Below, piece by piece: positions 1 to 20,000 of a DNA stretch of 20,000 nt. The notes beneath the pieces were generated by a model. That model made no database searches. It worked only from the letters and a program-made list of their open reading frames with translations, and was not told the DNA's origin. Positions within the stretch are counted from its first letter, which is position 1; each line of letters starts with the position of its first letter. Made by a program: the position numbers and the translations under genes. The stretch lies in assembly GCA_010093995.1 (NCBI GenBank), contig ML992510.1, positions 746,177 through 766,176 of the forward strand, written 5' to 3'. The DNA is from Elsinoe ampelina. Taxonomy: Eukaryota.

Positions 1-141
1 GTTTAGATAGTATATAACTCCGGTAGTTCTACTACCGAAATTAACTATATTATAGCTAGTAGGTAGCTTATAGCCCCGGTAGCACCCGTAGAGAAGAATC
101 TTAGTATAGAGGTAGACAAGGAGGATAGTAAGGACAAGTAG
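1..141 (+). pseudogene. C-terminus of antisense cargo ORF in the Gypsy-1 3' region
   Basis: Frame 1 reads V*IVYNSGSSTTEINYIIASR*LIAPVAPVEKNLSIEVDKEDSKDK* (TAG 139-141), convergent with pol. It de-RIPs to an acidic tail like EEDLGMEVDEEDGEDE. Confidence 0.5.
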
Positions 142-330
142 GCGTATATAAGCTAGGTGTACATTCTTAGCGCTATATCTATAATAAGGCCTTACGTAGA
201 GCATAATAGAGTATAGAGTTTAGGTTAATACCTATAATAGTAGCGTAAGTGTAGCGCTTTATTAAAATATATTTCCCTAGGTAAGGAGTCTACTCTTTAC
301 TCTATTTATATGTTTATATAATCTGTCTAC

Positions 331-3300
331 TTATATGCTTTATAATCCGCGCCTTTAGTAACCTTTCTTAGCTACTCTTAGCTACAACTCGTATATAGTA
401 ATTAGCTCTCTTATATTTACGTAATTCTCTTTAGGTTCCTAGCTATTAAACTTAATAGGCTAGTCCTTCTACTTTACTAAGTAGAATACCTTACTCTTTA
501 TAGTTCTCTTACCTAGGATCTTCTCTACTATCTACTTATCTACTTTGTTAGCGAGAGATATACTCTCTTCTAGCTTCTCGCTAGCTCTACCTATCTATAG
601 TTTAAGAAGAGATATATAAAAGACATTATAGATGCAATAATAACTTAGTAAAGCTAGGCGATACGCCTACGATCTAATTATATTAAGTATACGAAATAGG
701 CTAAGGAATTATAGTTCTATCTTCTTCTTTAGTATAGGTAGCTATAAGTTCTTAGCTAAGAGTAGTACTAAGTTACCTACGCTATATACCCTTAGCGTAT
801 ACTTCCTATTATAGTACTTAGCCTAGTAGGTAGAAGCCTCTTTCTATTGCTCTACTAGCTTCGTATATATGTCTTGTAAGTGTTATACTAACTCCGCTAC
901 TACTAGTACTCTTCTCTCTAAAGTTTTATCCCGAGACTTAATAGCTATTACCTCTAACTCTAGGTAGTAGCTATATATTATTTAGAAGAGGCTTATACGT
1001 AGCGTAGTATAAATGCTATTATTACTTACAAATTCTACTTATAATAGATATTTAGCCTAGTCGTTCTATAGCTCTATATAGTAGCACCTTAGGTACTATT
1101 CTAATATCTAGTTTTACTACTTAGTTTAACTATCTATCTACGGGTAAAAGGCTATACTAAGCCTACGCTTTATATGCGTTTTATAACAGAATTTACTCTA
1201 GAACTAGCTAGTAAAGACCGATCCTTAATTACTTACTATTCCTCTTAGAACACTATAATAGTAAATAACATAGTTACGTAGGATCTCTACTAGCTCTATA
1301 GATATACACTTCTTAGTAGTAGAGATATATAGTAACATCTTAGTGTAATAGTCTATAATTACTAGTACTATATTATAGACGCTACTACCTTACTTACTTA
1401 GTAGTAGATTAGTAATAAAATCTATTATAATTTCTTACTATAGGCGGTCTAGTATTAGTAGCGTACGTAGCTTACTATAGGCGTAATAGTAGCGCGCCTT
1501 ATACTTCTAGTAAACTTAGTATAACTATACGTAGTTATTAATGTCTTTTCTTATAGTTGCCTAGAAGTACTTTTATAAGAGAAGTTTAAGCGTCTTATCC
1601 TTACTAAAGTAACTAGCCTATTCGCTATTATAGTATATATATAGTACCTACGCCTTAAGTGCGCTATTATTTAGAATAACTAGTAACTCTTTATAGAAGA
1701 GAAGATTATCTTATATATTCTATAGCGCTCTACTCTTGTCTCTACTACTCCCCGCTTACGAATATAGCTTTATAAACTTAGGGTCTTATCCTTATAGTAG
1801 CTCTACTACTAATATTAGGTTAGTAGATAGATCTTTAAAGAGATTCTCTCTCGTAGTTACTATAACTATAACTCGCTAGGTCGTTATAAGCCCCTAGGAG
1901 TTCTTAGAAGAGAAGTCGCTACTATATAGCGTATAGGCAGCCTAGGCCTATTCTAGGGCAGCCTCGTATATAGTGTAGATATGTCTAATAAGCGAGGTAG
2001 CTTCCTTAACATCGGTAGTTTAGTCCTATATACGAAGCTTATTCTAAAGGGTAGAAAGGAGATATAATACCTCTTACTCTTCTACTACGTAGTTAGAGTG
2101 CCTCGAGGGTATATTAGCTAGGTTCCTTATACCTAGCTAATACTCTATTATAAAGTTAAAAGTAGTAAGGAAGGTAGCCTAGTAAGCTTATTAGCTATTT
2201 AGCTATTTTAGCTTTATAAATCCTCGGAGATTATTATAGTTAGTAAGTACTTAAATTATATATATAGCACCTTCGAGGTAGTATTACTATTGCTTAAATA
2301 CATATATAATTACTAATAACTCTTAGTTGTATGTCTCGTAGTTATACTCTACTAGGATAAACTTCCTTAACTAAAAGGCTATAGGGTACTAAGTACTATT
2401 AAATAGTTAGGACAGAATTGCTACTACTATAAACTTTAATATATCGCTTTTAATATATAAGGGTAGCGTAGGATCGTAGTAGCGGAGGATAGAGGCACGT
2501 ATAAATATGTCTCTAATGTCCTTAAATGTCTACTATTTACTTATGCCCTATACGAAAGAGCTATACTTATAACTTTTAACTAAGCCTTTAAGGAGGCTAA
2601 AGAGGAGAGTAATAATCTTAGAGTAATACTATATAAAGTAGCAGTAGAAATTTATAAAGCTAGTAAACTACTAGACTTTATAATAACTCTTCGGCCTTAG
2701 TTAATCCTTAATTGTAGTTACTCTACTTAGATCTATTAAGACGCCTATAGTAGAGATAATATAGCTAAGGAATTCTATCTCCTTAGTAAAGAATTTATAT
2801 TTCTTAAGGCTAGTATATAAAGTAAACTTCTATAGCCTCGCTAGGATCTTATATATATAATATATATAGTTCTCTCTTAAGTTACTATAGATAAGAATAT
2901 TATTAAGGTAGACGATATAGATAGTATTAACTAGTCTACCTAGCGCTTTATTAATACACGCTTAGAAGGTAGCTAGGGCGTTAGTTAATCTAAAAGGTAT
3001 AACTAAATACTTAAAATAGCTATAGTACGTATAGAATGTAGTTTTCTACTTATCGCTACGCTTAATAGAGATCCTATAGTAGGTATTTTTTAGATCTAAC
3101 TTCGAGAACTACTAGGCTTACTTAAGCTAATTAAGTATCTCGCTAATAAGTAGAAGTAGGTAGTAATTCTTAATAGTTACCTCGTTTAAGCCTTAATAAT
3201 CTATATATAAGCCTAGACTACTATCTTTCTTAGGCACGAATAGGATAGAAATACTTACCTCGCTTATAGAGTGCCTAATTTACCTATTTAATTAAGTAGT

Positions 3301-4037
3301 CTCGAGATAGTCCTTAAGCACCTTAAGCTCCTTAACTAAGAGATTATATAAGGGCTAGAATAAAGGCCTCTTACCTAGCTCTAGCTTAATTACATACTCT
3401 ACGCCTAGTAGGCGTAGTAGATTTATAATATCCTTATAGATAAAGACGTTAAAGAACTCTACGAACTTTAATAGTAGAGCTAGGTCGCCTATAGCGTAAG
3501 TGTAGTCCTTAGATAGAGTCTATACTATAGCGTATATTCTCGGCTTATTCTTAAGGTCCTTTATAAAGTCTTCTAGTTCGCATAAGTAAACTATATATAA
3601 GAAGTAGCTATATAACTAGTTATCTATAGCGCTATCTATAATTATATACTATCTTCTCCGCTATAGGCGCTCTAAAATAACTAGAGGGCCTAGTCCTAAG
3701 TCTATAGCGTAGAAGAGGCCGATTGTCTCTCTAAGGTTACTATAGAAGTCTACTAGACGTACGTAAAGCTAGTATATACCGTAGTAGAATCCGGCTTACT
3801 CTATAAAGGAGAAGATACTTAAATACTAAGTATGCTTAACTCTTAGCAGATTATAACGAAGAGTAAATACCTAAGATATAAGATTAACTTCTATATAATT
3901 GTCTATAAGAAATATATAGTCTTCGTGCCCTATAGGTACTATAATAGCGCTGTAATAGGGTAGCGATAGATAAGCGTTAATTAGAAGAGAGAAAGGGCTT
4001 AGTTATACTCTTTAGCTAAGCCCTTAGAGTTTCCTAA
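331..4037 (-). pseudogene. pol: Gypsy-1 pol (PR-RT-RH-IN-chromodomain), RIP-inactivated
   Basis: Protease LIDNYIEVN (~LIDSCAEVN) 3883-3909. RT PFRLTNALATF then YLNN (YLDD) 2899-2910. RNase H ETYN*ELL and LTNYNNL ~2190-2455. HHCC zinc finger ~1510-1640. Integrase core SN*GSVFTS and AFYP*IDS*TK ~1120-1240. GPF domain ~600-730. Chromodomain YLVK*KD*P..FNS*EP ~420-490. Protease, RT and chromodomain share one frame. Confidence 0.93.
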
Positions 4038-5207
4038 CTTAGAGTTATTAGACTTATCTACAGTAGTAACCTTATATACTACCTAAGACTCGCTATTCTT
4101 CTATAGGTGCTTCGACCTATACTTTAGCTTAATATAACTAGTTTTACTATAACTATAGTACTTAGCGTCTCTCTTCTACTTATCGGAGGAACTTCTCTAA
4201 CTACTAAACTATTTAATAGGTAGGTTAGTAGCTTCGCGCTTATAGTAAGCTTAAGAGCTACTACTGGACTAGTAGTAGTATTCTCCTCGGGGGCTACTAC
4301 GACTACTATACTTATATAGGTAGTTACTTTTATCTTCTCGTATAGTACGCTTACTACTAGTATAGTCTATAGACTCGATACGTAAGTCTAAAGAGACTAA
4401 CTTCTAGCGTATAGCTAGAATAGTATAGTGTTTAATAATAGTAGTACGTAGCGTAGGCTATAGCTTAGTAAGGAGATAGTATACTCTCTACTCTTTAGAG
4501 TAGAGAGCTAGTTACTCCTCGAGGGTAGCGAGTTCCGAGGCGAAGGCCTAGATAGATTAGCCCTTACGTTATTAGGCTCCCTTATATATAAGAGTTATAT
4601 GCACTTTATAATTAATAGAGTTATTAACTATGTCCTATATAAACTAGCAAAATTACTCCTACGTGTAGCTCTCTAGGCTATCTACGTAGTAGTAGTAATA
4701 CTATATCTTATCTAGCTCGCTAGCGAGGAATATAACTCTATATAGTACCTTCTACTAATTAGTAGAGTAAGCCTTAAGAGCTAGAGTAAAGATAACCTCG
4801 AGATTCTTTAGGAAGAATCTTACCTCTTTAAGTATCTTACCCTAATAGGGATAAGGTTCCCTTAGTTAAGGTTATCTAGAGGATAGTCTTATAAATAGTC
4901 TACCGCTACTATATATGCTCTATATACTAGCGTTACTTACTATAGGCTTAGTAGAAGTACGCGAGCTACGGTCGAAGCCTCCTTAGTAGTATCCTACATT
5001 ACATATATAGTGTATTTACTTAATCTCTTCCTTAAGGCTCTAAGCCTTAAGCTCTAGCTCTAAATACTTACGCTTAGTATATAGGCGTAGTAGCTACTCT
5101 ATAAGGGTCTCTTCTTTCTCTAGGGGAGTCTACTTAATAGAGTCTATTTCTATAACATTAATAACGTAAGGTACTAGCGCCTTACTAATAGAGTTCTAGT
5201 TATCTAT
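3999..5207 (-). pseudogene. gag: Gypsy-1 gag, RIP-inactivated (start approximate)
   Basis: CCHC knuckle YYSYSKTSYIKLKY (~CYSCGKTGHIKPEC) at ~4119-4160. Candidate start ATA(<ATG) at 5207 is in the same frame, and the stop is at 3999-4001. Confidence 0.75.
4029..4035 (-). promoter_or_regulatory. -1 ribosomal frameshift heptamer A GGA AAC (probably G GGA AAC before RIP)
   Basis: Phased X XXY YYZ in the gag frame, and the protease codons lie in the -1 frame. Confidence 0.7.
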
Positions 5208-5275
5208 AGGGTCTAATAGATTACGACTATAGGGGAGTAATTAGAACTATTAAAGCCTTATATTAAAGCTATATA

Positions 5276-5421
5276 TGTTATAATATAAAGAACGCCTATC
5301 TAACTAAATAGTTCGTTAGTAGTAGAACTAATTACTATTAAGTTTAAGGCGTAAGTGCTATATAAGATAAGTAGGTACGTTACGTAAGTAAGACTAGCCG
5401 CTACTAAGTGCCGCCCTAATA
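5276..5421 (-). repeat. Gypsy-1 5' LTR (~146 bp)
   Basis: On + it starts TGTTA and ends TAATA (<TAACA), with an internal TATA-like box ~5359-5366. Gypsy-2 gag resumes immediately at 5422. The second LTR copy is not in the window. Confidence 0.55.
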
Positions 5422-5422
5422 C

Positions 5423-6422
5423 TAGGCCCTTATAGAAGAGCTAGCTTAACTCTACTAGAATAGAGAGTATATAGAGATCTAGAGGGCCCTTATAATTAAG
5501 TGCGAAGAACCCCTTTAGAAGAGGACCTATATCGATATATAGGAATAGTAAGAGAAGTCTAATAATAATAATTAGTTATACTAAGATAGTATCTCTCGAG
5601 GAACCTCTAATCTAGATATCTCTCTAGAGATACTTTCTCTTTAGATTAACCTTAAGAAAGTATAAAAGCTAGAGGTACTAGAGAAACTAAAGAGATATAT
5701 ATACCTCGCCGACGTAAAGGCGTTTATCTAATCGTGCTATACTATCTTTAGGGTCTATAAGTATATCTATCTTACTAGTAGAGATCGAGTCTAGTTTATA
5801 GCTAGCTATCTAGATAGATCCCTTACTATAATATAGAAGAGCTATATTAACAACGTAGAACCTTAGGCTAAGAACTAGAGCTACTTTTAAGAATAGATTA
5901 AAGATTGTATTATAGACAAGAGTAACTAAGCTCTAAAATATACCTAACTATTCTATAATAGCGCTTAGAGGTCGAACTAATTAGTTGCTAAGTTTGCCTA
6001 ATACCTCGAAGAGTACGCTAAGGAAATTAGTAATATTACTATAGATAAGGCTTAGTTTATAAGCTACCTTATTAACGGCGTAAAGCCTACGTATTAATAG
6101 AGCTATATAGCGCTCTAAGACTCTCTAAGGGGTAAAGACAAGGCTATCTCCTACTTTACTTATATTAAGAGTGTATTTAGGAGCTAAGCTATCTCCGAGA
6201 CGATATATATCTCTTACTACTTCGTAGATAAGCTAAAGAGAGGCAACTAGAAATTCTAGAATAACAAAAATAAGAAAAAAAAGAAAGTTTAAAGACCTTA
6301 CGTCTAGGGTTAATATAACTCTAATACTCTATTACCTCGACCTCTTAGAGGTAAAGTACTATAGGTGTAGGTAACCTAGCTATATCTACCCTAACTACCC
6401 TTATAACAAGATAAAAAACTAA
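5423..6422 (+). pseudogene. gag: Gypsy-2 gag (N-terminus cut off)
   Basis: KLEVLEKLKRYIYLADVKAFI*SCYTIF...RV*FIASYL capsid-like segment. CCHC YYRCR*PSYIYPNY (~CYGCGQPGHIRPNC) 6357-6398 and stop TAA 6420-6422. Apparent 1-nt slip in the A-run ~6275-6282. Confidence 0.82.
6413..6419 (+). promoter_or_regulatory. -1 frameshift heptamer A AAA AAC directly before the gag stop
   Basis: ata aaa aac taa in the gag frame. Protease (6551), YIDD (7550) and chromodomain (10172) codons are all in the -1 frame. Confidence 0.82.
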
Positions 6423-9400
6423 ATACTCTAGCTATAGATCTTGCCTCCGTATAGCTAGGAGTATCTAAAGGAGGTCCGCTACTAAGCTAACTAAGGATAG
6501 ACATTTACCTTAGTTAGGAAGGTAGAGCTCTATCTACTAATTACGTAGCTATGTCTCTTATAGATTTAGAGGCTAATATTTATTTTATTAACTACTATTA
6601 CGTAAAGGAGAAAGAAGTTTACCTATGTACTAATAGTATAACGAGAGTAAAGTCCCTTAACTAGTATAAGATACACTTATATAGATACTACTATCTTATA
6701 GTAGAAGCTACTAACTACTATAGCGTTATAAAGGAAGTTTAATAGCACTTCGAGTCGGTAGAGATAAAGAGATATAACTTAGTACTAGGCTAGATATAGC
6801 TCTTTAGTATTAACCTAAACATCGATTAGTAAAGCTAGAGGTAGAGACATTACTCTACTAGCGTTAATATAACGCTCCTAATAGCGGAAGAATTTGCTAA
6901 GGAAATGTTAGAGTAGCTATAGTGCTATATAGTTTTCTTAAATATAATCTATAAAGATAATGCTTTAACGTTATAAAGTAGACTCCTAAGCTAGCTCTAT
7001 AACTTCTTAGATATATTCGATAATAAGGAAGCTATTACTATACTCTCTCTAGCGCTATATAACTACTTAATCGAACTTATTAAAGGGAAGTAACCTCTAT
7101 AGAGACCTATTTACGCCCTTGTAGAGACGGAGCTAAGTACTCTTAGAGAGTACCTAGCTAAGAATTTAAAGCTAGGCTATATTTGCTACTCTACTAGCCC
7201 TATAGAGGCTTTTATCCTCTTTATGCCTAAGGCTAATAAGTCGCTACGTCTCTACGTCGACTACTAAGGTCTTAATAACGTCTTAGTAAAGAACTACTAC
7301 TCTTTGCCCCTTATTACTAAGATACTCGATAGAATCTAGGGGGCTAAAGTATACTTAAAAATAGATCTAAGGGACGTATATTACTATATCTAGATTAAGG
7401 GGAGCGACGAATAGAAGATAGCGTTCCGATATAGATATAGACATTTTAAATACATAGTTATACCTTTTAGCCTTATAAACGCTCCTACTACCTTCTAGTT
7501 ATATATTAGCTAATACCTCGATAGCTTAGTTAATTACTACTATATCGTCTATATAGACGATATTCTTATCTACTCCTAAGATCTATCGTAGTACTATAGG
7601 CATATTAAAGAAGTTCTAGCGTAACTTAGAAAGTATCTTCTTTTTATAAAGGCTTCTAAGTACGCCTTTAAAGTTAAGAAAGTATAGTTTCTAGAATATA
7701 TTCTAGGCCCTAAGAGCGTCTCGATAAAGCTCTAGAGAGTTTAAGCTATCGTAGACTAGCTAGAACCTACTTCTCTAAAAGAACTCTAGATCTTTCTTAG
7801 ATTTATAAACTTTTACTAATAGTTTATTAATAGCTACGTAGAGATAATAAGACCTATAACGTAACTACTTATAGAGAGTAAAAATAGAAAATAGGTAGGT
7901 CCTTTCTACTTTACTAATAGTGCTAGGCAATTATTCTAACATCTTAAAGATTACTTTATAACTGCTTCCCTCCTATAGTTTTTTAATAAAAGTAAGAATA
8001 TAAGAATATATACTAACTCCTCTAGATTTGCTATCTCTAGAATTGCTATATAACTATTTAGCAACGGTAGAGAGAAGGCAGTCTAATAGTACTCTATTAT
8101 GTACTATTTACGGAAACTATAGAGAGTAGAGTTAAACTAGCTTACGTATAACTAAGAGCTACTTACTATCCTCGAGGTAGCGCGCTACTAGTAGTAGTAT
8201 CTCTTCTCTATTTCTTCTACTACTACTATGTTTATAGATTATAATAACCTAAAATACTTCTTAACAACTAAGACGCTCTTAGCTTAATAGGCCTATATTA
8301 GTAAAGAGCTATTATAATATAATATCTAGATTACCTATAACCTAGAGAAGCTTAATTCTACTAATAGACTATTAAGGAGGCTAGACCTAGATACTAGAGA
8401 TAAGTAAGCTAAGGTAGACTTACACCTATAGGTCCTAAGAGACTTATATAAGAGGCTAGAGAGACATCTTCTCCTTAACGCTATAATAGTAGCTAAGTAA
8501 GTTAAGTTAACCTAAGACATATAAGGTAAGATACTAGATATAAACTTAGTAGTTACCGAGGACTCCTTACCGAGATAGTATAGCGAGGTAGAGTATACTA
8601 GGAGATCTAAAGATACCTAAGAGAGTATTATAGCCTAAGGCGAGATACTAGACATAGATATAGAAGCTAAGATAGCTCTCTATAAGGGTAGAGATAGTAG
8701 GTCTACTCCCTTAGAGGTAAGTAGTTCCTTTTACTATTCCCCGTAGATAACTATAGTAGAGAAATTATAGAAAGATTATAGAGAACTTACTAGCTCTAGA
8801 CGTCTATATACAATAGCTACGAAAGAAGACAATACGTATAAAGAGGCATTACCGAGGCTACTTAGCCTAGTAAAGAGACTATAGCGGCGAGATACTATAG
8901 TAGAGATAATACTAAAGCGTCTTAGCGATCCTAAAGAAAAGGAGACTACTAAGAGAGAGAGCTAGAGATAGTAAAACAATAGCGTTCTACTATTCTAAGA
9001 TAAAGTCTTTATCCTAGCTATAAAAATACTAACTACGGAGATACTCTATAGAAATTATAATAATCTAATAGTAGGCTACCTCGGAATAGAAAAGATACTC
9101 TTCGTACTAAAGTAGAAGTACTATTAGAAGGGCATAACGATAGACGTTACTAGATACGTAAATTACTATAATAAGTGCTAAAGAATAAAGGTTCCTCGAT
9201 ATTAGCCCTATAGTAAAATATAGGCTCTAAGATTACCCCCTATTAGAGAAGTACTCTAGTATTAGTTAATAGACTTTATTACTAATTTACCTCTAGCGAA
9301 GGACTAATAGAGCTCCGTTACTAATTTAATTTTAGTACTAGTAGATAAAGTATCTAAATATATTAGATATATTCTAGTAAGAAAAGATATAGAGGCCCGA

Positions 9401-10369
9401 GAGTTAGCCGACATTATAGAGAAAGAGATCCTTAGTTACTATAGGTTCCTAAGAAGCTAGATTACTAATAGGGGTACTTTATTTAAGTCTAAATTTTAGA
9501 CGTTTCTCTACTAGAGATAGAAGGTCTAGAGATACCTCTTAATAGCGTTCTACCCTTAAACTAATAGCGCTATAGAGAGATAGAACTAGATAATCGAATA
9601 GTACCTAAGGGTGTTTATTAATTTCTACTAAGATAACTAGCTATACTAGCTATATTAGGCCGAGTTTGCCTATAATAGCTTCTATAGCGCGTCGCTAGGG
9701 GTAAGCCTACTCTACTATATTTATAGAATAGTTCTATATCTCCCTAATAATATTAAGGCTAACGCTATAGAGAAGAAGGTAGCTCTATAACTACTAGAAG
9801 CACTAGTAGTAGAAGTAAGAGTAAAGGCTCTATAAGACATAAGAGAAGAACTTAAGTAGTATAGGCTTAATGCTATTACGTAGTAGGAGGTATACTATAA
9901 TAAGAAGCACTAGCTAATAAGGTTTAAGAAAGGCTAAGAAGTTATACTAAGTACTAAGAACCTCTAGTCTCTCCGGCTAAAGAAGAAGCTAGTAGCGAAG
10001 TTTATAGGTCTATTTACCGTCGCTAAGACAGTAGGCTACTAAGTATACTAACTTAACCTTCTAGTATATATAAAATCGATCTACTTAATCTTTTACATAT
10101 CTCTCTTTAAGGCTTATTAACGAGGCAATAATATTACTCTACTACTAGTAGAGATTAAGAGGGAAGAAGAATACAAAGTTAAAGAGATAGTTAATAAGAG
10201 CCTTATTAGAGGTAAGACTTACTATAAGGTACTCTAGAAAGGCTATCCTAAAGAGGAAGCTAGCTAAGAGCTAATAGAGCATCTACGGAATACTATTAGC
10301 AAAATTAAGAACTTTAAAAAGAAAAGCCTTATTCTAAGCGTAATAGCGAAGTAACGCTATATTAAGTAA
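6413..10369 (+). pseudogene. pol: Gypsy-2 pol (PR-RT-RH-IN-chromodomain), RIP-inactivated
   Basis: Protease LIDLEAN (~LIDSGAD) ~6557-6577. RT YIDD 7550-7561. RNase H YTNSSRFAI ~8010 and IDYNNLKYF ~8235. HHCC ~9053-9181. IDFITNLP ~9269, ITNRGTLF ~9461, AFYP*TNSAIER*N ~9545-9586. KFIGLFT ~10000. Chromodomain EEEYKVKEI...YKVL*KGYPKEEAS*EL 10163-10290. Confidence 0.94.
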
Positions 10370-10459
10370 GAGGCTTATAAGGCTTAAAGAGCTTAAACTT
10401 ACGCTATAGAGAAAGAGAGAGGTAAGAGAATAGCATAAGATTAAGATTTAAAAAACAGA

Positions 10460-11079
10460 TTATAAGAGGTCTATCTTAACCTTATTCTCTAAATCTTTAG
10501 GCTTATCTAGCTCTACTAGCTTAAGGACAAGATTACTATATAGAGACTCTATTATATCTTTATTAGACTTCTAAATATAGATAGTAGTATTAAAGGCATG
10601 CTAAGTTAAAATAAGACTCTTAATAAGTAGAGTATAAGAGATATTATACTACTATAGGTTAGCTATTATAGCGACGATATAGAATAAAAACATATAAAGA
10701 CATATTTAGTATAGAAGTAGTAATAGAGGCAGTAGCGGAGGAAAGTACCTACGTCGTTATTATAAATATATTAGGACTAAGCCTACTTATAGTTAAGGTA
10801 TATAGTAGTCTAGCGGTAAATATAAGACTTACACTAATAGTAGTACACCGGCGTAGCGTAGTTAGAAGGGGTCTAGAACTATAGGAACTTAGGCTTAGGA
10901 CTCTTACTATAGTTATAGTTATAGTTACTAGAGGAGTCTCTACCGAATCTAAGATAGTATATTACCCCTGTAATAACATTAGTAATCTCTAGAGACTTAA
11001 AGGACATAGCGTAGCTAGAGTTATTAATCTAATTAGTAGGGACATAGTAGGTTATAATACTATAGAATTCTAATATTAT
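10460..11079 (-). pseudogene. Antisense cargo gene B: intron-containing Cys6 (Zn-cluster-like) protein relic
   Basis: In-frame ATG at 11007, with a possible RIPped ATG at 11079. Tyr/Cys spacing x2-x20-x11-x2-x6 at 10842-10702, one Cys still intact. Intron 10695-10649 (ATATGT<GTATGT, GCTAAC, TAG) restores a nearly open exon 2 ending TAA 10462-10460. Confidence 0.68.
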
Positions 11080-11100
11080 AGTGTAAAAGTTAAGCGGATA

Positions 11101-11184
11101 GAGAGAATAAGAAGTCTAAGGAGATTAAGGAGAAAGAGAGAGAAGATAGTATATATATGTCGCTTCTCTATTGTCTAAACAATA
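11101..11184 (-). promoter_or_regulatory. Putative promoter of cargo gene B
   Basis: TATTGTctaaACAATA inverted pair 11169-11184, TATATATA 11150-11158, then a CT-rich tract (minus strand) leading to the ORF. Confidence 0.55.
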
Positions 11185-11480
11185 ATACTCTTCTTAATAA
11201 TATCTACCTTAATAATAGACCCTTAATAATATAATAATACCTAAGGGGATAATAGGCCCCGATAAAGAAGCAAGAGCAATCTAAGAGCTATAGCTTCGCT
11301 AGGGGCTATAAAATAAAAGACTTAGGCAAAAAGAAGAAGTAGAAAGCAAAAAACTCTATAAACTCTAAAAGGCAAAATCTATCTCTAATAGCTCTAAGCT
11401 ATTATATCGACTAAGAAACTTATACTTATACCTAGAAACCTAAATACTATACTAGTAACTACTCTAACTCCCTAAATCTC

Positions 11481-12166
11481 TTAAGCTCTACCGGTAGTAC
11501 TACTAGAGGCCGATATAGTAGCGTAAGCAAAAGCCTTCCTAGTAAGCTAGGCGCTAATAATCTTTACTAATAACTCGTTAGTCTTTTAGCTACTAGTAAG
11601 TAAGGTAGCGAAGTCCTTATAGGTTATAGATAGATCGTTATCGAAGTTAAATTCTTCTCTCTTTCTCTTCTTCTTAGTAGAAATATATTTAGCCTTAAGA
11701 GTAGTAATGTATCTCGCTATTATAGTATAGGCGTCGTAAACATACTACTTATTAGCTAGTATAGCGTCTAACTCCTTATCCTTATCGGTATAACGATAGG
11801 CGTAGATAGCCTTATAAGTAACTCTAGTAGCCTTAAGTTTATTACTATAGCGCTTAAGGAACTAGGAGTATTAGTATCGCTCTAATAGAGAATAGATATT
11901 AAACCTATAAAGGCATAGCTATTATAGTAGAGCTAGTAGAGCTAGTAGGAGGCATAATTATTCTACTCCTTATAGTAGTAGAGGTCGTTAGTAAAGTTAA
12001 TATTATTCGATATTATATATTTAATAGCGAGCTTAAGGTAGTTAATATAAGGGCCCTCTATAATAAGAACAATATTAGCGTAACTAGGAGACAATAGCGA
12101 AGTATCTTCGCGCTAGATCTAGCTATAGTTAGGTCTACTAGAGGTAGTACTTACTAGAGAAGACAT
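11481..12166 (-). pseudogene. Antisense cargo gene A: intron-containing Cys6 (Zn-cluster-like) protein relic, ~212 aa, with NLS-like KKKRKR
   Basis: Intact ATG TCT at 12166. Tyr spacing x2-x20-x9-x2-x6 at 12049-11915. A 47-nt intron 11908-11862 (ATAGGT<GTAGGT, CTAAT<CTAAC, TAG) corrects the frame. Exon 2 has only three RIP-type stops in ~126 codons. Confidence 0.72.
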
Positions 12167-12279
12167 ATTAAAAGAAGGTTCCTAATAGCGGAGAAAGAAT
12201 AATAAGACGTTAGAGAGATACTAGGAGATATTAGTATAGAATATAAGGTAGAGAGTAGAGAGCTATACTTTAGTAAAAG

Positions 12280-12374
12280 AGTTTTTAGAAGAAAGAGAAG
12301 AGATATTCTAACAAGGGAGAAGCCTTATATATATATTAAAGCGTTCTATTGTCTTATTATTATAGACAATAGAA
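12280..12374 (-). promoter_or_regulatory. Putative promoter of cargo gene A
   Basis: Perfect 11-bp inverted repeat TTCTATTGTCT (12344-12354) / AGACAATAGAA (12364-12374), TATATATATAT 12326-12336, then a CT-rich tract on the minus strand. Confidence 0.58.
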
Positions 12375-12668
12375 GGCTCCTATACTAATTAAGAGAAAAA
12401 GAATACGAGAAGAAATAAGGTAGCCTACTAATTATTATTATAGCTAGCATAATAGTAGCTAGAAAATAAAGAAATAACGTTGTTATATATACTAGGTAAG
12501 GTAAATTTATATATAAAGTTAAGTAGAGCTACACTTTATATTTCTTACCTAATACTAAGACTCTATAAACGGACCTTCGTATATAGCGTAATAACGCTCC
12601 GAAGGTAGTCTACTCTTTCTCTACTACTAGAGGGTTTTAATAAGGGACTAGCCTAAGGATAGGCCTAT

Positions 12669-12683
12669 AGAGAAAAAGACAAT
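12669..12683 (+). other. Polypurine tract of Gypsy-2
   Basis: AGAGAAAAAGACAAT immediately before the LTR start. Confidence 0.7.
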
Positions 12684-12891
12684 TATAATAGGAACTATAA
12701 ACTTATAACTAGTAGATAGACGTCGGAGATACGTTACTCTAGCTACGATCCTATATAGTATATATAGTAGTTCCTAACCTTCTATAGAGAGGTTAGGAAT
12801 TTATCGTTGTATTTATATAGTATATACTTCTCCTCTATTACTCCTCTGTCTTAGAGACATTATACCTGCCCTATCTAGATACTCTATTATA
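12684..12891 (+). repeat. Gypsy-2 3' LTR (208 bp)
   Basis: 8-bp terminal inverted repeats TATAATAG...CTATTATA (<TGTAACGG...CCGTTACA), preceded by a PPT. Internal TATA and 10-bp hairpin. Gypsy-3 pol resumes at 12892. Confidence 0.75.
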
Positions 12892-14909
12892 GTAAGGCTA
12901 TATAACTACTCTATCTTCGGGTACTTATAGACTAAAGCGCCGTCCTACTACTCTAGTATAGAGGCCTCTATTATTGTTATATTCTTTAAATAATCTAGCT
13001 ATCGGCTAAGAGCGTCTACTCTACTGTTCTTTAATCCCTTAATATAGTAGATCTAAAAGTTATAGCTTATAAGTGTTTCTAACTATCGAACCTATTATCT
13101 ATTAAGAACCTTAGTTATTATCTAATATAGAAGGTTCTTATAGTCGGTATAGACTTATACTAGTAAGGTTGTCTCTTCTAGGTATACTTTCTATTTATAG
13201 AATACTTCTATAATTATAAGTAGTTCCTTATTATATATATCGTAGTTAAGTTTAGGTCTAGTTATCTTTTGTAAGTAGTATACGATCGAGTAGTGTCGTT
13301 CCTTAGTATCTTTCTACGCTAGATACGCTTCTATTATAAAGTCTAAGGCATCTATTTCTAGTAGTACTTATCGGTCTAGATCGAAGAGTACTAGGATAAG
13401 TACTATTATAAGCCTAAGCTTTAGCTCCTTAAAGGCCTACCTATATCTCTTATTAAATATAAAGCTAGTCTCTTTCTTCGTAAGGTTAGATATTAGTATA
13501 ACTACTTTAGAGAATCCCTTAATAAACTTATAGTAGTAGTTAAAGAATCCTAGTAGTACTTAGACCTCCTTAACTATAGTAGGTTCTAGCTAGTTATTTA
13601 CTAATTTGATCTTCTTTAGATTAGGTCTAATACTATTAGTAGATATAATATAGTTTAGAAATTATATCTTATACTTATAGAACTTATACTTAGAGAGTTT
13701 TACTAGTAGGTCTTTCTCTTTTAGTTTCTATAGTACTTTATAAATATGTCCTATATGTTTATTATACATCTTTAAGAAGATAATAATATTATCTAAATAT
13801 ACTAAGATAAAGTTATTAAGGTATTCTTATAGAGTGTTATTAATTAACTCTTAGAAGGTTATAGAAGTATTAGTTAACCTAAAGAGTATAACGAGGTACT
13901 TATATAAACTCTATTACGTCCTAAAAGCCGTTTTCTACTCCTTACTCTCCTTTATTTATACTTAATAATAGACATCCCTAATATTAATTATAGTAAACTA
14001 TTTAGCTCTAAGTAGTTAGTCTTAAAGTTTATTAATCCTTAGTAGAGGATAGTAATTCTTCCTAGTAAGTATATTAAGTTTCTAGTAATTAATATATATT
14101 TATAATGTTTTATCTTTTTTAGGTGTAAAAAGCACTCTATATATAATAGGTAATTTTAATAGTTATATAAATCCTTTAAGTAAGTACTTATCGATATAGT
14201 TCTTAAGAATATTCTTCTCTTATTTCGATAGTAGTATAAGACCTTAATAGTGTATTAGAGATTTATTCTCTTCGAAAGGTATTTTGTAATTCTATAGTCT
14301 ATATTAGAGTAAGGCTATAATATCTTTCCTTTCTTTAAATAAGTTCTTAAAGTCTTTATATTCTAGCGAAAGTACTTAATCGCTTATACTAGTAATAGCC
14401 CTAACTATTAGTTATACCTATACTATCCTTATAGTTAGTATCTATAGAGCCGATTATACTCCCTATATCTTATAATTATACTTAGGAAATTCGAGTGTTT
14501 CTTTAATCTAATCTATGTCTAGATTATATTACTAAAGCTAGTCTATACTAAGTACTATATTATACTATATATCTACTATATCGATCGATTGTTTTTCTAT
14601 ATATGTTTCGATTTTAATTATAACATTTTGTAGTTCCTAAGTAACTTTCCTATTCTTTCTTATAGGGGTTCTATCTACTATAGTAAGTAGGTAAAGTAAC
14701 TCCTTCTAATGTTAATAAGGTTTAAGCTAATTAGTAACTATTATAGAGACGTAGCTATAGTTAGCTCCTAAGTCTATTATTACTCTTACCTTATTTCCTT
14801 ATATTTAGACTTCTAGTATAAAGTAATTTAATATATAGATCTTTATTATATTAAGGCTTTAGCTAGTATTATTGTCTTACCTTATTAGGTAATAACTAGC
14901 TAGTTTTTT
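12892..14909 (-). pseudogene. pol: Gypsy-3 pol (PR-RT-RH), truncated before integrase
   Basis: Protease IIDLGAN (~MIDSGAN) ~14760-14780. RT YLDN (YLDD) 13788-13799. RNase H end KGLKNSRVDALSR*LDY ~12990-13040. Confidence 0.92.
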
Positions 14910-16882
14910 ATTATTATAGCTCCTTAGATAAGTAGCTAATCCCTTCCTATACGTATCTACTATTAGTACTATATCTATTAGGCAAGTTATGTCTTATTAT
15001 TACTTAATATAGTAAGGTAAACTTCTAGCGCCTAAGTCCCTTAGTAACTATAAAGTCTAATAATTCTCTACTAGTTATACTAAGTAGTGTCGTATACCTA
15101 TATTAGTATAACTATTCCCTCTAGGTGTAGCTAGGCGTTAGTATTAAAGACGAAAGTAAGTTATATAGATTTATCTTATTATGTCCTATTCTAATAGTAG
15201 GTGTATATTATTATATAATTCCTCTATATCTCTATAAGGTATACTTTAAGTTGTTTGCCTAGTAGTAGTATATCGTTATTGTCGGATAAGTCCTTATCTA
15301 TGTTATTATACTATAGTTGTTTAGTATATTCCTTGTTATATTTCTCTTTATTACTACTACCCCTAGTATAGTTATAGTTAGTAAGGCTATACTAAGTATA
15401 CTCTCGTACTTAGCTATAGGGAATAGTACTACCTATCTCGATTACTAAGAAGTCTATAGTATATTTAAGACTAATAGTATCTTCTCTAAGTATATTATAT
15501 AAGTAGATAGTATAGTACTATTTGTAATTTAGATTTATATACTTCTAGAGCGATATATAATACACTTTTCCTTATAGTTTGCTATAAGGGCTAAAGGTAA
15601 GACTACTATATTATTATATAGTACTTACGTCCTAATACTTTGTCTTAATAATTGTATATTAGTAATTATTGCTAACTACCTTCTAAGGTTAGTTACTATT
15701 ACTACTAATTATAGAGAGCCTTTCTAGGTTAAGCTCCTAGTCTAGCTATTTTATTAGTTACCTACGCTTAGATAGCTTATATAGAAACTAACTAGATCCC
15801 TACTTGTCTAATAAATAAATATAATAAGAGTTATTATAATATACTATCTATAATAGCGTTATATATTAGCTTTGTTATTTACTATTCGTTATAGAGATAT
15901 TAAGTATAATATCTAGAGAGGATTCTCTTACCTCTCGAGTCGTTATAGACTTCTTCTATATTTCCTTACCTACGCTAAAGGTTATTAGGTCTTCTATAGT
16001 AGTATTAGCCTTTTTCTCTACTAGCCTAGTAACTATTATATATAATCTATTAGCTAGCGCCTCTTATCAGTAGTCCCTAGCCTAATACCTAGGTCTTTTA
16101 TACTTAAAATATAGATTATCTTATCTATACTTCTCTTTCTCTTTTCTACTAAGGAACTTTCTTCTATAGCTCTAGCCTTATACCTATAAGGGGCAACTTT
16201 CGCGTATAGCGTTAAGTTCTATAGAGTCTCTATAGTTTTAGGAGAAATACGTATATCTAGTATTTGCCTTATATCCTCTATAACGTTCTATACGTCGTTT
16301 GTAAAGTTAGTTATTAATAGTAATTATAGTATTTACTAGTTCTTAGAGGCTATTAGGTAGCTCGAGTATTATTTAGTCTTTAACTAAGTCGCTTAGTCCT
16401 TAGTAGAATACTAAATATTTAGCACTATTATTCTAATCTAGGTATATTACGAGTTGTTAGAACTAGAAATAGTACTAGGCTATAGACCTACGTTATTATA
16501 GTTATTAGATCTTTGTTATAGTAATGTATTTCTTATTAGATACGTTAAAGACTTACTTAATCTTCGCCTAGAAGATATTTAAGCTCTTAAAGATAGCCTT
16601 TATATCTAGGCTTAGTTATCTATCTAGGTAGCTACTTATATAAGGCTTAAACTACCTAAAGGTAGCGCCTTTAAGGTATATCCTAGTATAGAGGACCTTT
16701 ACTACGTCGTTAGCGTACTTATCCCCTTCTAGAGCAAAGAAGGCTTTAAGTTAAATAAGAAAGCGCCTTAAGTAGATATAGTTTCTATAGAAGAGTTCTA
16801 CCTCTAGCTTAGGCTTACTCTATCCTTCCCCTATACTAAGAGACCTTCTATATTTGCCTAAGGTTAAACTAGTAGTAGATAT
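14900..16882 (-). pseudogene. gag: Gypsy-3 gag with ~390-codon Cys/His-rich C-terminal extension (~660 codons)
   Basis: ELFYRN..YLRRFLI*LKAFF...KVLYTRIYLKGATFR*FKPY capsid segment, SIELNA (~PMELDA) ~16215, CCHC YFKYKRPRY*ARDY 16111-16070. The same frame continues to AAA AAC TAG at 14908-14900. Confidence 0.82.
14903..14909 (-). promoter_or_regulatory. -1 frameshift heptamer A AAA AAC before gag stop TAG
   Basis: In the gag frame, and the protease Asp codon (14774) is in the -1 frame. Confidence 0.8.
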
Positions 16883-16998
16883 ATTATTAATAGTAAGCTT
16901 TTCTAGCTTACTAGCGATTAAAGATACTAATAGTAACTTAAAGCAAGAGTTACTTATTAACCTTGTAGTATACTATACTATAGTAAAGGTAGTTAAAA

Positions 16999-17566
16999 TG
17001 TTATAAACCGTCTAAATATAGTCTATACTAGTAGTCTAAGCTAAGCTAAGAACGAGGTAGTTCTACTTCTATAGTAGTATAGCACTAAGGTAAGAGTTAG
17101 AGAAGGTATNNNNNNNNNNAATATAGTCTATACTAGTAGTCTAAGCTAAGCTAAGAACGAGGTAGTTCTACTTCTATAGTAGTATAGCACTAAGGTAAGA
17201 GTTAGAGAAGGTATATCTTATAGATAATAAAGTATAATTAGATAGTATTATAAAGGGCAGCCTTAGTAATACTAGTATTTACTATCTAGACAAGGTTAAC
17301 TACGGTACTTATATAAGGTAAGGACTATTTCTATATATATATACTTTAACCTACGTACTCTATATACTCTATACGCTCTATAGCGAGAGTTGTAATAAGT
17401 ATAGAGCGCTTAGCTATTCCTAACCCGCGCGCTCTATAGCTTTAGGGGTAGAGCTACTAGAGAAGATAGAGAACTAAGTAAATGTTAGGCTAGGTTACGT
17501 AATAACCTTAGTAGTTTAATTAGTCCTAACGTCCCTACGTTCTAGCTGTCCTACTAGTTCGTAACA
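16999..17566 (-). repeat. Gypsy-3 5' LTR (463 bp after removing gap artefact)
   Basis: Ends TGTTATAAAC...GTTCGTAACA (10-bp inverted repeat allowing RIP). Homologous to 18560-19022. Confidence 0.92.
17110..17119. other. Assembly gap flanked by an exact 95-bp overlap (17015-17109 = 17120-17214)
   Basis: Ten N. Removing the gap and one copy gives 463 bp, the length of the sister LTR. Confidence 0.93.
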
Positions 17567-18559
17567 ATTAGCTATTATAATAACCTAGTTATAATAAAGA
17601 GTATATATAAGAATTACTCTTCTAGTTTTAGCTTTTAGTATTAGTATAAAGGTTCTAATAAAGTTAATACCTACTCTTTAAGTAAAGCCTCTTATAGTCT
17701 AATAAGCCTTATATCTTTTAACTTTACTATTAGTAAGCCTCTTAGTCTTAAAGATCTATTTACCTATTATTAGCCTAATACCTCTTAGTACCTATAATTT
17801 CTTAATAATTAAAAAAGTTTTAGAGTTAGTTAGAGCCTTCTACTCTACCTCTATTATAGCTTACTAGTAATAACTTTTAGGAGAGAATAGTATATCTTTT
17901 ACTATTTATAGGTCTAGCTTAAAATTAATAGCTATAGATCTAATAATCTTACTATTATTAAGTTTCTTATAATTAATCTAGCGATATATTCTAAGGGACT
18001 TTCTAATAGTTTCTTATAGTAAGAGAGATCTCTTCCTTTTACTAGTTAGAGGTTATATATTAAATAGTGTAATAAGGTAGTTAATATCCTTATTCTATAT
18101 ATATATTAGTAGTTAATTAATATTAACTATAGGATTAAAGGTTAAATATAGTTTACTAATAACTTTAGGTAGTAGTATAGTAAGGTCTTTACTCTTATAA
18201 TTAGTAATAATAAGTTACTCTCTCTATTTATTAATAGATTAAGGATCTAGTTTAGAATATTAGTGTTATACTCTCTATTCTTTAATAGGGGTAGATAATT
18301 ATTATTTATATCTAGGGATTAAAGAGTAGTTAGATGTTAGTTGTTTAGCTTAAGGTTATTTAGCCTAAGTAGTTTATAGATTCTTATAACTAAAGGGTAG
18401 TTAATTATAGCTATAGCCTTAATTATAATTACTACTAAATATGTTATAATTGCTACTAAATGTGTTATAATTACTACTAAATATCTACTTCCCCTAAAGC
18501 TATAAAGCCTTAGGTTATTATACCTATAGGATATATAGCTATTTAATAACTTATGTCGC
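17567..18559 (-). mobile_element. Ty1/Copia relic: integrase-RT linker and N-terminal RT
   Basis: Minus strand reads LDL*IVKDIL...Y**AIIEVE*KAL...GK*IFKTK...RYKAY*TIRGFT*RVGINFIRTFIL (~17590-17920). This matches the copia RT signature KWIFKTK...RYKAR..ARGFTQ..GIDF..TFAP. Confidence 0.88.
18423..18485. repeat. 21-bp tandem repeat x3
   Basis: ttataattactactaaatatg / ttataattgctactaaatgtg / ttataattactactaaatatc. Confidence 0.88.
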
Positions 18560-19022
18560 TATTACGAACTATCTAAACATAGCCTACGCTAGTAGTCTAA
18601 GCTAAGCTAAGAACGAGGTAGTTCTACTTCTATAGTAGTATAGCACTAAGGTAAGAGTTAGAGAAGGTATGTCTTATAGATAATAAAGTACAATTAGATA
18701 GTATTATAAAGGCTAGCCTTAGTAATACTAGTGTTTGCTATCTAGACAAGGTTAACTATAGTACTTATATAAGGTAAGGACTATCCCTATATATATATGT
18801 TCTTTATTGTGTTCTTTATATACTCTATATACTCTATAGTAAGAGTCGGAAGTAACATAGAGTATATGTCTACTAGTAACCTATACGCTTTATAGTTTTA
18901 GAAGTAGAGCCGCTAGAGAAGATAGAGAACCGAGTAAATATTAGGCTAGGTTACGTAATAATCTTAGTAGCTTAATTAGTCCTAACGTCCCTATATTCTA
19001 GCTGTTCTACTAGTTTATAACA
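18560..19022 (-). repeat. Gypsy-4 3' LTR (463 bp)
   Basis: TATTACGAAC...GTTTATAACA, colinear with the Gypsy-3 LTR. Confidence 0.92.
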
Positions 19023-19037
19023 TTACTCTCCTTCTTT
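19023..19037 (-). other. Polypurine tract of Gypsy-4
   Basis: Minus strand AAAGAAGGAGAGTAA abuts the LTR TG. Confidence 0.8.
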
Positions 19038-19096
19038 AATCGAGTTGTCCTAATAAGTAAGTATTCTTCCTTGCCTTTATACGCTATATACTAAAC

Positions 19097-19645
19097 ATGT
19101 CTCCTAGTTATTAAAGGCATAGTAAATCTAGTATATCTATATAAAAGAATCTCTTAGAGTTTATTAAACTATTTAGAACTAATATGCTATAGGCTTATTC
19201 TTGTTACAAATTAAAGAGACTAGACTATAAGGTCTATATTTAGTTAGGTATCTATAGCTAGTATATCGTAAGTAACTACTTAGGTTATAATATTTAAGTA
19301 ACAAAATTAGAATAGTAGCGTCTCTAGTCTAAGTATATTTACTTATAAAAGGAATTAGTTATAGCTAAGGCTACTAGAAATAAAGCTAAAGAGGCTTATA
19401 AAAAGGCAAAAGAGGCTCGTTAGAGAGCTATAGATAATAAGCTTTAGCTCTATAAGGAGATATAAAAGTTAGAGGACAAGGCGGAGAAAGTAATCTTTCT
19501 AAAGGAGACTTGTATTTAAGTCTTAAAGTAGAAGAAAATACTATTATTAGTAGATCTCGTCCTTCTATAGAATTAGTAATTGTTTATGCCTAACTCTAAT
19601 TAGAGTTCTTTATTTAGTAACGATTAAGGTACTTCTATTACCTAA
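19097..19645 (+). pseudogene. Antisense cargo ORF D: Zn2Cys6-like cluster plus coiled coil (end approximate)
   Basis: Intact AAC ATG TCT at 19097. Tyr spacing x2-x6-x8-x2-x7 at 19196-19288, followed by an Ala/Glu/Lys-rich helix (KELVIAKATRNKAKEAYKKAKEAR...KLEDKAEK). Confidence 0.75.
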
Positions 19646-20000
19646 GCGATCTTCCTTAGGCATTCTCGTTTTTGTTTAGTGTTAGGAGTGCTAGGTCTAT
19701 CTAGTCGATTTACTTAGGATAGGTTTTCGATCTAGTAATCTAGAATTACTTACGAGGTAAGGTACTTCTCTAGTTCCTATATTACTTCGCTATACTAATG
19801 TCCCTTCTAGTGAATAAGATAGTAGTGTTTTTCTTTTATAAGTTTATAATGTAACACCCTTTCTATCTTATACCGTAGCTCCTATGTTTCTTTATCTAGT
19901 TCGATAGGTCTAGGTATAGTATTCTATAGTACTTTCTCTAGTAGTAATATATAAAAGACTAGATAGATCCTTATATATCTTAGTAGTTCTAGTTTATATA
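19640..20000 (-). pseudogene. pol: Gypsy-4 pol C-terminus (integrase GPY/F region and chromodomain)
   Basis: YKLELLRYIRIYLVFYILLLEK (~YKLELP.HMRIHPVFHVSLLEK) ~19930-19998 and YKIERVL...YYLIH*KGH*YSEVI*ELEKYL ~19757-19875. Confidence 0.9.

What the first reader, a model, noticed from the sequence alone, without database searches (positions are those of the whole stretch)
1..20000. Antisense cargo recurs in three unrelated Gypsy families within one window
Seen: all three visible Gypsy 3' regions (different LTRs and divergent pol) contain an ORF antisense and convergent to pol, and the three complete ORFs all have an inferred Cys6 motif. Inference: antisense Cys6 accessory genes may be a widespread, under-annotated third gene of fungal chromoviruses, hidden because RIP converts Cys to Tyr.
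Basis: inference. Interest (0 to 1): 0.7.

Follow-up and report, generated by a model that had tools for sequence, protein, structure and literature searches.

The report
Backward six-cysteine genes in fungal retrotransposons
Three mutation-wrecked fungal jumping elements each carry, backwards behind their polymerase gene, the remains of a small extra gene for a six-cysteine, zinc-cluster-like protein, and intact relatives show that two whole lineages of such elements keep such a gene while other lineages lack it.

Summary
The window is a RIP-mutated nest of three chromovirus families (A, B, C/D). D's antisense frame is a dead copy of a real family: 20 relatives, with Cys at its six Tyr columns, then a coiled coil and acidic tail. 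B carries two spliced genes with an intron two residues after Cys6, the position found in 10 of 10 intact loci of a second type. A's gene is spliced elsewhere, and its motif lies outside the window. In 55 un-RIPped elements a strict Cys6 pattern occurs antisense after pol in 16, sense in 0, inside pol in 0. On an integrase tree type I fills one clade (with C/D) and type II another (with A, B); other clades lack both. The types do not align (83) but both model as weak Zn2Cys6-like folds. RIP is not the main reason they are missed, and the [CY] pattern alone is not diagnostic. An antisense gene in this slot is known (brtn of Boty). The scan found this before, here and in other genomes. Function is untested.

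The parts
1..6 (+). 3' end (acceptor AG) of the second intron of element A's antisense gene; the donor lies 44 nt upstream of the window
   Evidence: donor, branch and acceptor kept between subfamilies A and A', with a 1-nt indel inside
7..230 (+). last exon remnant of A's antisense gene, acidic tail; end uncertain; six-Cys motif upstream of the window (C-x2-C, intron, C-x12-C-x2-C-x6-C)
350..5247 (-). element A gag-pol, RIPped; RT about 2750-3190, chromodomain 388-531
5248..5434 (-). element A 5' LTR (A is inserted in B)
5435..10350 (+). element B gag-pol, RIPped; RT-RH about 7230-8270, integrase-SH3-chromodomain 8999-10330
10465..10648 (-). B2 exon 2 remnant (frame chosen by inference; end uncertain)
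10649..10695 (-). B2 intron (44 or 47 nt), donor two residues after Cys6; GT donor in 2 of 12 copies, GCTAAC branch
10696..11007 (-). B2 exon 1 with six Tyr/Cys columns at 10833, 10824, 10764, 10734, 10725, 10704
11480..11861 (-). B1 exon 2 remnant, helical and charged, with a KKKRKR basic stretch; end uncertain
11862..11908 (-). B1 intron (47 nt), donor two residues after Cys6; GT donor in 1 of 12 copies
11909..12166 (-). B1 exon 1 with six Tyr/Cys columns at 12049, 12040, 11977, 11947, 11938, 11917
12681..12891 (+). element B 3' LTR, preceded by a purine tract; B is inserted in C
12892..16998 (-). element C gag and 5' part of pol (cut by B; the rest lies upstream of the window)
16999..17566 (-). 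element C 5' LTR, with an assembly gap and a 105-nt duplication
18559..19021 (-). 3' LTR of D, a second copy of family C; purine tract at about 19023-19037
19097..19640 (+). D antisense gene, type I, single exon: C-x2-C-x6-C-x8-C-x2-C-x7-C, coiled coil, acidic tail; end between about 19640 and 19710
19690..20000 (-). end of D's pol (SH3 and chromodomain region)

Best explanation
Two lineages of ascomycete chromoviruses each carry a lineage-specific accessory gene between pol and the 3' LTR, on the opposite strand. It is read from its own antisense promoter at or near the 3' LTR (inferred) and gives a separate, often spliced mRNA; the introns survive retrotransposition because they are backwards in the element's genomic RNA (inferred from the orientation). 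The product is a small protein with a six-cysteine, Zn2Cys6-like knot followed by helices: in type I a long coiled coil and an acidic-aromatic tail (shown by alignment and model). Most likely it works in the nucleus as a trans-acting regulator of its own element, an activator or a counter to silencing, probably as a dimer (inferred, untested). The window holds RIP-killed copies of type I (D), of type II (B1 and B2, a tandem pair) and of a type II-like gene with other intron positions (A). That the genes are real: about 0.95 for D, 0.85 for B1 and B2, 0.75 for A. That the role is regulation of the element's expression: about 0.55.
For: Conservation: 20 relatives of D at E<=0.001, best 4.7e-20; six invariant Cys in 21 of 21 type I rows and 10 of 10 type II rows. 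Context: all 15 type I HMM hits in 82 loci are antisense and 700-1450 nt behind the integrase motif. Clade pattern: 14 of 14 loci with a visible 3' stretch in the type I clade (support 1.00) and 10 of 12 in the type II clade (0.93). Splicing signal: GT two residues after Cys6 in 10 of 10 type II loci and 0 of 8 type I loci, with exon 2 opening on [VIL]P for 9 of 10; an NCBI gene model (P0042) is spliced at the same donor. A model that recovers 8 of 10 intact loci hits only B1 and B2 in the window, 0 in 30 kb of flank and 3 times in 20 simulated windows. Selection: D 12/15 third-position transversions; in intact L107, 11 of 14 coding differences among four public data sets are synonymous; A against A' 46/102 third-position transversions and in-frame indels of 9, 6 and 6 nt in exon 2. 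Fold: all 16 listed Foldseek rows for type I and all 10 for type II, and all 4 VIA-align rows for type II, are Zn2Cys6 proteins. Type I start codons lie 49-141 nt from the LTR edge in 8 intact loci, 76 nt in D. Plant antisense genes in this slot have their own promoter and a nuclear product (PMC7264820).
Against: Fold matches are weak (best E 0.34 for type I, 2.2 for type II; Z 2.0-2.3), and the wide search of the whole type I model returned only generic coiled coils. The Gal4-type recognition lysine four residues after Cys2 (position recalled) is present in 3 of 21 type I and 0 of 10 type II rows, the proline before Cys4 in none, and LTR-edge windows show no excess of CGG pairs over shuffles. 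No direct intact homolog of B1, B2 or A was found. B1 and B2 show no third-position excess; A's excess is weak over the well-aligned part (31/71, p=0.045). The GT donor survives in only 1 and 2 of 12 copies of B1 and B2. 33 of 55 loci lack such a gene, so it is not needed by all chromoviruses. A, B, E and F group together partly through RIP bias.
Confidence: 0.55

Rival explanations
1. The proteins are real but act later in the cycle, as particle or integration accessories (binding Gag, integrase, the element RNA or chromatin to help nuclear entry or target choice), not on transcription.
For: Canonical DNA-recognition residues are mostly missing and no CGG pairs are enriched at LTRs; the coiled coil is long, about 80 residues; nuclear import and related roles are proposed for plant antisense ORFs (PMC7264820).
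Against: The acidic-aromatic tail of type I (151 D/E, 22 K/R and 93 F/W/Y in 945 tail residues) and the cluster-helix-tail order resemble fungal activators; a separate antisense unit suits a regulator made independently of gag-pol (inference).
Confidence: 0.22
2. The genes are fragments of host zinc-cluster genes captured once or twice and carried along, with no benefit to the element.
For: The fold is a host-type fold; introns point to a DNA-level or antisense capture; several clades do without them; family E and L125 carry other, cysteine-free antisense frames.
Against: Kept with six invariant Cys and a fixed intron position across whole integrase clades; synonymous bias in D and L107; P0002 finds 105 places in the own genome, all with internal stops and none an intact host gene.
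Confidence: 0.1
3. The antisense RNA is the working part (it pairs with the genomic RNA and feeds small-RNA control) and the protein is secondary.
For: Convergent layout; the L099 gene overlaps the pol end; the idea is discussed for plant elements (PMC7264820).
Against: Protein-level conservation and synonymous bias.
Confidence: 0.06
4. Only D is real; the motifs in B1, B2 and A are chance products of tyrosine-rich RIPped DNA.
Against: The combined motif-donor-branch-acceptor model hits exactly B1 and B2, in 12 and 11 of 13 copies; B1 and B2 match each other in register over Cys4 to the donor (48 nt, 75%); A keeps its six columns and both introns across subfamilies about 70% alike.
Confidence: 0.07

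Closest known systems
[quoted passage not shown] 2011, PMID 21802103; not held, seen only as title and citation in PMC7264820, PMC8365987, PMC4227169)
   Same: Antisense gene between pol and the 3' LTR of a fungal chromodomain-bearing Gypsy element; absent from the current B05.10 annotation.
   Different: Its sequence could not be fetched, so homology to type I or II is untested. The passages read give it no six-Cys motif, no fold and no clade survey. Here there are two types, tandem paralogs and conserved introns.
Plant antisense additional ORFs (aORF-3R): Grande gene23, RIRE2, Retand, PvRetro13 (PMC7264820, parts 1-2 of 3 read)
   Same: Same slot and orientation; family-wide conservation; own antisense promoter and nuclear product shown for Grande; function unknown.
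   Different: Plant lineages; the domains named there are SMC-like and transposase 28, not a cysteine cluster. No homology tested.
Fungal Zn(II)2Cys6 regulators (Gal4, Leu3, Pho7, Ppr1, Hap1; Pfam PF00172)
   Same: Six Cys; type I spacing x2,x6,x8,x2,x6-7; cluster followed by helix and acidic tail; these proteins fill the fold-search lists.
   Different: Below the Pfam cut-off (best 17.5 bits against 21); recognition Lys and Pro mostly absent; no middle or ligand-binding region; type II has loops of 10-20 and 7-32 residues.
DUF3716 (PF12511)
   Same: Small fungal six-Cys domain; weak hits for 1 of 17 type I relatives (E 0.005), 1 of 10 type II clusters (E 0.057) and an Atlas row at 0.81.
   Different: All below the cut-off of 22 bits; a lead only.

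Membership tests
Chromovirus (Ty3/Gypsy with chromodomain) | LTRs, purine tract, RT-RH-IN order, C-terminal chromodomain | tested here: met
   (chromodomain over cut-off for A, B and C/D copy L080)
Antisense additional ORF between pol and 3' LTR (brtn / aORF-3R class) | Position and antisense orientation | tested here: met
Antisense additional ORF between pol and 3' LTR (brtn / aORF-3R class) | Present and conserved in most copies of the family | tested here: met
   D in 31 of 31 copies examined, B1 and B2 in 12 of 13, A in 23 of 25 (two loci lacking the stretch were left out)
Antisense additional ORF between pol and 3' LTR (brtn / aORF-3R class) | Antisense transcript from its own promoter | tested here: inconclusive
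   only contigs of runs not on record as RNA could be laid, on relative L107
brtn itself | Sequence homology to the Boty brtn protein | not testable with these tools
   paper not held; no named sequence on hand
Zn(II)2Cys6 regulators (PF00172) | Six Cys in C-x2-C-x6-C-x5..12-C-x2-C-x6..8-C spacing, type I | tested here: met
   20 of 21 rows; one has x8 in the first loop
Zn(II)2Cys6 regulators (PF00172) | The same spacing, type II and A | tested here: not met
   first loop 10-20 residues in 10 of 10 intact rows; 19-20 in B1 and B2
Zn(II)2Cys6 regulators (PF00172) | Pfam score over the cut-off | tested here: not met
   0 of 17, 0 of 18, best 17.5 bits against 21
Zn(II)2Cys6 regulators (PF00172) | Binuclear cluster fold | tested here: inconclusive
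   only Zn2Cys6 proteins listed, but E 0.34-8 and Z 2.0-2.3
Zn(II)2Cys6 regulators (PF00172) | Basic recognition residue after Cys2 and proline before Cys4 (positions recalled from Gal4) | tested here: not met
   Lys at +4 in 3/21 and 0/10; Pro at Cys4-2 in 0/21 and 0/10
Zn(II)2Cys6 regulators (PF00172) | Zinc binding, dimer formation, binding to CGG sites | not testable with these tools
   needs bench work; the dimer prediction was not run
DUF3716 (PF12511) | Pfam score over the cut-off | tested here: not met
   best 17.2 bits against 22

The most novel reading that the evidence does not exclude
Two large lineages of ascomycete chromoviruses each encode their own zinc-cluster transcription factor or anti-silencing protein from an intron-bearing antisense gene, a Tat/Tax-like accessory system for fungal retrotransposons, kept since the lineages arose and duplicated in family B. 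If it counters RNAi or heterochromatin silencing, it would be an element-borne counter-defence and a source of the many small orphan six-Cys proteins in fungal gene catalogues.
Probability: 0.4. Interest if true: 0.75.

Novelty: new variant of a known kind. Interest (0 to 1): 0.52.

Why it matters
Fungal Gypsy elements are modelled as gag-pol only. A conserved, clade-wide accessory gene gives a direct handle on how they switch on or evade silencing, and the fixed intron position gives a marker to annotate it even in RIPped genomes. It also suggests that some 'hypothetical' small zinc-cluster genes in fungal annotations (such as P0042) are transposon parts, not host regulators. The slot is known from Boty and plants; the two-type, clade-mapped, six-Cys picture was not found in ten full-text searches, which cover open-access papers only.

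Tried and rejected
Pfam on RIPped D copies: nothing under E 0.06. Profile comparisons of RIPped B1 exon 1 with intact type II and with D: nothing; the type II HMM finds nothing in the window: Tyr for Cys removes the signal. Viral contigs: no D relative by the peptide pattern, no B integrase relative (one search was off frame), although L099 there does carry a frameshifted type I gene. RNA: no RNA holder listed for L107; the four contig sets laid show no joints and may be DNA: no evidence either way. Dimer prediction not run. First tree run timed out; FastTree on 380 columns was used, 11 of 82 loci left out as under 150 aa. CGG-pair counts at LTR edges: no excess in 8 type I and 6 type II loci. 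Search for split clusters (as in A) in the 33 negative loci: three loose half-matches, none convincing. A first, tighter type II model recovered only 2 of 10 intact loci and was partly shaped on B, so the looser one is quoted. Atlas structure search for P0042: all TM by query 0.31 or less. Muszewska 2011 (PMC3248453, passages only): no mention of antisense or zinc; Novikova 2010 (PMC2864245, passages only): an 'add. ORF of unknown function' in a figure legend, orientation not stated; its supplements were not opened and may list such ORFs. Porquier 2021 supplements (2 files) hold no 'brtn'; its Figure S1 could not be seen. Rejected readings: B2's motif in the frame of 10679 (its columns also read Arg or His among copies); one universal third gene; RIP as the main cause of under-annotation. 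Clade names (Pyret, Maggy and so on) were not assigned, as no reference element was on hand.
Full report
Setting. The window is G000:C10:746177-766176 and is RIP-mutated throughout: TpA/ApT 1.65-2.58, CpA and TpG almost gone. Comparison with its flanks and with other copies shows a nest. Element C (minus strand) was cut by element B (plus strand, 3' LTR 12681-12891, 5' LTR 8.7 kb upstream of the window). B was cut by element A (minus strand, 5' LTR 5248-5434). D (18559-20000) is the 3' end of another family C copy. RT passes the Pfam cut-off in A, B and C, and chromodomains pass it for all three families. RT identities are 40-48% and the LTRs share at most 19 nt.

D. Read with X at stops, 22 copies gave a profile that found 20 proteins at E<=0.001 among 1.84 billion. 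Full-length relatives have Cys where D has Tyr, in the spacing x2,x6,x8,x2,x6-7, then a long helix and an acidic-aromatic tail; one hit, P0020, itself shows Tyr at some of these places. Among 31 own copies the six columns read Tyr or Cys (one Ser), with Cys still present in four columns; a lightly mutated copy on C86 shows three of them next to an integrase and chromodomain on the other strand. Transversions, which RIP does not make, fall on third positions in 12 of 15 columns. D is a dead copy of a real gene (type I).

Survey. An exact integrase pattern gave 2 loci in viral contigs and at least 115 in metagenomes, of which 80 were fetched. The set is biased towards un-RIPped, ascomycete-type integrases. 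Of these 82 loci, 55 extend 1400 nt or more behind the motif. With longer loops and the type I HMM, 12 of 55 carry type I, 10 carry a second kind (type II) and 33 neither. After collapsing at 70% integrase identity, 8 clusters are type I, 9 type II and 9 negative. On the integrase tree (80 rows, 11 short loci left out) type I is confined to one clade (support 1.00) that holds C/D, where 14 of 14 loci with a visible 3' stretch have it. Type II is confined to another clade (0.93) that holds A and B, where 10 of 12 long loci have it; L100 ends early and L103 seems interrupted by an insertion (inference). The other clades mostly have their purine tract within about 300 nt of the pol end and no such gene.

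Type II and B. In 10 of 10 intact type II loci a GT donor follows two residues after Cys6, and for 9 of 10 a downstream acceptor opens an exon with [VIL]P; 0 of 8 type I loci have GT there. The NCBI model P0042 (named Stemphylium lycopersici hypothetical protein) is the gene of L107, has four exons with GT or GA-GT shifted donors and AG acceptors, and uses this donor; 11 of 14 coding differences among four public data sets are synonymous. B's 2.3-kb interval holds two genes of this build. B1 has six Tyr/Cys columns (x2,x20,x9,x2,x6), then a 47-nt intron at 11908; B2 has x2,x19,x9,x2,x6, then an intron at 10695. A model asking for six Tyr/Cys, donor, branch and acceptor recovers 8 of 10 intact loci, hits only these two places in the window, none in 30 kb of flank and 3 times in 20 simulated windows. 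B1 and B2 match each other in register from Cys4 to the donor (48 nt, 75%), which fits a tandem duplication, though AT-rich DNA inflates that score. Against: GT survives in only 1 and 2 of 12 copies, no codon-position signal was seen, and no direct intact homolog was found.

A. Only the last exon is in the window. In 23 copies the upstream part has C-x2-C, an intron (GTAAGC in 21 of 23), then C-x12-C-x2-C-x6-C. A subfamily about 70% alike keeps the six columns, both introns' ends and the frame, with indels of 9, 6 and 6 nt in exon 2 and a modest third-position excess. A second intron ends at window position 6. A lacks the Cys6+2 intron, so it is type II-like by clade and spacing only.

With Tyr allowed it matches 23 times in the window, 18 of them outside the antisense 3' intervals, and in 6 of 25 simulated 2.3-kb strands. 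It would not serve for a survey of RIPped libraries without the splice rule or a profile.

One gene or two. Types I and II do not align beyond a C-x2-C stretch (probability 7%; 8 bits at best). Both models draw only Zn2Cys6 proteins from Foldseek, and type II also from VIA-align, but weakly; the whole type I model gave only coiled coils in VIA-align. Neither passes the PF00172 or DUF3716 cut-off. A common ancient origin and two captures both remain open.

How it likely works. Shown: position, orientation, conservation, splice signals, domain order. Inferred: an antisense promoter near the 3' LTR (type I start codons are 49-141 nt from the LTR edge); survival of the introns because the genomic RNA carries them backwards; a nuclear, zinc-binding, probably dimeric product that regulates the element's expression. 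The missing Gal4-type recognition residues and the lack of CGG pairs at LTRs argue against a plain Gal4-like activator and leave room for a silencing suppressor or a particle accessory. No transcript evidence was obtained.

Known ground. An antisense gene in this slot is described for Boty (brtn; Zhao 2011, seen only as a citation in PMC7264820, PMC8365987 and PMC4227169) and for several plant elements (PMC7264820, parts 1-2 of 3 read). Whether brtn is type I or II could not be tested. Ten full-text searches found no paper describing the six-Cys motif or a clade survey; subscription papers are not covered. Earlier notes of this scan report the same kind of gene in this and other genomes; they gave me the brtn lead and are not independent support.

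Verdict. Real, recurrent and clade-wide, but not universal, not one demonstrably homologous gene, and in a slot already known. New variant of a known kind; interest 0.52.

Noticed in passing
window 17567-18558: A separate AT-rich repeat of about 950 bp between the two C-family LTRs, with 40 scored copies at 85-95% in the genome; kind not determined.
   Followed up: partly
window 17001-17214: A 10-N assembly gap flanked by a 105-nt duplication inside C's 5' LTR, probably a scaffolding artefact.
   Followed up: no
L086 (G000:C33) 603-1350: A fourth, lightly RIPped Gypsy family (E) has an antisense frame rich in Lys, Pro and Ala with no cysteine cluster in view; its 5' end is cut by a C-family LTR. 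L125 has an acidic, Pro/Ala-rich antisense frame also without Cys.
   Followed up: partly
L096 (G000:C1) 2781-4722: A fifth family (F), sister to B on the tree, has a 1.9-kb 3' interval with Tyr-spaced stretches on the antisense strand that the type II model did not call.
   Followed up: partly
L099 5679-6385: An un-RIPped element in the viral collection whose type I gene is frameshifted and overlaps the end of pol.
   Followed up: partly
L106, L132, L135, L172: In this subgroup the pol frame runs 450-560 codons past the integrase motif, through the whole antisense gene, so the two genes overlap fully on opposite strands.
   Followed up: no
L115 and L136: Type I cluster whose frame stops about 20 residues after Cys6, suggesting that some type I genes are spliced too.
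   Followed up: no
P0022, P0023: Shorter members of a type I cluster are named 'multidrug efflux pump subunit AcrA' by their source, a likely mis-annotation from the coiled coil.
   Followed up: no
L081-L084: Several C/D-family copies are cut at the same place inside the antisense gene (window equivalent 19436) next to long N gaps; assembly artefact or a common deletion.
   Followed up: no

Follow-up and report, generated by a model that had tools for sequence, protein, structure and literature searches.

LTR retrotransposons seldom carry accessory genes, and those that exist are poorly understood. The sole named fungal antisense accessory gene found in the literature searched is brtn, which is reportedly named as antisense in the title of a paper by Zhao et al. 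(2011, Virology 417:248). The passages that concern it describe brtn as an additional ORF, an extra antisense gene of the Boty-like (BcGypsy1) Gypsy chromovirus of Botrytis cinerea (PMC8365987, PMC4227169), and a passage on Monilinia mentions a transcript similar to BRTN (PMC5987419). Among plant Gypsy elements, Grande, RIRE2, and Retand carry antisense ORFs that lie past pol and ahead of the 3' LTR; in the sections of the source that treat them, these ORFs occur in most copies of a lineage and are proposed to have a nuclear or DNA-binding regulatory role (PMC11963269). The same sections name HBZ of HTLV-1 and APH-2 of HTLV-2 as nuclear regulators encoded opposite gag-pol near the 3' LTR (PMC11963269).

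The window analyzed here, the whole 20,000-nucleotide stretch of Elsinoe ampelina DNA, contains a chromovirus element in which window positions 10460-12374 sit between the RIP-wrecked end of pol (~10345) and a polypurine tract. This interval holds the relics of two genes, A and B, at 10460-12166 on the minus strand, downstream of pol and opposite to it (Table 1). Both are, like brtn as described, extra antisense genes in a fungal Gypsy chromovirus; the literature passages on brtn report no tandem pair. The ORFs of Grande, RIRE2, and Retand share the position and strand of A and B but belong to plant non-chromovirus lineages and encode a TRP28 (PF04195) protein, as described in the parts of the source devoted to them (PMC11963269). 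In contrast, A and B would encode a Cys6 cluster product that belongs to no Pfam family, and they are defined in part by a conserved antisense intron; the word "intron" occurs 0 times in the main text on the plant antisense ORFs (PMC11963269). HBZ and APH-2 are unrelated to A and B in sequence and host and offer an analogy of layout only. An antisense Cys6 family was not found in the literature searched.

Table 1. Features of the spacer between pol and the polypurine tract in the window, and introns of the intact relatives
Feature	Positions	Strand	Length	Description
Chromovirus pol 3' end (chromodomain)	10163..10345	+		Left limit of spacer; motif positions
Gene A exon 1 relic	12166-11909	-	86 codons	5 in-frame stops
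Gene A intron relic	11908-11862	-	47 nt	ATAGGT...ACTAAT branch point...TAG acceptor
Gene A exon 2 relic	11861-11480	-	126 codons	3 internal stops; stop codon 11482-11480
Gene B exon 1 relic	11007-10696	-	104 codons	7 stops
Gene B intron relic	10695-10649	-	47 nt	ATATGT (pre-RIP GTATGT)...GCTAAC branch point...TAG acceptor
Gene B exon 2 relic	10648-10460	-	62 codons	2 internal stops; stop codon 10462-10460
Polypurine-tract-like run	12391..12420	+		Right limit of internal region; direct reading of letters
L007 intron			44 nt	Donor GTAGGT
L010 intron			47 nt	Donor GTGAGC
L017 intron			46 nt	Donor GTGAGT
L020 intron			79 nt	Donor GTAAGT
L048 intron			67 nt	Donor GTGAGT

The pol translation of the window matched RT-RNaseH-integrase-chromodomain proteins with E values down to 5.5e-59. 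The distance from pol to the polypurine tract, given as 2.3 kb in the first-pass annotation, was measured as ~2.05 kb (10346-12390). An LTR pair of the window element was not found, either in the raw letters or in a purine/pyrimidine alphabet. The conserved columns of pol served to calibrate the effect of RIP. Conserved Cys columns read Tyr in 5 of 6 cases and Cys in the remaining one, conserved Trp and Gln columns read stop in 11 of 13 and 11 of 12 cases, respectively, and Tyr replaced His in 9 of the 13 columns with conserved His, while Lys replaced Glu in 4 of the 13 with conserved Glu. Traced in the opposite direction, of the 41 window Tyr residues at conserved pol columns, 19 go back to Tyr, 9 to His, 5 to Cys, and 3 to Arg.

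The two minus-strand relic genes described in the first-pass annotation, with their spacings, the following x-Phe, and the 47-nt intron-like stretch, were all reproduced from the sequence, and the structural observation was confirmed. In gene A, the six cluster positions (codons 40, 43, 64, 74, 77, and 84) are all TAY, and the resulting six Tyr are spaced x2-x20-x9-x2-x6 and followed by Ala-Phe. The corresponding positions of gene B are Tyr56, Cys59, Tyr80, Tyr92, Tyr95, and Tyr102, i.e., five Tyr and one Cys, which are spaced x2-x20-x11-x2-x6 and followed by Val-Phe. With Tyr read as former Cys, A and B both fit the six-Cys scaffold C-x2-C ... C-x2-C-x5-7-C. The first donor bases, at 11908 and 10695, are both A preceded by T, and a change of the donor from GT to AT is plausible because A after T is the RIP product of TpG. 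Before RIP, the gene A donor would have been GTAGGT, a hexamer identical to the donor of the intact relative L007. The gene B reading frame picks up again after the 47-nt intron, for which a 44-nt alternative ending at 10652 also exists. Earlier remarks on a nuclear localization signal in A and an acidic tail in B were based on RIP-altered residues. No Pfam family was detected for any candidate spacer frame on either strand; a word-indexed search with gene A exon 2 yielded 203 candidates, none of them a protein homologue at E <= 10, and no homologue was found for gene B exon 2.

These relics are probably best explained, as a whole, as the RIP-dead remains of two paralogous antisense accessory genes of a Ty3/Gypsy chromovirus that worked by the mechanism outlined further below; the data themselves demonstrate the architecture, that A and B are paralogs present in multiple copies, and that relatives have intact counterparts with Cys and the intron. 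Each gene would have comprised a first exon with a C-x2-C-x20-C-x9/11-C-x2-C-x6-C cluster, a short intron in phase 0 placed exactly two codons past the sixth Cys, and then a fast-evolving second exon. RIP would have changed most TGY codons to TAY, Trp and Gln codons to stops, and the donor GT to AT. Because of this damage the window copy is unable to make protein, and this copy of the element is dead and without function of its own.

Tyr makes up ~9.5% of codons in every frame of the window, and a spacing of this kind together with intron-like strings might arise by chance in such Tyr-rich DNA without any gene. The half-motif [YC]x2[YC]x6[YC] occurs at 72 sites, and a looser version of the pattern was matched 12 times in the window versus 1.8 times in shuffled sequences, which indicates that Tyr spacing by itself is weak evidence. 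In addition, the pattern was defined after it had been sighted, and sequence searches with A and B found no homologue. However, the strict Cys/Tyr pattern was matched twice in a six-frame search of the window, at exactly the A and B sites, whereas the mean over 300 second-order Markov shuffles was 0.013 strict matches per 20 kb, with no shuffle reaching two. A donor-like hexamer at +6 nt followed by both a CTRAY branch point and a YAG acceptor was found at 2 of the 72 half-motif sites, which again are A and B, and this is where the intact relatives predict the intron; the background frequency of this arrangement is 0.0011 per position, so that ~0.08 would be expected at 72 sites. Thus, A and B both possess a donor 6 nt past the sixth Cys, in phase 0, with a short intron, a CTRAY branch point, and a resumed frame. 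Since the A-B identity also lies above 99.96% of control pairs and the location and strand agree with those of the relatives, chance, already disfavored, is a very improbable explanation.

Copies of the element elsewhere bear on whether the Tyr codons once encoded Cys. Run X1 yielded 675 contig pieces covering all 30 bins of 10300-12700, with depths that are contig depths and not copy numbers, and the differences between these pieces and the window are almost all transitions. The region bearing A and B is present in most copies of the element family rather than in one alone. Codon 59 of gene B, TGT in the window, is TAT in most other copies (depth 2540/2866). Codon 78 of gene A, TAG in the window, is AAG in most other copies, and one Tyr of gene A exon 2 is CGT in two contigs. 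Among the 40 of 241 variant sites listed, one (10832) falls on the defining base of a proposed Cys codon, so that the copies bear on one of the 12 proposed Cys positions, and neither donor site is represented. Three partly mutated but open copies of the L010 gene, an intact relative described below (P0122, P0123, and P0124), have Tyr at C3, C4, or C2. The proposal that Tyr stands for former Cys in A and B was supported indirectly by the Cys of the intact relatives, by the Cys-to-Tyr changes in pol, and by codon 59 of gene B, although Tyr in this DNA is ambiguous because it also descends from His and from true Tyr. Run X3, a freshwater metagenome, contributed two contigs of 151 nt that nearly match the window, along with a single piece of 41 nt. 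Runs X4 and X7 yielded no pieces, and none of the listed runs containing the stretch is recorded as RNA, a result that has no bearing on expression.

The first-pass annotation saw no obvious nucleotide similarity between A and B yet took them to be an old paralog pair. Local similarity is in fact present from the fourth Cys through the donor, where the two genes agree at 17 of 27 unselected exon positions; the mean agreement in control site pairs is 7.9 (sd 2.6), and 0.04% of 2389 pairs reach 17. The second exons of A and B are without similarity. This comparison of sequences supports the view that A and B are paralogs. Gene A might nevertheless have been the working gene and B a decayed partial duplicate that was never a functional second gene, an alternative that we consider unlikely. 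It would agree with the restriction of the A-B similarity to the segment from the fourth Cys to the donor, with the presence of a second, more open minus-strand frame that spans exon 1 of B (3 stops in 128 codons versus 7 in 104), and with a deletion that joins 10938 to 12228/12232 in some copies (3 contigs). Two Cys6 genes were found in none of the intact relatives examined, and in anchored scoring on non-Cys columns A ranked 3rd and B 15th of 72 sites, which lends A weak support and B none. However, B retains the six positions, the Phe, the intron signals, and the resumed frame (2 stops in 62 codons), its depth across element copies is about that of A, and Gln- and Trp-rich frames are expected to be stop-rich after RIP.

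Intact counterparts were sought in a comparison set of 78 non-RIPped chromovirus loci from metagenomes, with a total length of 655 kb. Open Cys6 ORFs opposite pol were found at nine loci, L007, L010, L017, L020, L027, L040, L047, L048, and L055. The antisense ORF was placed downstream of pol in eight of them, all but L048; L017 fits this layout because its contig is circularly permuted. Spacer lengths of L007 and L020 were dropped, the end repeats being assembly overlaps and not mapped LTRs. A canonical donor exactly 6 nt past the sixth Cys and in phase 0 is present in L007, L010, L017, L020, and L048 (Table 1), and in these five intron-bearing relatives the frame past the junction stays open for 66 to 147 codons. 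The full canonical Zn2Cys6 spacing is found in L027, L040, L047, L048, and L055, so that L048 combines canonical spacing with an intron at the position seen in A and B. In the pol tree, the window pairs with L010 (support 87), and the two are nested in a seven-row set that includes L017 (support 98). Four other loci of this set (L001, L002, L003, and L034) are without a CxxC...CxxC ORF.

The spacer was also considered as plus-strand coding sequence, i.e., as a third sense ORF after pol with the minus-strand features as by-products. The most open frames of the region are on the plus strand, at 10672-11175 with 3 stops in 168 codons and at 11903-12385 with 4 in 161, and the purine excess of pol, in both GC and AT skew, continues on the plus strand across the spacer. 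These frames, which face the first exons of A and B, are no less open than the A and B frames, so low stop density does not set the latter apart. A stop-depletion scan was nondiscriminating, with the true pol frame scoring below frames without known coding. However, the plus-strand frames are open because they are the codon-for-codon complement of Tyr-rich minus-strand frames, they have no Pfam match, and the splice signals suit the minus strand only. The DNA signature C-x2-C-x5-8-C-x2 followed directly by GTRNGY occurred 8 times on the minus strand and 0 times on the plus strand in the 655 kb of the 78 relatives. The sole plus-strand Cys match outside pol was to gag-type knuckles in L015, and no conserved open sense ORF was observed in the spacer of L007, L010, or L020. 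A sense ORF in place of the antisense genes is thus extremely improbable.

The relationship of A and B to the intact relatives was not recovered by direct sequence searches. A tblastn search of the A and B exons against the 78 loci gave nothing below an E value of 1, an hmmsearch of the L010-family profile against the window gave no match at E < 10, and a RIP-aware block scan of A and B for blocks of the L010 subfamily gave none above the maxima of 100 shuffles. These blocks, which comprise an N-terminal PIPDxVYxLPxxLxPQPxLxRxWC and, in exon 2, PEFRRAxNIL, ARQxSxEHNxxRY, and EKRWYYYG, were not found in the window. The intact subfamilies are also unmatched with each other: hhalign between them gave probabilities of <=1.2% in four of four comparisons, and an alignment of exon 2 among intact relatives revealed no conservation. 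It follows that homology across subfamilies is read from architecture alone and that residue-level similarity is no defining feature of the wider antisense Cys6 group.

The L010 gene represents a broader set of proteins. At E <= 0.001, its exon 1 matched 33 representative clusters, whose named members are annotated as hypothetical proteins in five Pleosporales genomes; no Botrytis proteins were among the members of the 20 L010-family clusters examined. The subfamily has the pattern C-x2-C-x17-30-C-x8-C-x2-C-x6-7-C, and its proteins are 140-400 amino acids long. Pfam identified no domain in six full-length members. The PF00172 consensus is C-x2-C-x6-C-x5-12-C-x2-C-x6-8-C. The Zn2Cys6 domains of Gal4 and Leu3 thus resemble the family in having six Cys in C-x2-C and C-x2-C-x6-8-C halves, but their C2-C3 loop has 6 residues, versus 17-30 in the L010 subfamily and 20 in the window, and the L010 proteins, which are retrotransposon encoded, are without the large regulatory domain that zinc-cluster factors typically have, no other Pfam match being found. 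The C2-C3 segment is basic in Gal4-type domains; because the long loop replaces this segment, Gal4-type DNA binding by the family is doubtful.

The predicted structure of the Cys module (P0136, mean pLDDT of 79.8) was compared with 48,161 chains, of which four reached Z >= 2. Two of the four are Zn2Cys6 domains, namely, Leu3 (2er8_A; Z of 2.2 and rmsd of 1.8 A over 37 residues) and Gal4 (1aw6; Z of 2.1 and rmsd of 2.5 A over 40 residues), and the modeled L010 Cys module may therefore be said to weakly resemble these domains. In the family model, helices follow the Cys cluster. Foldseek gave no match at E <= 0.001 with the Cys-module model, the full-length model had no structural match (none at E <= 0.001 with Foldseek, and a best VIA Z of 4.7), and PDB sequence searches with the family returned nothing relevant. 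The earlier idea of a Zn-cluster-like variant with a long first loop was supported for the family by the L010 pattern, by sister elements with canonical spacing and sub-threshold Zn_clus scores, by L048, and by the low-Z Leu3 and Gal4 matches.

A different kind of cluster, in which real genes would encode another metal site, disulfides, or some His or Tyr positions, appears improbable. Such a cluster would suit the absence of a Pfam Zn_clus match in the L010 subfamily, the length of the C2-C3 loop, and structural Z scores of just 2.1-2.2. Relatives with canonical spacing scored below the PF00172 gathering score of 21 bits (L047, 17.5; L040, 14.6; and L027, 10.5), and the window Tyr, as the pol columns indicate, often derive from His. 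Weighing against it, each of the six Cys is either invariant or conserved to at least 90% across 27-30 sequences of the L010 family, the second half of the pattern, C-x2-C-x6-7-C, is canonical, L048 joins canonical spacing to an intron of the A/B type, and half of the structural matches at Z >= 2 are Zn2Cys6 domains.

Under the preferred explanation, the accessory gene would be transcribed from its own promoter, against the genomic RNA of the element, and the intron may survive retrotransposition because it would be read only on the antisense transcript. The product would be a small putative zinc-cluster protein, Zn2Cys6-like with a long C2-C3 insertion and followed by helices, and by analogy with Grande, Retand, and brtn it may act in the nucleus on element expression or host control. 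A more far-reaching version would see in A and B an old and very fast-evolving accessory gene of fungal chromoviruses that arose from a Zn2Cys6 module, with the loop stretched in different element lineages from 6 to up to 30 residues, and that regulates the LTR promoter or host silencing; the gene would have duplicated in the lineage of the window, with A and B working together, and brtn would perhaps be a branch of the same family; taken together, these propositions are speculative and rather doubtful.

The gene pair points to a family of accessory genes, so far little known, in fungal retrotransposons. The antisense Cys6 family has no Pfam entry, and its public annotation is limited to "hypothetical protein." Sequence divergence is too rapid here for ordinary searches to succeed, and for this reason the Cys scaffold together with the constant place of the intron can be used as a search key; architecture of this kind can recover gene relics from fully RIP-mutated DNA, given nonmutated relatives that predict the intron position. 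Several fungal chromovirus lineages retain a small antisense Cys6 gene with an intron at a fixed position, which makes this gene a concrete candidate for an element-encoded regulator.

RIP damage is extreme across the whole window of this fungal DNA, which has a GC content of ~0.31, a TpA/ApT index of ~2 and a (CpA+TpG)/(ApC+GpT) index of 0.10 to 0.22. There are 0 to 1 Trp codons per frame, Tyr accounts for ~9.5% of the codons in each of the six frames, and stop-to-stop reading yields one single ORF of 80 codons. The plus strand carries a Ty3/Gypsy chromovirus, and the integrase-chromodomain part of its pol had 281 protein matches at E ≤ 1e-5 (best, 5.5e-59); reverse transcriptase (RT), RNase H, integrase, and chromodomain families were present in all of the listed matches to this pol. 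No LTR pair was found around the element within the window, in raw letters or in a transition-blind alphabet. The window also holds a second RIP-mutated Gypsy pol on the minus strand (200-4400; RT motif near 2925, relic frame 4002..2704) and a third RT-like relic on the minus strand (13194-14314; stop-poor frame 13826..13194), with an 81% match between 13837-14129 and 2948-3240 in a purine/pyrimidine alphabet. A dispersed direct repeat (16999-17566 and 18560-19022) is 86 to 93% identical in raw sequence and 97 to 100% identical once transitions are collapsed, so its copies diverged mainly by RIP.

The first-pass annotation had modeled two minus-strand genes, A and B, between pol and a polypurine-like run, and both models were reproduced exactly from the sequence. 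The strict pattern of Tyr/Cys codons spaced x2-x20-x9/11-x2-x6 has two matches in the six frames of the window, which are the A and B sites, against an expectation of 0.013 per 20 kb in second-order Markov shuffles. A looser pattern is common (12 matches versus 1.8 in shuffles), and the half-motif [YC]x2[YC]x6[YC] occurs at 72 sites. Stop depletion has no discriminating power here, as several frames with no known coding role score above the true pol frame, and the plus-strand frames opposite the first exons of A and B are at least as open. Pfam returned no family for any candidate frame on either strand.

Features of the chromovirus and of the antisense gene relics A and B (window positions)
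Feature	Position	Strand	Detail
RT motifs of chromovirus	7253 and 7550	+	motif positions
Chromodomain of chromovirus	~10163-10320	+	motif positions
pol end	near 10345	+	motif positions
Gene B exon 1	11007-10696	-	
Gene B 47-nt stretch	10695-10649	-	ATATGT...GCTAAC...TAG
Gene B exon 2	10648-10463	-	
Gene B six positions			x2-x20-x11-x2-x6, then x-Phe
Gene A exon 1	12166-11909	-	
Gene A 47-nt stretch	11908-11862	-	ATAGGT...ACTAAT...TAG
Gene A exon 2	11861-11483	-	
Gene A six positions			x2-x20-x9-x2-x6, then x-Phe
Polypurine-like run	12391-12420		right of A and B

The Tyr readings were calibrated on pol, at columns where 20 intact relatives show at least 90% conservation. In the window, conserved Cys reads as Tyr in 5 of 6 columns and as Cys in the other, Trp as stop in 11 of 13, Gln as stop in 11 of 12, His as Tyr in 9 of 13, and Tyr as Tyr in 19 of 21. 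Therefore, Tyr in the window DNA alone does not prove a former Cys; the six Tyr of A and the five Tyr and one Cys of B are in the ratio expected of a real Cys cluster after such RIP. The element is multicopy, and its copies were RIPped independently: 675 contig pieces of one DNA run of the same organism map to 10300-12700, covering all 30 bins, and transitions account for nearly all differences among copies (A>G, 63; G>A, 63; C>T, 56; T>C, 49). Two candidate RNA runs yielded no pieces for this interval, a result that does not bear on expression. Among the 40 listed of 241 variant sites, which were mapped onto the models, the second cluster position of B (codon 59) has TGT in the window against TAT in most copies; at A codon 78 the window has TAG and most copies have AAG, and at B codon 96 the window has TAC where most copies have TAA. 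One Tyr of A exon 2 reads CGT in two contigs. Three contigs of the run join 10938 to 12228/12232, skipping ~1.29 kb that includes gene A plus the 5' portion of B, a deletion that may be present in some of the genomic copies.

An alignment of 20 pol matches was used to fetch 78 non-RIPped chromovirus loci (numbered with the prefix L) from metagenome contigs, and nine of them have open Cys6 ORFs opposite to the pol strand. The ORF lies downstream of pol in at least eight of the nine (those other than L048). L027, L040, L047, and L055 have the canonical C-x2-C-x6-C-x8-11-C-x2-C-x6-C arrangement and no intron, and their Pfam Zn_clus scores are subthreshold (10.5 to 17.5 bits versus a cutoff of 21 bits). 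The other five have a canonical donor exactly 6 nt past the sixth Cys in phase 0 (L007, GTAGGT; L010, GTGAGC; L017, GTGAGT; L020, GTAAGT; L048, GTGAGT), introns of 44 to 79 nt with CTRAY-type branch points, and 66 to 147 open codons past the junction. L048 combines canonical spacing and the intron after C6 (the sixth Cys) in one gene. The DNA signature of a second half-cluster plus donor occurs eight times in 655 kb of loci, 8/8 on the minus strand; five sites are clear members, and the rest are one in L028 (inside pol) and two in L067. The metagenome contigs of L007, L017, and L020 are each a circularly permuted assembly of a repeated element, their first and last 107 to 155 nt being assembly overlaps with 99 to 100% identity. 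Given this permutation, the L017 gene sits ~0.6 kb downstream of pol. No second Cys6 gene was seen in any intact relative. Short coiled-coil-like minus-strand ORFs come after the second exon in L007 (6102..5905), L020 (3864..3682), and L048 (550..77) and may represent additional exons or small genes in their own right. In L015, a 917-residue plus-strand sense ORF with gag-type CCHC knuckles starts at 5379 downstream of pol and is probably part of a neighboring or nested element.

Membership of A and B in this group of intron-bearing genes predicts a donor 6 nt past the sixth position. Of the 72 half-motif sites, 2, namely, A and B, have a donor-like hexamer there (first-base G to A allowed), along with a branch point plus a YAG acceptor within 40 to 90 nt; such structures occur at 0.0011 per position in window DNA, which by arithmetic gives ~0.08 among 72 sites. 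From the fourth cluster position to the intron end, A and B align with a z of 4.4, a score reached by 0 of 300 shuffles, raw or transition collapsed; no similarity was seen between the introns by themselves or between the second exons. Without the pattern-defining codons, 17 of 27 positions are identical, compared with a mean of 7.9 (standard deviation, 2.6) for control half-motif pairs, 0.04% of 2389 of which reach 17, and with a best score of 14 for A or B against any other half-motif site.

A FastTree phylogeny of pol was built from the window's pol and the 41 of the 78 loci whose pol ORF has 800 residues or more. The window's pol row, on a long branch (1.85) and of odd composition, groups with L010 as a pair (support, 87) inside a seven-row set (support, 98) that includes L017, L001, L034, L002, and L003; L007 plus L020 form the next clade. 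The Cys6 gene is not universal, since L001, L002, L003, and L034 have no CxxC...CxxC ORF. With L010 exon 1 as the query, an exhaustive HMMER search returned 33 representative clusters at E ≤ 0.001, from which P0121, P0141, P0144, and P0152 (repetitive multistretch matches) and P0130 and P0134 (fragments) were set aside. Named members, all hypothetical proteins, come from Lentithecium fluviatile, Ophiobolus disseminans, Phaeosphaeriaceae sp. PMI808, Lophiostoma macrostomum, and Decorospora gaudefroyi, and the genes occur in several copies per genome. The alignment comprises a conserved N-terminal block, the cluster C-x2-C-x17-30-C-xRxNxFGxC-x2-C-x6-7-C, and conserved exon 2 blocks past the junction; no Pfam family was found for it. 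Three open metagenome ORFs (P0122, P0123, and P0124), 64 to 82% identical to L010 exon 1 (L010:7266-7529), have Tyr at the third, fourth, or second Cys position of L010, together with Asp-to-Asn, Glu-to-Lys, and His-to-Tyr changes, and look like lightly RIP-mutated intermediates. The annotated Lophiostoma-type products P0148 and P0145 have an additional ~19 residues precisely where the intron falls, as if the gene model had retained it in frame.

A and B were not detectable as members of the L010 subfamily: tblastn gave no match, a RIP-aware block scan found no L010-subfamily blocks above the null, and hmmsearch with the L010-family profile had no match in the window. Over the 78 loci, the same hmmsearch found L010 and, marginally, L007 (E = 0.086). 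Among the 72 half-motif sites scored on non-Cys columns, A is 3rd and B is 15th. The intact subfamilies compared with each other gave probabilities of ≤1.2% in 4/4 comparisons, and their second exons do not align. The wider grouping thus rests on the scaffold, intron position, place, and strand. The predicted model of P0147, a full-length L010-family member (pTM, 0.70; pLDDT, 83 to 97 over residues 40 to 170), has a compact Cys module followed by two long helices; Foldseek found no solved structure at E ≤ 0.001, and the best VIA matches (Z = 4.7) were generic helical hairpins. The modeled Cys module of P0136 alone (mean pLDDT, 79.8) matched 4 of 48,161 chains at Z ≥ 2, two of which are Zn2Cys6 domains (Leu3, Z = 2.2; Gal4, Z = 2.1), a specific though weak pointer to a Zn2Cys6-like fold.

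Antisense ORFs are known from LTR elements: brtn is cited as an antisense extra ORF of Boty/BcGypsy1 (PMC8365987, PMC4227169, PMC5987419), and plant Grande, RIRE2, and Retand have ORFs on the antisense strand between pol and the 3' LTR (PMC11963269). A full-text literature search, largely confined to journals outside subscription, turned up no account of an antisense gene of Cys6 or zinc-cluster type in LTR elements of fungi, nor did a term search of a fungal LTR survey (PMC3248453). The A/B cassette is a real observation, and its copy in the window is a dead relic. The core of the first-pass reading, an old paralog pair of antisense, intron-bearing, putative Zn-cluster-like Cys6 genes in a Gypsy element, is supported.

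Follow-up and report, generated by a model that had tools for sequence, protein, structure and literature searches.

The general view is that LTR retrotransposons depend on the transcription factors of their host. Some elements, Boty with its brtn gene and several plant elements among them, carry accessory antisense ORFs, and we know of none to which a function has been assigned. A retroviral case is HBZ of HTLV-1, an antisense bZIP factor transcribed from the 3' LTR, for which the promoter and functions are experimentally known. The brtn gene of Botrytis Boty is said to have been described in 2011 by Zhao et al., in Virology 417:248.

According to the available excerpts of citing accounts, brtn is an additional antisense gene that lies, in a fungal chromodomain Ty3/Gypsy element, between pol and the 3' LTR, is present in most Boty copies, and has no assigned function; these excerpts mention neither a zinc cluster nor a coiled coil (PMC8365987, PMC7264820, PMC4227169). 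The terms brtn, "additional ORF" and "antisense" are absent from the available text of two text supplements of PMC8365987. Antisense ORFs between pol and the 3' LTR are also described, in the excerpted text of PMC7264820, for the plant Gypsy elements Grande, RIRE2, Retand and PvRetro13, and some plant antisense ORFs possess PMD or transposase-28 domains (PMC4408406, in part); no zinc cluster is mentioned for them in the excerpts of these two papers (PMC7264820, PMC4408406). In Zymoseptoria tritici, a class II transposon has accessory genes for the DUF3716 proteins REP9-1 and REP9-2, which have no function assigned in the available part of that report (PMC8232023). Among the titles and abstracts listed from the literature covered, which leaves most subscription journals outside, none described a fungal LTR retrotransposon that encodes a zinc-cluster protein, and such a case may have been published.

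We analyzed a stretch of 20,000 nucleotides of Elsinoe ampelina DNA (hereafter the window) that contains an antisense gene relic beside the 3' LTR of a Gypsy element. The closest precedent is brtn of Boty, compared by position and not by sequence: the window gene has the same place and orientation as the Boty gene, as far as the excerpted accounts describe the latter (PMC7264820, PMC4227169), and no Botrytis or Sclerotinia entry was present among the matches to the window gene's protein family that were listed (120 of 147). The plant antisense ORFs are similar in position, orientation, within-family conservation and proposed regulatory role (PMC7264820, in part), but they belong to non-chromovirus Tat/Retand lineages. 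The likeness to HBZ consists of a transcription factor-like protein of ∼200 amino acids with a coiled coil, encoded antisense beside the 3' LTR of a reverse-transcribing element; in contrast, the HBZ protein has a bZIP rather than a zinc cluster, with no relationship in sequence or fold, and it belongs to a human retrovirus, whereas the fungal retrotransposon product is known from sequence and models.

Layout of Gypsy-4 in the window

The features of the minus-strand Gypsy element called Gypsy-4 within the window, together with a second LTR copy, are as follows.

17011-17566, minus strand: second copy of the Gypsy-4 LTR, with an N gap at 17111-17120 (repeat match)
18562-19022, minus strand: 3' LTR of Gypsy-4 (repeats within the window and LTR edge of relatives)
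19023-19037, minus strand: polypurine tract (PPT), plus-strand reading ttactctccttcttt, directly abutting the LTR edge
19097-19645, plus strand: RIP-degraded antisense gene (aORF) of Gypsy-4, 183 codons (homology of the read-through frame)
19196-19288, plus strand: relic of a six-cysteine (Zn2Cys6-spaced) cluster (TAT/TAC codons aligned to six conserved Cys)
19301-19531, plus strand: relic of a long helix or coiled coil (aligned to family-profile positions ∼75-151)
19580-19609, plus strand: relic of a conserved C-terminal motif, LFMPNSNxSS versus LALSPxTWSA (alignment to relatives)
19753-19998, minus strand: C-terminal end of pol, comprising the end of the integrase SH3 domain and the chromodomain, continuing beyond the window (profile match)

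Comparison of repeats within the window matched 18576-19022 to 17120-17566 (86% identical over 449 nt) and 18572-18670 to 17011-17109 (96% identical). The window LTR ends in ...ATAACA at 19022, resembling the ...GTAACA LTR edge of intact relatives, and the counterpart of the window PPT, CTATCCCCCTTYC, was identically placed in 31 of 31 related loci, the differences being C-to-T changes. No PPT adjoined the second LTR copy at 17011-17566, which we infer may be the 5' LTR of a truncated minus-strand Gypsy with RT at 14372-12954. Searches of the window by tblastn and blastn yielded no second copy of the aORF region.

The aORF and the end of pol were recovered solely with profiles from intact relatives and not with Pfam; Pfam scans detected nothing in the read-through frame of the aORF and gave no match to the RIPed read-through pol end. 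The C-termini of pol from 15 intact relatives were made into a profile, which aligned to window 19998-19753 (29.3 bits, E 1.6e-10, profile positions 89-170 of 195), and because ∼25 profile positions remain past 19753, pol is estimated to end near 19680. The aORF on the plus strand and the chromodomain end of pol on the minus strand thus converge tail to tail, as the original prediction had proposed, with the aORF extending to 19645 and pol ending near 19680.

With the LTR edge at 19022, the ATG at 19097 lies 75 nt inside the element, which bears out the predicted start. Also as predicted, six TAY codons (at 19196, 19205, 19226, 19253, 19262 and 19286) follow the spacing C-x2-C-x6-C-x8-C-x2-C-x7-C, and a K/E/A-rich segment at ∼19301-19531 accounts for the long charged helix proposed to lie behind the cluster. 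The designation of the region as an antisense ORF required revision, however: homology identified it as a gene relic, but the window frame is not open and contains 21 TAA/TAG stops in 183 codons. The aORF frame is not depleted of stops relative to other frames (23 and 15 per 150 codons, compared to 5-10 in the pol frames). The window copy is a pseudogene, dead and unable to make a protein, a fossil without present function.

Homology of the antisense frame and its mutation by RIP

A cysteine-like spacing of tyrosine codons is readily obtained in DNA of this composition. Tyrosine accounts for 9.2% of codons in a six-frame count of the window. The same count contains nine instances of the general zinc-cluster pattern written with [C/Y] and a single instance of the exact spacing. 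The spacing pattern of the tyrosines alone is not significant, and its significance comes from homology only. The frame was scored as translated; scoring of Tyr as Cys was avoided as it would build the answer into the sequence.

When the read-through translation was compared to 1.84 billion representative proteins, three matches were obtained, all of them intact proteins of 199-211 amino acids that aligned over residues 11-145 (best E 7.4e-11). Positions 12-151 of the 201 in the family profile matched the window frame at 19112-19531 (59.4 bits, E 1.2e-19), and the profile had no match in the other five frames of the window or in its three other Gypsy copies. These results bear on the proposal that the region was never a gene, and that TA-rich RIPed DNA simply abounds in Tyr codons and in purine-rich K/E "helices", a reading with which the nine [C/Y] spacings, the Tyr frequency, the undiminished stops and the lack of a Pfam match all agree. 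Against it stand the match to independent intact proteins in a search of that size, the confinement of the profile match to the aORF frame, and a placement relative to LTR, PPT and pol that equals the one in 27 intact or near-intact loci (see below). The database search, the frame-specific profile and the synteny in 27 loci rule out a chance pattern, and we assign it a practically negligible probability.

The DNA is heavily RIP-mutated, with TpA/ApT ratios of 1.65-2.58 throughout the window. Among 72 conserved columns compared to the window frame, 31 were identical, another 30 need nothing but C>T/G>A changes, and the remaining 11 were unexplained; the 61 columns that are identical or explained include 6/6 Cys, the His, the Trp and three Arg>stop changes. 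The TAT codon at 19235 aligns to a conserved His of intact relatives, and the TAG at 19601 occupies the position of a conserved Trp. Each of the seven window tyrosines at the six Cys positions and the His position is one RIP-type transition away from the ancestral codon (TGY>TAY or CAY>TAY). The window copy once possessed the six Cys and the His, which are no longer encoded, Tyr being present at all seven positions. Alignment with the intact relatives demonstrates that the Cys>Tyr changes and the stops arose by RIP.

Position of the gene in related elements

The claim that the gene is encoded by the element was upheld by comparison of 31 related loci, which are partly redundant and represent ∼23 distinct elements: in 27 of them the antisense gene belongs to a chromodomain Gypsy and has the pol stop on one side and the PPT/3' LTR on the other. 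Of the other four loci, two are too short to judge, and two (one element found twice) have gag but no pol. The pol ORFs of the loci contain RVT_1, RNase H, integrase and Chromo domains according to Pfam, with Chromo on 18 convergent ORFs. The ACA at the LTR edge and the PPT anatomy are common to all 31 loci, and the ATG is located 45-114 nt from the LTR edge in the 20 loci with an intact ORF, compared to 75 nt in the window. The ends of aORF and pol are at most 12 nt apart and overlap by as much as 182 nt. In several contigs a single 6.1-6.9 kb unit that contains LTR, gag, pol and aORF only is present in circularly permuted form. The protein-level divergence among elements carrying the aORF reaches ∼65%.

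Ascomycete genomes hold very many Zn2Cys6 genes, and this abundance lends some plausibility to a fragment of a host zinc-cluster transcription factor gene that came to lie beside a Gypsy element, or was captured once, and that is not a regular part of the element. Such an origin is contradicted by the circularly permuted units, which carry nothing besides the four components named, and by the repeated placement from PPT to pol stop in 27 of 31 loci despite the divergence of the elements; in addition, a search for longer relatives, in the range of 385-2000 amino acids, found none. We regard a host-gene fragment as very improbable.

The leader of the aORF contains a hairpin beside the PPT that is conserved according to a loop-anchored comparison. 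This type of comparison was used because MAFFT with RNAalifold misaligned the stems of the PPT-adjacent hairpin and returned 0 pairs.

The intact protein family

Searches with the family profile recovered 26 and then at least 147 proteins, the intact members having ∼190-215 amino acids. None of the members reaches a Pfam cut-off, and on the basis of these searches they would constitute an unannotated protein family of at least 147 members without a Pfam model. The matches with a named source come from Hortaea werneckii, Sporormia fimetaria and Lithohypha guttulata. The automatic UniRef name "Zn(2)-C6 fungal-type domain-containing protein" is attached to two members; the ESM Atlas contained solely "hypothetical protein" clusters of Ascomycota, and a protein-cluster look-up gave no names.

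The original prediction was to fall if intact members lacked the six cysteines or an open frame at this location. The members have both, and the cysteines are at the same spacing (x2, x6, x8, x2, x6-8 in sets of 27 and 131 sequences). From the N-terminus, the intact protein comprises a basic segment, a short helix, the six-Cys cluster with its His, a helix of ∼85 residues, and a tail of acidic and aromatic character that is conserved (LxLSPxTW...DDFW). In 131 sequences, conservation is at least 90% at the six Cys, the His and many other positions, and the tail motif L-x-L-S-P-x-T-W is nearly invariant in the same set. Also characteristic of the family are the conserved basic residues after Cys2 (CRR), SG before Cys4, and the location of the extra conserved His inside the cluster.

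The aORF frame is open in 22 of the 31 loci, with 32-100% amino acid identity to the intact relative P0002. A single pair of loci, L018 and L029, has an unsaturated dS, and for this pair we obtained dN 0.045, dS 0.462 and dN/dS 0.10, which demonstrates purifying selection on the aORF sequence in that one pair. Taken together, sequence comparison establishes the homology, position and conservation of the aORF and the origin of its Cys>Tyr changes and stops in RIP, and we conclude that 19097-19645 on the plus strand is very probably a RIP-killed copy of a conserved antisense accessory gene, carried by a lineage of ascomycete chromodomain Ty3/Gypsy elements between the end of pol and the PPT/3' LTR.

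It is also conceivable that the functional product is an antisense RNA, either forming dsRNA with the 3' end of pol or regulating plus-strand priming, with the reading frame being incidental. Antisense transcription itself is named among the possible roles of such ORFs in the excerpted text of PMC7264820, and both the convergence of aORF and pol, with ends that may overlap, and the conserved leader hairpin beside the PPT would fit such a role. An incidental frame is difficult to reconcile with its openness in 22 loci over so wide a range of identities, with the conservation of the six Cys, the His and many other positions, or with the dN/dS of the one informative pair. Moreover, most of the aORF is outside the overlap with pol, so its conservation is not borrowed from pol. 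We therefore consider a purely RNA-based function to be improbable and favor a protein product.

Resemblance to the Zn2Cys6 cluster

The Zn2Cys6 consensus is C-x2-C-x6-C-x5..12-C-x2-C-x6..8-C, and the Cys spacing of the intact relatives fits it. Domains of this type fold as a pair of short helix-strand units around two zinc ions and typically bind DNA at repeats that contain CGG. Gal4-type proteins contact DNA through basic residues after Cys2, and their domains usually have Pro before Cys4 and no conserved His in the cluster. When the intact relatives were scanned with Pfam Zn_clus (PF00172), as the original prediction had suggested, none reached the cut-off of 21 bits, scores of 9.7 and 12.1 being seen. 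At E ≤ 1, sub-threshold matches to Zn_clus were found for 16 of 27 members (best 0.0071), and at E ≤ 0.1 for 9 of 131 sequences (best 0.012). The DUF3716 model (PF12511) scored better, with 10 of 27 members at E ≤ 1 (best 8.4e-5) and 7 of 131 sequences at E ≤ 0.1; its own cut-off of 22 bits was not attained by member P0003 (17.2 bits) or P0009 (19.5 bits, E 0.00097). A search of PDB sequences with the family profile retrieved no zinc-cluster protein at E ≤ 10, the matches being coiled-coil noise at E ≥ 0.11.

The AF2 model of P0002 (pLDDT 81.7) contains short helices at residues 40-45 and 59-63, each beginning at a CxxC. The best ∼24 Foldseek rows for the model were Zn2Cys6 DNA-binding domains, but the matches were weak (E 0.58-6). 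Alignment with VIA-align superposed 35 residues of Leu3 at 1.8 Å, 33/33 residues of Lac9 at 1.9 Å, and 39 residues of Hap1 at 2.5 Å, with Z values of 2-3.4 that are common by chance. The predicted cluster appears to resemble only Zn2Cys6 DNA-binding domains, over the whole domain at 1.8-2.5 Å, with weak scores. The description of the protein as Zn2Cys6-like is supported by the spacing and the predicted fold, whereas every member falls below the Pfam Zn_clus cut-off and the structural scores are weak.

Compared to the Gal4-type factors (Gal4, Ppr1, Put3, Leu3, Hap1, Lac9, AlcR and Pho7; PF00172), the family shares the spacing C-x2-C-x6-C-x8-C-x2-C-x6..8-C, the basic residues that follow Cys2, a cluster succeeded by a linker and a long helix, and a predicted cluster that superposes, with weak scores, at 1.8-2.5 Å over 33-39 residues. 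It differs from them in its sub-threshold Pfam scores, the extra His, SG in place of Pro before Cys4, a length of ∼200 amino acids without the fungal-specific regulatory middle domain, a dimer model that is antiparallel over ∼70 residues, and a gene that is carried by a retrotransposon rather than the host. DUF3716 proteins are alike in having a cysteine-rich fungal domain in transposon accessory genes, and theirs is the best-scoring Pfam model for some members; in contrast, they belong to another class of transposon, and the family match is below threshold (19.5 versus 22 bits).

Predicted helix and homodimer

The long helix predicted after the cluster is present in intact members too. In the P0002 model it forms a single helix over residues 75-158, with a pLDDT of 93-98 over most of its length. 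The homodimer model of the intact protein scored 0.50, compared to 0.00 for the best control, with the long helix as the interface; among proteins solved as pairs 21 of 30 passed the mark used, among those solved as single chains 0 of 23 did, and a pass for eukaryotic proteins may reflect model memory. Runs of the homodimer prediction shared at least 83% of contacts, with a partner pLDDT of at least 77. Contacts between residues 88-130, 95-123 and 109-109 signify antiparallel pairing, and this arrangement would place the two clusters far apart, unlike those of Gal4-type dimers. The proposal of a dimerizing helix has the support of a model: the homodimer prediction passes its controls, but it is antiparallel, unlike Gal4, and dimerization is to be taken as a model prediction.

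The same data bear on whether an element-borne gene of this kind encodes a DNA-binding regulator at all. Its product could instead be stabilized by zinc, have an adaptor or structural role, and share with Zn2Cys6 domains no more than a small cysteine knot; examples would be a protein that partners Gag or integrase, a factor that targets integration or counters silencing, or a member of a wider transposon-accessory group akin to DUF3716. The sub-threshold Zn_clus scores of every member with DUF3716 scoring better, the extra conserved His and the absence of the usual Pro, and the antiparallel homodimer model are in line with an adaptor, as is the occurrence of DUF3716 in accessory genes of a Zymoseptoria class II transposon (PMC8232023, in part). 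The lack of relatives of 385-2000 amino acids, which is weak evidence, points the same way, since it leaves the family unconnected to the classical zinc-cluster factors that possess a regulatory domain. An adaptor is less easily squared with a cluster model that resembles only Zn2Cys6 DNA-binding domains, with the conserved CRR after Cys2, at the location where Gal4-type proteins contact DNA, and with the order of cluster, linker and long helix, which is that of Gal4-type factors. We view the adaptor as a credible minority possibility and continue here with the DNA-binding regulator.

Discussion

Our working scheme for the intact elements is that aORF transcription would leave the 3' LTR on its U3 side and cross the PPT, yielding a transcript convergent with pol that would often overlap its 3' end. 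What speaks for such a promoter is the short distance from the LTR edge to the ATG, 45-114 nt in the 20 loci with an intact ORF. The product would be a dimer formed through the ∼85-residue helix, modeled as a coiled coil, and the predicted zinc-dependent regulator would act on the element itself. In this scheme we infer that the protein binds zinc and DNA, as well as its target, the promoter of its gene and the direction in which it regulates. The chances appear roughly balanced that the protein is a nuclear, dimeric, zinc-dependent DNA-binding regulator of its own element. A more specific version, which we put forward tentatively and think somewhat doubtful, is that a widespread lineage of ascomycete LTR retrotransposons encodes its own sequence-specific dimeric zinc-cluster regulator, antisense and expressed from the 3' LTR, that would act on the LTR or on the conserved PPT-adjacent palindrome, which is of the TCG-TCC(T)-CGA type. 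The family may also tie Gal4-type clusters to the transposon-associated DUF3716 domain.

One antisense ORF now has a family of at least 147 proteins, a fixed position in the element, and evidence of purifying selection. The models add a concrete biochemical guess, namely that the protein joins a zinc cluster of the Gal4 kind to a long helix that dimerizes. For annotation, antisense genes of this type are detectable even in RIP-ruined copies, where they can be recognized by the changes expected of RIP, which are Cys>Tyr, His>Tyr, Trp>stop and Arg/Gln>stop. If the regulator reading is correct, these elements would carry their own regulator, a situation that bears on copy-number control or escape from silencing in fungi, and they could supply a compact DNA-binding module. 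The protein would then be to fungal retrotransposons what regulators such as HBZ or Tas are to retroviruses.

The window is ruined by RIP and holds pieces of four Gypsy elements

Repeat-induced point mutation (RIP) has ruined the entire 20-kb fungal window, which has a GC content of 0.25-0.36 and, in all 1-kb bins, TpA/ApT values of 1.65-2.58 and (CpA+TpG)/(ApC+GpT) values of 0.07-0.25. As judged by pol matches, four Gypsy elements left pieces there; these are listed with the LTR of the element that carries the antisense open reading frame (aORF; 19097-19645, + strand).

3399-601, minus strand, Gypsy pol match
7013 to about 10321-10327, plus strand, Gypsy pol match
14372-12954, minus strand, Gypsy pol match (RT/RNase H remnant)
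18562-19022, minus strand, LTR of 461 nt; a second copy at 17120-17566 shares 86% identity with it
19998-19753 (right-hand window end), minus strand, Gypsy pol end of the aORF-bearing element, matched by the pol profile of relatives

The LTR terminates as ...ATAACA at 19022; next on the + strand comes ttactctccttcttt, complementary to the polypurine tract (PPT). At the other side, a profile of intact relatives matched the integrase SH3 end and chromodomain in the minus frame from 19998 (19998-19753, 29.3 bits, E 1.6e-10); some 25 profile positions were unmatched past 19753, which puts the end of pol near 19680. The LTR repeat, PPT complement, and pol profile match thus bear out the places at which the original prediction had put the 3' LTR, PPT, and pol end of a minus-strand element. 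Between the PPT and the pol end, ∼600 nt are unaccounted for by LTR, PPT, or pol.

Ten N residues (17111-17120) lie inside the second LTR copy, with a duplicate of 105-109 nt on either side (17001-17109 = 17106-17214, 90%) that is most likely an assembly-gap artefact and not a true tandem repeat. This copy (17011-17566) has no PPT after it and is located upstream of the minus-strand RT/RNase H remnant at 14372-12954. This second LTR is possibly the 5' one of a sister copy, which we infer to belong to the family of the aORF element; the sister would have lost its integrase end and, along with it, the antisense gene.

The antisense frame is a RIP-killed copy of a gene that is intact elsewhere

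The original prediction placed an ORF with an intact ATG at 19097. The ATG is present, 75 nt from the LTR edge at 19022, but the frame is closed: it translates as MSPSY*RHSK..., and 21 of its 183 codons are TAA/TAG stops. The six Tyr codons at zinc-cluster spacing and the subsequent K/E/A-rich stretch are likewise present, and taken without homology they are weak evidence: the six-frame codon composition of the window is 9.2% Tyr and 10.9% stops, and the [C/Y] zinc-cluster spacing occurs in the six frames nine times in its general form and once in its exact form. The aORF frame was no poorer in stops than neighbouring frames (23 and 15 per 150 codons vs 5-10 for recognisable pol frames), and a Pfam scan of the read-through frame gave no match.

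When the read-through frame, with stops as X, was compared with 1.84 billion representatives by HMMER without filters, three matches were obtained (E of 7.4e-11, 3.9e-5, and 1.5e-4, covering query residues 11-145), all to intact proteins, of 199, 208, and 211 aa. These proteins possess C-x2-C-x6-C-x8-C-x2-C-x6..8-C, then VTxxEW, then a long helix, and the six Tyr of the window align exactly with their six Cys. With profile searches the family grew to 26 members and later to at least 147, nearly all unnamed predictions from metagenomes or run assemblies. Named members among the matches listed are each a "hypothetical protein" of Hortaea werneckii, Sporormia fimetaria, or Lithohypha guttulata, two of which carry the automatic UniRef label "Zn(2)-C6 fungal-type domain-containing protein"; the nearest ESM Atlas clusters are Ascomycota. 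JGI's automatic naming is in places plainly wrong ("galactokinase", "multidrug efflux pump subunit AcrA"). Among the matches listed, the longest contigs of members seem mostly to measure around 1-1.5 kb or 6-7 kb, and the second range corresponds to the element unit length.

Searched against the window, a 27-member profile matched the aORF frame only (19112-19531, 59.4 bits, E 1.2e-19), with no match in the other three Gypsy copies. Two of these, the chromodomain copies at 601-3399 (-) and 7013-10327 (+), have pol C-termini that score 42.4 and 59.9 bits with the relatives' profile, and no antisense-gene match follows their pol; the accessory gene is therefore specific, within the window, to one Gypsy lineage.

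Codons were compared over 72 columns conserved at ≥70%. The window codon was identical to the consensus in 31 columns and derivable from a consensus-residue codon by C>T/G>A changes alone in 30, including the six Cys (TGY>TAY), a conserved His (CAY>TAY), a Trp (TGG>TAG), and three Arg>stop; 11 columns are explained by neither. Cys>Tyr also occurs at three positions in the family protein P0025. The alignment reaches the C-terminal motif (LFMPNSNxSS in the window vs LALSPxTWSA in relatives). The homology and the RIP-type changes thus mark the frame as a gene copy killed by RIP, and exclude a chance pattern as its source. The window's own copy is dead.

The aORF is a conserved gene of the element

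A scan of metagenome contigs yielded 31 related loci (about 23 distinct elements). Minus-strand pol directly follows the aORF in 27 of them, the convergent arrangement that had been predicted, and these pol ORFs contain the Pfam domains RVT_1, RNase H, integrase, and Chromo (the last in 18 convergent ORFs). Two contigs are too short to show what comes after the aORF. The remaining two (L007:5111-6621 and L008:9989-11499) are one element in two assemblies, in which an aORF with one internal stop is followed by minus-strand gag with no pol between; this looks like a pol-deleted derivative retaining gag and the accessory gene. A 6.1-6.9 kb unit with LTR, gag, pol, and aORF only recurs in several contigs, as circular permutations or with paired LTRs. 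The edge ...ACA followed by CTATCCCCC... is common to all 31 loci; in 20 intact-ORF loci, 45-114 nt separate this edge from the first in-frame ATG, and the aORF and pol ends range from 12 nt apart to a 182-nt overlap.

The prediction turned on intact members retaining six cysteines and an open frame. The frame is open in 22/31 copies, the nine broken ones including low-GC, RIP-like copies, and the intact proteins have all six Cys. For L018 vs L029, the only pair of loci with unsaturated synonymous divergence, dN was 0.045 and dS 0.462 (ratio 0.10); since most of the aORF lies outside pol, this constraint belongs to the aORF itself. The related loci show that the aORF is an element-borne, conserved, and selected gene. 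A role for the RNA only, or chance, is very improbable.

In loci L001-L031, the PPT complement is abutted, 16-22 nt inside the LTR edge, by a conserved inverted repeat of 5-9 bp whose loop reads TCC(T/C) (e.g., L012:257-273, L013:2682-2698, and L018:4633-4650), examples being AGCTTCG-tcc-CGAAGCT, GGTTCCG-tcc-CGGAACC, AGCGCTG-tcct-CAGCGCT, and CTTGCG-tcct-CGCAAG. The mean stem is 7.2 bp in 23 non-redundant loci vs 4.3 bp in 4600 shuffles. Fifteen different 5' arms among the 23 loci point to stem covariation, and the stems, read on the aORF strand, contain five G.T wobbles and lack A.C. The repeat falls within the aORF leader (in genomic RNA, immediately 5' of the PPT) and may act either as a hairpin in RNA or as a palindrome bound by protein. 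Its relic in the window (about 19037-19060) no longer pairs.

The predicted protein joins a zinc-cluster domain to a self-pairing helix

No family member reached the Pfam cut-offs. Below them, Zn_clus matched 16/27 members of one family alignment at E≤1 (best 0.0071) and 9/131 of the larger one at E≤0.1; DUF3716 matched 10/27 at E≤1 (best 8.4e-5; 19.5 bits vs a cut-off of 22) and is the best Pfam model for some members (P0009, P0003, and others).

In an AlphaFold2 model of P0002, an intact member (27-sequence alignment, mean pLDDT 81.7), residues 17-31 and 75-158 each form one helix, and between them lies a small cysteine domain containing two short helices (40-45 and 59-63). The top ∼24 Foldseek rows against the PDB are Zn2Cys6 DNA-binding domains (Pho7, Ppr1, Leu3, Gal4, Hap1, Put3, AlcR, Lac9, and Cep3), at weak E of 0.58-6. 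VIA-align 2 superimposed 35 residues of Leu3 at 1.8 Å, 33/33 of Lac9 at 1.9 Å, and 39 of Hap1 at 2.5 Å, with Z of only 2-3.4; a family-profile search of PDB sequences returned no zinc-cluster chain. The Zn2Cys6-like label thus fits the spacing and the Foldseek top rows, but no member reaches the Zn_clus cut-off and the fold scores are weak. Two features set this family apart from classical Gal4-type domains: a conserved His after Cys3, and SG before Cys4, where Pro is usual.

A homodimer model of residues 30-165 with four zinc ions scored 0.50 vs 0.00 for the best of three controls, a mark reached by 21/30 proteins solved as pairs and 0/23 solved as single chains; a pass by a eukaryotic protein may, by the tool's own caution, reflect memorisation. 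Runs had ≥83% of their contacts in common (partner pLDDT ≥77), and contacts 88-130, 95-123, and 109-109 describe an antiparallel coiled coil. No relatives of 385-2000 aa were found (weak evidence). The acidic/aromatic tail (DDFW, PWV) reads as similar in composition to an activation domain. These models predict a zinc-cluster domain on a long self-pairing helix.

Discussion

We give about an even chance to the aORF protein being a DNA-binding regulator; a zinc adaptor that does not bind DNA is a less probable but serious alternative. For the putative regulator, the position of the ATG near the LTR suggests that transcription would begin on the U3 side of the 3' LTR or within the short leader and yield an mRNA convergent with pol. 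The basic KRK-type N-terminus of many members suggests nuclear entry, and the protein would bind DNA as a dimer, with the element's own LTR or the palindrome adjoining the PPT as putative target. Such binding would tune element transcription.

In layout, the nearest analogue of the aORF is HBZ of HTLV-1. Among fungi, brtn of Boty (Botrytis, Sclerotinia; Zhao et al. 2011) is described as an antisense gene at the same place in a Gypsy element, and the citing passages assign it no function and mention no zinc cluster (PMC8365987, PMC7264820, PMC4227169); the likeness is one of position and orientation. Passages on plant Gypsy elements describe analogous ORFs (PMC7264820, PMC4408406). According to PMC8232023, a class II transposon of Zymoseptoria tritici has accessory genes, REP9-1 and REP9-2, that contain DUF3716; this is a hint that transposon-borne proteins with cysteine clusters form a wider group in fungi. 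Among the titles and abstracts listed by a literature search that covered few subscription journals, none concerned a zinc-cluster protein encoded by a fungal LTR retrotransposon. The antisense gene arrangement in fungal Gypsy elements is already known; what appears to be new is the fold assignment, how large and widespread the family is, and recognition that takes RIP into account.
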